Shown: positions 1 to 64,000 of the stretch, one piece after another
How positions within the stretch are numbered: the stretch's first letter is position 1
Layout of the letters: each line of letters starts with the position of its first letter
Assembly: GCA_000004985.1 (NCBI GenBank)
Contig: GG738846.1
Origin: Naegleria gruberi
Lineage: Eukaryota
DNA length: 64,000 nucleotides
Strand: one strand, 5' to 3'
Program-made: the position numbers and the translations under genes
The notes under the pieces: generated by a model
Told to the model about the DNA's origin: nothing
The model's input: only the letters and a program-made list of their open reading frames with translations
Database searches by the model: none

Positions 1-2
1 AC

Positions 3-1703
3 TCTCCACTTCAAATATGGGAGTATTTCTGTGATATTCTTGGAACAAAGGCACTCTCTATTAATATGCCACATTCAAAAATTGAAAATACACTCTTATC
101 TGGTATTAAGAGATATCCAAGTGAGGTTGGAAAGTTGTGGACTACTCTCGCACAATATTATATTCAATATGGTAAATTTGATATTGCTATGGGAATTTAT
201 GAAAAAGGAATGGAAAGTGTATCCACAGTTAAGGATTGGAATTTGATATTTGATACATATGCCAAACTCTTTGATGAGCTTATCAAAGTACAAATGAGTG
301 ATCTTCAGAGCGAAAATCCTGACAAAGCTCTTGAAGCAAAGCTTGAAATATTAATTGCAAAATATGAAGGATTGATGGATAGACGAGCACTACTTCTAAA
401 TACTGTAAAACTTAAACAAAATCCAAGTCACGTTCATGAATGGCACAACAGAATTAAACTGTTAAAGGCCATCAAAGATCATGAAAGAGTAATTGAAGCT
501 TATGAGCAAGCTATACAAAATATCAAGTCTGACCAAGCTACTCACGGCAAATTATTTACAATCTGGAACAGTTATGCTAGATTCTTTGAAATGGAACTTA
601 AATCTATTGAAAAAGCTAGAGAAGTATATGATAGATGTTTGAGTGAAACAACAGACGATAGTACAAACATTTTGTCTGTGGTTGACTTGGAGAGAGTTGT
701 TACTGATTATGCTGAAATGGAATTGAGAAATAACAATCCACAGCAAGCATTAGCTATTCTATTTAAAGCAACTCATCCAAACGACAAATCAAACACTTTA
801 TCTTGCCAACGCTCACTACTTGTGTGGAGTTTTTTACTAGATCTTGAAGAGTCAACTACCAAGAATATTAAGAGAATGAAGAAATTCTTCAACGAAATGA
901 TAGATCTCAAAATTGTTACACCAAATACTGTAATTAATTTTACTAATTTATTGATTGAAAATAAGTATTTTGAAGAAGCATTCAAAATATTCGAGAGAGC
1001 AACCTCACTCTTCCACTACCCACAAGTTTTTCCCATTTGGATGCAATATTTACTTCAGTTTGTAAATAGATACCAACACACCAAATCCGAAAGAAGTAGA
1101 GACATGTTTGAACAAGCCATCAAAAATTTACCATTCTACTCTATCGACAGGGCTGCCCAAGAGTTTGCCTCTGAAAAGAAGTATATTGTGAAAAACCAAC
1201 ACGCTAGAGACTTTTTCTTATTGTATGCCAACTTTGAAGAAAATTATGGAATCAGCTCAAAGGCAATTAATGTATATGATAGAGCAACCAAGTCTGTAAC
1301 TCCAAACTCACAAGAACAATTCCAACTTTATCAATTATACATCACACGTATTACTGAAACTTATGGAGTTGCTAAGGCAAGAGAAGTTATTGATCTTGCA
1401 TTGAATCAATCTGTAGAGATGAATAATGCCAAGGAAGAATCATATGTATTTATTAGAGACTTGGCACTTAAATATGTTTACATGGAACTGAAACTTGGTG
1501 AAGTTGACCGTGCAAGAAGTATTTTTGCTTTTGCGTCCTCTTTCTGCAATCCTGACAATACTGATCATTTTACAAAATTCTGGGATAGATGGCAAAAGTT
1601 TGAAAAATGTTATGGCAATTTAGAAACATTCAAGGAATATCTTAGAGTACGTCGATTTGTCCAGCAACAATATAGCTCTTCAAACACTGCATTCAAAAAA
1701 TAA
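3..1703 (+). CDS. Pre-mRNA splicing factor SYF1/XAB2 (HAT/TPR repeats), C-terminal part. The reading frame is open to the window edge, so the gene is 5'-truncated.
   Basis: The frame of the 545-aa ORF has no stop codons back to nt 3. The repeated W..YA..E HAT-like helices and the C-terminal ...YGNLETFKEYLRVRRFVQQQY match the XAB2/SYF1 C-terminus from memory. Confidence 0.6.
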   Translation, partial: SPLQIWEYFCDILGTKALSINMPHSKIENTLLSGIKRYPSEVGKLWTTLAQYYIQYGKFDIAMGIYEKGMESVSTVKDWNLIFDTYAKLFDELIKVQMSDLQSENPDKALEAKLEILIAKYEGLMDRRALLLNTVKLKQNPSHVHEWHNRIKLLKAIKDHERVIEAYEQAIQNIKSDQATHGKLFTIWNSYARFFEMELKSIEKAREVYDRCLSETTDDSTNILSVVDLERVVTDYAEMELRNNNPQQALAILFKATHPNDKSNTLSCQRSLLVWSFLLDLEESTTKNIKRMKKFFNEMIDLKIVTPNTVINFTNLLIENKYFEEAFKIFERATSLFHYPQVFPIWMQYLLQFVNRYQHTKSERSRDMFEQAIKNLPFYSIDRAAQEFASEKKYIVKNQHARDFFLLYANFEENYGISSKAINVYDRATKSVTPNSQEQFQLYQLYITRITETYGVAKAREVIDLALNQSVEMNNAKEESYVFIRDLALKYVYMELKLGEVDRARSIFAFASSFCNPDNTDHFTKFWDRWQKFEKCYGNLETFKEYLRVRRFVQQQYSSSNTAFKK

Positions 1704-1813
1704 GAGAATAAAATTGGAATAGTATTATAATTTTCAACACAAAACAACGAACAAGTGATTTATGGATAAATCATCATCCAATATTTAATTTAAATAAAAT
1801 TATTTATTAAAAA

Positions 1814-4800
1814 ATGAGTAGCGAAGCATTGTGGAAGGAACTCATCCAACAATTATTCGCTATTGCAAGTGGTGAACAGTTGATTTCCGTGATCAACGTA
1901 CAACATGTTGTTATTGATAAGAAGAGAGGTAAAATTATGGAGGATAGAATTGTTTGCTTGACAACAAAAAAGAAGATGATTACTACCTCTAAAAAGAAGA
2001 AGGGATACACAATTCAAGTTTTAGTTATTAGACGTGATAAAGAAGGAATTTTCCACATTGAAAAATCCTATAAATTGAAGAGATTGGCTAAAATTGAAGG
2101 TTCCGAAGAAGGATCCGATATGGAATTTATTTTACATTTTACAAACCATGTAAAGCCATTCAAAATTATAAGCGATAACGTCGAACAAAAGAACATTTTT
2201 ATTTCTAAATTATTACAAGTCTGTAGAGAAAATTTTGGAACTGAACCAGTATTGGAAAACATTAATCTTGTTGAATTATCGGATTATATTGTAGAGGAAG
2301 AAGAAAATGATGAGGAAAATTTATTTAAAGATGAAATTGGAGATGTCTCTCAAAGAGATTTAGTCACTGAGGAAGAAGAAAAGATTATGAGAAAAGTGTT
2401 GGAACAGTTTAATGAAGATATGAGTGACGCAAAACAAGTATCATCCCAACTCAACCAAAGATTGGCTATTTATGAAAGAGAAAATATTCATGCAATCTTA
2501 CAAAAGCAAGATCAATGGGAAATGATTATTCAACAACTTGACAATACAGAAAATTTACTTGAAGATATGAACGATTGGTTAGAGAAATATAACAAGAAAT
2601 TGATGCTCATGCAAAAAGATATTGTTCAAATTGAATCTGAAAATAACAATATGGAACTTCAAGCCAGAAACTTGAAATGCCTCTCTGATGAACTGGACTC
2701 TTTAATTGTATGTTGTTTCATATTTCAAATATTTACTATTAATGTTGTCTTACTTAGAATACATTGGAATTTGCTGATAGTTATGATAAAAGTATCCAAA
2801 ATGATCCTTTTGATGGTAAATTAAATAAGATTAATGATGCTGTGGAAAAACTGCAATCATCTCTCAATAACAAATTACAAGATGGTATGGACGATATGGT
2901 AGCTGTAAAGTAGGTTTATTTCTCGTTGAAATTTGATAATTATTTTTAGGGAACGTGTAAAATATTTCCAAGAGTTGAGATTCAACTTTGTATATAGATT
3001 CAAAATGTTTATGAAGTCTTACTTTAAAAAACTTGCCTCTCAACTATTAAAACAAAGAGGAAAGAACTACAAATATTCCATAGATCTTAAAACTGTAAAT
3101 TATAATAGTTATCATAGAGATATGATTCAGGTAGGTTGAGTTGTACAATTTCATCTTTTTACCATTCAATAATTAGATCCACAAAGATTGCATTCACAAA
3201 GAATTATTAAAATATTCTATTCTCATGGAATGTGTACATTCCACACAAAATGCTGTAAAAGACCAACAATTATTCGAAGTACTTAAAGCCAAGTGGAAGG
3301 AATCTCAAAAGAGATTTTCACTCACTCTAATGAAGAAGGACAAAATGATGGATAAACCATTAGAAATGTTACAAGGAAAATATACAAAAGCAATGTCTAC
3401 CTTGTATCATAAGGAAATCCATGAATATATTCTCGATGTTAGATCTGTAATCAAGTCCAAAAAAGAAAACAAGGTCAGCAAAACTTTCTTGTTGGGTACA
3501 AAGAGTACACAATTAACAGAAAAAATTGTTAAAGATACAAAGCATACATCACTGAGAAAATCCATCAAAATTCCAAAATCAGTATCAGATTCAATCTCAA
3601 AGGCTACAATGATGGATGATGAATCTACACTAGGTACTGAAATTGATTTTTCAGATGAAGAAGAAGATTTTGATGATGAAATTATTGAATATGTAAAACC
3701 TCAACAGTCTGATATTTCATCCAGAGTTGACACTCTTTATGCTTACTGCTTGAACACTATTTGTAGCACAATGTTCCAAGAACAACAACATATTTCTAAA
3801 TTATTCTTAATGGATACCAGTTTGGAGGAAGTTCCATTTGTAACATTTGATGAACAGTACGAAAGTGAAGATGAAACTCAGAGCACAGAAGGAGATCAGA
3901 AAAAATCTCTTGATATTGTACCAGGAGCAGCAGAAACTAGTCAAAACTCTCTAAAATCAGAGGTTTATGTAATGATGGAAAAGATGTTCAAGGAAACCAA
4001 TGAAAGTATGGCAAAGATTACCAAATATGTTGAGTCTAATACTGACAAATTTTATTCTCTTTCTATGAGTTTAGCTGCTGAAAGACAATTCAGATACTAT
4101 AACGGAAAAAGTGTTTACATTTCAGAATATATTTTATATGTCAAGACACTCATTCAGCAGATTATCCACAAGTTTATTTCAAAACAAATAGAATCTATTG
4201 AGGAATATAAGTGCACCATCAAAAAGACACATGTGGTTCCTTATATTGCCAAGTTTTCCTACTTTAACGATAGATTTGAAAGTATCATGATGAACTTTTC
4301 AGATATGAGTACTGCTAGATCAAGTGCCACGACTGATTATTTAAAGATTATCAAAGCTATGTTTGATTCTTTGGAGAAACTTGCCAATACCAATGAAAAG
4401 CATGCTTCTGCATTTAGAATGAAGAACTACTCATATTTCTATCACTCCTTACTGAAGAGACCAAACTTGTGTCAAAATGAGTTGCTTGCAAAACAAGCTG
4501 ATATTGCCAAGAAGAGATTCGAAGATGCTTGCAGATTCTATATCCTCTGGATGATTAACTTTAGATTTGAGCAATTATTCCAATTTATTGATGGTTTGGA
4601 AGATTGTATTAAAACCACATCAAAGGAAGACATTATTTATCAAACTCAATTCTCCAAGTCTAAAGTTAAGGAATTAATCAAAAAGTATGATCAAACTGTT
4701 CTCCAAAAAGGAATTACGGACCTAATGAAACGTACGGATAAACATATTGGACAAAAGAATGTGGATGAGTCTACCTACAAAATTCCAAAAGCCATTGAGG

Positions 4801-4970
4801 AAAGAGGACCAAAAGCTCTTCACAAAGAAGTCTGGTCCAGATTGAGAAAATTCTTCACAACAAAATATGAAAGGTTTGAATCAATCATTACAGAAAGCTA
4901 TCCAACATGCAAACCAACTAGTTCAAAGGAAGTGGAAGCAATATTTGATTCTTTGAATATTAAAGATTAA
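1814..4970 (+). CDS. Exocyst complex component Sec3/EXOC1, 4 exons.
   Basis: Exons are 1814-2707, 2758-2909, 2950-3130 and 3177-4970. Introns are 2708-2757 (GTATGT..TAG), 2910-2949 (GTAGGT..TTTTAG) and 3131-3176 (GTAGGT..TTAG), and the exon phases join three ORF-track pieces. The N-terminal PH-like Sec3 PIP2-binding region (SVINVQHVV...KKKK...FILHFTNHVKPFKII...NIFISKLLQVCRENFG) resembles human EXOC1 residues ~20-120. A long coiled-coil and C-terminal region follow. Confidence 0.75.
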
Positions 4971-5039
4971 ATAGATGTCATCAACATCTTTTTTCATCTT
5001 TTTTTCTTTTGTATTGGTGGCAATAATGGGAAAATAAAA

Positions 5040-5128
5040 AGGCGACTGAGGGAATTGAACCCTCGACCCTCAGTTATCTCAGCATTTCTGCCTACAAGAC
5101 TGATGCACTACCACTGTGCTAAGCCGCC
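5040..5128 (-). tRNA. Intron-containing tRNA. The anticodon reads as UGU (Thr) with a 17-nt intron 3' of position 37.
   Basis: The reverse complement folds as a cloverleaf: acceptor GGCGGCT/AGTCGCC, D stem GCAC/GTGC, anticodon stem TCAGT/ACTGA, loop CTTGTA[GGCAGAAATGCTGAGAT]A, T arm GAGGG-TTCAATT-CCCTC. A TTTT run follows the 3' end. The isotype call is by manual folding only. Confidence 0.6.
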
Positions 5129-5246
5129 CTCACAATGAGCAACATATGACAAAATTTCGAAAAAATTCTAATTTAAACATTTCATGTCCACAATGCTGTT
5201 CAGGTAAAAAATTTTAGAATAAACCCACTAAATTTTTTATTTACAT

Positions 5247-8174
5247 CTATGCTTCTTCAAAAGTGATTTCATCATTGTAAGGAGAAACCGAAGAAACTCT
5301 AACAAATACTAAATTTCCAGCAGCCCTATTTTGAGCTGACTTGACACTAGTCTTAAAAGCTGATTCCATAAGATAAAGCTCTGATGTGTAAGGAAGTTCA
5401 TTAGGATCCAAACTTGTAACAGAGTTCTTTCTAGTTTCTAATACAAGTGCCTTGTACTTATTAAGATTTGATGATTTGGTAAGATTTTGTTCAAAATACT
5501 TCAATAACCAAAAACGTTCACTCTTCTTTTGCAAACTATTGATAGCTCTAGTTGTTGGTTCAATAGCAAAGATCATTTCTTGAATTTCATCCCAGGTAAA
5601 TGGTTGTTTTTCTCCTCTCATTTGAGCCTTGAGTTGATAGTGAACCATCAAGTCGCTGTATCTTCTGATTGGAGATGTGACTTGAACATAGTTTGCACTA
5701 CCAATGCCTTGGTGGAATTTTGGTGATTGATTAATGCAAACACCTGCAATAGGGTAGAATTTCTTGTTAGAATCAACAACCAATTCACAAACATCCTTTT
5801 CAGGCAAGTTAGTACGAAGAGAAAGAATCTTTTGCATTTCTTCATTGGAAAGAAGAGGTGGAAGATCAGTAGTAACAGTTCTAGTACCTCTATAAGGAAC
5901 AGCAATATCATGTTGATGAGCATAGAATCCTCCAATTTCGTTGGCAGCAATCATAAATTCTTGTACCAATCTTCTAGAAGGACTCACAAGTTCCTCAAAT
6001 GTTGTGGAAACTTCAATATTCTTCTCAGAGTCGCTGACATAAACCTTTGGTCTTGGTGTCAAAGTTGGTGGAGTTGCACCTTTACCCATTCTAAAGGCAA
6101 AACGTAAATTAGCAACTTTAACCATATGTTCGAAAGCTTGTTGAACTTCAGGTTCAGCTTGGACAGTATTTTCAATAATGTTGTCAGCCATAGAGTAATC
6201 TACCTTCTTGACCTTTCCGAGTATTGCTGGAAAGACATCCCATTCAGATAGAGAACCATCACTATTAATCTTTGAAGAGAAGGTTAATGAAAAGTTTTCC
6301 TTCAAATCAGAAAGACTGAGAATGTTTGCACTCAGATCAGCAGCAATCATACTGAACTTAATGTCAGGCAGGTAAACACTGGATACTCTTTTTTGAGCTT
6401 CCTTATCGATGCTTGAGCCTTGATCAATGTATCTGGTAACATCAGCAATGTGAACATATATGTAGTATTCACCATTCTTAACTTCAATACTGACTCCATC
6501 ATCAACTTCTGTAGTCTTTGGATATTCGTCAATTGTAAATACAGTCAGGTGTCTCAAGTCTTTTCTGATTTTGCTGTCTGGATCTGATGCAGACATTATA
6601 GAATTCCTAGCTTCTTCCACAATTTGCTTAAATTTGTCCTCTTCTTTCATGTGGCACATATCTTCTTCCATTGACCTCAATAAGTGAATGTTTTGTGTTT
6701 TGAATAGTTTCAAATCTCTTGCAACTCTGAATGCCTGCAAGTGATCATCAGCACCTAGAGGTTTGAAAAATGCTTCATAAATCCTCTTTCTACTTTCAAG
6801 ATTAGAGTACATTCCCAGCGCATATTGTCTGAATACTCCTAGCCTCTCTGCGTCCTTTTGTTCATCGAGTTCTAAGTTATCCCTAGTTATTTCAATATCA
6901 GGTCGCATAGCTTTAATCTCCTTCATTATATTATTTCTTAATTGTTTGTAAAATAGACTCCTCTCTTCATTTGTTACCAAGAGACGATTCGTTATCTTGA
7001 GTAAGAAGAGCTTATCTAGAAGAATGTTTTCCTTTTCCTCGGATCCCATATGTTTCAATTCTTCGACTTCTCTAAGGGATCTGCATTCAAAATTGAGATT
7101 GGATGTATGTTTAAAGTAGAGTGGGTTTTTGTACAAGAATCTGTAGGCAGAGTAGAGGGCAGTAGCATCTGTAGATTGGAATAGGTGTTCTGAAGCTTCC
7201 TTGATAGTTATTTTGACATTCTTTCGTTGTAAAAATGATCTCCACATCTTGTCACAATCCTCAGTTGTAAGGTTTGAAATCATATTGGCACTATCAATTT
7301 GCATTTGCTTGGCATCATCAATGTTGAATCTTTTGTCATTACTCTCATTCGAAAATTGATAGGTTAATTGATTGGAATTTACAACCTTGTTCATACCATG
7401 TATGTCAACGATCAACCACTTGTTGTTATTTTCATCCTGTGACTCTGGTCCTGTTATTATTGCCAACTTTCTTTCAAACTCGTCATCATATTCAACTATA
7501 ATACTTTGAGGTGTTCGTGATTCTTGACTAAAAGCTCGAGACAAGTTGATAGAACCAGGTGAAGCAAATGTATTCAAGTTAGTGTGGAATGCTCTCTTCC
7601 CATATTGATTAGCTTCTCTTTGTATCTTATTCTTGTTAGGTGAAGGTGGTCCTGATGTGGTAGTTGTGGTTGTTGATTTTCTATAGATACGAGAGCCAAT
7701 ATATTGGATCTTTTTCTTAGTTTCATTTGGTGTGGAAGCGGAGGTGGATGGTATTATTTCATCTGTTACTGATGAAGAAGTGGCAGCAATATATTCTGGA
7801 TATGGTTCTTGTTGGAGGAAGAAAGCTTCTTCATCAAAGTATGGATTAACAGCATTAGGTTGATGATGATATTGTTGATAACGTTGTTTAGAATGACCTT
7901 GGTAGTATGTAATGTTGTGATAGTGATAATTCTGAGCAAATGCATCACTATTTGATGTGGTAGTTGTTGTGGTCTTTTTGATGATGGAAGGATTTAAATG
8001 ATGATTATAGGAAGTTGTTGGTTGGGTTGTGTTGGAGGAAGATCCTCCAAAGTTTTCACTGTAGAATTTGTTAACCACAGGTGGAGCATTTGGGAGAGCA
8101 TTTACATTGTTGAGGATGGATATGGATTGGGAGAGACCTCCTGTATACTTCTTGAATGAGGTGTTCTTTGACAT
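5247..8174 (-). CDS. RNB-domain 3'-5' exoribonuclease (RNase II/R, Dis3/Dss1-like) with a long N/T/S-rich N-terminal low-complexity region.
   Basis: A 975-aa ORF. RNB catalytic motifs are present, including ...VTSPIRRYSDLMVHYQL... and the upstream FTID...D core. No introns are detected. Confidence 0.7.
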   Translation of the reverse strand: MSKNTSFKKYTGGLSQSISILNNVNALPNAPPVVNKFYSENFGGSSSNTTQPTTSYNHHLNPSIIKKTTTTTTSNSDAFAQNYHYHNITYYQGHSKQRYQQYHHQPNAVNPYFDEEAFFLQQEPYPEYIAATSSSVTDEIIPSTSASTPNETKKKIQYIGSRIYRKSTTTTTTSGPPSPNKNKIQREANQYGKRAFHTNLNTFASPGSINLSRAFSQESRTPQSIIVEYDDEFERKLAIITGPESQDENNNKWLIVDIHGMNKVVNSNQLTYQFSNESNDKRFNIDDAKQMQIDSANMISNLTTEDCDKMWRSFLQRKNVKITIKEASEHLFQSTDATALYSAYRFLYKNPLYFKHTSNLNFECRSLREVEELKHMGSEEKENILLDKLFLLKITNRLLVTNEERSLFYKQLRNNIMKEIKAMRPDIEITRDNLELDEQKDAERLGVFRQYALGMYSNLESRKRIYEAFFKPLGADDHLQAFRVARDLKLFKTQNIHLLRSMEEDMCHMKEEDKFKQIVEEARNSIMSASDPDSKIRKDLRHLTVFTIDEYPKTTEVDDGVSIEVKNGEYYIYVHIADVTRYIDQGSSIDKEAQKRVSSVYLPDIKFSMIAADLSANILSLSDLKENFSLTFSSKINSDGSLSEWDVFPAILGKVKKVDYSMADNIIENTVQAEPEVQQAFEHMVKVANLRFAFRMGKGATPPTLTPRPKVYVSDSEKNIEVSTTFEELVSPSRRLVQEFMIAANEIGGFYAHQHDIAVPYRGTRTVTTDLPPLLSNEEMQKILSLRTNLPEKDVCELVVDSNKKFYPIAGVCINQSPKFHQGIGSANYVQVTSPIRRYSDLMVHYQLKAQMRGEKQPFTWDEIQEMIFAIEPTTRAINSLQKKSERFWLLKYFEQNLTKSSNLNKYKALVLETRKNSVTSLDPNELPYTSELYLMESAFKTSVKSAQNRAAGNLVFVRVSSVSPYNDEITFEEA

Positions 8175-8653
8175 TTTCTTTGTTTTATATTAATATATTT
8201 CTAATATGATGATGGAATAAATTATTATTAGGATGATGAGAAGCAAATAGTCCGCAAGCTAAAGTCCTTTCAAAATATCCTCTTCTAATAGAATGAATTT
8301 TCTAGAAAGTAACAATAATAGTCTTACCAACTCTCTCAGGTGAATGTGATACAAGATGAAAGCCGTTACGAATTTCTTCAAAATTGCCTTCTTGTTACGG
8401 TTTGCTGCAGAACACGCGCAGTAATTGTTTCAGCTCAAAAAATTATTTGAGGAAAAATTCGGTTAGTCTTTTATTTTTTTTCAAAACTCTATTGAATATT
8501 TTTTATCCTTCTTTGTTTGGCTTGTGATAATAATTCTATTCGCAGTCAATGATTTACAATTTTTTCGAAGGTGAGGAAACAAGATTAATAATGATATTGA
8601 GGCTTGTGTGAGAGAAAGTAAAAATAAACAATCCTGTTTTTTGATTTATTTAA

Positions 8654-8682
8654 TAGAAAATGAGGCACAGCCTCATTTTCTA
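8654..8682. other. Perfect 13-bp inverted repeat with a 3-nt spacer (TAGAAAATGAGGC aca GCCTCATTTTCTA).
   Basis: Seen directly in the sequence. It is intergenic, ~480 bp upstream of the RNB gene start codon. Confidence 0.5.
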
Positions 8683-9899
8683 TTCAAAATAACTGTTCAC
8701 TATTAAAAACACTAGAAAAGGAACGGAAAATTATGAAAAATTTTTTGTAATCAATAAATTTTTAAAAAAAATACGTTCACATCAAACTGTTGAGTATATC
8801 ACTCATTCTATTACCACAGGCCTTTTCCTGTTACCAACGGTAAGTTGTTGTTGGCTCTCACTTTCTGACTCACTTTCTGTCAAACTCTCTTCATCACTCT
8901 CTAAACAGACACTGTAATCATCTACGTCACTATCTGGAAGATAGCTATGTCATGAGATAAGAAGTTGTATTTTGATGGATCAAAATCTTCTTTGGAATAC
9001 TCTTCGTCCAATAGTTTGCATATTCTATGATTGTGATGATTGTGTCCTTCCTATCACAAAATAAGCAATGGTTAGGTTCTCTCCTGAATTAGTTCAATCT
9101 CTCTACTTTTTAATGTGCTTGCCAATGCCTGTGTGTATCACATGATGGCAAATTTGCAATATTTACGAATATTTCATTGGTTGTAAAATTGCGTCAAGTG
9201 CTTCTCTATGTGGTGATCTGATGTATGATTGTCATTAATCAGAAGTTGCACTCTTTCACTTTGCTTGCAGAATATCAGTGGAAGACACACGACGTACCTG
9301 AATCCATCTTCTCTCTGGTAGTGTTCGGCTTATATTTCGTCATTAACACAGAGCCGTAACTCTGGAAAGTGTGATTGAATAAACAATGTTTATTTTGCAA
9401 AATGTTTACTCTTGGCTTGTCTTGAATTTCACTTACCTCCACAACAAGGACAAAAGTATTGTACTTTGGTTTTGGTTTGCCATGTTATTTTCAAATGATT
9501 AGTCCAAGATTCGAACACTGACCTGGCTGTCAATTATCGGATTCACTAACCGTTACGCTACTGTTACATTTAAAAAATTAGTCAACTTTGAGCGAGTATT
9601 TATAGATTGACATGTCAATCCGGAATATTTTTAATAGGATTGTGTATTTTAATTTTCTCACTGGCTCAATCAATTTAGATGCCTTAACTAAACGAAACTA
9701 ACACCAACCAAAGTTGAATATTTAAGTCAGTTCAAAGCACTGAGAAGGTTTATTCAACAACAGGAATAACAACAATATTTGTTAACCTGTATTCAGTAAA
9801 ATAATAAGAGAAGAATGAAAATTTAATCACAAAAAACAAAGAATAAAGGATATTAAAAGTAATGCTGACGACTTGATAAAGATGAGACATGCAAAAGGC

Positions 9900-9973
9900 T
9901 ACAGCGAGCGGGGCTTGAACCCGCGACCTTAAGCGTGTTAGGCTTACGATCTAACCAACTGATCTATCGCTGC
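9900..9973 (-). tRNA. tRNA-Val (anticodon AAC).
   Basis: The reverse complement is GCAGCGA-TA-GATC-AGTTGGTTA-GATC-G-TAAGC-CTAACAC-GCTTA-AGGTC-GCGGG-TTCAAGC-CCCGC-TCGCTGT-A. All four stems pair. The anticodon loop CCTAACACG is typical of Val-AAC. TTTT follows. Confidence 0.8.
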
Positions 9974-10322
9974 TACAGTATTAAGGATTTGAGGTATTTC
10001 TTAATCTTTTCAAAACATGGAAAACGAAGCGAATTTTTGAAGCGTTTCTATCTATCAAAACTGTCGAACCATAATTCTGAGTTATCTTATTCAGACTGGT
10101 GTATTAGATGAATAAGGGTCTGAGAAAACAGCAATTCGATGTGATGTTGTTGGTTTTCAGCTAGTTGTATTTTTTGATTAGTTAGCTAAAAAGATGAGTT
10201 TTTATGAGTTCTAACACAATTTCATCAATTCTATCATTCAATTACTAATTTAGTCAAAATACAATTGAAAGGTGAATCTCACTAATATTCGTATTTTGAG
10301 TTGACAAAAAAAAATAAACAAA

Positions 10323-11723
10323 ATGATGACAAATAATCCTCCACACAGGCTTTTGTTACTTGTTGTATTTGCACTGTGCATCCTTTGCTACTCATCATCA
10401 GACGCAACAACTTTCGTCCCACAACACGAAGTTTCAGATAGATTCTTCGTACCACCAACCAATGACCTCGCCATATCACCAAATACACAAAGTAGCAAAC
10501 CTATCAATACACAATCCTTCCGTACTACTTCCACTCAACAACAATGCTCATGTCCCAATTGTTATTGTAATAGTCAACAATGTCCAAAAGCAGTATCTGC
10601 AAATTCCTATCTAGTTCTCTCAGCAATGGAAGACTGTGCTGCCAATAATCAAGTTCCTGCTATTGGTCTTGTAAATATTCAATCAACTTCATCTTCAAAC
10701 CAATTCAAATATGGACTCGTTGATGAGGATAATAAGAATAAGGCATTGAGTGGTCAAGGTTTTAAATATTATGCCTATAAGAGTAACTTGGAAACTGCCA
10801 CTGATTGTGTGAGTGATAGTACACCTGCAATTAGAGTTACTGGAAAGGCATATTTAATTGCAAAAAGTTCTAATTTACTACTGGATACAAATGTCAGATT
10901 TAATATTCAAATGTCTTGTGTACTTGCTCCATTTTCAACTATTTCAATGAGTGTTAAACCAATGGATTATTCTAGATTTTATGTTGGTAAGAGAATGATG
11001 TGGTCTTTTTCATTTGTAAATCAATATGATAATGTTGACACTTGGCAGAAAGGTACTTTAATGACACCTGATAATGTTCTTGCATCAGTCAATAATGGAG
11101 TTGCCTCTCTCATTCATACCCCTTCTACTGTTGGTCAATTATCCCTCGACCTTAAATATACACCTGATTCCACAGTTTACGGAAGTATTTTCAACTTTGC
11201 TACTAAACCATTGGAAGTTTTCAAAATGGCTGTTGATGGATCAATTGAGGTTACTGATAAAGTACAACTCAAAAAAGAATTCCAAGTGAAATACACCATC
11301 AAGGATAGTGATGGAACTGTAACACCAAAGGTTGATTTGTCAAAATTGAGTTTTGTCTGCCCAGAAGTAGATTTGGTTTGTGTTAATCCAACAAGTGATG
11401 CTGGATCTGGGTCAAGTGTAACATGTACTGCAGGAAAGAGCGGTATTGCTGTCATTTTAATGCAATTCGATGGTAAAACAATTGATGCTTCTAGAAATGT
11501 AGCAGTTATAGAAATTGATCCAAATGCCAATGATAATGGAAAGTATTGGATCGACTATCAATCAGCAATTGTTGCAATGCTTGTTTTGGCTGTCATTGTA
11601 ATTGGAATTGTAGTAATTGCAGGTGCTGCTGGAATTTTCATATATTTTAAAAGAAGAAGAGCTGCCCAACCTCAAAAGATTAGATTATCAGAGGATGAAC
11701 AAGCTGAAGATTTAGAGGCATAA
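10323..11723 (+). CDS. Type I membrane glycoprotein of unknown function: signal peptide, Cys-containing ectodomain, single C-terminal TM helix and a short basic tail.
   Basis: A 466-aa ORF. The N-terminal hydrophobic signal is MMTNNPPHRLLLLVVFALCILC. The C-terminal TM is IVAMLVLAVIVIGIVVIAGAAGIFIYF, followed by KRRRAA. Confidence 0.5.
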   Translation: MMTNNPPHRLLLLVVFALCILCYSSSDATTFVPQHEVSDRFFVPPTNDLAISPNTQSSKPINTQSFRTTSTQQQCSCPNCYCNSQQCPKAVSANSYLVLSAMEDCAANNQVPAIGLVNIQSTSSSNQFKYGLVDEDNKNKALSGQGFKYYAYKSNLETATDCVSDSTPAIRVTGKAYLIAKSSNLLLDTNVRFNIQMSCVLAPFSTISMSVKPMDYSRFYVGKRMMWSFSFVNQYDNVDTWQKGTLMTPDNVLASVNNGVASLIHTPSTVGQLSLDLKYTPDSTVYGSIFNFATKPLEVFKMAVDGSIEVTDKVQLKKEFQVKYTIKDSDGTVTPKVDLSKLSFVCPEVDLVCVNPTSDAGSGSSVTCTAGKSGIAVILMQFDGKTIDASRNVAVIEIDPNANDNGKYWIDYQSAIVAMLVLAVIVIGIVVIAGAAGIFIYFKRRRAAQPQKIRLSEDEQAEDLEA

Positions 11724-11808
11724 ATAAATCTATTTCTAAAGAACATTTTAACTTCCTCCTAGTAACAAAATTAAGAATATTTATATTTAACAATTTAAGA
11801 ATGTGAAT

Positions 11809-11928
11809 GGCTACGGCCATATCACGATTCATGCACCTCATCCCGTCCGATTTGAGAAGTTAAGCATCGTAGAGCCACATCAGTACTGAGGTTGGAGACA
11901 ACTTGGGAACCTGTGGTGCTGTAGTCTT
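11809..11928 (+). rRNA. 5S ribosomal RNA.
   Basis: GGCTACGGCCATATCACG...CCCGTCCGATTTGAGAAGTTAAGC...GTACTGAGGTTGGAGACAACTTGGGAACCTGTGGTGCTGTAGTC aligns with canonical eukaryotic 5S. Helix I pairs (GGCTACGGC/GCTGTAGTC). A T-run terminator follows. Confidence 0.85.
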
Positions 11929-13066
11929 TTATCTTTTAGAAGTGTTTAACATTTCATAGCTGTATTAGAGTTGATATGGTTTGTATGGATCTGAGCTACC
12001 TTTGAAAGTTTAACTGGTTGTCTGGATATCATTAAAAAGACATCAAATGATCAGATTCTTATTTAATAAATCACCTCCATTCTTTACAAAGTTCACCTCA
12101 ACACACAACATTAATAAACAAAACACTGGTGAACTTTAATGAATAGTTACAAAAAAAATGCTCACAACATTAAACTCACTTTTTAAACAGAATAAATCAT
12201 CAGCAATACTCTCTAATAACGCAATCAGAGGTATCATCACGAGGAGATTATTTCATCATCAAAATCACACATTATCAATACCAGTAGTTGATGACGAATT
12301 TCCAATTAAAACCAAATTTACAATTCGCTCAGATTTACGATTTAAATTTGATCATCATAAAACAGAATCTCTTGGGAAGAGACACAAATTACTGTTACAA
12401 GTGGGGAGGAGGGGTAAAAATCTTACTTTTAATTTAGGGGTGTTGGCTAGAAAATTACGAAATAATTGGGGGGGTAAAAACATTATTTATTTAATTATTT
12501 CTTTACTGATTCTTCAAATTGTGATTTCTTTGGTACTCCACGTTTCTAATTCTATAGTGGTTCTTCTTCTTGTTCCAATTCCTTCTCTTGTTAAACCTAT
12601 GGAATTATAGTTGCTGGGAAAGTCTTCTTAACTTTTTCTTTGGTTATTTTTGTCCGTATGTGGTGAAGTACAAACCATTGTATTGTGCTGGTTGTTGTTG
12701 ATTAATCTTCCTTTCTATTTACAAAAGTGTCTTCTAAGGTAATGAATCATCAGTTTGTACCAATGGTCATCCTTAATTAATTTCTTGATGGTAATAGCTG
12801 TAGGAATTCATGAAGCGAAGGTGAGGCGTGTTATTGTTGTGGAAACATTTGGAAGTGCTTTTGTTTTGGTAGAGGGTTAGTTGTATTGAGGTTTTTTTAA
12901 AATATTTTTTTACTTTTATTAAGCTTTTACAATAAAGAAAAATCAAGCAAGCTGAAAGCTAAGCTTGGTTTTTCTTAAAATTTTAATAAAATTACATAAC
13001 ACACGAGTGGGGTGGATAAAATATTATTTTACATACGAGTGGGGTCAAAACGAAGGACCGTAATTA

Positions 13067-13840
13067 ATGTCTCTTCCCCTTCTGAAAATTAAGAAATGGT
13101 CAATTCCGATAAATGAAACATCGAAACTAAGTGCCAAGCAACAAATTATGATTATTCAATATGCTGGTCAATTGTTTGAGTTGACTAGTATGGTGGAAGG
13201 ATTGATAACTCCATTGATGAGAGGGGAGGATTTAACAATTGCTAATTCAGATTATTTATTTGATTTGGAAAGAAATGATCTTTATTTGAGTACTATTTGT
13301 AGAGCTAGAGAAGGGAAAATTTTACAATTTCTAGTAAAGCCAGGAGATTGGGTCGAGAGAAATCAAGCTGGAATAATTATTGAGAGAGAAAAAAAAGTTG
13401 AGGAGTGGAAATTCCTTAAACCAGGTAGAATTCTCGAAGTTAATTTAAAAGTTGGAGATCACGTTGGCTTTTTTTATTCACCATTCACAATGATGGAGAA
13501 GGAAAGTGGCGAAACTAATCTTCCATTAGCTGATTGCAAATTTATTGGAATTAGCAATGAAAATCCAAAATATAGACCTGATATGGCTCCTCAAATGTAT
13601 TATTTTGAGAATCACAATTGTGGAATTAGTACAAAAGAATACTATACTGAAATATATGATATAGAGTGGCTTGTTAAAGAAGGTCAATTGGTAAAGAAGG
13701 GAGATTTACTTTGTTCATATCAAGTACCCAAATTAAGATTGGAATTTATGAGTCCATATGATGGGAAAATTGTGTGGCTCAGAAGAGATGATTCCATGTT
13801 CATTGGGGATTCATTTTTTGAAATAATAGTTCACCAATAA
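13067..13840 (+). CDS. Hypothetical protein with two lipoyl/biotinyl-like hybrid-barrel motifs. No modifiable EAMKM lysine is present.
   Basis: A 257-aa ORF. GKILQFLVKPGDWVERNQAGIIIEREKKVEEWKFLKPGRILEVNLKVGDHV and GQLVKKGDLLCSYQV...DGKIVWL fit the G.V...V..GD.V..GQ.L..IE..K....I.AP..G.V pattern of lipoyl/biotin carrier domains. Confidence 0.45.
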   Translation: MSLPLLKIKKWSIPINETSKLSAKQQIMIIQYAGQLFELTSMVEGLITPLMRGEDLTIANSDYLFDLERNDLYLSTICRAREGKILQFLVKPGDWVERNQAGIIIEREKKVEEWKFLKPGRILEVNLKVGDHVGFFYSPFTMMEKESGETNLPLADCKFIGISNENPKYRPDMAPQMYYFENHNCGISTKEYYTEIYDIEWLVKEGQLVKKGDLLCSYQVPKLRLEFMSPYDGKIVWLRRDDSMFIGDSFFEIIVHQ

Positions 13841-13853
13841 AGTTTCCACCAAA

Positions 13854-16126
13854 TTATTCTACTAAAATGGTTGAAGAAACAACCTTATTATCAAGTAATT
13901 TTCTAACTTCCATATTGAATGGACGTTTTGCAAGAATATTCTGAACAGTTTGTCTCAAATTTGTAAAAATCTTCCACTCATTACAAGCATTATCATCTGG
14001 TAATTGAATGACAACATCAAAGACTGGATCGGCTTTCAATTGAAGTCTCATCTTTTCACCATCTTTTGTTGCGTTTCTATCACCTAATCAATTATTGAAA
14101 ATTAAAATTACTGCAATATTGTAAACTTACTCATAATTACACTTTCAACACCACCCAACAAGTCGCATAAAATTGGATTTTTGAGAATGGATTTCATATC
14201 ACCATGCGCACTACCACAAAGAACAACCCCTCTCTGTGCGATGGTTCTTGCAGTACTGACCTCATCCCTGGTTCCAATCTCATCAATTACAATGACTTCT
14301 GGTGTGTGATTCTGAACGGCTTGAATCATTACTTCTTGTTGTCTTCTAATGTCAGCTACTTGCATTCTTCTGGCCTTACCAATCGCCACATGAGGTACAT
14401 CTCCAAAACCACCAATCTCACAAGAGGTGTCAACTACGACAACTCTTCTTGATTCAGAAAGCGTCTTGGCAAAATCTCTGATAAAAGTCGTCTTTCCTGA
14501 ACCTGGTTTACCCAAAAGCAAAATGCTCTTCCCTTGTTCAATCAAGTCTGAGAATACTTTCGATCTTCCCATTACTGCCCTGCCTACTCTCAATGTGAGT
14601 CCAATAATTTTTTCACTTCTATTGAGCATGGCACTAATTCTATGTAAGGCGCCATCGATTCCAGCTCTGTTATCAGTTCCAAAGGATAGCTTACTGACAA
14701 CTTCATCAATGTCCTCCTGTTTAACAATAAATGAGTTATCAATGTGCGATTCCTTCTTGTGGTAGTAGAATAATTCATAGGGTCTTCCCTTATCCATGGC
14801 CACTTCAATTAAATTCATCACGTCCTCACCTGAAATTGTTGACAACTGTTCTTGAATCTTCTTTGGGAATAACTCCAAGAAACTGTAAATTTGATTAATA
14901 ATTGTGACATTGTAATCAGTTTGATGAGTTAGAATTGCAACATCTTGTTGAGCAGACTCCTGACCTGCTGTTGGAGATTTCTTAATTTGGAGTATGTCCA
15001 AAATGAAATTCCACAATTTTTTCACTTCAGAATCCACTTGAGCAAACACTTGTTTTGCCTCATCTTCCAAAGGAGGTGTCATGGCCTTACACAGCTGTAC
15101 CAGAGTTCTGACATCTCCAGAAGCATAATTCAACATTTCTTCAGTAAAAACTTTCTTTGCCCAACTATTTCTCATATGAAGATTCTTGCCCAAATCTTTG
15201 AAAGCATTTCCTGGAACGTTATAGAGCATACACAAATCATTGAATGAAATATTTCTTTGGGTTTGATGAAGAATTTGATAGAGAATTGAAGTGTCCACAA
15301 TTGAGGAAACACAAATATCAAAGTCCTTATATAGTCCACATAAATCATTCTCACAATTGTGAATAATTTTCAAAATGGTTTCGTCTTCAAGTATTTTCTT
15401 TACAGTTTCGGTGATGGTTGGATTTTTGAGTTTCATATCGAACAAGTATTGAGTGTTGTGAGCTGAAATCTGTACAAGAGTCAACACTCCATTAATTCCC
15501 AAATTAACACCTTCGCAATCGAATCCTACTAATTTGGTATTGAACTTGGACATGTCAGAGAGGAATTGCTGGGCAAGAGCTGGAGTATTGACAAGCACAA
15601 TATCGCTCTTATTGGCATTACCTACACTCACAACAGTGGATGAGCTGCCAGCTGTCAACTGAGAACTATTAGCAACAGAAGTAGAAGCAGAAGTAGGTCC
15701 ATTTGCTTTTTTAATTTGCTCTACCATGGAATTCAATTTAGTTCTAACATTTTTAATTGACCTTTTGCCTGTCTTATCAAAGGCAGCTGCCAATTGCAAG
15801 GTTGTTAATTGTTCCAACAAGTCGTAATCACTAGAAAATTGTTGATGCAAATTGGCCAAGACAAGGTTCGGAACTTGAACCATAAGAGTCATGGTATCTT
15901 GCTCTTCATTATAAGAGAACCATCTCTCACTCTCTCCACTAAATAATACATCATAGATGTATTGCCAATCGGGAAGGTCTTCGAATTGTGTCTGATGAGG
16001 TTCGAATGAGTAGCCATTCTCTAAATACTTTTCAAATATTTCACTCTTGGTTGGTTTTCTATTGCTGAGCGCACTGATGGAGCAGACACGGATGAGTTTA
16101 TCAAGATAATTGGTTGTGGTGGCCAT
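13854..16126 (-). CDS. Fusion protein with a DEDDy-type 3'-5' exonuclease domain followed by a SpoIIIAA/ycf45-like P-loop ATPase; 2 exons.
   Basis: Exons are 14131-16126 and 13854-14083. The intron is 14084-14130 (GTAAGT...TTAG, 47 nt), and the phase fits. The exonuclease block is VGFDCEGVNLGINGVLTLVQI...KIIHNCENDLCGLYKDF. The ATPase block is GKPGSGKTTFIRD...VVVDTSCEIGG...IVIDEIGTRDE...CGSAHGD. Confidence 0.6.
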
Positions 16127-16459
16127 TTTGTTTTTTGAGTGTTGATGAATTGCTCTCAGAGATGGTTGATTTGGAATTGAATTTGTTCAGTCCGACTTGT
16201 GAATTCCCACCAATCAAACAGCTCCAATATATTCCTTTTAAGAAGTAGTATTTCAGATTCTTCCACATCAATATGCTCAATTTTAATAAAAAATCTTTCA
16301 ATGTTAATCCTCTTCTACAATGTATTACAATGTATCTCCATTAATTTTGGTGTACCTTGTTTTGCATGTAATTTTCAAATGAACATTGGCTAATCAAGGT
16401 ACATTAAAGTTGTTTAATGGAAGAAGAAAAACAGGTTTTTGAAATTGAGTTCTTCTCAA

Positions 16460-16936
16460 CCTTAGTTTAATAATTCTTTTATTGATATCGAAGTTCTAAT
16501 AATTTTCCTCTTTGGCAACTCAGAAGAACCAATATTGTGTGTTGATGTGGTGAGTAAAGATGATGTTTTGTTAGATACAGAAGAAGCAGTTGTCGGCAAG
16601 GCAAGAAGCGGAGTTATTGCACTATGATTCATCAATTTACATTTCCCAATGGATTGTTCCTGTTTCTTCTCTGTTTGTATTGGTTACATTAACACTACTG
16701 CATGTAGTAGTTGATTGAGTGAACCATTGATTGAAAACAGTTTCATAATGATTCAACAATTCTGTCGACTTTACAAACATTTGATTACCACTGACCTTCT
16801 TCTTTGAAGGTCTGCCTCTTTTCTTTGGTATTTGCAAAGTAGTATTACCATTCATTTGGGATGTTTGGGAAGTGTTGGGTGAAAAATCAATAATTGAAAA
16901 CTTGTTATACTTGGTCATTTGAGGAGCATTAAGCAA
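16460..16936 (-). pseudogene. AT-hook small-protein family member, frameshifted: the N-terminal part is in one frame and the conserved C-terminal KRKIIRTSISIKELLN is in another.
   Basis: ORF 16637-16936 encodes ...KYNKFSIIDF...PKKRGRPSKKK...KSTELL and then hits a stop. The conserved family C-terminus is encoded at ~16466-16515 in a frame offset by 1. No credible intron is present, as the only GT..AG candidate is 19 nt. Confidence 0.5.
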
Positions 16937-17450
16937 TGATTGTGTTCTTGTTTTTTATAATGTCTGTTGTGGACCAGTAACAGGTGAGTAACAGTTTTCT
17001 AAGGTTTTTGATACAGCTTAATATTATTCTCTATCGATTTTACGCTAGCTTGTGAACATCTTAAATATGAAATTGGTTTCAAATTACATAAAAACACACT
17101 TCTCTATAGAGACAGAATGCAACAGTGTTAGTCATTACGTGTATTTCAGTTATTTTGCTGTAATTTATCACTTGAGAATGATGCTTGTCAACCAATTATA
17201 CAACGAACTTCTGAAGCAATTAGATATTTGTGCTTAATAGTACATAGAGAAGAAACTGGTTCAACTTCCTATTGGCAATAAGCCACAAAGGAGTGCAAGT
17301 TCAAATTTTAATTCTTTAGTATTTGGGTCTTGTTTGGATATCTATTCAAACGATGCTATTTATAATTCTCTTCTAATATTACTCAATAATTGTTGCAATT
17401 ATTTATGTTCATCATCAAATTTTGAGAATTTAAAAATTTAATTAAAAAAA

Positions 17451-18953
17451 ATGTCAGTCTTTTACAAGTTTAAATCCGCAAAGGATTATGATACAATCAC
17501 AGTGGAAGGCAATGGCATTTCCTTGTCCAAATTAAAACAGAGTATTGCTACACAAAAGAAGTTACCTAAAACAATGGACTATGATCTTGTCTTGGAAAAC
17601 GCTCAAACTGGAGAAGTGTACAAGTATGATCAAGATGTTGTACCAAAGAATACTTCAGTGCTGGTTAAAAGAGTACCTGTAACAAGAAGTGTAGGATCTG
17701 CTAATAATAATCCTTCTGCAAATTCCCAGCCTGCCATCATTCCTCCATCTAATAATAATTCATCATCACTCCTCTCTAATAATAATAATAATACAAATCA
17801 AAAGAGTTTAACAGGAAGCCTATTTTCAAGAAATACATCGTCAAATGATAGCGGAGCATCTTTTGCTTCTGTTTTTTCTGGATCAAGTGGGAACGAGACA
17901 ACAGAGGAAACAATAGGAGAAGAACAAAAATTGAGAGATTTAGCAAATAATACAGGAAAATGGATTCCGGATACACCAAGTCAACAACAGCATCATTCCC
18001 AATCAAAACGTATTCCTCCACCAAATTATATTTGTCACAGATGTAAAAAGACAGGACATTACATTCAACATTGTCCAACTAATGGCGATGCTAGATATAA
18101 TATTAAAACTATTCGTATTCCAGTTGGTATTCCAAAGAGTTTTTTACAACCTATTGAAGCACCAAAAGCCGATTCAAATAATACAGTTGTAATGCCTGGA
18201 GGAAATTTAGCTGTTTTGGCACCAAATGAAAAGGAATTTTCAAAGATTTTAGGTAAGAAGAATGTGGAAATTAGGGAAGTTCCAAAAGAATTCCAATGCT
18301 CAATTTGTTCAAAGATCTTAACTGATGCTGTCACCATTCCATGCTGTAAAACAAATTATTGCAATAATTGCATTACTCATGCATTAATACATGATACTCA
18401 TTTAACTTGTCCAAATTGTAAATCTCCTGATCAATCTATTGATGCTCTAGCTCCAAATTATGATCTAAGAAGGAGAGTTGACAATTATAAAGCAAATTTG
18501 GATTCAGGTGCTCCTCCTTCACTTCTCAGTACTGCAACAAGTCAATTTAATTCATCATCTAGTTACCATAATTCTAATAACAACTCTAATAATTATAATA
18601 ACAGTAATAGTGCTAAATCATCTCCACCTAGTCAAAATTACAATAGCAATAGTGGTGGAAGTAACAATCACCGATATGATAGTCATGACAATAAACAAGA
18701 CAATCGATCTGGATCTTACAATAATAGAAGTAATAATAGTTATAGAAGATCACCTCCAAGAAGAGATTCCTATGATAACAGAAGAGGAGATAATTATGAT
18801 AATAGAAGAGGAGGCTACAATGACAGAGGCAATGATAGAGGAGGTAGAAATGATCATTCGTACGATAAGTATGATAAGAGAGGTGAAAAGAGAGGAGGTT
18901 ATGATAATCGTCGTTCAGATTATGAAAGTGATAGAAAAAAGTATAAGGATTAA
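17451..18953 (+). CDS. RBBP6/Mpe1 homolog (DWNN domain + CCHC zinc knuckle + RING/U-box) with an RD/RG/RS-rich tail.
   Basis: The N-terminal DWNN is MSVFYKFKSAKDYDTITVEGNGISLSKLKQ...VLVKRVP. The knuckle is CHRCKKTGHYIQHCP. The RING-like region is CSICSKILTDAVTIPCCKTNYCNNCI...CPNCKS. The tail carries repeated DNRRG/DKRG units. Confidence 0.8.
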   Translation: MSVFYKFKSAKDYDTITVEGNGISLSKLKQSIATQKKLPKTMDYDLVLENAQTGEVYKYDQDVVPKNTSVLVKRVPVTRSVGSANNNPSANSQPAIIPPSNNNSSSLLSNNNNNTNQKSLTGSLFSRNTSSNDSGASFASVFSGSSGNETTEETIGEEQKLRDLANNTGKWIPDTPSQQQHHSQSKRIPPPNYICHRCKKTGHYIQHCPTNGDARYNIKTIRIPVGIPKSFLQPIEAPKADSNNTVVMPGGNLAVLAPNEKEFSKILGKKNVEIREVPKEFQCSICSKILTDAVTIPCCKTNYCNNCITHALIHDTHLTCPNCKSPDQSIDALAPNYDLRRRVDNYKANLDSGAPPSLLSTATSQFNSSSSYHNSNNNSNNYNNSNSAKSSPPSQNYNSNSGGSNNHRYDSHDNKQDNRSGSYNNRSNNSYRRSPPRRDSYDNRRGDNYDNRRGGYNDRGNDRGGRNDHSYDKYDKRGEKRGGYDNRRSDYESDRKKYKD

Positions 18954-19140
18954 GGTATTTAACATTTTGTAAATTTACTCCAATAAATTATTGTTTTTTA
19001 TCCATCAAATTGATTAATCTCATCATGCTTTGTATTATCCACCTTGAAAGTTATTCTTTGGCACTTTCCATTTTAATAAAACAACCTGTTGTAAATAAAA
19101 TTAACAATTTATTAAATTTTAAATTTTAATTAATAAAAAA

Positions 19141-21270
19141 ATGAGCCAACAACAAAACTCATCACGGAACAATAATTATTCATACAATAATAGTAGTAAT
19201 TATAATCAATCATCGTCTTCTAGTGGTGGCAGAAGACAATATAATTCATCATCATCAGAAAGTAGTAGATATCACGATTCCTCACATAATAATAGACAAC
19301 AAGATAATAGGCAAGGAAGAGGTGGCTATAATAATAATAATACTGGTGGTGGTGCTGGAGGAGATTACAGATCATCTTCAAATAATTACAATAACAATAG
19401 AAGAAGTGATAATTATGAAGGAAATTATAGAAATTATGATCATCATAACAAGACTGTGAGTATGAAACAATCTCATCACAACAATTCCTCATCTTCTGAT
19501 TCTTTTAAATATAAAGAAAATTATAATAGAAGAGATGATAGGATAAGTAATAATAACAATAGGATTTCGGAACAAGATCATAAAAGAAAGACAGTTGATA
19601 GTAATAATGTAAACAATACTGAACATCAAGTAAAGAAAGTTAAAATTGATGAAAAACCTTCCCTTCCTCCTACTTTAAATAATTCGATCATCTCGGAAAA
19701 GAAGGATGAAAATACAGAAGAGAGATTGAAGCAACAATTAAATAACGAAACTCTTTTATTACAAAATAATGATGAAGAGCAAGTAGCAGCAAAAAGAGAA
19801 GAACGAAGAATGAGATTTAAACAAATGGAGGAATTAATTCTTTCAGAGGTTAATCCATCAACAGTAGAAAGTGAGCAAATGGAAGACAATAGCACTGAAA
19901 ATTCTGCTGATAGTGATGGCGATGAAGAAACAGTAGAACCATTGAGGGAGTATAATGCTAACGATGAGAGAGCATTATTTATTCATCAAATTGAAAAACA
20001 AAGAGAAAGGGAAATCGATGACAAATCTGATATTACAGAAGAAACAAAAGTAACTTCACTATATGATGAAGACAATTCAAACTCTGAATCACCAATCATT
20101 GACATGTTTGCAGATTCACCTGATACACTTGTAAAATTATTGAACACTAATAGTAATCTAGATAACAATACCTCAACAGAATTATATGATGATGCTGAAG
20201 GATATTACAGATATAACATTGGAGAAGTAATTAATCAACGATACAAAGTTGAACAATTCCTAGGACAAGGTGTTTTCAGTTGTGTTGTAAAAGCAACTGA
20301 TTTGAATTCCACTAAAAACACAGCCCAAACACCTACATTAGTAGCTATAAAAATAATAAGAAATATTGAATCTATGAAAAAGGCAGGGCTAAAAGAATTG
20401 GATCTATTATCCAAAATCAATGAAAAGGATACCCAAGAATATAGTATAATTAAAATGGTTGAATCATTCACGTATAGAAACCATTTATGCATTGTATTCG
20501 AATTATTGGAGATGAATTTGAGAGATGTACTAAAGAATTATGGAAAAGTGCAAGGTCACCAACACAGTGTGGGTATTTCCATACAGGCATGCAAAATCTA
20601 TACAAAACAACTTGTTAATGCCCTAAAATATATTCAAGAATGTAATATAATACACGCAGATATCAAGCCTGATAATATTTTGCTGGATCACTCACATCAA
20701 TTTGTAAAATTATCTGATTTTGGATCAGCATGTCATATCAGTGAAAATACTATAACACCATATTTAGTGTCTAGATTTTATAGAGCTCCAGAAATTATTT
20801 TAGGAATGAAGTATTCTTATCCTATTGATATGTGGAGCATTGCTTGTACTATTTATGAATTGTACACTGGTAAAATTTTATTTACATCCCAAAACAACAA
20901 TGATCATCTGAGATTAATCATGGAATTAAAAGGTAAATTTCCAAACAAGGTTCTAAAGAGGTGTGCTTTTAGAGAAAATCATTTCGAAAGTGATGGTGCC
21001 TTTTTATTTAGAGAATTCGACAAACTCACCAAGAAGATCAAGATTTCTAAAGTATACTTCCAACGAAATACTAGAGATTTGAAAGCCATGTTATTGAACT
21101 CTATGCTCCAAAACCATCAACAAGATGAGAATGGATCTGAGCAAGCACTCATGGAAGAAAAGAAGCAAGTCATGTTATTGCATGATTTCTTAGAGAAGGC
21201 ATTAGCTCTGGATCCATCAAAAAGGTTGAGTGTTAATGACGCTTTACTGCATCCATTTATTAACAATTAA
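19141..21270 (+). CDS. PRP4-family (DYRK-related CMGC) serine/threonine protein kinase with an N/S/R-rich N-terminal domain.
   Basis: The kinase domain runs YKVEQFLGQGVFSCVVKA...VAIKIIRN...HADIKPDNILL...DFGSA...VSRFYRAPEIILG...LKGKFPNKVLKR. The RS/low-complexity N-terminus is typical of PRP4K. Confidence 0.7.
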   Translation: MSQQQNSSRNNNYSYNNSSNYNQSSSSSGGRRQYNSSSSESSRYHDSSHNNRQQDNRQGRGGYNNNNTGGGAGGDYRSSSNNYNNNRRSDNYEGNYRNYDHHNKTVSMKQSHHNNSSSSDSFKYKENYNRRDDRISNNNNRISEQDHKRKTVDSNNVNNTEHQVKKVKIDEKPSLPPTLNNSIISEKKDENTEERLKQQLNNETLLLQNNDEEQVAAKREERRMRFKQMEELILSEVNPSTVESEQMEDNSTENSADSDGDEETVEPLREYNANDERALFIHQIEKQREREIDDKSDITEETKVTSLYDEDNSNSESPIIDMFADSPDTLVKLLNTNSNLDNNTSTELYDDAEGYYRYNIGEVINQRYKVEQFLGQGVFSCVVKATDLNSTKNTAQTPTLVAIKIIRNIESMKKAGLKELDLLSKINEKDTQEYSIIKMVESFTYRNHLCIVFELLEMNLRDVLKNYGKVQGHQHSVGISIQACKIYTKQLVNALKYIQECNIIHADIKPDNILLDHSHQFVKLSDFGSACHISENTITPYLVSRFYRAPEIILGMKYSYPIDMWSIACTIYELYTGKILFTSQNNNDHLRLIMELKGKFPNKVLKRCAFRENHFESDGAFLFREFDKLTKKIKISKVYFQRNTRDLKAMLLNSMLQNHQQDENGSEQALMEEKKQVMLLHDFLEKALALDPSKRLSVNDALLHPFINN

Positions 21271-21293
21271 TATTTCATTAAATACTGTACAAT

Positions 21294-22052
21294 TTATTCC
21301 CAATCATCATCCTCATCATTTTGTGCTGCACTTGTAGCATTGTCAGATGTGGTGGCGTCACCACTAGCAGCAACAATATTATCACTGTTAACCTCTAATG
21401 TAGTGTCATTTGTTGCTAATGTTGTTTCATTCAATGATAAAACTTCGGAACCTAATTGCATTTTAATGTAGTCTCTAATCTCTTGTACGGAATTAAAATC
21501 ATCATTTAGAATATCCTTCAGAACGTCCAAATATAAATGTTCTTTAACACTTTCATTCTTGGTGTTTGTATTATTCAAAGATTCAAACAACTTTCTCTTC
21601 TTTTCATTTTCCTCAAAATTTAATTTTAATTGATAATATCTCTTCCAGAATAATATAAATGATATTTGTGAAGGGACAATGTTAGTATGAATTTCCTTTA
21701 ATTTTGGATCATTTTCCAACAATTTACTAATTTCATCAGTTTTAGAATCAATATCAATTTGAATAGTATTCAAATCATTTTCATCACTTAAATAAATTGG
21801 TGTTTTGTATGATTGTTCATTGTACAGAATATTTTCAATACTAATATTTGATGATGATTGATCCGAATCTCCCAATTCTGAAGCCAATTCATTAATCTTT
21901 ACAATACCAACAGAAACGGCATCAGCAAATTCATCAATATCCTTCTTGTACAACTCGATCAGTTGGTTGCCATTTTGTGTAACCGTTTGTGAAACTTGCT
22001 CAGCCAGCGATGAAAAGTAATCAAACATTTTTTTTAGAAAATTTTTTCTCAT
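21294..22052 (-). CDS. BSD-domain protein.
   Basis: A 252-aa ORF carrying the BSD signature ...ILFWKRYYQL... (the FW..Y[FY] motif). Confidence 0.5.
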   Translation of the reverse strand: MRKNFLKKMFDYFSSLAEQVSQTVTQNGNQLIELYKKDIDEFADAVSVGIVKINELASELGDSDQSSSNISIENILYNEQSYKTPIYLSDENDLNTIQIDIDSKTDEISKLLENDPKLKEIHTNIVPSQISFILFWKRYYQLKLNFEENEKKRKLFESLNNTNTKNESVKEHLYLDVLKDILNDDFNSVQEIRDYIKMQLGSEVLSLNETTLATNDTTLEVNSDNIVAASGDATTSDNATSAAQNDEDDDWE

Positions 22053-22205
22053 AAATTATCTCTTTAAGGTTTTTTTAAAATCTGATTGCAAAATTTCCAT
22101 TTATTGGAAATGCTAGTCTTGTAAATTGTGTTATTCATTTCCTAGTCTAGTAATGAATTCCAGTTTGTGTTCAACATAAAAACTATTGAATTTGGAATAT
22201 CTGTA

Positions 22206-22286
22206 GCAGACTTGGCCGAGTGGTTAAGGCGACAGACTTGAAATCTGTTGGGGAAACCTTCGTAGGTTCGAATCCTGCAGTCTGCG
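22206..22286 (+). tRNA. tRNA-Ser (anticodon UGA), class II with a long variable arm.
   Basis: GCAGACT-TG-GCC-GAGTGGTTAA-GGC-G-ACAGA-CTTGAAA-TCTGT-[variable arm TGGGGAAACCTTC]-GTAGG-TTCGAAT-CCTGC-AGTCTGC-G. A TTTT run lies downstream. Confidence 0.8.
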
Positions 22287-24679
22287 AGTGAACTTTTAAA
22301 TATTACAGCTTTTGGGATCCATTTTTAGGGATGGAACTTTGGATTTATCTACAATTTACGGTTAGGGATGGTATACTCTCGCTCCAATCAAAGAATGGTT
22401 GATAAGAATTATTTTACAACTCAAACAAAAAACCTGTTACCGTTTTGGTGATAAATTAAAATTTCACTCTAAATTGTTCGGTGATTCAAACATGTTACAA
22501 ATAATGGGATTATTTATTATGTTTTTGTAATAATATACTTAAACACAATTTATTTTCCTTCAGTCTGGTAGAAATGTAATTAGTTTAGAACAAAATAACA
22601 ATTTGAATCTGTATGCAGTGGAATTAAGTTAGATTCTTTGGAGACAAGGCAAATATTGAACCATTAATTATTACTACTTCAGTTAAAGAGAAGCAGAAAA
22701 AGGAGAAAACTAAAGCCATCAAAAGAAAGAATAAGGAAACTCCTTAAAAACAGACTTGGTTGTTTTTTTCTTTCAAGGATATATCTATGAGCTGCAAATT
22801 AATACACGGGCAAATTTTGTGTGAAATTAATGGATTCAACTAATTCTTCCATTCCATTAATAATACTATTTATCAATAAATTATATTTAAAGGAATCAAT
22901 TTGATTTTCTTGATGAAATAAAATGTGCATTTTTTTTGAGGAATTTAATAAGAGTAATTCATTCTCCTTTTTCTCCCAAAACAGTTTACTAACCGTAATT
23001 CTATTCTTAGAAAATTTTTGAGGCTCGCATTTTTCACGTTTTCTAAAATAAATTCAAACTAAATAAAATTTTTATAATCCACACATTGTAGTAGAAAGGA
23101 AAATATATAAATTAACGATAATTAATTGGATTTACAATGTTTCCCAAAAAACGGTAATACTAAGATAAATTATGAGTGAACAAATAATTTTCAAAGGCTT
23201 GTTAAAAAATTTGAAATAATTTGATGAAGTTGTGTATTTGATTGGATTTTTGATCTTACATTCTTGAGGTGATGAAGTTGGAAAAATCAAATGCTGAAGG
23301 GAAGTTTTTGTGGCGGCCACAGATTGTATTTTTTCAAGTATTGGTGTTCATTAGAGTGTGTGGACTTGTTGTTAATTTATAATTGTATCAAATTACAAAT
23401 CCCTTTCCAAATCAAATCATTCGATTCTATTTTGGCGAAATTGAGAGACTTCTGAATCTATTGAATCAATGAGTTAATATGGTGAAAAATAAACTGATGT
23501 TGAAGAAACAAGGCTTGTTAAAAAAATATTTTGAATTAAGTTACATGCTTTCCTTTTTAGAAAACATACACACGATTGATTTTTATTAGATAAGTGAGAT
23601 TAGACAAGTTTCATCATTTAAAAATCGTCATGCTCACATTCGCTTCCTCTTTATCTCATTCTAAGAGAAGTAAGAAGGAGCAACATATAATTACAACACC
23701 ACCAGCAGTATTTCTCCATCAAATGTTCAGAGTAGTAGTAGTAACAGTGGTTCAGGATTGGTATTTCCAGTGGACACTAGTGTCAGCCTTTGACGGAGAT
23801 GAGAATGTATATGGTCACCATAAGATGTGAGAATAGATTTGAACGAGAAATTCATTCCACACTCAACATTTAAAAACCCTTCAATTAATTAATAAAACAA
23901 ATCTAAATAAATATATAGAAATCCAAAAAATACTTACAAAATTGTATTTCAAAGCCTTCACATATTTCACTCATGTGAAATTCAATACAATGAAGGTATT
24001 GATTGTTGGATTCATTTAATTGGAGCATGTTGTTGATTATTGTTATTTTGTTTTTTTTGAATGAATTGAAAGTCTTGTTGAATGCTGTTACTATTTATTC
24101 GATTTAACATGTTCAAAAGTTCTGTAAAAGGGTAACATTGTTACCAATTATATTACATCAAATCACAAATCTCAATTCCAATAAATCAAATGTTTTTTAT
24201 TTGGAGATATTGAAAGAACTTACATGATCCGATTTGGTTAAAATTAGGTCATTTTTTAAAATAAATAACAAATCTTGTTTTATGTTTTTTTCTCGATAAT
24301 TAATTGAGAACGATAATCCTATCGAGGTCTTGTTGGATTCCTCATAAAATTTCCAATCCAATGAGTTCTTATTATCAGTAATAAGAGTGATGGTTTAATT
24401 GTTGAACGAATTTACAAACTTTCCAAATATGATGACCTGTATGAGAGTATTGGTAAAATCATTCAGTGTGTTCAGTGAAATTGCTTAGATTATATGTTGT
24501 CCAACATTAAAAACAAGTAAATTCACCATTATTTGGAAAAACAATTGTACAGCGGATGTTTCTGAAATTGTTGAGTTATAGTTGATAAAACGCACCATCT
24601 CTCAATCCACGCTTGAACGAGATAATTTGTTGTAAAATTTTGTGAAAAACTCAATGTTTATTAAATGCAATTAAAAGTA

Positions 24680-27600
24680 TTATTCGTCTTTTTCTCTAAT
24701 GGTTGAGAGAGCAAACATACTCTGTTGAGATTTCATCACATCCTGTAACGATTGTTGAGTGGTGAGTATGTGTGAATAATTAACACTCATTAGGTGTTTT
24801 GGATTCATGAGATAGGTCTTGACTATTCCTTTGCCTTTAGCGTCAACCTCCCTCTCTTCAAATTCATATCCCAAATCGAAGACTCTCTCATAGGTCGAAC
24901 GAGAAATTTGAATAGTACCTGCAACTCCAGTGGATTCCATTCTTGAAGCCACATTGATGGCATCACCCCATAGGTCATAGGCAAACTTCTTGGAGCCAAT
25001 CACACCTGCCACAACTGATCCTGTGTTGATGCCAACTCTATACGAATGAATTTGATTAATAATGTTTCCATCACCTATTAAAACATACCTTATATTGATA
25101 TCTTCTGTTTCCACAACCTTATTCTTGTTATATTGATGAATGACTCCAAATGCATCGATGGCAAACTTTAAAACACGCTCTGGGTGATCAGATTGACTAT
25201 TGTGAAGACCACCAACTAGAAAGTAAGCATCTCCAATAGTCTTAATCTTTTCCAATTCATACTTCTCTGTCAATACATCAAATCCATTCACAATACTATT
25301 TAACATTTTCACAAGATCTGTTGGTTGCATCTTACTACTAATTCTTGTAAATCCAACCCTAAAATAGTCAATATAATGAATCAATTGGATGATTAAAATA
25401 CTACTTACATATCGCTAAAGAAACAAGTAATATCATCAAATTTCTCTGCAATAAAGGTTTCTCCAGCTTTTAAACGATTGGCTACCTTAATTGGTAATAT
25501 ATTCTTCAATAAATTTTCACTCTTCTTCTTTTCATCAGCTAGCAAGAGGGATTGCTTTTTTTCTTGTGTAATGTCTTTGAAAGTTATCAGAATCTTGGCA
25601 TCCTTTCCAAGCAACCGAATTGCATAAATGGTTATCTTGGCAGGGAACTTGGTATTGTTCTTTCTCATCATGTCAACTTCCAAGCTCTCCACAAGTTTTT
25701 GTTCGTTATTTTCATTCGATTGCTGCTCCTTTGATTGTGAAATGAGAGCATGGCACAATTGCTTTACCTGGGCTCTGAAGGGATTATCAAATAAATCAAG
25801 CATTGAAGTTCCCAAAATATCCAAACTCTTACTTCCAAACATTCTCAATCCAGACGAATTAAACAATTCAATTTCTCCATTTTCTTTACAAATCATTGTA
25901 CCTTCCACACTTGAATTGAAAACAACCTTCAAGCTAGAATATTCATCATTGGTTTCGTCCAGTGGGTGGGCAGTCTTTTTTCTCAAGAGAAATGGATAAT
26001 TAGTTTCCAACTTGTGGTGTAATGCAAACTCCCTTAATAATTCATTGTGATCAATAACGTCGATTGGTAGGTAATTTAACATGTTTCTGAATGAATGGTA
26101 CTGGCTCCAGAAATTTGAAAGCATGTAGCAAAATACTAAAACGGAAGATAATATAACAATCAAACCAATAATTGAAGAACTAATTGTAACAGAAAATACC
26201 GGAACAGAAGACTCTTTGACAAATTCCTTAATAAAAGCAGTATACTTTGCAATTAATGGTTGAGATAGACGAAGCAATAGATTGTTTCTCATGGCCAAAG
26301 TAAAAGGGTCCAATAGTGTACCATTTGAAATTACAGATTGTTGCAGAATATAATGTTTTCTTGAATCAATGACTAATTGTGGAGCGGTACTAGCAAAATC
26401 AGAGAATACAGTCTCCAATCCCTGGCAATAAAGCTTGAAGGTAGCATAAATGAAGGTAATATTGTTTGCTCTCATATATTCAGTGCAATTATCAACGCCA
26501 ACTGAAATAATCTTATCGACAGTTGGATATTTTCCAAGAAGAGGAACAAGAGACAACTCCTTAGATCCATAAATGAGTTTGCTCATGTAATCTGAGGCTG
26601 CTGCAATTCCATCGTTTACTCCAGCAGCCAACGAGTCGAATCTACTTCTCGCTTGCCACAATCTCAAATCACCAAACGATACTGTTCGTTTCAGTTTATA
26701 TCTCAATGGTGCAGTTGGAGAAGTGAATTGTTCAGCTCCAAAATATGTATAGAATTCTTGAGCACTGAAGGCAGATCTCTCAACATTCACACCTGCCTGA
26801 ATAGAAAGACGAACACGTGTCATGGTGTTAATAGCTTCTTGTCCATTGACATACGCCTCTGTAAACATTAAGGCAATTGTGGCACAGGTGGACACTACAA
26901 TTACAATGCAGCTGAAAATGACAAACAAATTTGGTTTGATCTGATCAATAGATATTATACGTGTGCTTCCTATGGCATCATTCTGAAGTCTGTTAGATAT
27001 ATTGTGGAAAATCTTTCCAATTATGTCCTTCTTGATTTGAGTTTCAAAAAGTTTAGCTAACTTTTTCATATTACTCAATTCTACCAACATTAAGGCAATG
27101 AACATTGCACTAACCAACACAAAGGCCGATAACATTACTGCTGTATAAATCATAAATTGATTAACACTTTGATCAATTACTGAGATTGTACTGTCCAAGT
27201 ACTTGGTGCAAAATCCTTCATAAGCTGTTGTAAAAACTCCCTTATTAGCCCACAAGTAATTAAAGTTAAAGTTTGGAAGTGGATTAAAGTATGAATCTTG
27301 GGAAGTAATATTCAATAATTTTTGCCTTTCAATTAAGGAAGAAGAATTCTCAACTGATAACAGCAATTCCAGTGGGAAATCATCAATAAGAAGTTGAGTA
27401 TATTTGATTAGAGAGTTGGTAATATCAACAATTGAGGCATTTCTTGTTTGATATGGACCAGAGTAGAAATGTGGATCTGATGCATCCTCAGTTGGAAAAT
27501 TAATCGAATAAATACTTGATGAATAGTCGGTATAAATGGCATCAGTAAAGACACCCTCTTGTCCAATCGAAACTAATCGTTTCAAATATTCTAAACTTGT

Positions 27601-30096
27601 TTCTAGTTTCTTTTTGTGATCTAAAATGTAAGCTGATTTTGAAATGGAAGGATAACCTTCTGTAAGAGGTGGAAATTCCACTTCCTGGAAATTAAATGTA
27701 TTAATCCAATTTTGACAAGCTCTAATATTTCTAATGATGGAAAATGGAAGAGTTCCTGGAAAGCAAACATGCTCAACGTAAGGAACGGTTGATTTAACCT
27801 GAAAGGAATAGAATACACTCAAAACAATCGAGGCCACAATACATGCAATGACAAAGAGGAAGTAAGAGAAGGATAAGATTTTGACAATTCCATTTGGTTT
27901 TGGATTGGCAATGGCATTCAAGAAGAGAATTTCCTTTTTGAGTTGTGGATTGTCAAAAGCATCTTCCATCTCTTCCAGTTTTTCTTGTTCTGCAGTGTCA
28001 ATATTGGAGCCTTCTTCAAAGAAGGCACTTGCAGTTTCTAATTTTTCATTTGGAACAATTCGATTGTTTCTCTTGGTTGGTGGAGCTCTACTGTGAGAAC
28101 CTCTCCGTTTCTTCTTCATTTCTTCTTCTTCAAGTGAATTGGCCTCTGCATAGAGAGAATCTGCCAATGGTTTGTTAAATTCAAAATTTTCAATAAAGTT
28201 TGCCTGAACTCTCAATACTGTCTTGTTGTGTTTGTAATTGAAAGACAAGTTCTTTAGCATGGATTTGCACTCACTTGTCAGATTATAAATGGTTCTATTG
28301 GTTTTCTTTAAAGATTCATAATTGATATGCTCATTTGCCATTTCCTTCCAGAAAACTTTGTGTAGAGCTAAAAGGTTGCTTTGAAGTTTTTCCAATTTTT
28401 GGATTTGGCAAGAGATTTCAAATAGGCCACTTTTTGAGAATGAATTCGATTCCACTTCCTTGATTCTTTCCTGAATGGCAAGCACTTCAAAAAAAGCTGG
28501 ATCACTTTTCATTGCCTTCCTCAGTAAACTTGTTGCCAGAACACTGGAATTTTGTTCTTCTGACCAAAAAGTTTGAACAAGCAATGATGAATAGATGAGA
28601 GAAGAGACATTTCGGAACATTTTGTGTTGAACCAGACCTTTCACAAAGCAAAATGCTATTATAGCATCATTCTTTCTCCGAAGGGAAAGTTTTAAGAATA
28701 AATTAAGATATTGAACAGATTTGGATTCGTCTAAATCTGAATAGACTACAGAGGCCATCTTCTCAATATAATTCAGCAATGCCAAGTCTGTTTCTGCACT
28801 TTCTTTGATTTCCATACTTGAAGGATGTGAATTGACAATAATAAAGCTTCTGATGGATCTCAATTTAACCCAAATCCATACGAATTGAACTAGAAATCCC
28901 AAAACGAAACCCAGTATCATTAAAGCAATCGTGAATCCAACCAAACCTCCACCAATCGCCGATTCATTGTTCGAATTGACCAGAGATGTAATGAGCGAAC
29001 CAACACTGGCAGCTAATCTTGCTCCATACACACCTTGAACAATAGCATTTTCGTAATGCGTAAAGAATGGAACATGTCTTAATTGAGTGATACAACACAA
29101 TCCAGAGATGAGTACATTTGCAATAGACGAAACATAGGAATATTCTTTTGGAATAACTAGCTCACAAATCAAGCCAATAATGTTCAATACACCAACAATA
29201 CTAAACATCAGGCTGGTCTCAGAGGTGAGAGGTATCTTACTCTGTGGATTTGAGTTTGAAGTAACAAACTCTGTCAGAGGATAGATGATGATCAAGGTAA
29301 ATAATGTACAAATAGACAGCACAATCATGATAGTATTCTCGCTATCCATGCATCCAATCAAATCAAATCTGTTGAGAGGATTTACTTCAACTGTTGAGGT
29401 TCCAAAAACAGTCTCCACAGTTATACTAATTTTCTGGAAATAGTTGCAATCAAGAAAGCCAACCAACAAATGACTTCCAATCAGATAAGAACCCTTGATG
29501 AACCAGCTCAAATACCACAAGGATAACTTTAAAAGTTTGAAATGATTGTTTGGTTTAATGGTCAAGTAGTAAGCCAAACAGAAGAGCACGCACGTAACAC
29601 AAATTACAGACATGAAGAAGGCAGATAAACCAATAGCTCCATAATAAGGTATCATGTTAAAGAGTAGAGTGGTTGGAAAATTCAAAACCTCAAAAACATA
29701 ACTTCCCTCATAACCCCAACGATGATTTCTAAGGGTTGGCACAAACATTTGACTCCACAACATGAGTAAATAATAGACCAAATATAATAGAAAGTGCTTC
29801 CATCCTGACAATGGAGCTCTTTCCTGCAGACTTGTCATCATTGAAAGAACATTTTCACGAGCGTGTGTAATGAATGATGAGGATATTGTCGATGACTCTG
29901 TAGAGCTCTGAATGGACTCTGAAACCTCATCATAAAACTTTTGGGAAGGAAGAAAATTGTTAGCACCAATGCCTGTATCAGAAGGTCTTCTCAGAGAGTG
30001 AAGTGAGTCTGAACTGTCACTTCCCCTCATCTTTGGAGCCAAGCTATAGGGTTCTAAGGAAATGATGGGAGTGCTTGATGATGATGCAATGGCCAT
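24680..30096 (-). CDS. Large polytopic membrane adenylyl/guanylyl cyclase with a PAS-like domain and a single class III cyclase catalytic domain; 2 exons.
   Basis: Exons are 25409-30096 and 24680-25358. The intron is 25359-25408 (GTAAGTAG...TTTTAG, 50 nt) and rejoins the cyclase fold across ...FDDITCFFSD(M)|VGFTRISS.... The catalytic motifs are KIKTIGDAYFLVGG...IRYVLIGDGNI...GINTGSVVAGVIGSKKFAYDLWGDAINVASRMESTG. There are more than 10 hydrophobic segments in the first 400 aa and four more later. A PAS-like block (VEGTMICKENGEIELFNSSGLRMFGS...) precedes the catalytic domain. Confidence 0.75.
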
Positions 30097-30983
30097 CTAT
30101 TATGCTATTGTTTTTGTTTTGTTGTTTTGGAATATTATTGATGATGGCGAATCACTATGGATTTAGCGTCTTCTTATAAAAAAGTTGAATTCCTCTTTAA
30201 GTGCAAGTGTCCTCAAAGTCCTTATTAAATGTCGTACTATACATAAATACTTTTCGTTGATGTATTTGGAATGTGCGAGATCGAGAAATTTCATTTTTTG
30301 GAAATAAGGTACGTAAGGCAAATAGTTGCCGTCCTTAATAAGTTTAAGGCCAGCGAAAACAAAGGTGAATATTCATTTCACGTTAAAAACGAATGTAAAA
30401 ATTGGTGTTGCCAACATCTAAATTCGGAAACAAAACTCACATTGATTACACTAACTTATGCATTTAGAACCATCTTGTTTAATAACAATACTGTCCATAC
30501 TTGAAGATGAATGTTTTTCAATTCGAGTTTTTTTCATTTTTTCAACAATCATGTATATTTCAACAATAAAACAAACACTTTCAATGCGAGCATTGTTAAA
30601 TCCGATGATAATTGAGAAACAACAATTTTTTGGAAAACTATTTCCAAAATCTCCAAGATCATTTTCCTCACCTATACTTGTTAGAAAATCCCGTAAGTTT
30701 TTCCATAAACACTTTAGAACAAAAGGGTTACTATTTTCCTCATCTCGCAACACCAGAATTTTTGGCACAGATAATAGAGTGACAATTACCTTAATCCATG
30801 CTAACTTAAATATTTTCTCATCCAAAGCAACTCCCCTACCACAGTATTTAAAAAAAATGGTAGGAAAGAGTGATTATAGACAATACACTCTCTTGTTGAA
30901 TGTGAAAGACGTTAATACTTTACCTAAAGGTCTAAAGAGTAAACTTGTCAAGAGTTTGGAAAATGTAAGTAAATAGAAGTTTT

Positions 30984-31922
30984 TTGCCAACAACATGGCA
31001 GAATTCTTTTGTTGGATTACATGGACGGGTACTTAGAGATTATGATGACGAGAGAAAATGCTACATTATTAAAATTGTAATGGGAAATCCATATGGAAAA
31101 GTATTGGATTGGGAACTTTTGGAAGAAACTATAAAAAATAGTTTCGAAAACTATTACGAGGAATTGCATAAGGAAGAAATTGGGCCACCAACATCATCCA
31201 AATCTGTGTATTTACGTCCTCTGTTTGTTGGAGACACTTCAATAAAGGCAAGAAGAACAGGTCAGAGCTATGCCTCCTCAGGAAAAGAGAAGCATATCCA
31301 AGCTAGTAATGAATTGGCTTCAAGAAGAACCTTAAGTGAGTTCAGCTCATCAACAATTCCTCTCCATCGTTCTCAATTATCAGAATCCGATTTGATATTC
31401 AGAGCAGATGAAGAAGAACTTCTCCAAAATCTCTCAAAGCCAACACATCTACCTTCACAACAAGTCCAATTTCCATTTTACCAACCAGAAATTGATCCAT
31501 CAGTCTCTCAATTACCGGTGTACTCTCCTCAATTTTGTTCGTTCCCATTCTACCAAAAAATGATGTATCCTTATATTCCTTTTCAACAATTTACAACTCC
31601 AACCCTAAAGAGAGCCACAGGTGAGTTGCAAATAGGTCAATTCAAGCTTGACAAAAGCACGCCACAACATTGGTCCCCTGAGCACATTAAACTAGTATTG
31701 AAATATGGTGTTGGCTTGAATGAGAAGCAAGTTGCGAACTTGGAAATAAGTGGGCATGAGTTGGAAAGTCTAGTGGTTCTATTGATGGCCTGTAAAGGAG
31801 ATGGTAAGGAAAAAATAGAGGCTACAAGAGATGTGTTGTTAAGTTTAGATATTGATGGATTATCCAAGTCTGTGGCATTGTCCATTTGTTGTTGGTGTTT
31901 TAAGGAGCTATTGTGCAAATAA
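30984..31922 (+). CDS. Hypothetical protein, possibly with a SAM-like C-terminal region. It may be extended 5' by joining ORF 30458-30976 through a 37-nt intron.
   Basis: A 312-aa ORF. The upstream ORF ends ...SLEN, directly before GTAAGTAAATAG...CATGGCAG (30971-31007). Removing those 37 nt places it in frame with N-S-F-V-G-L-H-G-R.... The micro-intron is unverified. Confidence 0.4.
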   Translation: MPTTWQNSFVGLHGRVLRDYDDERKCYIIKIVMGNPYGKVLDWELLEETIKNSFENYYEELHKEEIGPPTSSKSVYLRPLFVGDTSIKARRTGQSYASSGKEKHIQASNELASRRTLSEFSSSTIPLHRSQLSESDLIFRADEEELLQNLSKPTHLPSQQVQFPFYQPEIDPSVSQLPVYSPQFCSFPFYQKMMYPYIPFQQFTTPTLKRATGELQIGQFKLDKSTPQHWSPEHIKLVLKYGVGLNEKQVANLEISGHELESLVVLLMACKGDGKEKIEATRDVLLSLDIDGLSKSVALSICCWCFKELLCK

Positions 31923-31965
31923 CAAAATCTAAAAATTAATCGAATTTTAAAAATCATTAAAAAAA

Positions 31966-33384
31966 ATGAGACGAAATTGTCAACCGCCACCAGCTGGTTC
32001 TTCTTCGTCATCAAATAGGAATCATCAATCCAGTAATCAGAGTCCTCTTCTTAGACTCACCCGATATGAACATATGAATGATTTGGCAAGAATGTTTTTT
32101 GAGCAACATTCGGAATTACTTCCAACAACAAGCCTCCGATCATCAAATTCAACCCTCAACAATAATCCATCACCCATTTTTGCATCAAATAGTAATAATA
32201 GTAATAGTAATAATAATAGTATTTTGAATAATGTTGCTCTATCACCTAATGTTACACCACCACGAAAAATCACATCACAAAAACAACAAAGGCTAAATGC
32301 TGTTGAACATACATTAAAAACACCATCAGAATGGAAGGAAGGCTTGGGTGATATGCCGATTATTCTAGTTAATATGATAGAGGATAATAATTTGGTTAGA
32401 CTTTCACCAGAATCAAGATTAGCCTTGTTGATCAGTGGAGATGGTGATAGTCAGGAATACTTATCTGTATTGCCCTCTCATAAACCAAAGACTTTGATTC
32501 ATCAAGATAGAAAATTGAAACCCTATATCAAGTGTAAATTTAATGATAAATTAATGAATGGAGAGATAATTACTAGAGGATCTTCCAAGTTTATTGAAAT
32601 TAATATTGATACATTATATTCAACCTTTTTCCCAGCTGATAATATTGCTAAATATGAAAATACTAAAATTATCGAACTCGAAATTTTTACTGGAAAACAA
32701 ACAAAGAGCTTTTCATTCAATTGCTGTAAAACTAAATCAACTAGAAATTTGAAACGAACAACAATAATTTATGGAGCTTCAGAAGCAAGAATCAAAAATC
32801 AAACATTACAAAACGAGGAAAAAGTAAGAAAAACAATAGATAGACTTTCTGATCAATCATCATCATGCTCCTCCTCAAATCATACCATTCCCAAACTAGT
32901 TGACGTCAAACCTAGCCACCTTCCAACAATCCACAAAGATCCTCCAACTAGTGATCATGTACATATTCCTCAACATGTTGTTTCCAATCCTCAACAAGTA
33001 TTGCAACAACATTCAACACCAAGAAAAATAACTAGAGAAACTCTAGATCATAATGGAAGAGTTACAAATGTTATTACCGAGTACTACAATAATGACTCCC
33101 CAAAAAAAAAGATGGAACCTCTTGTTCCTTTGAAAAAAGCTAATACACCAACACCTAGAGAGGTCATTTCGCTTGATGATGAAGTGACTGTTACACCATC
33201 AAGAAAGAAACGTAAATCCAATATTAATACCAACAACTCTGTAATTTTGATTGAGGACGAAGAAAAACCACCTGTCAGATCCATTAAGCCAAAACAAGAG
33301 GAAACAGTTATTGCTCCAATAATTGAACCAACAACACCAAAAAAGACAATTTCATTCTCTAGTGTTATTAACCTAGATGATTAG
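31966..33384 (+). CDS. Hypothetical S/N/T-rich, probably nuclear, low-complexity protein.
   Basis: A 472-aa ORF with poly-N/S tracts and basic patches (SRKKRKS). No recognisable domain. Confidence 0.4.
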   Translation: MRRNCQPPPAGSSSSSNRNHQSSNQSPLLRLTRYEHMNDLARMFFEQHSELLPTTSLRSSNSTLNNNPSPIFASNSNNSNSNNNSILNNVALSPNVTPPRKITSQKQQRLNAVEHTLKTPSEWKEGLGDMPIILVNMIEDNNLVRLSPESRLALLISGDGDSQEYLSVLPSHKPKTLIHQDRKLKPYIKCKFNDKLMNGEIITRGSSKFIEINIDTLYSTFFPADNIAKYENTKIIELEIFTGKQTKSFSFNCCKTKSTRNLKRTTIIYGASEARIKNQTLQNEEKVRKTIDRLSDQSSSCSSSNHTIPKLVDVKPSHLPTIHKDPPTSDHVHIPQHVVSNPQQVLQQHSTPRKITRETLDHNGRVTNVITEYYNNDSPKKKMEPLVPLKKANTPTPREVISLDDEVTVTPSRKKRKSNINTNNSVILIEDEEKPPVRSIKPKQEETVIAPIIEPTTPKKTISFSSVINLDD

Positions 33385-35033
33385 GAGGATTTTAATTGAT
33401 CGCGAATCATTGTAAAATTAGGCTGCCTCTTCCTTTGACAAGGACATAATCTTCTTGTTCCTGAACCTGGTTCAGGCCTATTTTCACATTTAAACCTACT
33501 TGGTCTATAACCTATTATACATTCATTACTCAAAGCATCAATACTTGGAGAGATTGAGTCACCCTCTGTTGTTTCAACTTTACAAATACATGGTCTATTC
33601 ACTACTTTTGACAGCTCGTCACAATGATTAATGTAAGGGAAAAACTCAGGACTACACGTAGAATAAGTATGTCCGCAACAAGTTGTACAATCCTCATCTG
33701 CATCACACAATATGCTTTCAACATTTTTCAATGTGGCAAGATTATATTTGTGAGTAGGAGTTTTGATTGGCATTTCGTAAATATCATGCGTTATAGATCC
33801 TTCCTTTGATTCTTTAGACTTTTTACAAGGTGAGAATAATGAATCTGGACAATTATTCAAATCAAAATTGTGCAATAAACCAGCATGCACAATTGTCTCG
33901 TAACAATGAGGAAATCCAATATTATATTGATTCTCAGGTCTATTATTGCCTACAGCAGATATCAGCCCAATGTGTTGCATTAATTGGAATCGATAAGTGT
34001 ATAATTGCCTAGATTTGAAATGCACCTTTCCAAAATTATTCTTCCTATCAAGAAATTCCTCAATCAGAGCATCAATTGGAAAATCTCTAAATCCATACCT
34101 TTCACACATTTTAATTATTGAAGGAATGTCTCTCCTCTGTACAATAATTCCATTTAATCCAAATGAAAATCTAATACCAGAATATTCATCCCTATTCGAA
34201 GCCAAATTGAAAACATTCACCAAATGAGATGACAAGTCGTTACAGATCATAAAATCATCCTCCATCAATATTACATTCCTATCAATATCTGAAACTGCAA
34301 CAAACATTTTAAGCATATCATAGAAATTATTGGCATGATTTCTCTTTTTAGCATTCAACAAGTGAGATGTGAAAATTGAACTTGCTATTTGATTTTCCAG
34401 AATTCTAAATCTTCCAGAATTGAGAATATGTTCTGGTATGGCAATTTCCAATTCCTTCCTCATATCAGGTAAATTATTAAAAACTGTGATACATGGTTTG
34501 AAAATGGTTCCTTCCAATTCATTGTAAATACTCGAAACTGAAGACGAAAGATAAGAATATTTAATATCCGTTCTTGGATAGGTTAGTATCAAGATATCTA
34601 CTGCACAATCATGAGCTGTCCACTGTTTTAAAAGTTTCCTTTCGGAATTTGTTTCTTCAAATTCAGGTTCTTCGTAGAGTTCTGCTGTCTCTTCTTCCAT
34701 TTCTTCGTCTTCATATGAAGAAGATGATGATTTGGATAGGTTGTTAGTTTCTTCCGATATTTGATGTTTTATGTTACCTCTCTGGGAATGTGAATTTCCG
34801 AGTTTAGTGTGGTCGAATGTATTCGAAACTTCTAGATAGAGTGCCTTCATAGCAGCAAACTTTTCAACTTGTTTAATGTTGAATAGTAAATTAAACACAA
34901 ATAAACAACCCATTATCGTCAATAATACTAATACGAAACATTTCGTTCTATGACTCCACAGCATTTTTTTTGTTCCAAACCAAAACATTAAAACTCCGCA
35001 AATGTAAAGATGATGGAATCCAAGTAATCTCAT
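33381..35033 (-). CDS. Type II membrane protein with an N-terminal signal anchor and a Cys-rich C-terminal region; putative Golgi glycosyltransferase.
   Basis: A 550-aa ORF. The N-terminal hydrophobic anchor is FVLVLLTIMGCLFVFNLLF. An LMEDDFMICND (DxD-like) motif and a Cys-rich C-terminal ~120 aa are present. The function is inferred from topology only. Confidence 0.4.
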   Translation of the reverse strand: MRLLGFHHLYICGVLMFWFGTKKMLWSHRTKCFVLVLLTIMGCLFVFNLLFNIKQVEKFAAMKALYLEVSNTFDHTKLGNSHSQRGNIKHQISEETNNLSKSSSSSYEDEEMEEETAELYEEPEFEETNSERKLLKQWTAHDCAVDILILTYPRTDIKYSYLSSSVSSIYNELEGTIFKPCITVFNNLPDMRKELEIAIPEHILNSGRFRILENQIASSIFTSHLLNAKKRNHANNFYDMLKMFVAVSDIDRNVILMEDDFMICNDLSSHLVNVFNLASNRDEYSGIRFSFGLNGIIVQRRDIPSIIKMCERYGFRDFPIDALIEEFLDRKNNFGKVHFKSRQLYTYRFQLMQHIGLISAVGNNRPENQYNIGFPHCYETIVHAGLLHNFDLNNCPDSLFSPCKKSKESKEGSITHDIYEMPIKTPTHKYNLATLKNVESILCDADEDCTTCCGHTYSTCSPEFFPYINHCDELSKVVNRPCICKVETTEGDSISPSIDALSNECIIGYRPSRFKCENRPEPGSGTRRLCPCQRKRQPNFTMIRDQLKSS

Positions 35034-45004: not shown

Positions 45005-46021
45005 ATGCAAAGACTTTTTGTCCGTGTAGTTGCCGATGGTTTTCCTTCATCATCGTCATCTTATAATGATAACAATAATAATAACATTACTTTTCCATCC
45101 TCAACAACAAATCCTTCAACGATCAGTTCGTTACTTTTAGAGAGAAATCAATTTTATAGAAAGTTAGCCGGTGTAAATAGGTCCAACTCTACGTCTAAAT
45201 TGTTGGACAGAAACTTTTGCTGTATTCTTCCACATAATTTATCGCTTGGTGATGTCAAACAAACAATATGTAGACAATATCAATCGATATTTTATGATAA
45301 AGTTACGGAAGGTTTTGAATTTGACAATTCTGATGCCTTTACTCTTTCTCGTTTATATTCCGACTTGGGATTAGAGTTGGGCTTGTGGAATACACAACTT
45401 AAAGCTAGTGATATTTTCACTGATGAACAAGTAGTATTTGCCAAATTGGATTGTTCACGAAAACAAAAAATTAAACTGAAAGAAAAATATCAACAAACAG
45501 AACAATACCTCTCACCACCAGATAGTGATAAGGAACAGTCCAACACTGCTCTTTTTGAAACACCTAAAAAGAGAAAACCAACAAGTAATTTTTTAACACC
45601 TCAATCCAAGAAGAAAAAACCAATTACTCCACCAAGTATTACAAGTGGTGATGATAGTGATTCTTCTGTGAGTGATTCAGAAGATGAGGCAGGGGCTACT
45701 CGTCCAGTAACAAGTGCCACATTGAAACAAACAGCGGAGAATCCTATTGTAATTCAATCGGATGAAGAATCTGAAGAATCAGAAGAGGAAGAGGAAGAAG
45801 AAGAGACACCAGTCAAGAAACCACAACCAAAGAAGCAAGAATTAAAGCAGGAAACAAAGAAACCAGAAAAGAAACAACCAGAAAAAGAGGAATCTGAAGT
45901 TGAAGACTCTGAGGAAGAACTGAAATCAGATTCTGATAAAGATGTCATGACTCACAGATCAATACGCCAAATTCTTTGCAAATACCAAGCACTGGTTAAA
46001 GGCAAAGTTTGCTGGTGGTAA
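45005..46021 (+). CDS. Hypothetical acidic Ser/Glu-rich nuclear protein.
   Basis: 338 aa. Contains KKRKP and KKKKP basic patches, a poly-E/S acidic tail and a lysine-rich KKPEKKQPEKEE region. The C-terminus may continue through an unverified intron. Confidence 0.4.
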   Translation: MQRLFVRVVADGFPSSSSSYNDNNNNNITFPSSTTNPSTISSLLLERNQFYRKLAGVNRSNSTSKLLDRNFCCILPHNLSLGDVKQTICRQYQSIFYDKVTEGFEFDNSDAFTLSRLYSDLGLELGLWNTQLKASDIFTDEQVVFAKLDCSRKQKIKLKEKYQQTEQYLSPPDSDKEQSNTALFETPKKRKPTSNFLTPQSKKKKPITPPSITSGDDSDSSVSDSEDEAGATRPVTSATLKQTAENPIVIQSDEESEESEEEEEEEETPVKKPQPKKQELKQETKKPEKKQPEKEESEVEDSEEELKSDSDKDVMTHRSIRQILCKYQALVKGKVCWW

Positions 46022-46288
46022 ATTCAAAACTGAATCTGATTTGGAAGACATGAAAAAGGCATTTTCACAACTTACTAAATCTCACCAAACGGAATTATTG
46101 GACTTGATGGCAACCATGAAGGGCCAATAAACAAAATTTCTTTGGTTTTGTTGATTTGTGATGAAATTCGATTCAGTTTTAAATGGAAATTTACCAAATA
46201 TATCAAAACATCTATTCAATTCAAAACACTATTCAAAATATTAGAATAATTAGCTAAAGCAACTATTTAGATATTTTCCAAGAAGAAA

Positions 46289-47170
46289 ATGCATTCAAAC
46301 AACAATTATCAAACTTCTACAAACACCAATTCTATTCGAATTTGTATTCGATTGCTGTTTATAATTGCTCTCTTCTGTTTCTTTCAACTAACAACCGCAC
46401 TCTCCGAGCCTAACAATCACCATCCTAATCATAATCCTCATCACACCGGCGGAAGATCTGTGGACGAAAGGTTTTCCCTTCCTTCTCTAGCTGATTCGAA
46501 TATTTTCGAAAAACTCTTCAAAAAATTGGAACAAGCAATTGAAAATGTTGTAAACAATGTAACAACAAATATCAGATTTCAAGTTTCACAAGCCATTATC
46601 GACGTACTCAACAAGAATCAAATCACTGCAGTGACAAATAATGCCATGTCAGCAATCTCTCAAAATATTTCAACACTTCTCAATAATATTCCATTCAATC
46701 AATTATTCCAAAACTCATTACAATATTCCCAACCAATCATTAATCAAATGGCCCAACAATTCACTAATCAACAAGTTATTGAAACTGTCAAATCATCTCT
46801 CAAACAAAATGACATTGACTTTTCCACAATTGTTTCAGAAATTATCAATGCAACCATTACAAAACTATCTGAACCCCAAACCAAACAAGAAATCAATCAA
46901 ATTCTCAAATATTACGCAACACATGCAACAGATTCCATCCCAACTTGGTTATTAATTTTTTTTGGTTCAGTTTTAGTTTCCATTTTAATGATTCCTTCAT
47001 TGTTGATGGCAATTTTGTTGCAACAAGTTTTTCCAGTGAGGAAAATGAAATGGTATCAAAGAATTTTCATTAATAGATTTGGAAAGGCCAAAGTTTCTCA
47101 GCAGCAAACTATTAATGATGAGGAGGAAGAAAGGAGGCGGTTAGTTTACAATGAGAATATTCAACAATAA
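46289..47170 (+). CDS. Hypothetical membrane protein with an N-terminal signal or anchor and a C-terminal TM helix.
   Basis: 293 aa. Contains LLFIIALFCFFQLTTALS and a C-terminal WLLIFFGSVLVSILMIPSLLMAILL. Confidence 0.4.
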   Translation: MHSNNNYQTSTNTNSIRICIRLLFIIALFCFFQLTTALSEPNNHHPNHNPHHTGGRSVDERFSLPSLADSNIFEKLFKKLEQAIENVVNNVTTNIRFQVSQAIIDVLNKNQITAVTNNAMSAISQNISTLLNNIPFNQLFQNSLQYSQPIINQMAQQFTNQQVIETVKSSLKQNDIDFSTIVSEIINATITKLSEPQTKQEINQILKYYATHATDSIPTWLLIFFGSVLVSILMIPSLLMAILLQQVFPVRKMKWYQRIFINRFGKAKVSQQQTINDEEEERRRLVYNENIQQ

Positions 47171-47263
47171 ATAAATGTATATAATATGTGAAACAATTAG
47201 AAGTATCCAATAGAAAAACAAGAATCGACTTGCTTCTATTTTACAGCAACAGAAAGAAAAAAA

Positions 47264-47381
47264 GACTACAGCACCACAGGTTCCCAAGTTGTCTCCAACC
47301 TCAGTACTGATGTGGCTCTACGATGCTTAACTTCTCAAATCGAGCGAGATGAGGTGCATTCATCGTGATATGGCCGTAGCC
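47264..47381 (-). rRNA. 5S ribosomal RNA, second copy. It is a divergent variant in the opposite orientation.
   Basis: The reverse complement is GGCTACGGCCATATCACGATGAATGCACCTCATCTCGCTCGATTTGAGAAGTTAAGC...GGTGCTGTAGTC. It differs from the 11809 copy at ~6 positions, including the conserved CCCGTCCGAT loop, which reads TCTCGCTCGAT here. A T-run follows. Confidence 0.75.
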
Positions 47382-47643
47382 ATTCAATACCTTAAAATCT
47401 TAATACTGAATAAGATTGCCTTTCGTGCTTTTTTTGACTCAACAATATTGTCAACAGAGTTAATTTATTAATTTTTTTATTGTTCTGAATCCTCTTCATT
47501 GAAGTGCTATTTGATAATTCAGATGTTAATGATGGAAAATTTGTTATAATTTGTCATGTTTTGTTTAATTATAATAAACAGTTCGAAATGATATTTAATC
47601 CAGCATGATAGGATTCTTGATAACGAATGTATATATATATATA

Positions 47644-48762
47644 TTACTTTCTAACACCAACTGGATGAGGTGCTTTGGCTGTGTAGGATTCATCCAAATA
47701 TTTGACTTCCTCAGTGGTGAGTTCAATATCCAAAGCAGCAATAGACGATTCAATATTCGATACTTTTGTGGCACCAACAATTGGACTGGTAACTCCTGGT
47801 TTCTTCAATAGCCAAGCAATAGCAATTTGAGCTGGTGAGACATTCTTCTTATTAGCCAATTCTGAAACTCTTCTCAAATTTTCCTTATCACCTTCAGTCA
47901 GGGTTTCTTGGAATTGTTTTTGAATGAAATCTGAATTTGCTCTCTTGGATTTCTGATCCTCATCATCATCATTGCTTGTTTTCTCAGAGTTGACAAATTC
48001 GTGAGCTCTTGCCAAAATTCCCTTAGCAAGTGGACTATATGGAGTTAAGGAAACTTTCTGATCCAAACACATTGGAATCATGTCTCTTTCCTCTTCTCTA
48101 TACATTAAATGATAGAGATTTTGCATGGAAACAAACTTGGTCAATCCCTTCTTATCAGCATAATGTTGAGCTTTAGCAAATTGCCAAGCAAACATTAAAG
48201 AGGCACCAATATATCTGATCTTTCCAGATTTTACCAAATCATGTAAAGTTTCCATGGTTTCTTCAATAGGAGTGTCTGGATCCCAACGATGAATAATATA
48301 TAAATCAATGTCTGTTTACAATATTCAGTCAACTGAACTTTGCAATTTTCAAAAATACTTACAATCAGTTCCCAATCTTTCCAATGATTCCTCAACAGCA
48401 TGCATAATATGCTTTCTCGACAATCCATGAGTATTCACCTTCTTATCATCACTCAACGGTAGGTACCTTTGTTCTCCACTCTTGTCAACCGGACCAAAAA
48501 CCTTAGTAGCAATAACAACTTCCTCTCTCGGAATGTTATTCTCCCTAATGAATTTACCCAAAATTCTCTCACTTTCACCATTCGAATAAAGGTTGGCAGT
48601 GTCGAAGAAGTTAATACCCAACTCCCAGGCCTTCTTGAGAATGATCATGGATTCTGGTTCTTCCAAAACCCAATCAAACCATTTTGGTGAGCCGAAACTC
48701 ATGCATCCGAGACAGATTTTGGAGACTTTCAAGCCAGTGTTACCCAAATTTTCATACTTCAT
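47644..48762 (-). CDS. Aldo-keto reductase (AKR, Kv-beta/aryl-alcohol dehydrogenase-like); 2 exons.
   Basis: Exons are 48365-48762 and 47644-48313. The intron is 48314-48364 (GTAAGTAT...AAACAG, 51 nt). The spliced junction gives ...LERLGTD|YIDLYIIHRWDPDTPIEETMETLHDLVKSGKIRYIGAS, a classic AKR motif. The N-terminus GLKVSKICLGCMSFG...FFDTANLYSNGESE is also typical. Confidence 0.8.
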
Positions 48763-49684
48763 CTTACGTTTCTTCTAATTGTGTTGTTTGTTTGTTTTTT
48801 TATTGTTTTGTTAATTGTACTCTAGAGTTTCTTTTTAAAGGAAAGAGAATTTGTACGAAAGTGCGAGCGAGGTCTTTTTGAAAATGTACTCGTACTTTGT
48901 TAATAAGTTAGATCCATTTGTTCAATTGTTAGTTGGTTATACTGTTTGTACTTGCAACTAATCAATCCTTCTGTTGTAAACCAATTTAAACAAGTCGATT
49001 TCATTTTACAAACATTCGAAATTAGCAACTGATTGAGAGAGTAAGGAAAGAATGAAAAGTTTAAGTAATGGGAAGCTAGTGTCTAGAATCAATTCGCAAG
49101 TTATTGAAGAGTGATCACCATTTACAAAATCAAAGTTTCAATTGGATTTGCATCTAATTATTCGTTGCATGAAACAAAACAAAACTTGAGAAAAACAAGT
49201 CATAACTGATAACTAGCTGTCATGTCACACTTTTAATTTCACCTTATCAAGTGGACTGCAATCTTGTTGAGTGGAGGAACTTTGGGTGCCTTATTCTTCT
49301 TGTGGCCAACTATTAGATGATAAATTAGAAGGAGTGTAATAAATTGTAAAGTTTATCCACTGGAAACAATGTTTTGAATTATCATAACAGCAGGTTGTCT
49401 TGGATGGTGCAATATCGAATATTCATCCAATTAGTTTGCAATAGTTTCCAAAAATAAAAAGAGATTGTTCAAACACGACTGACATTGTTATGTAAATTGG
49501 ATGGAAAGAGGCAATTTTGAAATCTAAATGTGGATTACACATCTATTATTTATATGAACAATGAAAAATTTCATCACATGTCCAAAGCACCTCAGTTTCA
49601 CACATGAACCGTGGCTCTTCTTGTTGTTGTGGCAAAAACTTGAACGAAAAGGAGAGGGAAAATGGACCAAAGATGATTATGATG

Positions 49685-50585
49685 ACATTAATTTAATAAT
49701 TCTTTTATTGATATTGAAGTTCTTATTATTTTTCTCTTAATTGGCAAATCAAATGATGAGGACACAGAACAAATTGTATTCGAATTATTGATTGAATTAG
49801 TTGAGGATGATATTGTTGAGAAAGTTAAAAGTGGAGTGATGGAATCAATGGATGAATTTGATGAGGATTGATTCGATCTTGTTTCTTCACTCAATGTTTC
49901 TCTATTATTTTCTCTATTACATTTTGTAATGAATTGACAATGTTTCTTCTTCTTTTCAATTTTGCTTTTCTTTTTCATAATTGGTGAAAATTCATTGAAA
50001 AATTGTTTCAATTCATTTTCATAGGGTTGTAATTTGGAAGGTGAAAATGTGTGTTGTTGTGTATTGAATAATTCTGTCGATCTGACAATCATTTGAGCAG
50101 CACCACCAGTTGTTGTAGTGCATTTCTTCTTTGAAGGTCTTCCTCTCTTCTTTGGTATTTGATTTGTCGAATGATTATCATTATTATTATTGGTTGCTGA
50201 AGAAAAATCAACAATTGAAAATTTGTTATACTTGAACTTGTTATTGTTCAACATCATGTCTATCTATTAAGAATATGTTCTTTGAAAAAGTTTAAATATA
50301 GAGAGAGTGAGAGAGGGTGGATATTTAAAAAAAAAACACTGTTGATGTGTGTGTTCTTCTTATATTGTTGGTGTTATAATTTGTTTTTTTTGAATAATGT
50401 CTAGTCCAACTAATCAGCGGTTGGGTTTCTAAGGGTTTTTTCGTTAGAGGTGTTGTGTCGGAGATTCTTAAATACAATTATTGCTTCTATCTGATATTTA
50501 AGATTTGGTAATTTGAAGGTGTGATGTCGGAGATTCTTAAAGAATATTCATTTCCTTAATGGTTGCAAATAGAATGGATAAGAAT
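49685..50585. repeat. Right arm of the inverted segmental duplication. Its partner is 35800-36632.
   Basis: See the left-arm entry. This arm also contains a local direct duplication of GTGTCGGAGATTCTTAAA at ~50455 and ~50525. Confidence 0.75.
49688..50257 (-). CDS. Small AT-hook protein, paralog family member A', a near-identical inverted copy of 36048-36629.
   Basis: 189 aa with the same motifs. It differs by a few substitutions and a short internal deletion (..NSNTICSVSSSFDLPIKRK..). Confidence 0.65.
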   Translation of the reverse strand: MMLNNNKFKYNKFSIVDFSSATNNNNDNHSTNQIPKKRGRPSKKKCTTTTGGAAQMIVRSTELFNTQQHTFSPSKLQPYENELKQFFNEFSPIMKKKSKIEKKKKHCQFITKCNRENNRETLSEETRSNQSSSNSSIDSITPLLTFSTISSSTNSINNSNTICSVSSSFDLPIKRKIIRTSISIKELLN

Positions 50586-51121
50586 CTTAATCATGATATA
50601 GAATATCAGATAAGGAAGAGTTGATTAACTTTTGTGGAACTATGGACATCCATGATGACAGTTATTAGTTGGAGCTATTATAAATAGAGAATTTGGATTG
50701 CCTTTTTTATCGAATCTCTATTGTTTATTGGGAGGTAATAATATACAAACTCAATTTTATATCAAGTACAACTTATCAATTTGGAAGAGAGGACAATTAG
50801 GAAAAATTAATTGAATTTATTACTTTTTAAACTTATTACCATGGTAACCTCTTTGATAGCTAATAGTGACACAATTTCTCAAGTACTTTGCAATGGACGA
50901 TTCATCTTTGAGTATCATACAACCTTCCAAACTCTTCCAATGATAGATTACTATATTGTTCTACAATATTTCTCAAAAAGAAAACATGAAACATGATTAA
51001 TTTACACGAAACTTGGTTGGCTTCCCATGATTTTTCACATCTTTCAGAGTCTGATTCGTTCAATCTGGATAATTGAGGATACATCTTGATTACCCATAGA
51101 GCATTTCTGATAGAAGTTTCC

Positions 51122-52840
51122 TCAACGATGGATTTCTTTACAGCTCCAGGTTAGTTTGCTTTCGCCTAAAATTGAAAGTTTTGGAAGAAATTCACCAAGG
51201 TTTGGACAAGAAGATTTCAATCTCTCCTTTTCTGTGTTGTTAAATTGATTAACTTGATGCTCGAAACGTTTAACAATTCTAGGAAACTTTTCACTTAAAT
51301 AAATTAACCATCTATGGAAATACATATAACCATACAATGCCTTAATTGAGGCATGAGTATTACCCTTCATGATTTCAACGACCATAGAATTCATCAGCTT
51401 ACACATGAGATCTGCATAAACGACCCAATTATCAAAATTTGGTTTCTCACAATGATTGTAAACTGTTGGATGAGAATTGTAAATTTCTTGAATTGACTTT
51501 TTCAATCTCTCAAAATTTCCATGTTTTCTATTAATGTAAATTGGAATCCAATGTGTGAATGTTGATCCCCAAACACTCTTTCTGACTCTCTCTTCATAAA
51601 ATGACTTTCTGGAGAGGAGATCGAGTGGTGAGGAGATGGAGGCAACTGTGCCATCTTTCTTCGTTTCGAATGAGAGACCAATACCAAGTATATCCTCCTT
51701 GAAACTTTCTTTCGAATGGTAACAAATTAATTCTCGTGCAGTGGAGAGAAGTTTGTACTCACACAATTCGAGGAGATGTTTGCTTGATTTTTCGACTTTC
51801 TTCAAATCAGAGTGAGTTAAATAGGTGAGAATGTGCAGGAGAATTTCATTTGGAATGTCATTGAATGAAGTGTTTGGAGCTTGAACTCCCTTTTCAACTG
51901 TGCCAACGTTGGTAGTTACATCAACACCAGTATCTTCTGTGAAGATAGAATTGACTAGCTCAGGTGCTGTAGAAGTGGAAGTAGTTACTGGAAGAGGTGT
52001 TGTTGCAGATTCATTTGTAAATTTAACGAAACCCATTTGATTTAGAATTTTGAGGAGGTAATTTTGAATATGTGAAATAATGGATACACTGTATGATAAC
52101 GGAGGTTCAACAGGAGTAGCTAATTCTTCCTTGATTTCTTCCTTTGGTTTAGTTTTCTTTCCAATATCTTCTTGTTCCATTGTTTCAACCTTGACAACTG
52201 ATTTCTTTTTCTTATTCTTCTTTGGCTTGCTAACTAGAGTACTAACTAATTCTTTCTCCTTCTTTGGAACAATAGCTTTCTTAACCACAATTGGTTTTGG
52301 CTCATATTTGGAAGTCAATATTTCATTAACATTCCAATGAGGAGCACACGGATAAACAACGCCATTGGAAGGATCGTGTCCAGTTTCATCAAACTTGAAT
52401 GCTCTGGAAAGCTCAATATCAGCTTGAATGAATCCAGCTTGTCTTTCTTCTTCCTCCAAGAGAAAAGATTGCAATTGAAGCAACACAGACAAACATGAAT
52501 AGCTTGTACTCCATCCCATGTAAGGAACTTGAGAAAAGTGATTACTCTCCAAAATATCCAAACAAATCCAACTTCCAAATACATGTGAGTGATGCAATCT
52601 GGTGAGACAATTAATAGTTGGTGGCTTATTTGGATAATCGAGTGGAAAATCAATTTCCAACAAGAGAATAATTCCACGATACTTGGAAGTTTTTGGAGCT
52701 AGCACAGTTGCGTACCACTTGAATAAATCTCCCTTGAATGGTTCTGCATAGACAGTTTCTAATGGATTCATTTGAATTTCTTTCAAATCTTTCATTAATC
52801 TTTTAAGAACTCGATCTTGCTTGTTGTTGTTTGATAACAT
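51122..52840 (-). CDS. Ubiquitin-conjugating enzyme (UBC/E2) fold fused to an F-box protein.
   Basis: 572 aa. The N-terminal UBC-like region is RVLKRLMKDLKEIQMNPLETVYAEPFKGDLFKWYATVLAPKTSKYRGIILLLEIDFPLDYPNKPPTINCLTRLHHSHVFGSWICLDIL. The catalytic Cys is retained, but the HPN triad reads HSH. An F-box-like motif, IPNEILLHILTYLTHSDLKKV, sits near residue 335. Confidence 0.55.
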   Translation of the reverse strand: MLSNNNKQDRVLKRLMKDLKEIQMNPLETVYAEPFKGDLFKWYATVLAPKTSKYRGIILLLEIDFPLDYPNKPPTINCLTRLHHSHVFGSWICLDILESNHFSQVPYMGWSTSYSCLSVLLQLQSFLLEEEERQAGFIQADIELSRAFKFDETGHDPSNGVVYPCAPHWNVNEILTSKYEPKPIVVKKAIVPKKEKELVSTLVSKPKKNKKKKSVVKVETMEQEDIGKKTKPKEEIKEELATPVEPPLSYSVSIISHIQNYLLKILNQMGFVKFTNESATTPLPVTTSTSTAPELVNSIFTEDTGVDVTTNVGTVEKGVQAPNTSFNDIPNEILLHILTYLTHSDLKKVEKSSKHLLELCEYKLLSTARELICYHSKESFKEDILGIGLSFETKKDGTVASISSPLDLLSRKSFYEERVRKSVWGSTFTHWIPIYINRKHGNFERLKKSIQEIYNSHPTVYNHCEKPNFDNWVVYADLMCKLMNSMVVEIMKGNTHASIKALYGYMYFHRWLIYLSEKFPRIVKRFEHQVNQFNNTEKERLKSSCPNLGEFLPKLSILGESKLTWSCKEIHR

Positions 52841-53619
52841 TTTTTATGGCTTGCTTTTTGAATTTCTCTTTCAAGTTTCTGTATTTAAATGGATTTTAAA
52901 TATTTCAAATGCTTGATGAAGATTGGTATTTTCGAATTGAGGTTTCAAATAAATGGTGAACGTTGCAGATACAGTGACCCGTGTCATTACGGTGATCAAG
53001 GTGATAGGTATTTTCTAATGACACTCCCTCCATTTGAAAAATACTACTCTAAATGTTAAGAAATTAACTAAGGTTAAAAATTGAAATACAATAAATCCCT
53101 CCATCTAACCTTTAATTATTTCACTGGTCCATTCTTCCAAACTTCTACTGTATAATGCTACTTAATATCAAGTGATTTTAATTGTTTCATTTCACAAATT
53201 GATTTGGCTCCTTCATCATTTCACCAATATATGTGGAAATGTTTTTCCCGCTTTTTTCTAGTGCTCCCTCTTTAAAAGGACATATTTAGTTTAATACATG
53301 GTATAACATCTTGAATTTTACACGGGTTATTTCATATCATGTATACTATATCCTATTCATTTTTGAATATTTAATCTTTTGTTTTCATTGAGATAATTAG
53401 TGAGTTATGACATCATATACCTTTTTGGGAAAAGTGATTTTTCGCTCAACTACTTAATATCGAATATTGAATTTTGTGGTGGTAAGAGATAAGATCAGAT
53501 ACTAATACCATTTGTAATTTTTTTTACGAATTGTTGTGTATTAAGGAGGATATGCTTGGTTAAAGTTGGTGAATTTTTTTGTGAAATTAAAATAAAATGG
53601 AAGTTTATTAGAAGGAGAG

Positions 53620-54712
53620 TTATTTTTTGGCGCGAAGTTTCTTTCCCATAGAGAGAAAGGTTTCGGCCAGCAGTTTTCTAAAGTCTGAATACTTGATTCG
53701 AACAGTTTCATTCATAATAGCGAACAAGTTATAAAAAAAATCATTCAATAAACTGATCATCAATTTGGTTCTCCACTCAGTGATGATATAGGCATATCTA
53801 GCCTTATAATGGTACTTATCTTGAATGTCGACAAGAGTAAAAGTACGTCTATAATGGTCATGATGGATAGCAGAGGTAGCATTAAATTGATTCTGATCAA
53901 ACGAATGCAAAGCATGTAGTTGAAGTGATTTGACATTTGTGGAGTTGCAAATAAATTGAATCTTCTGGATGATTTCATCCTTAGTGAGCTTACTTAATTT
54001 GATATGTTCCTTCTTTCCAATTTCTTTCAATTTTTCCACTGTATTTTTCTGCAAAAAGGAGGTGGAATATTTGCAAGAGTTTGCTGAGATGGTTGGTAGT
54101 GAAATTAGTGAGGTTTCAAAATCAAATGCATTCGAAACAAGATGGTGATATTTCTTGTCTCTGTCTGATTGGTATTGAGGATTTCTTTGCATAGAAGCAA
54201 TCACAGACTTTGAAATAAATTCAGCAGCCTTCCAATTACCATGAGTGAGCGTTCTTTTCAACAAATCCCAGATCCATAATTTTTCAGTACCTGAAATAGA
54301 GAAAGTGCCAACAACATTCAATTTGATTAGACGGAGCAAAACATTTCATCAAAGAAAAGTATCTTCTATAACCAGGAATCATGCTATCCAACTTTTCTGT
54401 CCGAAGCTGTTGTAAATTGGTTTTGGCATTAGCATTCAACTTTGAATGGTTGTTTTCTAAGCTAATTACAGTTCCCAAAAAAGAGAAAAGCTGAGAGATA
54501 TCAATATCATTGTAATACTTTGTGTGTGAAGATGCTTTTCCAGTTGTACTCTCTCTGGTCAAGTTAGTGTTTAATACGTCCAATAGTATTTGCCAAAAGT
54601 GGTTTGGAATCATGTTTGAAATTAGAAGTTCAAGGCTAACCTCAGTGCAAATTACATTTCTGTTCAGAATGGTTTTAGGAGTGGTAGGAGTTTCGGTAAC
54701 TTTAGGATGCAC
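53620..54712 (-). CDS. Hypothetical protein, probably 2 exons.
   Basis: ORFs 54284-54712 and 53620-54339 are joined by a putative 52-nt intron (GTTTTG...TTTCAG at ~54295-54346). The join gives ...YFSLMKC|TEKLWIWDLL.... The 5' splice site is weak, so the boundaries are approximate. Confidence 0.35.
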
Positions 54713-55503
54713 AATGTTGGAAGAAACCTTTTCAAATCCTTCTTTGTTAAAATTGAATAAAGATGCTATCCAATCAGTTTCTTAATCCAACTGCTTAGCA
54801 GAGTATTTAGGTGTAAGGTTTTGGCCGTTGGATGGACTGAGTTGGCTTGATTGCTGATCTTGGCTATTTTGTTGGTCCTGTTGTGTACCTCCTTGGCTAT
54901 TTTGTTGATTGGAGGTAACAAAGCCATCGAGTGTAGCTTGTTTTTTGTTAGACGCCTCCAATTCTAACCGTTCATCCATACGAATATTTGGATTTTTTCA
55001 AGAATGCGTTCAAACACGCTTCAATAAACTTTTTTTTATTAAAGATTCTTGGCGTGAAACTTTCTTACCGGTTTCACATACATTTACAGGTTTGCGAGTT
55101 TGTTAATGTTGTGGACGAAGGATTTCAAACTTTTTTATCCTTCCAATTACTTGTTCAACTATTACTCTAACCTCCCAACCTCTTATTCCAATCTTCTTCA
55201 ACTTGATCCAACTTTTATTTATTCAATCAAACTCGAAGTTGTGAAGTTTTTTGTCCCAAATTTTCTTGTCATGAACGTTTCCAGAAACATTCTGTTGAGC
55301 AACTTGAAAGAGGCAACCATTAGAATTCATAATCAAAGAAGTTTTTCAAGAAACAGCGATTCCGGACCGGTCTCAATAATAGAAGTTACACGTTCACAGT
55401 GAACAGAATTTTATCATTTTTACAATCCAAACGGTTTTTATTGGCGGGAAGAGGGAGCATTCTATTGTTTGAGGGAGCATTGCAAAAAAGCGGCGTGAAC
55501 TTT

Positions 55504-57225
55504 TCAACAGATATCAAGTGATGTCAATTGTTTCATTTCAATTATTGATTTGGCTCCTTCATCACCGATTTGATTTCCACTAATATCAAGTGATGTTAAT
55601 TGTTTCATTTCACTTATGAATTTGGCTCCTTCATCACCAATTCGATTGATATAAATACTAAGTGATGTCAATTGTTTCATTTCACAAATTGATTTGGCTC
55701 CTTCATCACCAATTAGATTGTTATAAACACTAAGTGATGTTAATTGTTTCATTTCACTTATGAATTTAGCTCCTTCATCACCAATTTCATTTTCACCAAT
55801 ATTAAGTGATGTCAATTGTTTCATTTCACTTATTGATTTGGCTCCTTCATCACCAATTAGATTGCTATAAACACTAAGTGATGTTAATTGTTTCATTCCA
55901 CTTATGAATTTAGCTCCTTCATTACCAATTTCATTTTGACCAATATTAAGTGATGTCAATTGTTTCATTTCACTTATTGATTTGGCTCCTTCATCACCAA
56001 TTTCATTTTCACCAATATTAAGTGATGTTAACTGTTTCATTTCACTTATTGATTTGGCTCCTTCATCACCAATTTGATTGAAATAAATATCAAGTGATGT
56101 CAATTGTTTCATTTCACTTATTGATTTGGCTCCTTCATCACCAATTAGATTGTTATAAACACTAAGTGATGTTAATTGTTTCATTCCACTTATGAATTTA
56201 GCTCCTTCATCACCAATTTCATTTTGACCAATATTAAGTGATGTCAATTGTTTCATTTCACTTATTGATTTGGCTCCTTCATCACCAATTTCATTTTCAC
56301 CAATATTAAGTGATGTTAACTGTTTCATTTCACTTATTGATTTGGCTCCTTCATCACCAATTTGATTGAAATAAATATCAAGTGATGTCAATTGTTTCAT
56401 TTCAATTATTGATTTGGCTCCTTCATCACCAATTTGATTTTCACCAATATCAAGTGATGTCAATTGTTTCATTTCAATTATTGATTTGGCTCCTTCATCA
56501 CCAATTTGATTGCAAAAAACACTAAGTGATGTTAATTGATTCATTCCACTTATGAATTTAGCTCCTTCATCACCAATTCGATTGTTATAAATACTAAGTG
56601 ATGTTAACTGTTTCATTTCAATTATTGATTTGGCTCCTTCTACACCAATTAGATTTTCACCAATATCAAGTGATGTTAATTGATTCATTCCACTTATGAA
56701 TTTGGCTCCTTCATCACCAATTCGATTGTTATAAACACTAAGTGATTTTAATTGTTTCATTCCACTTATGAATTTAGCTCCTTCATCACCAATTTGATTT
56801 TCACCAATATCAAGTGATGTTAATTGATTCATTTCACTTATTGATTTGGCTTGTTCAAGAGAGTCAAGCAACCTTCTCGAAAATTTAACATTGACAATAC
56901 TATTCATAAATTGACTTTTCATGAATAATTTAATTCGTTTCTCTGTAAATTTTTTGTTAAATTCAATAACGAGTTTTGAACGTTCCTTGATCACATGAAA
57001 GAATTGTTTTGAAATCAAAGAACAATTATTCAAAATAAACCACGAATCATCAATCATGGAAATTATTTCAAAACAAACATCATCCGAAAATATTTCTTGG
57101 AGCACAAGTTTTTTCTTTTTTGTTTTCTCTTCCATGTTATTTTTGATCCGAAATTGCTTTTCAAAATCTTGAATGCTTCGTTTACTCATTTTTTTGTGTT
57201 TGCGAAAATGCCTCAACATTACCAC
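55504..57225 (-). CDS. F-box-like / leucine-rich repeat protein with ~21 RNI-type (LRR_6-like) 24-aa repeats.
   Basis: 573 aa. The N-terminus has LVLQEIFSDDVCFEIISMIDDSWFILNNCSLISKQFFHVI. The repeats alternate LTSLDIGENQIGDEGAKSIIEMKQ and LTSLSVYNNLIGDEGAKFISGMKQ as a 48-aa super-unit. Confidence 0.7.
   Translation of the reverse strand: MVMLRHFRKHKKMSKRSIQDFEKQFRIKNNMEEKTKKKKLVLQEIFSDDVCFEIISMIDDSWFILNNCSLISKQFFHVIKERSKLVIEFNKKFTEKRIKLFMKSQFMNSIVNVKFSRRLLDSLEQAKSISEMNQLTSLDIGENQIGDEGAKFISGMKQLKSLSVYNNRIGDEGAKFISGMNQLTSLDIGENLIGVEGAKSIIEMKQLTSLSIYNNRIGDEGAKFISGMNQLTSLSVFCNQIGDEGAKSIIEMKQLTSLDIGENQIGDEGAKSIIEMKQLTSLDIYFNQIGDEGAKSISEMKQLTSLNIGENEIGDEGAKSISEMKQLTSLNIGQNEIGDEGAKFISGMKQLTSLSVYNNLIGDEGAKSISEMKQLTSLDIYFNQIGDEGAKSISEMKQLTSLNIGENEIGDEGAKSISEMKQLTSLNIGQNEIGNEGAKFISGMKQLTSLSVYSNLIGDEGAKSISEMKQLTSLNIGENEIGDEGAKFISEMKQLTSLSVYNNLIGDEGAKSICEMKQLTSLSIYINRIGDEGAKFISEMKQLTSLDISGNQIGDEGAKSIIEMKQLTSLDIC
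55510..56870 (-). repeat. Near-identical 72-bp (144-bp super-unit) coding tandem repeats within the LRR gene.
   Basis: TCAAGTGATGTCAATTGTTTCATTTCA[CA]TTATTGATTTGGCTCCTTCATCACCAATT... repeats about 19 times with only a few substitutions per unit. Confidence 0.85.
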
Positions 57226-57399
57226 CCTCCGGATACGGAAGGGAGTACTCTGCTCGCTAACAGAATCTTTGTGTTGGAGAGAGCATTAGAAACCTCCCAA
57301 AAGGAAAACACATGTCTCCGGGAATCTATTCAAAATTTTGTAAATATCTAAAATGACTCTGACTATAAGCAATATTTTAATATTTTTAATGAATGTGTT

Positions 57400-58076
57400 G
57401 TTGATAGGAAATTTGTATTAGAATGTTTCCCATCTCCAGCAATCTTTACTCCAAAACCTCTTGCTTTATGTCATTCTACTAGTTCCAAAAATATTCATTA
57501 CAGACTATTGGAAAAAATTATTGAATATTATATTATTGAAAAGGGAATTAATGTTGAAGGATTATATACCAACTATTCCCATAAACAATATATTACTAGA
57601 ATATCATTTGATAATGAGAAAACGTGCTCTGAACTTGCTTCAGCTCTTGATTTACAACACTATAAAACAGTAGAGCAAATCAGAAGTGAAACAAAAGAGA
57701 CAACATCTCAATGTACATTCCCTATTCAATTTACTGATAACGAGATTACAAACGGAATTGCTCGTGTTTACTCTAGAATGGATATTCAACTTGTATTGAA
57801 CAATTTAAAAATATCAGATGCAACTAATCACTCTGGTACTTCAAAATATAAATTAGTTAAATTATCACACACAGATAAGGATGAAATGGATGAATTCTGT
57901 AAGAAAAATATTTCTCTTATTGATAAGCACAAAAACCATTTCAATTTCTATTTCAAACCTTCTATTGAGATTTTAGATCTTAAAATAGAACAGAAAAATA
58001 GATTATTTCCTTATTTACCTACTATTAATTCTACTAATAATATTGCAACAACTTAATCAGTTGCTAAAACAACAAA

Positions 58077-58119
<43 letters not shown>

Positions 58120-61100
58120 ATTAATAATAATAATATTAATAATAATAATAATAATGAAAATAATCTGTTAATATTACTCACCAAAGCTTTTTTTGGCCTT
58201 GTTGTAGGATTGGCAAATAATAATGTAATTCCATTAGATAATAACTTAATGGAAATTGTCAATATTACTAATAATATAAATAATGTAAATAATACTAACT
58301 CTGTAATGATAGATGATGATTTGATTTCAACATCATCTAATGAATCTACTCAACCTTGAGTGGAACTACCACTAGTTTAAGACTTGCATGCTACAATGTT
58401 AACGGTCTATACAAGCATGCAGTCCATAAATCTGTAACTCAAGAATTGAAATCTATGTGTTTAACACATGGAGTTCATATGATGAGTATTACAGAAACAC
58501 ACGTTAACACTACTGAATTAGAAATTAAAGTTAGAAATTCTGGTTCAGGTTATTTATTAATTAACTCCCTTATGGGTCGATCTAAAGGCTGTAGTTATGC
58601 ACTTTTTAAATAATCATAGAAAGCGTAACATTACCAATAATAATTTAGTACCTGGAATCTTACAATGGACAAGATTTGAAAGCAGGGGAATTCCAATTAA
58701 TTTATTTACTATTTATTTAAGTGGCAGATCAGATGATTATGAAAATGATCAAGAAGCCATTAACAGTTTTATCAATGCTGTTTTAACATGTAAAGATGAA
58801 CATATTATTTTAAGTGGGGATCTTAATATTGATACTCAAAACCCCACTACTACAAGAGAAAAGGATTGGATTTGGATTCTTGAAATGTTAAAATTGACAG
58901 AATTCAAAACACCAAATTATACATGGATTAGACGAAGTCAGGGAACTTTAAATAGATCTAGACCTGACCATATCTTTGTCTCAAAGAATATTAGAGTGGT
59001 AAAGGAAGTAATTATGACACCTTTGACCACTAATGATCATGTCCCTTTTTATTTAGATTTAGAATCTAATCTTACTTGGAGAACTTACTTTAGTAAGAAT
59101 AAGAGGAAAAGAATGTACGAAGCAATTAATAAGTGTAAAATTGACAATTTTCAAGAGCTGAATCAAGCAATTGAGGCTCAAATAATTAAATATGGATCCA
59201 AAGTAGATAGATTAGGAGTTGGAAGAATTTCTACAGCATTTAAAGAAGAAATTCAAGATTTAGAGGATGAAATATTATCTAAAATTAATAACCCTAATAT
59301 TCCTCAATCAGAAATACAAGAACTACAAACACTCCTAAAAGAAACACATATTAATAATGCAAAAGAAATTAAGGAAAAACTTATAACTCTTCATCGAGAA
59401 TGTATCAATTTGATAAAATGATACACTCTAACCAAATTATGTGGAAAGACCTTAACTTTGAAGAAGAAGAAATAGTGGATTACTTTACAAACAAATTTAC
59501 CTCCACTAATCAACAACCAACATTCACACCAAGTAATTCAACTATCAAAGAAGGTCCAGATTGGAGCAATTCGATTCATATTAAAGAGCTACAAGATGCT
59601 CTCAAACGAATGAAATCAAACACTTCTGGGCCTGATCTAATCTCACTCGATTTAATTAAACATCTTACAGAAGCCAATCAAGGAATCCTCTTAGAAGAAT
59701 ATAATAGATGTTTAAGAGATGGTGATATTCCACAAAATTGGAAACAAGGATGGGTAAAACTCATTCCTAAAAGAGAAATTAATACCTTAAGTGATATTCG
59801 CCCAATTACTATTTTACCAATATTTTACAGAATATTATTTAATATTATAGCATTTAGATTGAGATCTTGGGCATCAACTCATATTAATGTTAGACAACAA
59901 GCATTTATTACAGACAGAAATACTTTGAATCATGGTGTATTACTCTCTGCCTTAGCAATGAAAACAAGGAAAAGGACTTTTATTTTAGTGAATTTAGATA
60001 TAGAAGGGGCGTATGATGCAGTCGAATTACCTGTCATCAAAATGGCCCTAGACCACTGTAAATACCCTTCAGAACTTACTCAATTCATTTTAAATGCTTA
60101 TGCTAACCATGAACTTCAATTAGAAATTGATAATCATCTCTCTGATAAATTTAAGAAAACAAGAGGAATACCACAAGGCTGTCCACTGGCCCCTCTTATA
60201 TACGATTGTATTACCCAATTAATAATTGACAAAGCAATTGATAAGTGGAAGATACCAATCAAACCAGGCAAACTATGTGCAAATGATATTGCACTCTGCT
60301 GTTTTGCTGATGATATGAATGTTGTATGTGACAGATATTCCAAGTATAATGACTAGACAATATTCATGATTGGTTACATCAATTATTATTTAAATTGAAT
60401 GCTAAGAAATCAGTAGCAACTCTATTACCTAAAAAGAGCACAGTCTCACCTAAAATCAAAGGTACTCCAGTACCTAAACAGAAAAACCTTAGAGTACTTG
60501 GCCATTACCCTTGGGATGATACTTTGGTAATACAAGACATCCAATCCAAGATAGACAAATTCTCAAAATCATTAAGATTTTTACCATTATTCAAATTACA
60601 GCCAACAAACCTTAAAATAATTATGCATGCTAAAGCAATCAGCCTATTCACTCACCTCTCAAAAATCAATATAATCCCTTTAAAGAAAGCTCAGGAAATA
60701 GATCGTGCAATTAGAGGTGCAATCAGACGTAAATTATTAATGGACAGAGCAACTCCAACAAGTTTCTTTCACCTGCCATTAGAAGAAGGTGGATTAGGAT
60801 TACCATCAATTGAGGAATTCTCTGAAAGAATGAATTTAAGAACTATGAATTTAATCGCCAATAATAAGAATAAGTTAATAAGAAAAGCTTTCAAATATGG
60901 TATCAAACATTGTGAGGAAACTAAAGATAATATTTATGCTAAATGGTTATCTGTACTTAAAGAATATAATCTCACATTTGTGCAGAATGATACGAAATTT
61001 AGAATAGCCAAAATCAAAACAGGGAATAGTTTCGATATCCATACAGATGGATCTAGAATTAATCAAAAGACAGGAATGGGTATTAATATTTATGATACCT

Positions 61101-62100
61101 CAAATAGATCAGTTCCTTGTAAAACTTTATCCCTCAGAATCAATAATCATTATTCAAATAATATAGCCGAAATATGCTCCATAATAACTTCTATTAATGT
61201 AATCCCACGAAACTCTAAAGTTACCATTCATACAGATAGTGAAGTTGCAATAGAAGTTCTCAAAGATAGATACAAAGGAGATTTTCTAACATTAAAAGAA
61301 GCCTTCTTTAGAACAACCAAAAATAGAAAAATAGAATATGAAATTAAGAAAGTTGAAGCACACAAAGATAGCGAGAATATCAAGGTTGATTTAATAGCAA
61401 AGAATGCTACAACCAGAGAGGATATTTTTGATATTCGTAATTTACTCAAGAATCAACACCTCCTTGTTAAGGATGGTGTTGTCGTCTTCAATCATAAGAA
61501 GATGACCATAACAAGACATTTAAGTGTAAGACATAATAAGATGAATGAAAACCCTAACTTTATTCTAAACCAAAGTTGGGATTCTCTTAATGTGCAATAC
61601 CTTAAAACTCGTCTTACTCCTAAAACTAAATACTTTATATGGAGAAATTCCATCAATGCCCATATCAATTTTGGTAAGGGTAAAAGTTTCTGTTACGATT
61701 GTGGTACAGAATCTGATTTATTCCATTACATTCATGAGTGCCCTGGCTTGGATAGTGCCAGGTATTTTTGTAAATCAAAGATATCTGATATTCTTGAAGG
61801 GAGAGAGTGCTTACTTTCTCATTTTCAATTCAAACCAGAAAAGCACCACCATGCATTACATTTCCATCATAACGGAATCACCTCTTTGGAAGATGGATAC
61901 ATGCAATTCCATAAAGATACATAAAGACATCGCTAAGAAGTGGCCAGAGATCCAAGGTGCCATTTCTAACTTTGTCGGCCGTTCCTATTCTAATTATTAT
62001 ATTGACTCCAAATAATTTATATAACCTATGAGAATCTGAATAGATTCGTTATTGTCGTAATAAAAGATTTTTTTGTGTTGGCAAAGACATCTGTCACCAC
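57400..62100 (+). mobile_element. Decayed L1-like non-LTR retrotransposon (LINE): a possible ORF1, then an ORF2 with APE endonuclease, reverse transcriptase, RNase H and a C-terminal Cys/His motif, broken by frameshifts.
   Basis: The endonuclease at 58356-59421 has CYNVNGL...SGDLNID...SRPDHIFVS. The RT at 59400-60356 has ...LDIEGAYDAV...CFADDMNVV. ORF 60395-61924 carries the thumb, then RNase H (IHTDGSRI...EAHKD) and the motif CYDCGTESDLFHYIHECPG. ORF2 is split across four frames, so the copy is inactive. A candidate ORF1 lies at 57508-58056. The element ends are not defined; no target-site duplication or poly-A was found. Confidence 0.7.
58075..58156. repeat. (AAT)n microsatellite of about 27 units, slightly interrupted.
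   Basis: aataataataat... runs between the candidate ORF1 and the endonuclease region of the LINE. Confidence 0.9.
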
Positions 62101-62151
62101 TGTTTTACTAAAATTATTTTTATTGAAAATCCATGGTTTATTTTGAATTAT

Positions 62152-64000
62152 TTACAATTGCTCTAGTTTTTCTCTTTCTTGTAATTTCTTTAGCTTTTCT
62201 AATAGATTAATGGTTGGTAAATCTGCCTTTCCATTTTGAATTGTTCTATCCAAGAATTCATTCAACAATCCACATGCTTCTTCATATTTCTTGTCAAAGA
62301 ATAAATTACAAGCAGCTCCATAGGATTGCCAAAGATTTCTCTTCTTCTTTTCCTCCAATTCATACATCCATTCTAATATTTGATTAATTTCGAGTGAATT
62401 TTAAAATATACTTACCATCTTCTTTAACTTCCATAAAATCTCCAAATTCATAAACATTCACTTCAGTAATTTGCTTTGAGGACAAAGGAGTATAACTTTC
62501 TGGAATGTTGTTACCATACTCTGGTGACTTTAAGAATGCCCAATTCTTGTTAAGCGACTTGTCTAGCTCAGGAATTCCATATTGTTGTTCCGTTAAGAAA
62601 TTAAGTGTATCGATAAATCTGTGTTGATAGAAATTATGAGTTTTTGCCTTAATTTCTTCAGAGACTACAATTTCAATGTTCAAATTAACAGCAAGATCCA
62701 ACATGGAAAGTATATTTCTTTGGAAGCTACCAACAATTGTAAAATTCTTAAAATCATTAGTACCCAAGTTACCACAACAAACAGCTTGGGAGAGAACTGC
62801 AACTCTAAAAGTTTGTGCCTTATCGGTCGCTTCTGGATTAATGGCCTTCTTTAATGGTAATAAACCATTAAGCTTTCTAACAATAGCATAAGCAAATGTT
62901 ATAGATTTCTTTTCTGGGGCTGCTGTGTCAATATTAGAATTGAATGAAATAGTGATAGTCTCATTATCAAAATTACCAACAGAACCTCCATGTATCTTAC
63001 TCATATCATATACATATTTGAAAATTTCACTTAAAACAGTTACAGTTTCAGAGTAAGAATTGTTGGCAATACATGCGCTCATTCCTTCAATATGTAAACA
63101 AGCAAAACCAACTTTTCTTTTATCCAAATGAAGGGCAAATCTTGCTAAAATATCAATTGGTTGTTGAGTTTGAGATTGTTTTTTCGTAGTACTTCCAATG
63201 CTTGAAAAACTGCTAGAAGCGTCTTCCTTAACTAGTTTTGCAATAGAGTAAGCACTTTTAGATTGAGGTTGGGAATCTTTTGATCTTCTACTTTTATCAA
63301 CTTCTTCACCTCCATCAATCTTTGAAATCAAGTGACTTGGAATAAAGCTATTTCAAAAATTGTTTAGTCATGTTGACACTTAGTGATAACTTACCATCTA
63401 TAAAGCTTAATCCTGTCAACCATCCCCTTAAAGTGTCCTTGAAGAATGACAACTTCTCTGAACAATGAATTTCTAAATTCTAATCCTTCCAATTTCATTT
63501 CAGAAACTTCACTAAAATTGAAAATCAACTCATAGAATGGTTGAATAATTTTAAATGAAATATAAACACCGAAGATTATACTAATAATGATAATCAAAAG
63601 ACTTATACCAAGAGCAATTCCTACAGCCATGAAAATTGTTGTTAAATAGTTTGATGTTGGTTCAGCAAAGACAAGCAGCCAATCCACATTTTCTTCGGTA
63701 CATAGCCGATACATTGAGAGGTAGTAACCCTCAACTTCTAACATAATCATTTTGTTTCTTTCAATTACTTGCAAGTCTGGATATAAAGAGTATAAACTCT
63801 TTCCAATAAGATTAGTTCCCTTATCACGGACTGTGATTGCTGTAAGTCTGGTTTCTTGTTGTTGTTCATCCCAAACAGCTACAGAAACTTCTGGATCATA
63901 ATCTATATAGAGAGTAAGTAGATCAAATGCCTCAATAAATACTTACTAGATATCAAGTAATTAGTGCTCACTTCAATAGTAAAGGCAATAGCTCCATCAA
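62152..64000 (-). CDS. Receptor-type cyclase-like protein (sensor region, TM helix, HAMP-like linker, degenerate class III cyclase homology domain, short C-terminal tail). At least 4 exons; the 5' end lies beyond the window.
   Basis: Exons are 63947-64000 (partial), 63395-63902, 62416-63347 and 62152-62372. Introns are 63903-63946, 63348-63394 and 62373-62415, all GTAAGT..AG, 43-47 nt, with consistent phases. The TM helix is TIFMAVGIALGISLLIIIISIIFGVYISF. The degenerate cyclase domain FACLHIEGMS...KIHGGSVGNFDNETITISF...FRVAVLSQAVCCGNLGTNDFKNFTIVGSFQRNILSMLDLAVNLNIEIVVSEE mirrors F.DI.GFT...GD.Y....G...RIG...G.V..GV.G...Y...G..VN.ASRME but lacks the metal-binding Asp residues. Confidence 0.55.

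What the first reader, a model, noticed from the sequence alone, without database searches (positions are those of the whole stretch)
13854..16126. DEDDy 3'-5' exonuclease fused to a SpoIIIAA/ycf45-like P-loop ATPase
The N-terminal half carries RNase D/WRN-type exonuclease motifs (DCEGV...LVQI...HNCENDL). The C-terminal half is a P-loop ATPase of the SpoIIIAA-like family (Walker A GKPGSGKTT, Walker B VIVIDEIG, and an arginine-finger-like region). A missed 47-nt intron adds a 65-aa C-terminal extension. I do not recognise this combination. It could couple ATP-driven remodelling to nucleic-acid trimming, or be an organellar RNA or DNA processing factor.
Basis: partly seen in the sequence, partly recalled or inferred. 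Interest (0 to 1): 0.5.

Follow-up and report, generated by a model that had tools for sequence, protein, structure and literature searches.

The report
Egalitarian-like exonuclease fused to PilT-class ATPase
This Naegleria gruberi gene really does join an intact 3'-5' exonuclease domain (closest solved relative: the fly mRNA-transport protein Egalitarian) to a bacterial-type ring-motor ATPase, and the same unstudied fusion turns out to be present across eukaryotes, from diatoms and green algae to chytrids, choanoflagellates and a feather star.

Summary
On the minus strand, 16126-13854, one gene with a 47-nt GT..AG intron (14130-14084) encodes a 741-aa protein. It has an N-terminal winged-helix domain and a DEDDy exonuclease domain with all five catalytic residues (D203, E205, D261, Y334, D338). 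A long helix leads to a complete two-domain PilT/VirB11-class ATPase of the SpoIIIAA/Ycf45 subfamily.

The window is Naegleria gruberi. The public model there is a 282-aa fragment of the ATPase only, so the fusion is not annotated.

The fusion is neither an artefact nor unique. N. lovaniensis has a full-length orthologue. 54 of the 150 best representative clusters carry the same exonuclease-ATPase architecture. Named members come from a diatom, Rhodelphis, a green alga, a chytrid, two choanoflagellates and a crinoid.

The exonuclease is specifically Egalitarian-type. Several family members also carry Egalitarian-type or LOTUS winged helices upstream, as Egalitarian does. Bacterial and plastid Ycf45 proteins carry PTPase-like and R3H domains instead.

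I found no paper on the fusion. The best inference is a hexameric ATP-driven RNA/RNP motor coupled to 3'-end trimming. This is untested. An organellar role is disfavoured.

The parts
13854..16126 (-). Whole gene: exon 1 16126-14131, intron 14130-14084, exon 2 14083-13854 (stop codon 13856-13854). The product is 741 aa.
   Evidence: ORF list. Splice reconstruction and translation. Colinear 53%-identical orthologue P0001 over 100% of the length.
14084..14130 (-). 47-nt intron, GTAAGTTTACAATATTGCAGTAATTTTAATTTTCAATAATTGATTAG
   Evidence: GT..AG boundaries, and the frame is restored on removal. The junction peptide is conserved in P0001, in the unspliced L002 ORF and in bacterial homologues. The public N. 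gruberi partial model P0122 stops exactly at the donor (...GGVESVIM).
15695..16126 (-). N-terminal domain, residues 1-144: a winged helix (H4-19, H28-38, H54-61, hairpin 70-81) plus three helices.
15605..15694 (-). Low-complexity Ser/Thr-rich linker, residues 145-174.
   Evidence: pLDDT below 50 in both models. Not conserved between orthologues.
15068..15604 (-). DEDDy 3'-5' exonuclease domain, residues 175-353. ExoI D203/E205 lies at 15512-15520, ExoII D261 at 15344-15346, and ExoIII Y334...D338 at 15113-15127.
   Evidence: PF01612 E 7.9e-29. Best solved relative is Egalitarian, E 1.1e-28. Motifs align with the EXD2 and Egl catalytic motifs. pLDDT above 90 and Foldseek top hits are Egl chains. 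Coordinates.
14978..15067 (-). Long connecting helix, residues 354-383, between the exonuclease and the ATPase.
   Evidence: AF2 secondary structure shows H354-383. Foldseek alignments to Egl extend beyond the ~190-residue exonuclease core (229-334 columns). Egl has a 35-Å linker helix after its exonuclease domain (bioRxiv 10.1101/2025.08.03.668247). The correspondence between the two helices is inferred, not shown.
14627..14935 (-). ATPase N-terminal (PilT-N-like) alpha/beta domain, residues 398-500, including the conserved DNRAG and LHRIS motifs.
   Evidence: High-confidence model. Foldseek alignments of 320-400 columns to PINA, DotB, PilT/PilU, GspE, FlaI and CpaF. R487, L494, H495 and R496 are invariant in 42 family members.
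13857..14626 (-). RecA-like ATPase domain, residues 501-741 (spans the intron). Walker A 14486-14512, Asp box 14408-14443, Arg pair 14363-14374, Walker B 14273-14296, His box 14201-14218. The conserved C-terminal beta subdomain is encoded by exon 2.
   Evidence: PF19568, TIGR02858 and VirB11/T2SSE hits. Invariant columns are G539, G542, G544, T546, D566, E570, R587, D615, E616 and G642. 45-50% identity to bacterial Ycf45-type ATPases through to the C-terminus. Coordinates.

Best explanation
SHOWN. The locus is one Naegleria gruberi gene for a 741-aa multidomain protein. From N- to C-terminus it has a winged-helix domain, an Egalitarian-type DEDDy 3'-5' exonuclease domain with an intact active site, a long connecting helix, and a complete two-domain PilT/VirB11-class ATPase. 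The ATPase belongs to the SpoIIIAA/Ycf45 subfamily and has intact Walker A, Asp box, Walker B, His box and arginine residues. The protein belongs to a widely distributed, uncharacterised eukaryotic family with this same exonuclease-ATPase order. Upstream modules vary across the family: WH_Egal, LOTUS or a Nup98-GLEBS motif. The public N. gruberi gene model covers only residues 384-665.

INFERRED. Like other PilT-class ATPases, the motor probably assembles as a hexameric ring. It probably acts on nucleic acid rather than on a secretion apparatus. Its relatives are built with R3H, SAP, LOTUS or KH/PIN nucleic-acid modules, and the archaeal relative PINA is a DNA-translocating hexamer. The most likely job is ATP-driven unwinding or remodelling of RNA or RNP substrates. 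The winged-helix and exonuclease surfaces would hold the substrate, and its 3' end would be trimmed or degraded by the tethered exonuclease. This would be a motor-plus-DEDDy-nuclease logic like WRN or Mtr4-Rrp6, acting in the cytoplasm or nucleus rather than in an organelle.
For: Gene structure and product:
- Single ORF plus a 47-nt intron.
- Domain calls.
- All five DEDDy residues are present and align to the Egl and EXD2 motifs.
- ATPase signature residues are invariant across 42 family members.
- AF2 pLDDT exceeds 90 for both catalytic modules.

Structural relatives:
- Foldseek top hits are Egalitarian, then PINA (5f4h), DotB, PilT/PilU, GspE, FlaI and CpaF.

Source organism and annotation:
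- The window is N. gruberi, and the annotation is a fragment. P0122 is 100% identical to residues 384-665.

Family breadth:
- Full-length orthologue in N. lovaniensis.
- 54 of the 150 top representative clusters carry the exonuclease domain.
- Named members come from a diatom, Rhodelphis, a green alga, a chytrid, a crinoid and two choanoflagellates.
- 39 of 42 aligned members pass Pfam PF01612, and 42 of 42 pass PF19568.

Single transcript elsewhere:
- A 2.5-kb contig from JGI sample 3300018834 has one ORF flanked by short non-coding stretches and carries an AATAAA near its 3' end. I read this as a transcript. The sample type was not verified.

RNA-type accessory modules in relatives:
- WH_Egal in Rhodelphis (E 3.3e-7), and OST-HTH/LOTUS in diatom-type members (E down to 5e-26).
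- Egl itself is LOTUS-like EDs plus ExoHD, and binds RNA (PMC13186709).

Precedent:
- PINA is a hexameric PilT-class ATPase that migrates Holliday junctions and carries a KH domain (PMC6061704).
Against: - No biochemical, expression or localisation data exist for any family member (literature searches).
- The function of the Ycf45/SPD1 relatives is itself unknown (PMC6180158).
- Egl's catalytic residues are dispensable for its known function. About a quarter of the aligned family members have lost DEDDy residues while keeping the ATPase motifs. Nuclease chemistry therefore may not be the core function of the family.
- Whether the substrate is RNA or DNA is unresolved. SAP-containing relatives and PINA point to DNA.
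- Hexamer formation and any coupling between the two domains are not tested.
- The N-terminal winged helix of the Naegleria protein is not demonstrably of LOTUS or Egl type.
Confidence: 0.55

Rival explanations
1. The exonuclease domain works as a non-catalytic RNA-binding module, as in Egalitarian or EXD1. On this view the protein is an RNA-binding ATPase, for example an RNP remodeller, chaperone or transport factor, and not a nuclease.
For: - Egl is by far the closest solved relative of the exonuclease domain, both in Naegleria and in three other members.
- Egl's five DEDDy residues can all be mutated without affecting RNA binding or in vivo function.
- Family members P0125, P0187, P0198, P0203, P0244, P0261 and P0270 have degenerate exonuclease motifs but intact Walker A and B motifs.
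Against: The Naegleria protein, and roughly 30 of 42 aligned members, keep the complete D-E-D-Y-D set. That argues for selection on catalysis in most lineages. Egl also keeps the motif, which the authors take as a sign of a possible residual activity.
Confidence: 0.25
2. It is a DNA repair or recombination factor. A PINA-like branch-migration or translocase ring would be coupled to a WRN-like proofreading or resecting exonuclease.
For: - The best structural match of the ATPase half is archaeal PINA, a hexameric Holliday-junction-migrating ATPase (PMC6061704).
- Some eukaryotic relatives of the ATPase carry SAP motifs instead of the exonuclease (P0163, P0193, P0226, P0217; read by eye in the sequences).
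- DEDDy domains of this Pfam family also act on DNA (WRN, EXD2, Pol I).
Against: The accessory domains found with the exonuclease-ATPase fusion are RNA-associated: WH_Egal, LOTUS and Nup98-GLEBS. The nearest relative of the exonuclease domain, Egl, binds structured RNA.
Confidence: 0.13
3. It is an organellar (mitochondrial) RNA or DNA processing factor derived from an endosymbiont or cyanobacterial ycf45 gene.
For: - ycf45 is plastid-encoded in many red-lineage algae.
- The ATPase half is 45-50% identical to Chloroflexi and cyanobacterial proteins.
Against: - A conserved, confidently folded domain begins at residue ~4, with an acidic residue at position 9.
- The fusion family occurs in animals, fungi and choanoflagellates.
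- In a rough NJ tree the exonuclease-fused ATPases group apart from the bacterial R3H forms.
- The window protein lacks the PTPase-like and R3H domains typical of Ycf45.
- No targeting predictor could be run.
Confidence: 0.05
4. The fusion is an artefact: two neighbouring genes, or an assembly join, read as one.
For: The public N. gruberi model contains only the ATPase core.
Against: - One stop-free 672-codon frame spans both domains.
- The same order and linker occur in N. lovaniensis, in a related genomic contig, in an apparent transcript contig with a single ORF, and in dozens of other clusters.
Confidence: 0.02

Closest known systems
Egalitarian (Drosophila Egl; PDB 9uju, 9rvy-9rwb)
   Same: - DEDDy exonuclease-homology domain with all five signature residues.
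- Best sequence match (E 1e-28) and best structure match (Foldseek E 4e-14) of the window's exonuclease domain.
- Winged-helix domain(s) lie N-terminal to the exonuclease, and a long helix follows it.
- Other members of the fusion family carry the Pfam WH_Egal or LOTUS domains that define Egl's N-terminal half.
   Different: - Egl has no ATPase. After the exonuclease domain it has a tetrahelical XAD and a dynein-light-chain motif, and it has a BicD-binding N-terminus.
- The window protein's winged helix does not match WH_Egal or LOTUS by sequence.
- Egl is an mRNA-localisation adaptor in animals, a role with no obvious counterpart in Naegleria.
Ycf45 / 'R3H domain-containing' ATPases of cyanobacteria, Chloroflexi and plastids (Synechocystis slr0692; Arabidopsis SPD1-type)
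   Same: The ATPase module (N-domain, RecA domain and C-terminal beta subdomain) is 45-50% identical and colinear to the last residue. It falls in the same Pfam PF19568.
   Different: - Bacterial and plant forms end in a PTPase-like domain (PF25516) and an R3H domain (PF01424), and they have no exonuclease.
- The window protein has neither of these domains. It carries the winged helix and exonuclease at the N-terminus instead.
- The function of Ycf45/SPD1 is unknown.
SpoIIIAA of endospore formers
   Same: Same Pfam family and P-loop core (PF19568 at 48 bits; TIGR02858 E 8e-21).
   Different: It scores 74.5 bits against an equivalog cut-off of 281.3, so it is not SpoIIIAA proper. SpoIIIAA powers the SpoIIIA-SpoIIQ channel and has no nucleic-acid modules.
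PINA (archaeal PIN-domain ATPase, PDB 5f4h) and PilT/VirB11/DotB/GspE/FlaI secretion ATPases
   Same: Two-domain PilT-class fold (Foldseek E 4e-12 to 1e-9, 320-400 aligned columns). Walker A, Asp box, Walker B and His box are all present. PINA likewise joins a nuclease-superfamily domain and a nucleic-acid-binding domain to the motor, and it works on nucleic acid as a hexamer (PMC6061704).
   Different: Only 11-15% identity. PINA carries PIN and KH domains, not DEDDy and winged helix, and it acts on DNA junctions. The pilus and secretion ATPases act on membrane machineries.
WRN (DEDDy exonuclease + RecQ helicase), and Rrp6 with Mtr4
   Same: The same logic of a DEDDy 3'-5' exonuclease physically coupled to an NTP-driven nucleic-acid motor. 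The WRN and Rrp6 exonuclease domains are detectable homologues.
   Different: The motor there is an SF2 helicase, not a PilT-class ring ATPase. The exonuclease domains are only distantly related (22-31 bits).

Membership tests
DEDDy 3'-5' exonucleases (Pfam PF01612, RNase D/WRN/Rrp6/Egl group) | ExoI motif D-x-E | tested here: met
   D203-C-E205 in FDCEG. It aligns to Egl LDCEG and EXD2 IDCEW.
DEDDy 3'-5' exonucleases (Pfam PF01612, RNase D/WRN/Rrp6/Egl group) | ExoII aspartate | tested here: met
   D261 in HNCENDL. It aligns to Egl HDCRNDA and EXD2 CSEDA.
DEDDy 3'-5' exonucleases (Pfam PF01612, RNase D/WRN/Rrp6/Egl group) | ExoIII Y-x3-D | tested here: met
   Y334-A-S-G-D338. It aligns to Egl YAAGD.
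DEDDy 3'-5' exonucleases (Pfam PF01612, RNase D/WRN/Rrp6/Egl group) | Profile score above the curated cut-off, and the RNase H-like fold | tested here: met
   101.1 bits against a cut-off of 23.6. The AF2 domain has pLDDT above 90, with Foldseek hits to Egl, T. brucei RNase D, Rrp6, EXD1 and Nibbler.
DEDDy 3'-5' exonucleases (Pfam PF01612, RNase D/WRN/Rrp6/Egl group) | Metal-dependent 3'-5' exonuclease activity | not testable with these tools
   Needs an enzyme assay.
Egalitarian family | Egl-type exonuclease homology domain | tested here: met
   Egl is the top PDB hit at 103.7 bits, against 42.5 bits for the next. The same gap holds for three other family members.
Egalitarian family | N-terminal WH_Egal / LOTUS-like 'Egl domains' | tested here: inconclusive
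Egalitarian family | Exonuclease-adjacent tetrahelical domain (XAD), BicD-binding N-terminus, dynein-light-chain motif | tested here: not met
   After the connecting helix (354-383) the protein continues directly into the ATPase. There is no four-helix domain or further C-terminal tail. BicD and DLC binding were not tested.
PilT/VirB11-class (secretion-superfamily) ATPases | Walker A, Asp box, Walker B, His box | tested here: met
   GKPGSGKTT (539), VVVVDTSCEIGG (562), VIVIDEIG (611) and CGSAHG (637). The key residues are invariant in 42 members. Assignment of the Asp and His boxes is by position and pattern, from established knowledge of the superfamily.
PilT/VirB11-class (secretion-superfamily) ATPases | Two-domain architecture (N-terminal alpha/beta domain plus RecA-like domain) | tested here: met
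   Model residues 398-741 align over 320-400 columns with PINA, DotB, PilT, PilU, GspE, FlaI and CpaF. There are weak VirB11 and T2SSE profile hits.
PilT/VirB11-class (secretion-superfamily) ATPases | Hexameric ring assembly | not testable with these tools
   Only a monomer was modelled.
SpoIIIAA (TIGR02858 equivalog) | Score above the equivalog cut-off | tested here: not met
   74.5 bits against a cut-off of 281.3. It belongs only to the broader Pfam family PF19568 (48.4 bits against 27).
Ycf45 / R3H-domain ATPases | Ycf45-type ATPase core | tested here: met
   45-52% identity over ~320 residues to more than 100 bacterial proteins named 'R3H domain-containing' or 'SpoIIIAA'.
Ycf45 / R3H-domain ATPases | C-terminal PTPase-like (PF25516) and R3H (PF01424) domains | tested here: not met
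   These domains are present in P0003 and nearly all bacterial hits. They are absent from the window protein, which ends at the ATPase C-terminal subdomain.
Classical AAA+ (PF00004) | Full AAA module with a helical lid | tested here: not met
   PF00004 matches only profile positions 1-66 of 131 (the P-loop region), at 28 bits. The fold matches are PilT-class, not AAA+.

The most novel reading that the evidence does not exclude
The [winged helix/LOTUS]-[Egl-type exonuclease]-[PilT-class ATPase] protein may be an ancient eukaryotic RNA-processing machine, possibly dating to the last eukaryotic common ancestor. In it, a hexameric bacterial-type ring motor would feed or remodel RNA for a tethered DEDDy nuclease. 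The animal mRNA-localisation adaptor Egalitarian would then be a derivative of this family that lost the motor. That would give Egl a deep evolutionary origin. It would also reveal a non-organellar role for PilT/VirB11-class ATPases in eukaryotes.
Probability: 0.3. Interest if true: 0.75.

Novelty: new variant of a known kind. Interest (0 to 1): 0.55.

Why it matters
PilT/VirB11-class ATPases are thought of as prokaryotic pilus and secretion motors. In eukaryotes they are known essentially only as the uncharacterised plastid-type Ycf45/SPD1. Here such a motor sits behind an Egalitarian-type RNA-binding exonuclease module, in a protein family spread over at least Discoba, stramenopiles, Archaeplastida and all three major opisthokont branches. 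No paper on this family turned up.

- It corrects a truncated N. gruberi gene model, from 282 to 741 aa.
- It defines a testable new motor-nuclease architecture.
- It suggests where Egalitarian's unusual LOTUS-plus-exonuclease module came from.
- The pattern of accessory domains argues that the enigmatic Ycf45 ATPases are nucleic-acid motors. The domains seen are R3H, SAP (seen by eye), LOTUS, WH_Egal and the exonuclease.

Tried and rejected
- Homologue search with the N-terminal half alone. The word-indexed search returned only two proteins and missed known orthologues. It was useless for distribution, but it did reveal the 100%-identical partial N. gruberi model.
- Profile search with the 42-member alignment. 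The candidate list was swamped by bacterial ATPases, and only a few extra fusions were gained (for example Micractinium).
- Exact look-up of the 741-aa and 672-aa products. Neither is in the collection.
- hhalign of the heterolobosean N-terminus against LOTUS repeats of diatom-type members gave no signal. I do not call the Naegleria N-domain LOTUS.
- The afdb50 fold library was unavailable.
- Literature searches on ycf45, slr0692, SpoIIIAA+R3H, SpoIIIAA+eukaryotes, OST-HTH+exonuclease+ATPase and SPD1 found no functional data on the ATPase and nothing on the fusion.
- The idea of a recent bacterial transfer followed by a private fusion in Naegleria is rejected. The fusion is shared with many lineages, and the Naegleria ATPase groups with eukaryotic members in an NJ tree. 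That tree is rough, with no support values.
- The two-genes artefact is rejected (see the rival explanations).
Full report
**1. What is in the sequence**

On the minus strand a 672-codon ORF runs from the ATG at 16126 to a stop at 14108. A 65-codon ORF follows in another frame, at 14051-13854. A 47-nt segment with GTAAGT...TAG ends (window 14084-14130) separates the two. Removing it joins them in frame into a 2226-nt CDS that encodes 741 aa.

The splice is supported in four ways:
- The N. lovaniensis orthologue reads ...GGVESVIMSDRNATSDGEKMRLQLKADPIFDV... across the junction.
- A related heterolobosean-like genomic contig (L002) has no intron there and reads straight through ...VIVSDRAASSTEGEKMRLQVKSDPIFDV....
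- Bacterial homologues continue colinearly to the same C-terminus.
- Exon 2 carries family-wide conserved positions: F687 is invariant, and K676, E692, L716 and R726 are at least 90% conserved.

Exon 2 contributes residues 666-741, not 65 aa.

**2. Source and annotation**

A public protein named 'predicted protein, partial [Naegleria gruberi]' (P0122, 282 aa) is 100% identical to residues 384-665 of my model. It ends exactly at the intron donor. The window is therefore N. gruberi.

The reference model is a fragment that contains only the ATPase core. This is presumably why Maruyama et al. (PMC3087521) could list N. gruberi 'YCF45' (JGI 2396) as a gene of cyanobacterial ancestry without any mention of an exonuclease. 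Neither the 741-aa nor the 672-aa product is in the protein collection.

**3. Domains**

- Pfam gives PF01612 (3'-5' exonuclease, residues 179-353, E 7.9e-29) and PF19568 (Spore_III_AA, residues 487-657, E 8.8e-13). A tail of generic P-loop hits follows.
- NCBIfam gives TIGR02858 SpoIIIAA at 74.5 bits, far below its 281-bit equivalog cut-off. It also gives RNase D/Pol I exonuclease and VirB11 hits.
- Among solved structures the exonuclease domain matches Drosophila Egalitarian at E 1e-28 (103.7 bits). The next best matches are 42.5 bits (a reconstructed diDNase ancestor), EXD2 at 35, EXOSC10 at 31 and WRN at 26.
- The catalytic set D203, E205, D261, Y334, D338 is complete. It aligns with the corresponding motifs of Egl and EXD2.

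**4. Structure models**

The AlphaFold2 model built on a 42-member family alignment has pLDDT above 90 for residues 175-385 and 400-741.

- Foldseek against the PDB returns Egalitarian chains first (E 4e-14).
- For the C-terminal half it then returns the archaeal hexameric ATPase PINA (5f4h, E 4e-12), DotB, PilU/PilT, GspE, FlaI and TadA/CpaF. These alignments span 320-400 columns.
- The ATPase half is therefore a complete two-domain PilT/VirB11-class motor, not a classical AAA+. PF00004 matches only the P-loop half of its profile.
- Walker A, the Asp box (VVVVDTSCEIGG), the Arg pair, Walker B and the His box (SAHG) are intact. Their key residues are invariant across the family.

The N-terminal 144 residues were modelled separately from three heterolobosean sequences (pLDDT ~90).

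- They form a winged helix plus three helices.
- Sequence methods do not link the domain to LOTUS or WH_Egal.

**5. The fusion is real and widespread**

- N. lovaniensis XP_044542245 (778 aa) is 53% identical over 100% of the length, with the same Pfam pair.
- The exhaustive HMMER search found 6004 proteins at E ≤ 1e-3.
- In many of the top 150 representative clusters a single alignment runs from about residue 160-250 to about residue 727, spanning both domains.
- A family exonuclease HMM detects the domain in 54 of those 150.
- Pfam confirms PF01612 in 39 and PF19568 in 42 of 42 aligned members.
- Members that carry source names come from the following organisms:
  - Striatella unipunctata (a diatom) and Rhodelphis marinus.
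  - Micractinium tetrahymenae (a green alga) and Synchytrium microbalum (a chytrid).
  - Anneissia japonica (a crinoid).
  - The choanoflagellates Salpingoeca urceolata and Didymoeca costata.
- One member sits on a 2.5-kb contig from JGI sample 3300018834. It has a single ORF flanked by short non-coding stretches and an AATAAA near the 3' end. I read this as a single transcript in that lineage. The sample type was not verified.
- In a rough NJ tree of the ATPase region the Naegleria proteins lie among eukaryotic members. They are separate from the large bacterial R3H group. The tree has no support values and is indicative only.

**6. Relationship to Egalitarian and to Ycf45**

- Exonuclease domains from three other family members also have Egl as their best solved relative by a wide margin: 83 vs 45, 100 vs 41 and 65 vs 29 bits. 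These members are the chytrid, Rhodelphis and one unnamed protein.
- Upstream of the exonuclease, Rhodelphis has a WH_Egal domain (E 3.3e-7) and the crinoid protein has a weak one (E 1.4e-3). Diatom-type members have up to three OST-HTH/LOTUS domains (E 5e-26).
- Egl itself is described as three LOTUS-like 'Egl domains', then the exonuclease homology domain, then a helical XAD (PMC13186709).
- The N-terminal half of this family therefore shares Egl's architecture. The C-terminal half is the motor that Egl lacks.
- Bacterial and plant Ycf45-type proteins share the motor at 45-50% identity. They carry PTPase-like and R3H domains at the C-terminus and have no exonuclease.
- Other eukaryotic relatives have what look like SAP motifs in front of the motor (by eye).
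- The recurring theme is a PilT-class motor combined with interchangeable nucleic-acid-binding modules.

**7. Mechanism (inferred)**

By analogy with PilT-class ATPases, the motor is likely a hexameric ring that acts on nucleic acid. The closest analogy is PINA, a hexameric ring that migrates DNA junctions and carries a KH domain (PMC6061704). Two features favour an ATP-driven RNA/RNP remodelling or unwinding activity that presents 3' ends to the tethered exonuclease:
- the intact DEDDy site;
- the RNA-type accessory domains elsewhere in the family.

There are caveats:
- Egl's catalytic residues are dispensable for its known role.
- About a quarter of the aligned members have degenerate exonuclease motifs but intact ATPase motifs. 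A non-catalytic, RNA-binding role for the domain is therefore a serious rival.
- A DNA-directed role cannot be excluded.
- An organellar role is unlikely. The folded, conserved domain starts at residue ~4, and the family occurs in opisthokonts.

**8. Novelty**

Each domain is a known kind, and full-length family members already sit in databases as 'hypothetical' or 'AAA+ ATPase domain-containing' proteins. No paper I could find describes the fusion, and the Egl structure papers do not mention ATPase-bearing relatives. Even the Ycf45/SPD1 motor has no known function. I rate it a new variant of a known kind, with moderate-to-good interest.

Noticed in passing
window 5247-8174 (-): A 975-aa ORF encodes an RNB-domain (RNase II/Dis3-like) 3'-5' exoribonuclease with an RNase II winged-helix domain (PF00773 E 8e-62). 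This is a second RNA-decay enzyme, about 6 kb from the finding.
   Followed up: partly
window 13067-13840 (+): The convergent neighbour is a 257-aa protein with two biotin/lipoyl-attachment-like stretches (PF00364 E 5e-16). Its stop codon lies only 13 bp from the stop of the exonuclease-ATPase gene, so the two 3' ends must overlap or abut.
   Followed up: partly
window 17451-18953 (+): The divergent upstream neighbour has DWNN, CCHC zinc-knuckle and RING/U-box-like domains. That is an RBBP6/Mpe1-type architecture (an mRNA 3'-end processing factor in other eukaryotes), with a long Asn/Ser-rich and Arg/Asp-rich tail.
   Followed up: partly
L002 2190-2300 (ENA contig k141_1094529): A related heterolobosean-like orthologue has its own short intron inside the Walker A codons (LLLGKPG|gtatgt...ag|SGKTT) but none at the window's intron site. 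Intron positions are therefore not conserved between these relatives. Its gene was called as separate proteins: P0002 (541 aa) and a 183-aa fragment.
   Followed up: partly
family members P0187, P0198 (ENA/Logan contigs): Two exonuclease-ATPase proteins carry a Nup98 GLEBS (Rae1/Gle2-binding) motif (PF21240, E 1e-9) in a Gly/Thr/Ser-rich N-terminus. Their exonuclease catalytic motifs are degenerate. This hints at a nuclear-pore or mRNA-export link in that lineage.
   Followed up: no
family members P0163, P0193, P0226, P0217; P0128: Some eukaryotic relatives of the ATPase have what looks like a SAP motif (…YTVSMLKEELRTRGLPVSGRKAELLERL…) in place of the exonuclease. P0128 (1753 aa) contains two tandem copies of the whole ATPase module. 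The SAP call is by eye and has not been profile-tested.
   Followed up: no
proteins P0124, P0126, P0129, P0130: The closest ATPase relatives of the Naegleria protein outside Naegleria (53-58% identity) have no detectable exonuclease domain, although they do have long N-terminal regions. Either the exonuclease has been lost repeatedly or these gene models are incomplete.
   Followed up: no
window 19141-21270 (+) and 21294-22052 (-): A 709-aa protein kinase with a long non-kinase N-terminus, and a 252-aa BSD-domain protein. These are ordinary neighbours in a very compact gene arrangement.
   Followed up: no

What the first reader, a model, noticed from the sequence alone, without database searches (positions are those of the whole stretch)
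24680..30096. Large polytopic membrane nucleotidyl cyclase with a PAS-like domain and a single catalytic domain split by a 50-nt intron
The ~1790-aa protein has a large multi-helix membrane region (more than 10 N-terminal hydrophobic segments, then 4 more interspersed with large loops), a PAS-like block, and one class III cyclase domain with canonical metal and substrate motifs (FSDMVGFT, KIKTIGDAYF, WGDAINVASRMES). The ORF track splits it into two ORFs, which only rejoin when the GTAAGTAG...TTTTAG intron at 25359-25408 is removed, so an automated ORF caller would miss the catalytic domain's first beta-strand. A single-catalytic-domain cyclase on a transporter-like or sensor-like membrane scaffold implies obligate dimerisation and possibly ligand or voltage regulation. 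I cannot assign the architecture to a characterised subfamily from sequence alone. Substrate specificity (ATP versus GTP) cannot be read with confidence.
Basis: partly seen in the sequence, partly recalled or inferred. Interest (0 to 1): 0.55.

Follow-up and report, generated by a model that had tools for sequence, protein, structure and literature searches.

The report
Naegleria membrane PAS adenylyl cyclase gene
This is one three-exon Naegleria gruberi gene for a 1771-residue, roughly 12-helix membrane protein ending in a PAS domain and a single adenylyl-cyclase domain; public annotation splits it into two "predicted proteins", and it belongs to a large, uncharacterised Naegleria family of receptor-like cyclases.

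Summary
On the minus strand, 30096..24680 encodes one gene. Removing the 50-nt GTAAGT...TTTTAG intron (25359-25408) rejoins FFSDM|VGFT. There is no RNA evidence, but the comparative evidence is strong:
- A paralog has an unrelated 43-nt intron at the same site and lacks intron 2.
- In a close environmental relative both introns diverge about five times faster than the exons, and the exons show 21 synonymous changes against 1 non-synonymous.
- Eleven paralogs have no insertion at the intron-2 site.

Public N. gruberi annotation splits the gene into a 1563-aa model and a 216-aa model. The N. gruberi paralog and the closest N. lovaniensis relative are split the same way.

All catalytic residues are present, with Lys/Asp at the specificity positions. 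This points to a homodimeric adenylyl cyclase.

About 120 related protein clusters exist, nearly all of those checked from Naegleria. Receptor function is inferred, not shown.

The parts
24680..30096 (-). Whole coding region of the gene, from ATG at 30096 to the TAA stop at 24680-24682. Three exons, 1771 codons after splicing.
   Evidence: An in-frame TAG immediately precedes the ATG.
25409..30096 (-). Exon 1: residues 1-1562 plus the first two bases of Met1563. It carries the scaffold, the PAS domain, the linker, and the first cyclase beta-strand with metal-binding Asp1562.
   Evidence: 60% identical and colinear with paralog P0002 along its whole length.
25359..25408 (-). Intron 1: 50 nt, GTAAGTAG...TTGAC...TTTTAG, phase 2.
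   Evidence: The paralog locus L002 has an unrelated 43-nt GTAAGT...TTGTAG intron at the same codon position. Identity to the close relative L001 is 84%, against 96-99% in the exons, with the splice sites kept.
25089..25358 (-). Exon 2: 270 nt, residues 1563-1652 plus two bases of Arg1653. It carries Lys1602 (substrate-specifying) and Asp1606 (metal-binding).
   Evidence: Only 9 mismatches to the paralog copy, against about 23% divergence in the flanking exons.
25038..25088 (-). Intron 2: 51 nt, GTATGT...TTAAT...TATAG, phase 2, in frame and without stop codons.
   Evidence: Absent from paralog L002 and from 11 family members. In L001 it is 45 nt, with 4 mismatches plus a 6-nt deletion.
24680..25037 (-). 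Exon 3: the rest of the cyclase domain (Asp1674, Asn1681, Arg1685, Lys1722), a 40-residue tail and the stop codon.
28828..29793 (-). N-terminal membrane bundle, residues about 102-423, about 8 TM helices. A conserved Cys-flanked beta-hairpin (223-238) sits in a predicted outside loop.
   Evidence: Hydropathy. AlphaFold model m49a5fea1f1a4, mean pLDDT 80.8.
28102..28797 (-). Cytosolic helical-repeat region, residues 434-665. It contains the Pfam TPR_TmcB match (residues 563-661, window 28114-28410). A disordered acidic/basic linker follows (666-733).
   Evidence: PF25474 E=1.6e-8, 34.9 bits against a cut-off of 27. 28 of 30 family members match. Helices in the model.
27064..27891 (-). TM9 (736-768), helical-bundle ectodomain 1 (769-976) and TM10 (977-1011). 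N-glycosylation sequons at 886, 917, 929. Cys778, Cys794 and Cys963 are conserved with the paralog; Cys778 and Cys963 are conserved across the family.
   Evidence: (model mc619eee07b1a, pLDDT 88.1, pTM 0.82)
26104..26958 (-). TM11 (1047-1083), helical-bundle ectodomain 2 (1084-1301) and TM12 (1302-1331). Sequons at 1203, 1212, 1258. Cys1204 and Cys1224 are conserved with the paralog; Cys1224 is conserved across the family.
25564..25932 (-). PAS domain, residues about 1389-1511. It is preceded by a family-conserved juxtamembrane motif (LRxMLNYxP, about residues 1336-1344).
   Evidence: PAS_9 E=5.4e-15. Family consensus. Weak FixL match, with the haem-binding His not aligned.
25450..25575 (-). 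Linker from PAS to cyclase, residues about 1508-1549: the 'DIT' motif, a charged helix and LLKNILPIKVANRLKAGE. It aligns with the helical segment that precedes AC9 C2.
   Evidence: Alignment to AC9 residues 1028-1045. HNOBA matches in 4 paralogs. Family consensus. Calling it a cyclase-transducer-type element is an inference from established knowledge of class IIIa cyclases.
24803..25449 (-). Class III cyclase catalytic domain, residues 1550-1731, spread over all three exons.
   Evidence: PF00211 E=3.2e-54. PDB sequence matches to AC9, AC8, AC5 and mycobacterial Cya/Rv1625c. Catalytic residues mapped.

Best explanation
Shown or strongly supported: 30096..24680(-) is a single Naegleria gruberi gene with two short spliceosomal introns (25359-25408 and 25038-25088). 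It encodes a 1771-aa integral membrane protein. In order, the protein has a cytosolic Ser-rich N-terminus, a bundle of about 8 TM helices, a cytosolic TmcB-type TPR region, and four more TM helices carrying two extracellular helical-bundle domains. These are followed by a cytosolic PAS domain, a helical linker and one class IIIa cyclase domain. The cyclase domain carries every canonical catalytic residue: Asp1562 and Asp1606 (metal), Arg1653 (phosphate), Lys1602 and Asp1674 (adenine), Asn1681 and Arg1685 (transition state). The Lys/Asp pair is the one that makes class III enzymes adenylyl cyclases.

Inferred: class III active sites form at the interface between two catalytic domains, and this chain has only one, so the enzyme must work as a homodimer that makes cAMP. 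The most likely control path starts at the two helical-bundle ectodomains. They are built like bacterial NIT, PilJ and 4HB ligand-binding domains, so they probably bind an extracellular ligand. The signal would then pass through TM12 and the conserved juxtamembrane motif to the PAS domain. From there it would run along the coiled-coil linker, setting the register of the two catalytic domains. The PAS domain may add an intracellular input. The gene is one member of a large, Naegleria-expanded family of such receptor-type cyclases.
For: Gene structure:
- The junctions restore FFSDM|VGFT and INIR|VGINTG.
- The spliced product aligns without gaps to AC9 C1/C2 and to 11 paralogs.
- The paralog locus has an intron at the same position with unrelated sequence and no intron 2.
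- Against relative L001, introns show 12 mismatches in 95 aligned nt plus a 6-nt deletion, and exons show 22 in 767 (Fisher p=1e-4). The exon changes are 21 synonymous and 1 non-synonymous in 256 codons.
- Other 43-51-nt GTAAGT...YAG candidate introns occur in the window.

Domains:
- Pfam matches.
- Across 30 family members, 28 match TPR_TmcB, 27 match PAS_9 and 24 match Guanylate_cyc.

Cyclase type and specificity:
- The best PDB sequence matches are class IIIa enzymes: AC9, AC8, AC5, Cya/Rv1625c and NPR-A.
- Lys and Asp occupy the specificity positions in this protein and in all 11 aligned paralogs.
- The Lys/Asp versus Glu/Cys rule is stated in PMC7384201.

Topology and fold:
- AlphaFold models have pLDDT 80.8 and 88.1, the second with pTM 0.82.
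- Sequons and conserved Cys fall in the two large loops, and Lys/Arg-rich segments fall on the predicted cytosolic sides.

Context:
- Membrane anchors of class IIIa cyclases can act as receptors (PMC4821796, PMC11606603).
Against: - There is no transcript evidence for either intron.
- Intron 2 is in frame and without stops in both strains (51 and 45 nt), so a retained-intron isoform is not excluded.
- The PAS cofactor or ligand is unknown. The only PDB match is FixL at E=0.008, and the haem-binding His does not align.
- The function of the 8-TM bundle and the TPR region is unknown.
- No enzymatic data exist for any family member that I could find.
Confidence: 0.72

Rival explanations
1. The membrane scaffold is not the signal input. 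The enzyme is regulated from inside the cell through its PAS domain (a small ligand, redox state or gas). The 12-TM part serves as an anchor or localisation device, for example targeting to a membrane domain or the flagellum, or it has its own transport or channel function coupled to cAMP production.
For: - The PAS domain is conserved in 27 of 30 family members and sits directly upstream of the linker.
- Its nearest solved relative is a haem-PAS sensor, weakly.
- A TmcB-related protein is listed among Chlamydomonas ciliary proteins (PMC11244166).
- The cyclase core is 50-57% identical to cyanobacterial cyclases, some of which also carry PAS domains.
Against: - The ectodomains are among the best-conserved parts between paralogs, with long invariant runs, conserved Cys and sequons. 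This argues for a specific extracellular function.
- Their best structural matches are bacterial ligand-binding domains.
- No transporter or channel fold ranks near the top.
Confidence: 0.2
2. The public annotation is right and these are two separate genes. One encodes a 1563-aa membrane PAS protein that ends at ...FFSDM. The other encodes an independent 216-aa cyclase-like protein.
For: Public models P0001 and XP_002682791.1 are annotated this way. No transcript data were examined here.
Against: - Neither product would have a complete active site.
- The 'stop' after FFSDM is the TAA inside a consensus GTAAGT donor.
- The same break occurs at the same codon in the paralog, and splitting at this point recurs across the family.
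- Many paralogs have intact scaffold-PAS-cyclase models.
- The 216-aa model includes a 17-residue insert that no paralog has.
Confidence: 0.03
3. It is a guanylyl cyclase or a dual-specificity cyclase rather than an adenylyl cyclase.
For: Pfam does not separate the two activities. Specificity residues are not an absolute predictor, since specificity is partly determined during catalysis (PMC7384201).
Against: Lys1602 and Asp1674 occupy the positions that are Glu and Cys/Ser in guanylyl cyclases. The same pair is present in all 11 aligned paralogs.
Confidence: 0.05

Closest known systems
Naegleria scaffold-PAS-cyclase paralogs with intact public models, e.g. N. lovaniensis C9374_003576 (1709 aa), N. 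fowleri FDP41_011611 (1711 aa) and FDP41_001886 (1672 aa), N. gruberi XP_002671565.1
   Same: Colinear architecture: TM bundle, TPR_TmcB, 4 TM helices with two ectodomains, PAS, cyclase. 24-31% identity over the scaffold, a near-identical cyclase consensus, and the Lys/Asp pair.
   Different: They are different paralogs. This gene and its 60%-identical paralog P0002 form their own pair. The closest N. lovaniensis relative is only 42% identical. None of these proteins is experimentally characterised.
Mycobacterial Rv1625c/Cya (class IIIa homodimeric membrane adenylyl cyclase, PDB 1yk9, 4p2f, 7yz9)
   Same: One catalytic domain per chain with all catalytic residues and the Lys/Asp pair, so activity depends on a homodimer. 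A helical linker joins membrane domain and catalytic domain. Sequence match E about 1e-50.
   Different: Rv1625c has a compact 6-TM anchor, with no PAS, no TPR region and no large ectodomains.
Mammalian membrane adenylyl cyclases AC1-AC9
   Same: Best-scoring solved relatives of the catalytic domain (AC9, E=3.7e-70 summed over C1 and C2). The linker aligns to the helix before C2. About 12 TM helices in total.
   Different: The mammalian enzymes are pseudo-heterodimers with two catalytic domains in one chain, arranged 6TM-C1-6TM-C2, and are regulated by G proteins. This protein has one catalytic domain and an 8+4 TM layout with large ectodomains.
Dictyostelium TmcB (tiny macrocysts protein B) family, Pfam PF25474
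   Same: The cytosolic helical-repeat region matches TPR_TmcB above Pfam's cut-off, here and in 28 of 30 family members. TmcB is reported to regulate cAMP signalling during sexual development (PMC8516963, PMC12750705; original work Muramoto et al. 2005, PMID 15817229, not read here).
   Different: Whether TmcB shares the TM bundle and the ectodomains, and whether it lacks a cyclase domain, could not be tested. No TmcB sequence or AlphaFold database library was available.
Bacterial helical-bundle sensor domains (NIT domain of NasR, PilJ, 4HB_MCP of Tar/Tsr/PcaY, NarX/NarQ, TorS)
   Different: Sequence identity is only 4-16% and there is no Pfam match. Here two bundles lie in tandem in one chain, separated by a TM hairpin. 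Homology is unproven, because helical bundles arise convergently.
Receptor-type single-domain cyclases of other protists (trypanosomatid receptor adenylyl cyclases, Dictyostelium ACG)
   Same: Concept: an extracellular sensor, a membrane span and a single class III catalytic domain that must dimerise, in a lineage-specific multigene expansion. This comparison rests on my own knowledge; ACG and the trypanosome cyclases are mentioned in PMC9928731.
   Different: Those enzymes have one or two TM helices and different ectodomain folds, with no PAS and no TPR_TmcB scaffold.

Membership tests
Class III nucleotidyl cyclase (Pfam PF00211) | Catalytic-domain profile match above the curated cut-off | tested here: met
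   183.7 bits against a cut-off of 21.9, E=3.2e-54, profile positions 3-182 of 183
Class III nucleotidyl cyclase (Pfam PF00211) | Two metal-binding Asp, a phosphate-binding Arg, and the transition-state Asn and Arg | tested here: met
   Asp1562, Asp1606, Arg1653, Asn1681 and Arg1685 align with the AC9 C1/C2 residues and are conserved in paralogs
Class III nucleotidyl cyclase (Pfam PF00211) | Cyclase activity | not testable with these tools
   Needs an enzyme assay
Adenylyl (not guanylyl) cyclase | Lys and Asp (or Thr) at the two base-specifying positions, where guanylyl cyclases have Glu and Cys/Ser (PMC7384201) | tested here: met
   Lys1602 in EKIKTIGD and Asp1674 in FAYDLWGD
Homodimeric class IIIa cyclase (Rv1625c type) | A single catalytic domain per chain carrying the full residue set. 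Nearest relatives are class IIIa enzymes, and a helical linker precedes the domain. | tested here: met
   One PF00211 match. Top PDB matches are AC9, AC8, AC5, Cya/Rv1625c and NPR-A. The linker aligns to the AC9 pre-C2 helix. Dimerisation itself was not tested.
Mammalian-type pseudo-heterodimeric membrane adenylyl cyclase | Two catalytic domains (C1 and C2) in one chain, each after a 6-TM block | tested here: not met
   Only one cyclase domain, with an 8+4 TM layout
Receptor guanylyl cyclase (NPR/GC-C/retGC type) | ANF_receptor ectodomain, a single TM helix and a kinase-homology domain | tested here: not met
   No PF01094, PF07714 or PF00069 match. The specificity residues are Lys/Asp.
PAS domain (PF13426 PAS_9) | Profile match above the cut-off | tested here: met
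   56 bits against a cut-off of 27, E=5.4e-15, residues 1398-1511
Haem-PAS (FixL type) or LOV | Proximal His in the F-helix (FixL), or the Cys of the NCRFLQ motif (LOV) | tested here: not met
   In the FixL alignment the His position holds a non-His residue. No conserved His or LOV motif appears in the family consensus.
TmcB family (PF25474 TPR_TmcB) | TPR_TmcB profile match above the cut-off | tested here: met
   34.9 bits against a cut-off of 27. 28 of 30 paralogs match, best E=1.1e-18.
TmcB family (PF25474 TPR_TmcB) | Full-length colinearity with Dictyostelium TmcB (membrane parts) | not testable with these tools
   No TmcB sequence was reachable and the AlphaFold database libraries were unavailable. 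A metagenomic TPR_TmcB protein (P0114) is colinear over the TM bundle, TPR region and TM9, hhalign E=2.4e-47, but its organism is unknown.
Bacterial 4HB/NIT/PilJ-type ligand-binding domain | Four-helix-bundle sensor fold between two TM helices, plus a sequence-profile match | tested here: inconclusive
Spliceosomal intron (both introns) | GT...AG boundaries with a donor consensus and a branch-like YTRAY. Removal restores the frame and the homology. | tested here: met
Spliceosomal intron (both introns) | Comparative signature: faster divergence than the exons, indels tolerated, presence or absence varying among paralogs | tested here: met
Spliceosomal intron (both introns) | Spliced transcript observed | not testable with these tools
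   No RNA-seq access.

The most novel reading that the evidence does not exclude
The Naegleria family may be a large repertoire of chemoreceptor-like adenylyl cyclases. In this reading, tandem bacterial-style four-helix-bundle ectodomains on a TmcB-type scaffold convert extracellular ligands directly into cAMP. The fusion would then also act as a 'Rosetta stone' for the TmcB family. That family is genetically linked to cAMP signalling in Dictyostelium sexual development, and a TmcB-related protein is listed among Chlamydomonas ciliary proteins. Its biochemical role is not described in the papers found here. The fusion would suggest that TmcB-type proteins are receptors or regulators that work with class III cyclases.
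Probability: 0.3. Interest if true: 0.65.

Novelty: new variant of a known kind. Interest (0 to 1): 0.42.

Why it matters
- Annotation: the reference annotation of this gene is wrong in a way that hides its function. Neither public model has a complete active site. The same error recurs in the N. gruberi paralog and in the closest N. lovaniensis relative, so counts and domain inventories of Naegleria cyclases are affected.
- Biology: the corrected protein defines a membrane scaffold for a class III cyclase that none of my literature searches found described. It has about 8 TM helices, a TmcB-type TPR region, two helical-bundle ectodomains and a PAS domain. The scaffold is expanded to roughly 120 clusters at 50% identity (fragments included), nearly all of those checked from Naegleria, a genus that includes the pathogen N. 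fowleri.
- Possible receptor role: if the ectodomains bind ligands, this is a large and untouched receptor family for environmental sensing in these amoebae.
- TmcB link: the fusion gives a testable biochemical hypothesis for TmcB proteins.
- Caveat: single-domain receptor cyclases, PAS-cyclase fusions and the large Naegleria cyclase complement are all known in outline. This is an interesting variant rather than a new principle.

Tried and rejected
- The look-up of encoding contigs found no record for P0002 or P0001. The environmental contigs L001 and L002 were used instead.
- The search for homologous proteins with a 7-sequence scaffold alignment returned only P0001 and P0002. That search was wasted and no TmcB sequences were reached.
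- The AlphaFold database fold libraries were unavailable, so structural comparison with Dictyostelium TmcB was not possible.
- Internal duplication of the two TM-ectodomain-TM halves: BLASTP was negative at E=0.1. hhalign between family profiles was weak (probability 32%, E=5e-4) although the aligned positions are topologically equivalent. This is inconclusive.
- Foldseek of the ectodomain module against the PDB gave nothing significant. The best hit was a chemoreceptor array at E=0.056.
- Haem-PAS or LOV assignment was rejected because the key His or Cys is absent.
- The 1584-aa ORF at 40157-44911 was checked as a possible paralog. It is a BRCA2 homolog.
- Literature searches found no description of this architecture or of a TmcB-cyclase fusion. 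The N. gruberi genome paper is not in the held library.
- A bacterial promoter/terminator scan of the 3' flank was irrelevant for a eukaryote.

Full report
**Source and setting**

The window is AT-rich (about 33% GC). It carries ordinary eukaryotic genes, including BRCA2, RNase II, Sec3 and a protein kinase. The 1563-aa ORF is 100% identical to a 'predicted protein [Naegleria gruberi]' (P0001), so this is N. gruberi nuclear DNA. Several other 43-51-nt GTAAGT/GTATGT...YAG segments join long ORFs elsewhere in the window. Short introns of this style therefore appear common in this stretch of the genome.

**Checking the observation**

Two minus-strand ORFs exist: 25405..30096 (1563 aa, ending ...DDITCFFSDM*) and 24680..25384. 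Read on the minus strand, 25408..25359 is GTAAGTAG...TTGACTATTTTAG, 50 nt. Removing it joins GAT AT|G GTT GGA, giving FFSDM|VGFT and one open frame.

It is in frame and has no stop codon, so it does not break the ORF. It does insert 17 residues into the strand ...INIR|VGINTG.... With both introns removed the protein is 1771 aa.

Pfam finds Guanylate_cyc (E=3.2e-54, residues 1550-1731), PAS_9 (E=5.4e-15, 1398-1511) and TPR_TmcB (PF25474, E=1.6e-8, 563-661).

**Evidence that both segments are introns**

No transcript data were available, so the evidence is comparative.
- The spliced cyclase domain aligns without a gap across both junctions to AC9 C1 and C2 and to 11 family members with intact cyclase models. 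The unspliced reading adds a 17-residue insert that none of them has.
- The paralog P0002 (60% identical, colinear over 1560 residues) ends at the same ...CFFSDM. A metagenomic contig carrying that paralog (L002) has a 43-nt GTAAGT...TTGTAG intron at the same codon position, with unrelated sequence. After its removal the frame runs through a complete cyclase domain. L002 has no intron 2, and its coding sequence there reads INIRVGINTG, exactly my predicted junction.
- A contig from a very close relative of this gene (L001, same metagenome) keeps both introns and their splice sites. Intron 1 is 84% identical. Intron 2 has 4 mismatches plus a 6-nt deletion. The exons are 96-99% identical (22 mismatches in 767 nt; Fisher p=1e-4). 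The exon differences are 21 synonymous and 1 non-synonymous in 256 codons.

The three exons are therefore under strong purifying selection in the spliced frame, and the two intervening segments are not.

**Public annotation**

The gene is split in the reference annotation. P0001 (1563 aa) and XP_002682791.1/NAEGRDRAFT_61737 (216 aa) lie on the same 1,001,995-nt contig. The 216-aa model starts at the internal Met of MQPTDLVKM and translates intron 2.

The N. gruberi paralog is split the same way, into P0002 and P0162 on one 238,573-nt contig. So is the closest N. lovaniensis relative, into C9374_012435 and C9374_012436, which have consecutive locus tags on one contig. A Willaertia magna model starts at MVGFT.

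The catalytic residues are divided among the exons. Asp1562 is in exon 1. Lys1602, Asp1606 and most of Arg1653 are in exon 2. Asp1674, Asn1681, Arg1685 and Lys1722 are in exon 3. Neither public model could be an active enzyme.

**What the protein is**

An exhaustive HMMER search with residues 131-1330 found 120 representative clusters at E<=1e-3, of which 91 were at E<=1e-10. I looked up 20 of these clusters. Fourteen carry Naegleria names (N. gruberi, N. lovaniensis, N. fowleri). The exceptions were one weak chytrid hit, one bacterial cluster, and four unnamed or metagenomic sequences.

Many members are 1500-1800 aa and carry scaffold, PAS and cyclase. Several are already annotated 'Adenylate and Guanylate cyclase catalytic domain containing protein'. 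Of 30 members scanned, 28 match TPR_TmcB, 27 match PAS_9 and 24 match Guanylate_cyc. This gene is thus one paralog of a lineage-expanded family. A metagenomic TPR_TmcB protein of unknown origin (P0114) is colinear over the TM bundle, TPR region and TM9 (hhalign E=2.4e-47).

**Anatomy**

Two AlphaFold models were built from family alignments.
- Residues 131-1330: mean pLDDT 80.8.
- Residues 725-1345: mean pLDDT 88.1, pTM 0.82.

Combined with hydropathy they give this layout:
- About 8 N-terminal TM helices, with a Cys-flanked beta-hairpin in one outside loop.
- A cytosolic helical-repeat (TPR) region, residues 434-665.
- A disordered charged linker.
- TM9, ectodomain 1, TM10.
- A short Lys-rich cytosolic connector.
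- TM11, ectodomain 2, TM12.

The PAS and cyclase domains must be cytosolic, which fixes the orientation. All N-glycosylation sequons in the TM9-TM12 module, and its conserved Cys, fall in the two large loops. The total is therefore about 12 TM helices, not more than 14.

**Enzymology by inference**

The best solved sequence relatives are class IIIa enzymes: AC9, AC8, AC5, mycobacterial Cya/Rv1625c and NPR-A. All canonical catalytic residues are present in the single domain.

The base-specifying pair is Lys1602/Asp1674, as in adenylyl cyclases. Guanylyl cyclases have Glu and Cys/Ser at these positions (PMC7384201). All 11 aligned paralogs share the Lys/Asp pair.

Class III active sites form at a dimer interface, so one domain per chain implies a homodimer. 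The PAS domain ends in a conserved 'DIT' motif, followed by a charged helix and LLKNILPIKVANRLK. This segment aligns to the helix preceding AC9 C2, and in four paralogs it hits HNOBA. That fits a parallel coiled-coil transducer.

The PAS cofactor is unknown. FixL is the only PDB match (E=0.008), and its haem-binding His is not conserved here.

**Most likely mechanism**

I favour a homodimeric receptor-type adenylyl cyclase. Ligand binding at the helical-bundle ectodomains would be transmitted through TM12 and the conserved LRxMLNYxP juxtamembrane motif to the PAS domain. It would then pass through the coiled-coil linker to the catalytic dimer. The PAS domain could supply a second, intracellular input.

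The gene structure, the domain set and the catalytic residues are shown. Dimerisation and cAMP specificity follow from established class III rules. The receptor role of the ectodomains is inference from fold and conservation. Precedent exists for class IIIa membrane anchors acting as receptors (PMC4821796, PMC11606603).

The main rival is that regulation is purely intracellular through PAS and the membrane part only anchors or localises the enzyme. The two-gene reading and the guanylyl cyclase reading are poorly supported.

**Comparison with known systems**

- It works like Rv1625c-type homodimeric class IIIa cyclases and like protist receptor cyclases.
- It is not a mammalian-type pseudo-heterodimer, because it has only one catalytic domain.
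- It is not a receptor guanylyl cyclase, because it has no ANF_receptor or kinase-homology domain and carries the Lys/Asp pair.
- It matches the Pfam TPR_TmcB family. TmcB is reported to regulate cAMP signalling during Dictyostelium sexual development (PMC8516963, PMC12750705, both citing Muramoto et al. 2005). A TmcB-related protein is listed among Chlamydomonas ciliary proteins (PMC11244166).
- Whether the membrane parts are shared with TmcB could not be tested.

**Novelty and verdict**

It is best classed as a new variant of a known kind. The known kind is a receptor-like, homodimeric PAS-adenylyl cyclase. The new element is a scaffold that my literature searches did not find described, in a family that exists in databases but is uncharacterised and repeatedly mis-annotated.

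A specialist would find the scaffold and the annotation error useful rather than startling, because Naegleria's large cyclase complement is known (PMC9928731). Interest is 0.42. The most novel reading still open is a chemoreceptor-like cyclase repertoire that also explains TmcB function. I give it a probability of about 0.3.

Noticed in passing
window 25089-25358 (exon 2) compared with L002:1234-1503: Exon 2 has only 9 mismatches in 270 nt (3.3%) to the paralog copy. The last 150 nt of exon 1 have 35 mismatches (23%), and exon 3 starts diverging 4 nt after the intron-2 site. Third-codon-position identity is about 0.9 in exon 2 against about 0.45 in the flanks. This looks like a recent gene-conversion tract bounded by the two intron sites. 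The paralog lacks intron 2.
   Followed up: partly
window 25038-25088 and L001:463-507: Intron 2 is a multiple of three and has no stop codon in both strains (51 nt and 45 nt). The 6-nt deletion keeps the frame. A retained-intron isoform with a 15-17-residue insert in a core beta-strand is therefore not excluded, although chance explains this easily.
   Followed up: partly
window 63348-63394(-), 62373-62415(-), 48312-48362(-), 14084-14130(-), 2708-2757(+), 30965-31001(+): Other short (37-51 nt) GTAAGT/GTATGT...YAG segments join long same-strand ORFs. They are probable introns in neighbouring genes, and those genes' public models may be split or truncated in the same way.
   Followed up: no
window 40157-44911 (+): A 1584-aa ORF encodes a BRCA2 homolog, with BRCA-2_helical, OB1 and OB3 matches. 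Candidate in-ORF introns at 44299-44414 and 44540-44610 were flagged by the pattern scan.
   Followed up: no
cyclase domain, window 24803-25449 (-): The catalytic domain is 50-57% identical to many cyanobacterial class III cyclases (fused to response-regulator, HNOBA-type or PAS domains) in the BLASTP identity column. The animal cyclases listed score 31-40% in the same column. The direction and age of any transfer were not examined.
   Followed up: no
family members P0011, P0015, P0022, P0025, P0036, P0091, P0105, P0069, P0032: Many public models of paralogs end abruptly at a few recurring points in the cyclase domain...CFFSDM...IKTIGDAYFA(A/V)G...GVIGxKK.... This suggests several conserved intron positions at which gene callers truncate family members systematically.
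   Followed up: partly
P0123 (Phlyctochytrium planicorne KAJ3104360.1, 2156 aa): A chytrid protein gives a weak match (E=7e-4) to the N-terminal TM bundle only and has no Pfam domains. It may be a distant relative of the bundle outside Heterolobosea.
   Followed up: partly

What the first reader, a model, noticed from the sequence alone, without database searches (positions are those of the whole stretch)
51122..52840. UBC (E2) fold fused to an F-box, with the HPN catalytic triad changed to HSH
F-box proteins are E3 substrate adaptors, while UBC domains are E2 enzymes, so fusing them in one polypeptide is a rare architecture. The active-site Cys (WICLDIL) is retained, but the conserved HPN asparagine that stabilises the oxyanion is replaced (LHHSHVFG). 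The protein could be a self-contained E2-E3 adaptor, or a UEV-like non-catalytic ubiquitin-binding module attached to an SCF adaptor.
Basis: partly seen in the sequence, partly recalled or inferred. Interest (0 to 1): 0.55.

Follow-up and report, generated by a model that had tools for sequence, protein, structure and literature searches.

The report
E2, F-box and UBR4-like ligase fusion
This Naegleria gruberi gene joins a ubiquitin-conjugating (E2) domain, an F-box and a previously unnoticed third domain folded like the ligase module of human UBR4; it belongs to a large, apparently undescribed protist family, but the copy in this window has a damaged 3' end.

Summary
ORF 51122..52840 (-) encodes a UBC domain (Pfam UQ_con, 76.7 bits) and an F-box (F-box-like, 26.6 bits; cut-off 24.3) in one reading frame. 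H84-S85-H86 stands where canonical E2s have HPN, and the catalytic Cys93 is kept.

Three points change the picture.
1. The ORF is cut short. Homology continues past its stop in two other frames, down to 50820. A 2-nt deletion (51143/51144) and an inferred 128-nt deletion (~50911) separate this copy from an intact, near-identical N. gruberi protein (NAEGRDRAFT_76881) on a 3.7-kb contig.
3. The architecture is not rare: 2,831 cluster representatives carry the module, and 97 of 105 with room upstream also carry the UBC domain.

In this family the third motif position is N or H, and Cys is kept in 119 of 123. The active UBE2W family also has HPH, so a UEV-like dead domain is unlikely.

Most likely this is a self-contained E2-E3 hybrid with a Skp1-docking F-box. 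That mechanism is inferred, not shown.

The parts
50820..52840 (-). Whole gene remnant: three collinear pieces in three reading frames, homologous end to end with N. gruberi paralogue P0001 (734 aa) and with the intact near-identical copy P0059
   Evidence: tblastn of P0001 and of P0059 against the window gives HSPs at 52810..51143, 51144..50911 and 50924..50835 in frames -1, -2 and -3. Three-frame translation agrees.
51122..52840 (-). The last 6 residues (CKEIHR) are out-of-frame read-through after the 2-nt deletion.
52307..52801 (-). UBC (E2) domain, aa 14-178. The Pfam-matched core is aa 14-134 (52439..52801). A family-specific helical extension replaces the canonical C-terminal helices.
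   Evidence: UQ_con 76.7 bits, matching profile positions 1-115 of 140. pLDDT is about 90 or more to roughly aa 180. Foldseek target-normalised TM is about 0.75 to Rad6, UBE2A and UBE2D.
52583..52591 (-). H84-S85-H86, the counterpart of the HPN motif (CAC TCA CAT)
   Evidence: Alignment to UBE2D1; sequence read directly; family census
52562..52564 (-). Cys93 (TGT), the catalytic cysteine in WICLDIL
   Evidence: Invariant in alignment A3. Cys in 119 of 123 aligned family members.
51881..52288 (-). Lys/Pro/Glu/Thr-rich linker (aa ~185-320), predicted disordered and not conserved
   Evidence: pLDDT mostly below 50, apart from a helix at aa 253-268. Gapped and variable in alignment A1.
51758..51865 (-). 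F-box (aa 326-361; IPNEILLHILTYLTHSDLKKVEKSSKHL)
   Evidence: F-box-like 26.6 bits against cut-off 24.3; F-box 17.3 bits, below its cut-off. Three or four short helices at pLDDT 63-77. In relatives it always sits between the UBC and the C-terminal module, with a median gap of 7 aa before the module.
51143..51739 (-). First 199 aa (aa 368-566) of the UBR4-like hemiRING-UZI-fold module, still in the ORF's frame: the beta subdomain (CYHSK ... INRKHG) and the first five helices
51143..51144 (-). Frameshift site. Comparison with the intact protein (LTWSSVKKS) indicates two missing bases: the window reads TGG AGC T|GTA AAG.
   Evidence: Adjacent HSPs overlap by 2 nt. P0059 reads through this point.
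50911..51142 (-). Next 77 codons of the module (VKKSIVEETS...EEFGRLYDT) in a second frame. They are 97% identical to P0059 and 85% to P0001.
50910..50912 (-). Junction of a deletion that removes 42 codons (NYGCPPRTKSGDLLEDVLQREIFRIQQVSTFQQYFEYVGVRN in P0059) plus 2 nt. The size of about 128 nt is inferred from the protein comparison. There is CT microhomology at the junction.
   Evidence: The missing segment is present in all full-length relatives.
50820..50909 (-). Last 29 codons (KDESSIAKYLRNCVTISYQRGYHGNKFKK) and the TAA stop (50820..50822) in a third frame. This is the ancestral C-terminus with the family's conserved GYH motif.

Best explanation
The locus is one copy, probably one haplotype, of a Naegleria gruberi gene from a large protist family. 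The family's architecture is an N-terminal UBC (E2) domain, a disordered linker, an F-box, and directly after it a ~340-aa module with the fold of the UBR4 hemiRING-UZI E3 module.

Proposed mechanism (inferred):
1. E1 charges Cys93 of the UBC domain with ubiquitin.
2. His86 replaces the HPN asparagine in stabilising the oxyanion intermediate, as proposed for the HPH motif of UBE2W.
3. The C-terminal module docks on the protein's own UBC domain, as UBR4's hemiRING-UZI docks on UBE2A, and promotes ubiquitin discharge. The polypeptide would then be an E2-E3 hybrid.
4. The F-box, held rigidly next to that module, binds Skp1. This ties the hybrid to a cullin scaffold or to a Skp1-bound partner.
5. 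In other family members, added LRR, RRM, CCCH, TerD, VWA, SPRY or ankyrin domains supply substrate recognition.

The copy in this window carries a 2-nt and a ~128-nt deletion in the module. Its product would end at residue 572 and lack about 40% of the helical bundle. This copy is therefore probably a null or crippled allele, while a near-identical intact copy exists elsewhere in the assembly.

Shown: the domain composition, the fold match, the family-wide coupling of UBC and module, the motif conservation and the lesions. Inferred: catalysis, docking in cis, Skp1 binding and loss of function.
For: Domains:
- Pfam UQ_con 76.7 bits and F-box-like 26.6 bits. The E2 fold is confirmed by the model and Foldseek.

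Third domain:
- There is no sequence hit in Pfam or PDB.
- The AF2 model of the paralogue's module has pLDDT 90.7 and pTM 0.90.
- Foldseek's only significant hit is 8b5w, 'E3 module from UBR4', at E=2.4e-5, prob 1.0, TM 0.61/0.60. The next hit has E=0.22.
- 8B5W and 8BTL are the hemiRING-UZI module that binds UBE2A and activates UBE2A~Ub (PMC10873205).

Coupling of UBC and module:
- The module has 2,831 representatives at E<=1e-3.
- UQ_con is present in 40 of 48 sampled members.
- Of 105 members with at least 250 aa upstream of the module, 97 have the UBC domain, always N-terminal. The F-box is detected in 53, always between the two, a median of 7 aa before the module.

Active site:
- Cys in 119 of 123; third motif position N 64, H 49, other 8.
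- HPH is native to the active UBE2W family.

Hint of docking in cis:
- The full-ORF model has pTM 0.66 although about 130 residues are disordered. By my arithmetic that value needs both folded parts to be placed confidently relative to each other; about 0.45 is expected otherwise.

Lesions:
-. The window is N. gruberi scaffold sequence.
- Only a 99-aa partial gene model is annotated at this locus.
Against: - The link to UBR4 is structural only. Sequence identity is 11-13%, and a sequence profile of the module finds nothing in PDB.
- UBR4's C2HC zinc ligands (CxxC...HxxC) are not conserved. The beta subdomain has only one invariant Cys and two conserved His, so E2 docking in the manner of UBR4 is unproven.
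- No inter-domain error map or coordinates were available, so the contact in cis rests on the pTM argument alone.
- The canonical acidic loop after helix 2 (the CES/D site) is not matched; Pfam covers only positions 1-115 of 140. Reactivity may therefore differ from that of standard E2s.
- The F-box score is only just above threshold, and about half of the relatives show no detectable F-box.
- The window copy may not be expressed at all. Alternatively, its lesions could be assembly errors.
Confidence: 0.55

Rival explanations
1. Classical SCF substrate receptor with a built-in E2. The F-box recruits Skp1-Cul1-Rbx1, and the C-terminal helical domain is simply the substrate-binding domain. Its likeness to UBR4 then reflects shared ancestry of fold, not E2 binding. 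The fused UBC domain serves as the dedicated E2 that Rbx1 activates, like a Cdc34 tethered in cis.
For: - The F-box passes the Pfam threshold. It sits where F-box proteins carry it, immediately N-terminal to a folded domain.
- UBR4's zinc ligands are not conserved in the module.
- The family's UBC domain resembles the generic RING-dependent E2s UBE2D and Rad6.
Against: - About half of the members with both UBC and module have no detectable F-box, whereas UBC and module co-occur in 97 of 105. The conserved partnership is therefore E2 plus module, not F-box plus module.
- Other members carry separate, typical substrate-binding domains such as LRR, RRM, SPRY, ankyrin and VWA. That leaves the conserved module free for a core catalytic role.
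- The match to an E2-binding E3 module is specific and spans the whole length.
Confidence: 0.25
2. The gene in this window is intact in the organism. On this view the 2-nt and ~128-nt gaps are errors of the draft assembly or a collapsed haplotype, so the true product is a full-length protein of about 690 aa and there is no defective allele.
For: - The downstream pieces are 97-100% identical at protein level to the intact copy P0059, so there is no sign of decay.
- All family-conserved residues upstream are retained.
- The assembly contains small contigs that duplicate parts of this scaffold region, which suggests imperfect haplotype merging.
Against: - A clean 42-codon deletion with microhomology at the junction is not a typical base-calling error.
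- There are two independent lesions in the same gene.
- The annotators called only a 99-aa partial model here.
- A separate contig exists with the intact version, as expected if the two haplotypes really differ.
Confidence: 0.25
3. One reading: the UBC domain is a UEV-like, catalytically dead ubiquitin-binding module attached to an SCF adaptor, because the oxyanion asparagine is lost.
For: - HPN is replaced by HSH, and the motif-to-Cys spacing is one residue shorter.
- The C-terminal part of the canonical UBC profile is not matched.
Against: - UEVs lack the Cys. Here Cys93 is present, is invariant in alignment A3 and is Cys in 119 of 123 family members.
- The third motif position is restricted to N or H in 113 of 121. 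Related members with canonical HPN sit in the same architecture.
- HPH E2s of the UBE2W family are active.
Confidence: 0.07

Closest known systems
UBR4 hemiRING-UZI E3 module (human UBR4 residues 4831-5183; PDB 8B5W and 8BTL)
   Same: - Whole-module fold: a small beta subdomain followed by a bundle of about 11 helices.
- In both cases the module operates next to an E2: UBE2A in trans for UBR4, a fused UBC domain here.
   Different: - No detectable sequence similarity.
- The C2HC zinc site (C4838, C4841, H4887, C4890) is replaced by a conserved C-x-H ... H pattern.
- It sits at the end of a ~600-700-aa protein behind an F-box, not at the end of a 574-kDa UBR-box protein.
- The E2 is covalently fused.
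UBR1-3 RING-UZI arrangement with Rad6/UBE2A (yeast Ubr1-Ubc2, PDB 7MEY)
   Same: - Rad6-type E2s are among the closest structures and sequences to the fused UBC domain: 2yb6 is the top Foldseek hit, and 5v0r, 1jas and 6cyo are near the top of the profile search.
   Different: - The similarity is much weaker than to UBR4.
- There is no UBR box and no canonical RING.
- Assignment of the UBC domain to the Rad6 subfamily is not resolved, because UBE2D scores equally well.
UBE2W family of E2s (HPH motif, N-terminal ubiquitination)
   Same: The asparagine of HPN is replaced by histidine in an E2 that keeps its catalytic Cys. In UBE2W this histidine is proposed to stabilise the oxyanion (PMC4630614, PMC11649903).
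   Different: - UBE2W is not among the 60 best PDB matches of either the protein or the family profile.
- The middle residue here is Ser, not Pro.
- Within this family H and N alternate, so the change arose independently.
E2-E3 hybrid enzymes UBE2O and BIRC6
   Same: One polypeptide carries a UBC domain together with the elements that select or engage substrates, so it can act without a separate E3 (established knowledge; reviews listed).
   Different: UBE2O and BIRC6 have no RING-like E3 module and no F-box. Their accessory domains (CR1/CR2, BIR) are unrelated to those of this family.
SCF F-box substrate receptors
   Same: An F-box that passes the Pfam threshold lies immediately N-terminal to a folded C-terminal domain, as in Fbxw, Fbxl and Fbxo proteins.
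   Different: The C-terminal domain resembles an E2-binding ligase module rather than WD40 or LRR repeats, and an E2 domain is fused upstream.

Membership tests
UBC / E2 superfamily (Pfam PF00179) | Sequence match to the UQ_con profile above the gathering score | tested here: met
   76.7 bits against cut-off 27, aa 14-134, profile positions 1-115 of 140
UBC / E2 superfamily (Pfam PF00179) | UBC alpha/beta fold | tested here: met
   AF2 pLDDT about 90 or more for aa 10-180. Foldseek finds 423 E2 chains at E<=1e-3, with target-normalised TM about 0.75.
UBC / E2 superfamily (Pfam PF00179) | Catalytic cysteine in the (I)CL(D/S)IL context | tested here: met
   Cys93 in WICLDIL aligns with the UBE2D1 active-site Cys. 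Invariant in alignment A3.
UBC / E2 superfamily (Pfam PF00179) | HPN motif upstream of the Cys | tested here: not met
   The motif is H84-S85-H86. Family-wide the third position is N (64) or H (49). HPH is a known active variant in UBE2W.
UBC / E2 superfamily (Pfam PF00179) | Ubiquitin thioester formation with E1 | not testable with these tools
   Needs a biochemical assay
UEV (inactive E2 variants) | UBC fold without the catalytic cysteine | tested here: not met
   Cys93 is present, and Cys is retained in 119 of 123 aligned family UBC domains
UBE2W subfamily | HPH motif together with closest sequence kinship to UBE2W | tested here: not met
   The motif is HSH, not HPH. The best PDB matches are UBE2D and Rad6/UBE2A/B, and UBE2W is absent from the top 60.
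F-box (Pfam PF12937 / PF00646) | Profile match above the gathering score | tested here: met
   F-box-like 26.6 bits against 24.3. PF00646 scores 17.3, below its 20.5 cut-off. Relatives reach E=2e-12.
F-box (Pfam PF12937 / PF00646) | Binding to Skp1 | not testable with these tools
   Needs a pull-down or a complex prediction. The sequence keeps the (L/I)P-x-E-(I/L)-L...I-L...L...D-L...V pattern.
UBR4-type hemiRING-UZI E3 module | Fold: RING-like beta subdomain packed on an 11-helix UZI bundle | tested here: met
   [not shown]
UBR4-type hemiRING-UZI E3 module | C2HC zinc site (CxxC ... HxxC) | tested here: not met
   In the beta subdomain only C6 (20/20), H8 (18/20) and H73 (20/20) are conserved. 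There is no CxxC and no HxxC. Whether these residues bind a metal could not be tested.
UBR4-type hemiRING-UZI E3 module | Detectable sequence homology to UBR4 | tested here: not met
   A profile of the module finds no PDB sequence at E<=10, and Pfam gives no hit at E<=1. A profile-profile comparison with a UBR4 alignment could not be run.
UBR4-type hemiRING-UZI E3 module | Binds an E2 through the hemiRING and activates E2~Ub through a UZI loop (GG4979/4980) | not testable with these tools
   Indirect evidence only: the module co-occurs with a UBC domain in 97 of 105 members, and the whole-ORF model has pTM 0.66.
UBR4-type hemiRING-UZI E3 module | Complete module; in UBR4 the hemiRING is not stable without the UZI bundle | tested here: not met
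   This row concerns the window copy only. The frame breaks at the invariant Trp of the sixth helix (aa 565), and 42 further codons are deleted. The statement about interdependence of the two subdomains comes from PMC10873205.

The most novel reading that the evidence does not exclude
The family is a previously unrecognised class of three-in-one ubiquitin ligases, widespread in free-living protists (Discoba, Amoebozoa, SAR).

- A catalytically active E2 with an HxH or HPN site is permanently tethered to a relative of the UBR4 hemiRING-UZI module. That relative lacks the C2HC zinc signature and may be zinc-free. It would activate the E2 in cis.
- An F-box plugs the unit into Skp1 and cullin, giving an E2-E3-E3 assembly encoded in one gene.
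- This would also reveal the evolutionary context of UBR4's otherwise orphan E3 module.
Probability: 0.35. Interest if true: 0.8.

Novelty: new variant of a known kind. Interest (0 to 1): 0.6.

Why it matters
UBR4's hemiRING-UZI module was described only in 2024 as an architecture without close relatives; only the RING-UZI parts of UBR1-3 resemble it, and only weakly. Finding the same fold fused to an E2 and an F-box, in thousands of protist sequence clusters, would matter in three ways.

1. It would place that module in a family and provide small, tractable proteins of ~600-700 aa for studying how it engages an E2.
2. It would add a new type of E2-E3 hybrid beside UBE2O and BIRC6.
3. It would provide a natural series of HPN, HPH and HSH active sites within one family, useful for testing what the third motif residue does.

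For genome annotation, the N. gruberi locus is currently represented only by a 99-aa partial model and a separate 233-aa fragment. These belong to one gene whose two assembled copies differ by frame-breaking deletions.

Tried and rejected
- **Introns as the cause of the frame changes.** Rejected. Homology to P0001 and P0059 is continuous across both junctions; the HSPs abut or overlap on the DNA, which leaves no room for an intron.
- **Two genes joined by a missed intron.** Rejected. UBC and F-box share one open frame, and relatives in several supergroups keep the same order.
- **'No annotated gene model at this locus'.** I first inferred this. It was corrected after a search with the UBC part alone found a 99-aa partial model on the same scaffold. 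One search had also missed P0059, so that word-limited search is not exhaustive.
- **Fetching the DNA of the N. gruberi paralogues or of the P0059 contig.** None is on record. No dN/dS and no DNA-level description of the deletions was therefore possible.
- **Sequence-based identification of the C-terminal domain.** Pfam gave nothing and a PDB profile search gave no hits at E<=10. Only the structure comparison identified the domain.
- **AFDB Foldseek search.** The afdb50 library was not available.
- **Assigning the UBC domain to an E2 subfamily.** Inconclusive. UBE2D and Rad6/UBE2A/B score alike by HMMER and by Foldseek. UBE2W kinship was considered because of HPH and rejected.
- **Literature on a UBC-F-box or UBC-hemiRING fusion.** Nothing was found in the held library. 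The most relevant survey, Burroughs et al. 2008 (PMC2701696), is not held, so prior mention cannot be excluded.
- **Neighbouring genes** (BRCA2-like, LRR protein, unannotated ORFs). No functional link was found.
Full report
**1. What is at the coordinates**

A 572-aa ATG-to-stop ORF lies exactly at 51122..52840 on the minus strand. The window is 28-38% G+C. Three neighbouring ORFs are exact matches to Naegleria gruberi proteins on a 1,001,995-bp scaffold (EFC49851, EFC49857, EFC50044), so the window is N. gruberi nuclear DNA.

- Pfam gives UQ_con at aa 14-134 (76.7 bits, cut-off 27) and F-box-like at aa 326-361 (26.6 bits, cut-off 24.3). PF00646 scores 17.3, below its cut-off.
- phmmer against PDB sequences returns 306 E2 chains; the best is UBE2D1 at E=1.8e-18.
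- In that alignment LHHSHVFGS-WICLDIL pairs with IYHPNINSNGSICLDIL. H84-S85-H86 (52583..52591) therefore replaces H-P-N, Cys93 (52562..52564) is the catalytic Cys, and the spacing is one residue shorter.

**2. The ORF is not the whole gene**

Full-length relatives are 600-900 aa and continue for about 160 residues beyond the ORF's end. Three-frame translation and tblastn of the N. gruberi paralogue P0001 show that the homology continues in the window in two other frames:

| Window segment | Frame | P0001 residues | Identity |
|---|---|---|---|
| 52810..51143 | -1 | 13-575 | 55% |
| 51144..50911 | -2 | 576-653 | 85% |
| 50924..50835 | -3 | 692-721 | 60% (18/30) |

The TAA at 50820..50822 is the ancestral stop.

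A profile search with the C-terminal region found P0059. This is NAEGRDRAFT_76881, 233 aa, on a 3,703-bp N. gruberi contig. Against the window it is 100% identical over its first 88 residues and 97% over the next 78. However, it reads straight through the first break (LTWSSVKKS) and contains 42 residues (NYGCPP...YVGVRN) that the window lacks.

- The first lesion is a loss of 2 nt at 51143/51144. The window reads TGG AGC T|GTA AAG.
- The second lesion removes 42 codons plus 2 nt near 50911, with CT microhomology at the junction. Its size of about 128 nt is inferred from the protein comparison, because the DNA of that contig could not be fetched.
- Neither junction leaves room for an intron.

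The annotation holds only a 99-aa 'predicted protein, partial' for this locus, identical to the first 99 residues of the ORF.

The assembly also has a small contig carrying a protein in the same 90%-identity cluster as a neighbouring ORF. This fits separately assembled haplotypes. My reading is that the window carries a defective copy, probably one haplotype, and that an intact one exists. An assembly artefact is the alternative.

**3. The third domain**

The region after the F-box is the best-conserved part of the family (A2 mean column identity 43%). It has no Pfam match, and a profile of it finds no PDB sequence at E<=10.

- An AlphaFold2 model of this region from the intact paralogue P0001 (342 aa, 20-sequence alignment) is confident: pLDDT 90.7, pTM 0.90. 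It shows a small beta subdomain (residues 1-70) followed by about eleven helices.
- Foldseek independently gives one significant hit: 8b5w, 'Crystal structure of the E3 module from UBR4', at E=2.4e-5, probability 1.0 and TM 0.61/0.60. The next hit has E=0.22.

The Naegleria-type module therefore resembles UBR4's far more closely than UBR1-3 do. The resemblance does not extend to the zinc ligands. In the beta subdomain only one Cys (20/20) and two His (18/20 and 20/20) are conserved, and there is no CxxC or HxxC.

**4. The family**

An exhaustive HMMER search with the module profile finds 2,831 cluster representatives at E<=1e-3, of which 1,024 are at E<=1e-30. Their lengths range from 233 to 2,331 aa.

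- A Pfam scan of 48 diverse members finds UQ_con in 40 and F-box-like in 21. Variable extras include LRR (10), RRM (7), TerD (6), zf-CCCH (4), CLU, VWA, S1, ankyrin and SPRY.
- With HMMs built from my own alignments, 97 of the 105 proteins with at least 250 residues upstream of the module have the UBC domain, always N-terminal.
- The F-box is detected in 53 of those 105. It always lies between the UBC and the module, ending a median of 7 residues before the module.
- Named members come from Heterolobosea (Naegleria, Willaertia, Acrasis, Percolomonas), Amoebozoa (Cavostelium, Pelomyxa, Pyxidicula, Pellita, Protostelium), a diatom (Seminavis) and Amoebophrya.
- N. gruberi itself has at least four paralogues.

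The conserved core is therefore E2 plus UBR4-like module, usually with an F-box wedged against the module.

**5. The active site**

Across 134 family UBC domains the tripeptide is HPN in 57, HPH in 11 and HSH in 9. The rest are mostly [HR]-x-H. The third position is N (64) or H (49), against 8 other residues, and the Cys is present in 119 of 123 aligned sequences.

HPH is the native motif of the active UBE2W family, where the second His is proposed to take over the asparagine's role (PMC4630614; PMC11649903). A UEV-like dead domain is therefore unlikely.

- The domain is not a UBE2W relative. Its closest sequences and structures are UBE2D and Rad6/UBE2A/B, which score about equally.
- Rad6-type E2s are the partners of UBR ligases, but the data do not single them out.
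- The Pfam match stops at profile position 115 of 140. In the model a family-specific helix and a short motif replace the canonical C-terminal helices. The canonical acidic loop after helix 2 is not matched, so reactivity could differ from that of standard E2s.

**6. How it most likely works**

Shown:
- the three-part architecture;
- the fold match to an E2-binding E3 module;
- the near-obligate coupling of that module to a UBC domain;
- the conservation of Cys and of N or H at the third motif position;
- the rigid juxtaposition of the F-box and the module.

Inferred:
- E1 charges the UBC domain.
- The C-terminal module docks on it in cis and promotes discharge, making the protein an E2-E3 hybrid.
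- The F-box binds Skp1 and links the hybrid to a cullin or another partner.
- Extra domains in other members bring substrates.

One indirect hint for docking in cis is the pTM of 0.66 for the full-ORF model, although about 130 residues are disordered. If the two folded parts (about 170 and about 240 residues) were not placed confidently relative to each other, I estimate a pTM near 0.45. No error map was available to check this.

The main rival is a conventional SCF receptor with a tethered E2, in which the module binds substrate.

**7. The window copy**

Its product would stop six out-of-frame residues after Ser566. It would lack the helices from the invariant Trp onward, about 43% of the module, and two further helices are deleted. 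The UBR4 authors could not express the hemiRING without the UZI, so this copy's module is probably non-functional.

The high identity of the out-of-frame pieces to the intact copy means one of two things: the lesions are recent, or they are assembly errors.

**8. Novelty**

I found no paper in the held library that describes a UBC-F-box or UBC-hemiRING/UZI fusion. The key 2008 survey of E2 architectures is not held. Database names are automatic: 'ubiquitin-conjugating enzyme family protein', 'F-box domain-containing protein'.

All three building blocks are known kinds, but their combination and the protist relatives of UBR4's module appear undescribed. I rate it a new variant of a known kind, with interest 0.6. 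The specific locus is a damaged copy, but it points to a large and tractable family.

Noticed in passing
window 40157..44911 (+): A 1,584-aa ORF with BRCA2 helical, OB1 and OB3 domains (Pfam 83, 119 and 24.5 bits). This is the N. gruberi BRCA2 homologue, encoded as a single long exon.
   Followed up: partly
window 55504..57225 (-): A 573-aa leucine-rich-repeat protein (LRR_6, 302.9 bits, 11 stretches). The same peptide recurs 288 nt apart (55971 and 56259), which indicates near-identical tandem repeat units at DNA level.
   Followed up: no
window 46289..47170 (+): This ORF is the N. gruberi protein EFC49857. It shares a 90%-identity cluster with a 174-aa N. gruberi protein (EFC35776) on a 10-kb contig. 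This is a second sign that parts of this scaffold region are also present as small, probably alternative-haplotype, contigs.
   Followed up: partly
window 53620..54339 and 54284..54712 (-): Two adjacent ORFs (239 and 142 aa) overlap by 56 nt in different frames on the same strand. Neither has a Pfam match. They may be one gene split by an intron or by another frameshift.
   Followed up: no
alignment A1, columns after the UBC core (window aa ~150-165, 52346..52393): Most non-Naegleria members have an F-x-C-x-x-C-x-H motif followed by W-P just after the UBC domain. This could be half of a zinc site. Naegleria proteins keep only the His (H155) and the Pro (P164). Whether the motif pairs with the conserved C-x-H at the start of the C-terminal module is unknown.
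   Followed up: no
N. gruberi proteins P0001, P0002, P0216 (other scaffolds): N. gruberi has at least four paralogues of this gene. Two of the four loci are annotated only as ~100-aa partial UBC models (P0215 at this locus, and P0216), so the family is systematically under-annotated in this genome.
   Followed up: partly
window 49688..50257 (-): A 189-aa Asn/Ser/Lys-rich ORF lies just downstream of the gene. It has no Pfam match and contains an AT-hook-like KRGRPSKKK stretch.
   Followed up: no
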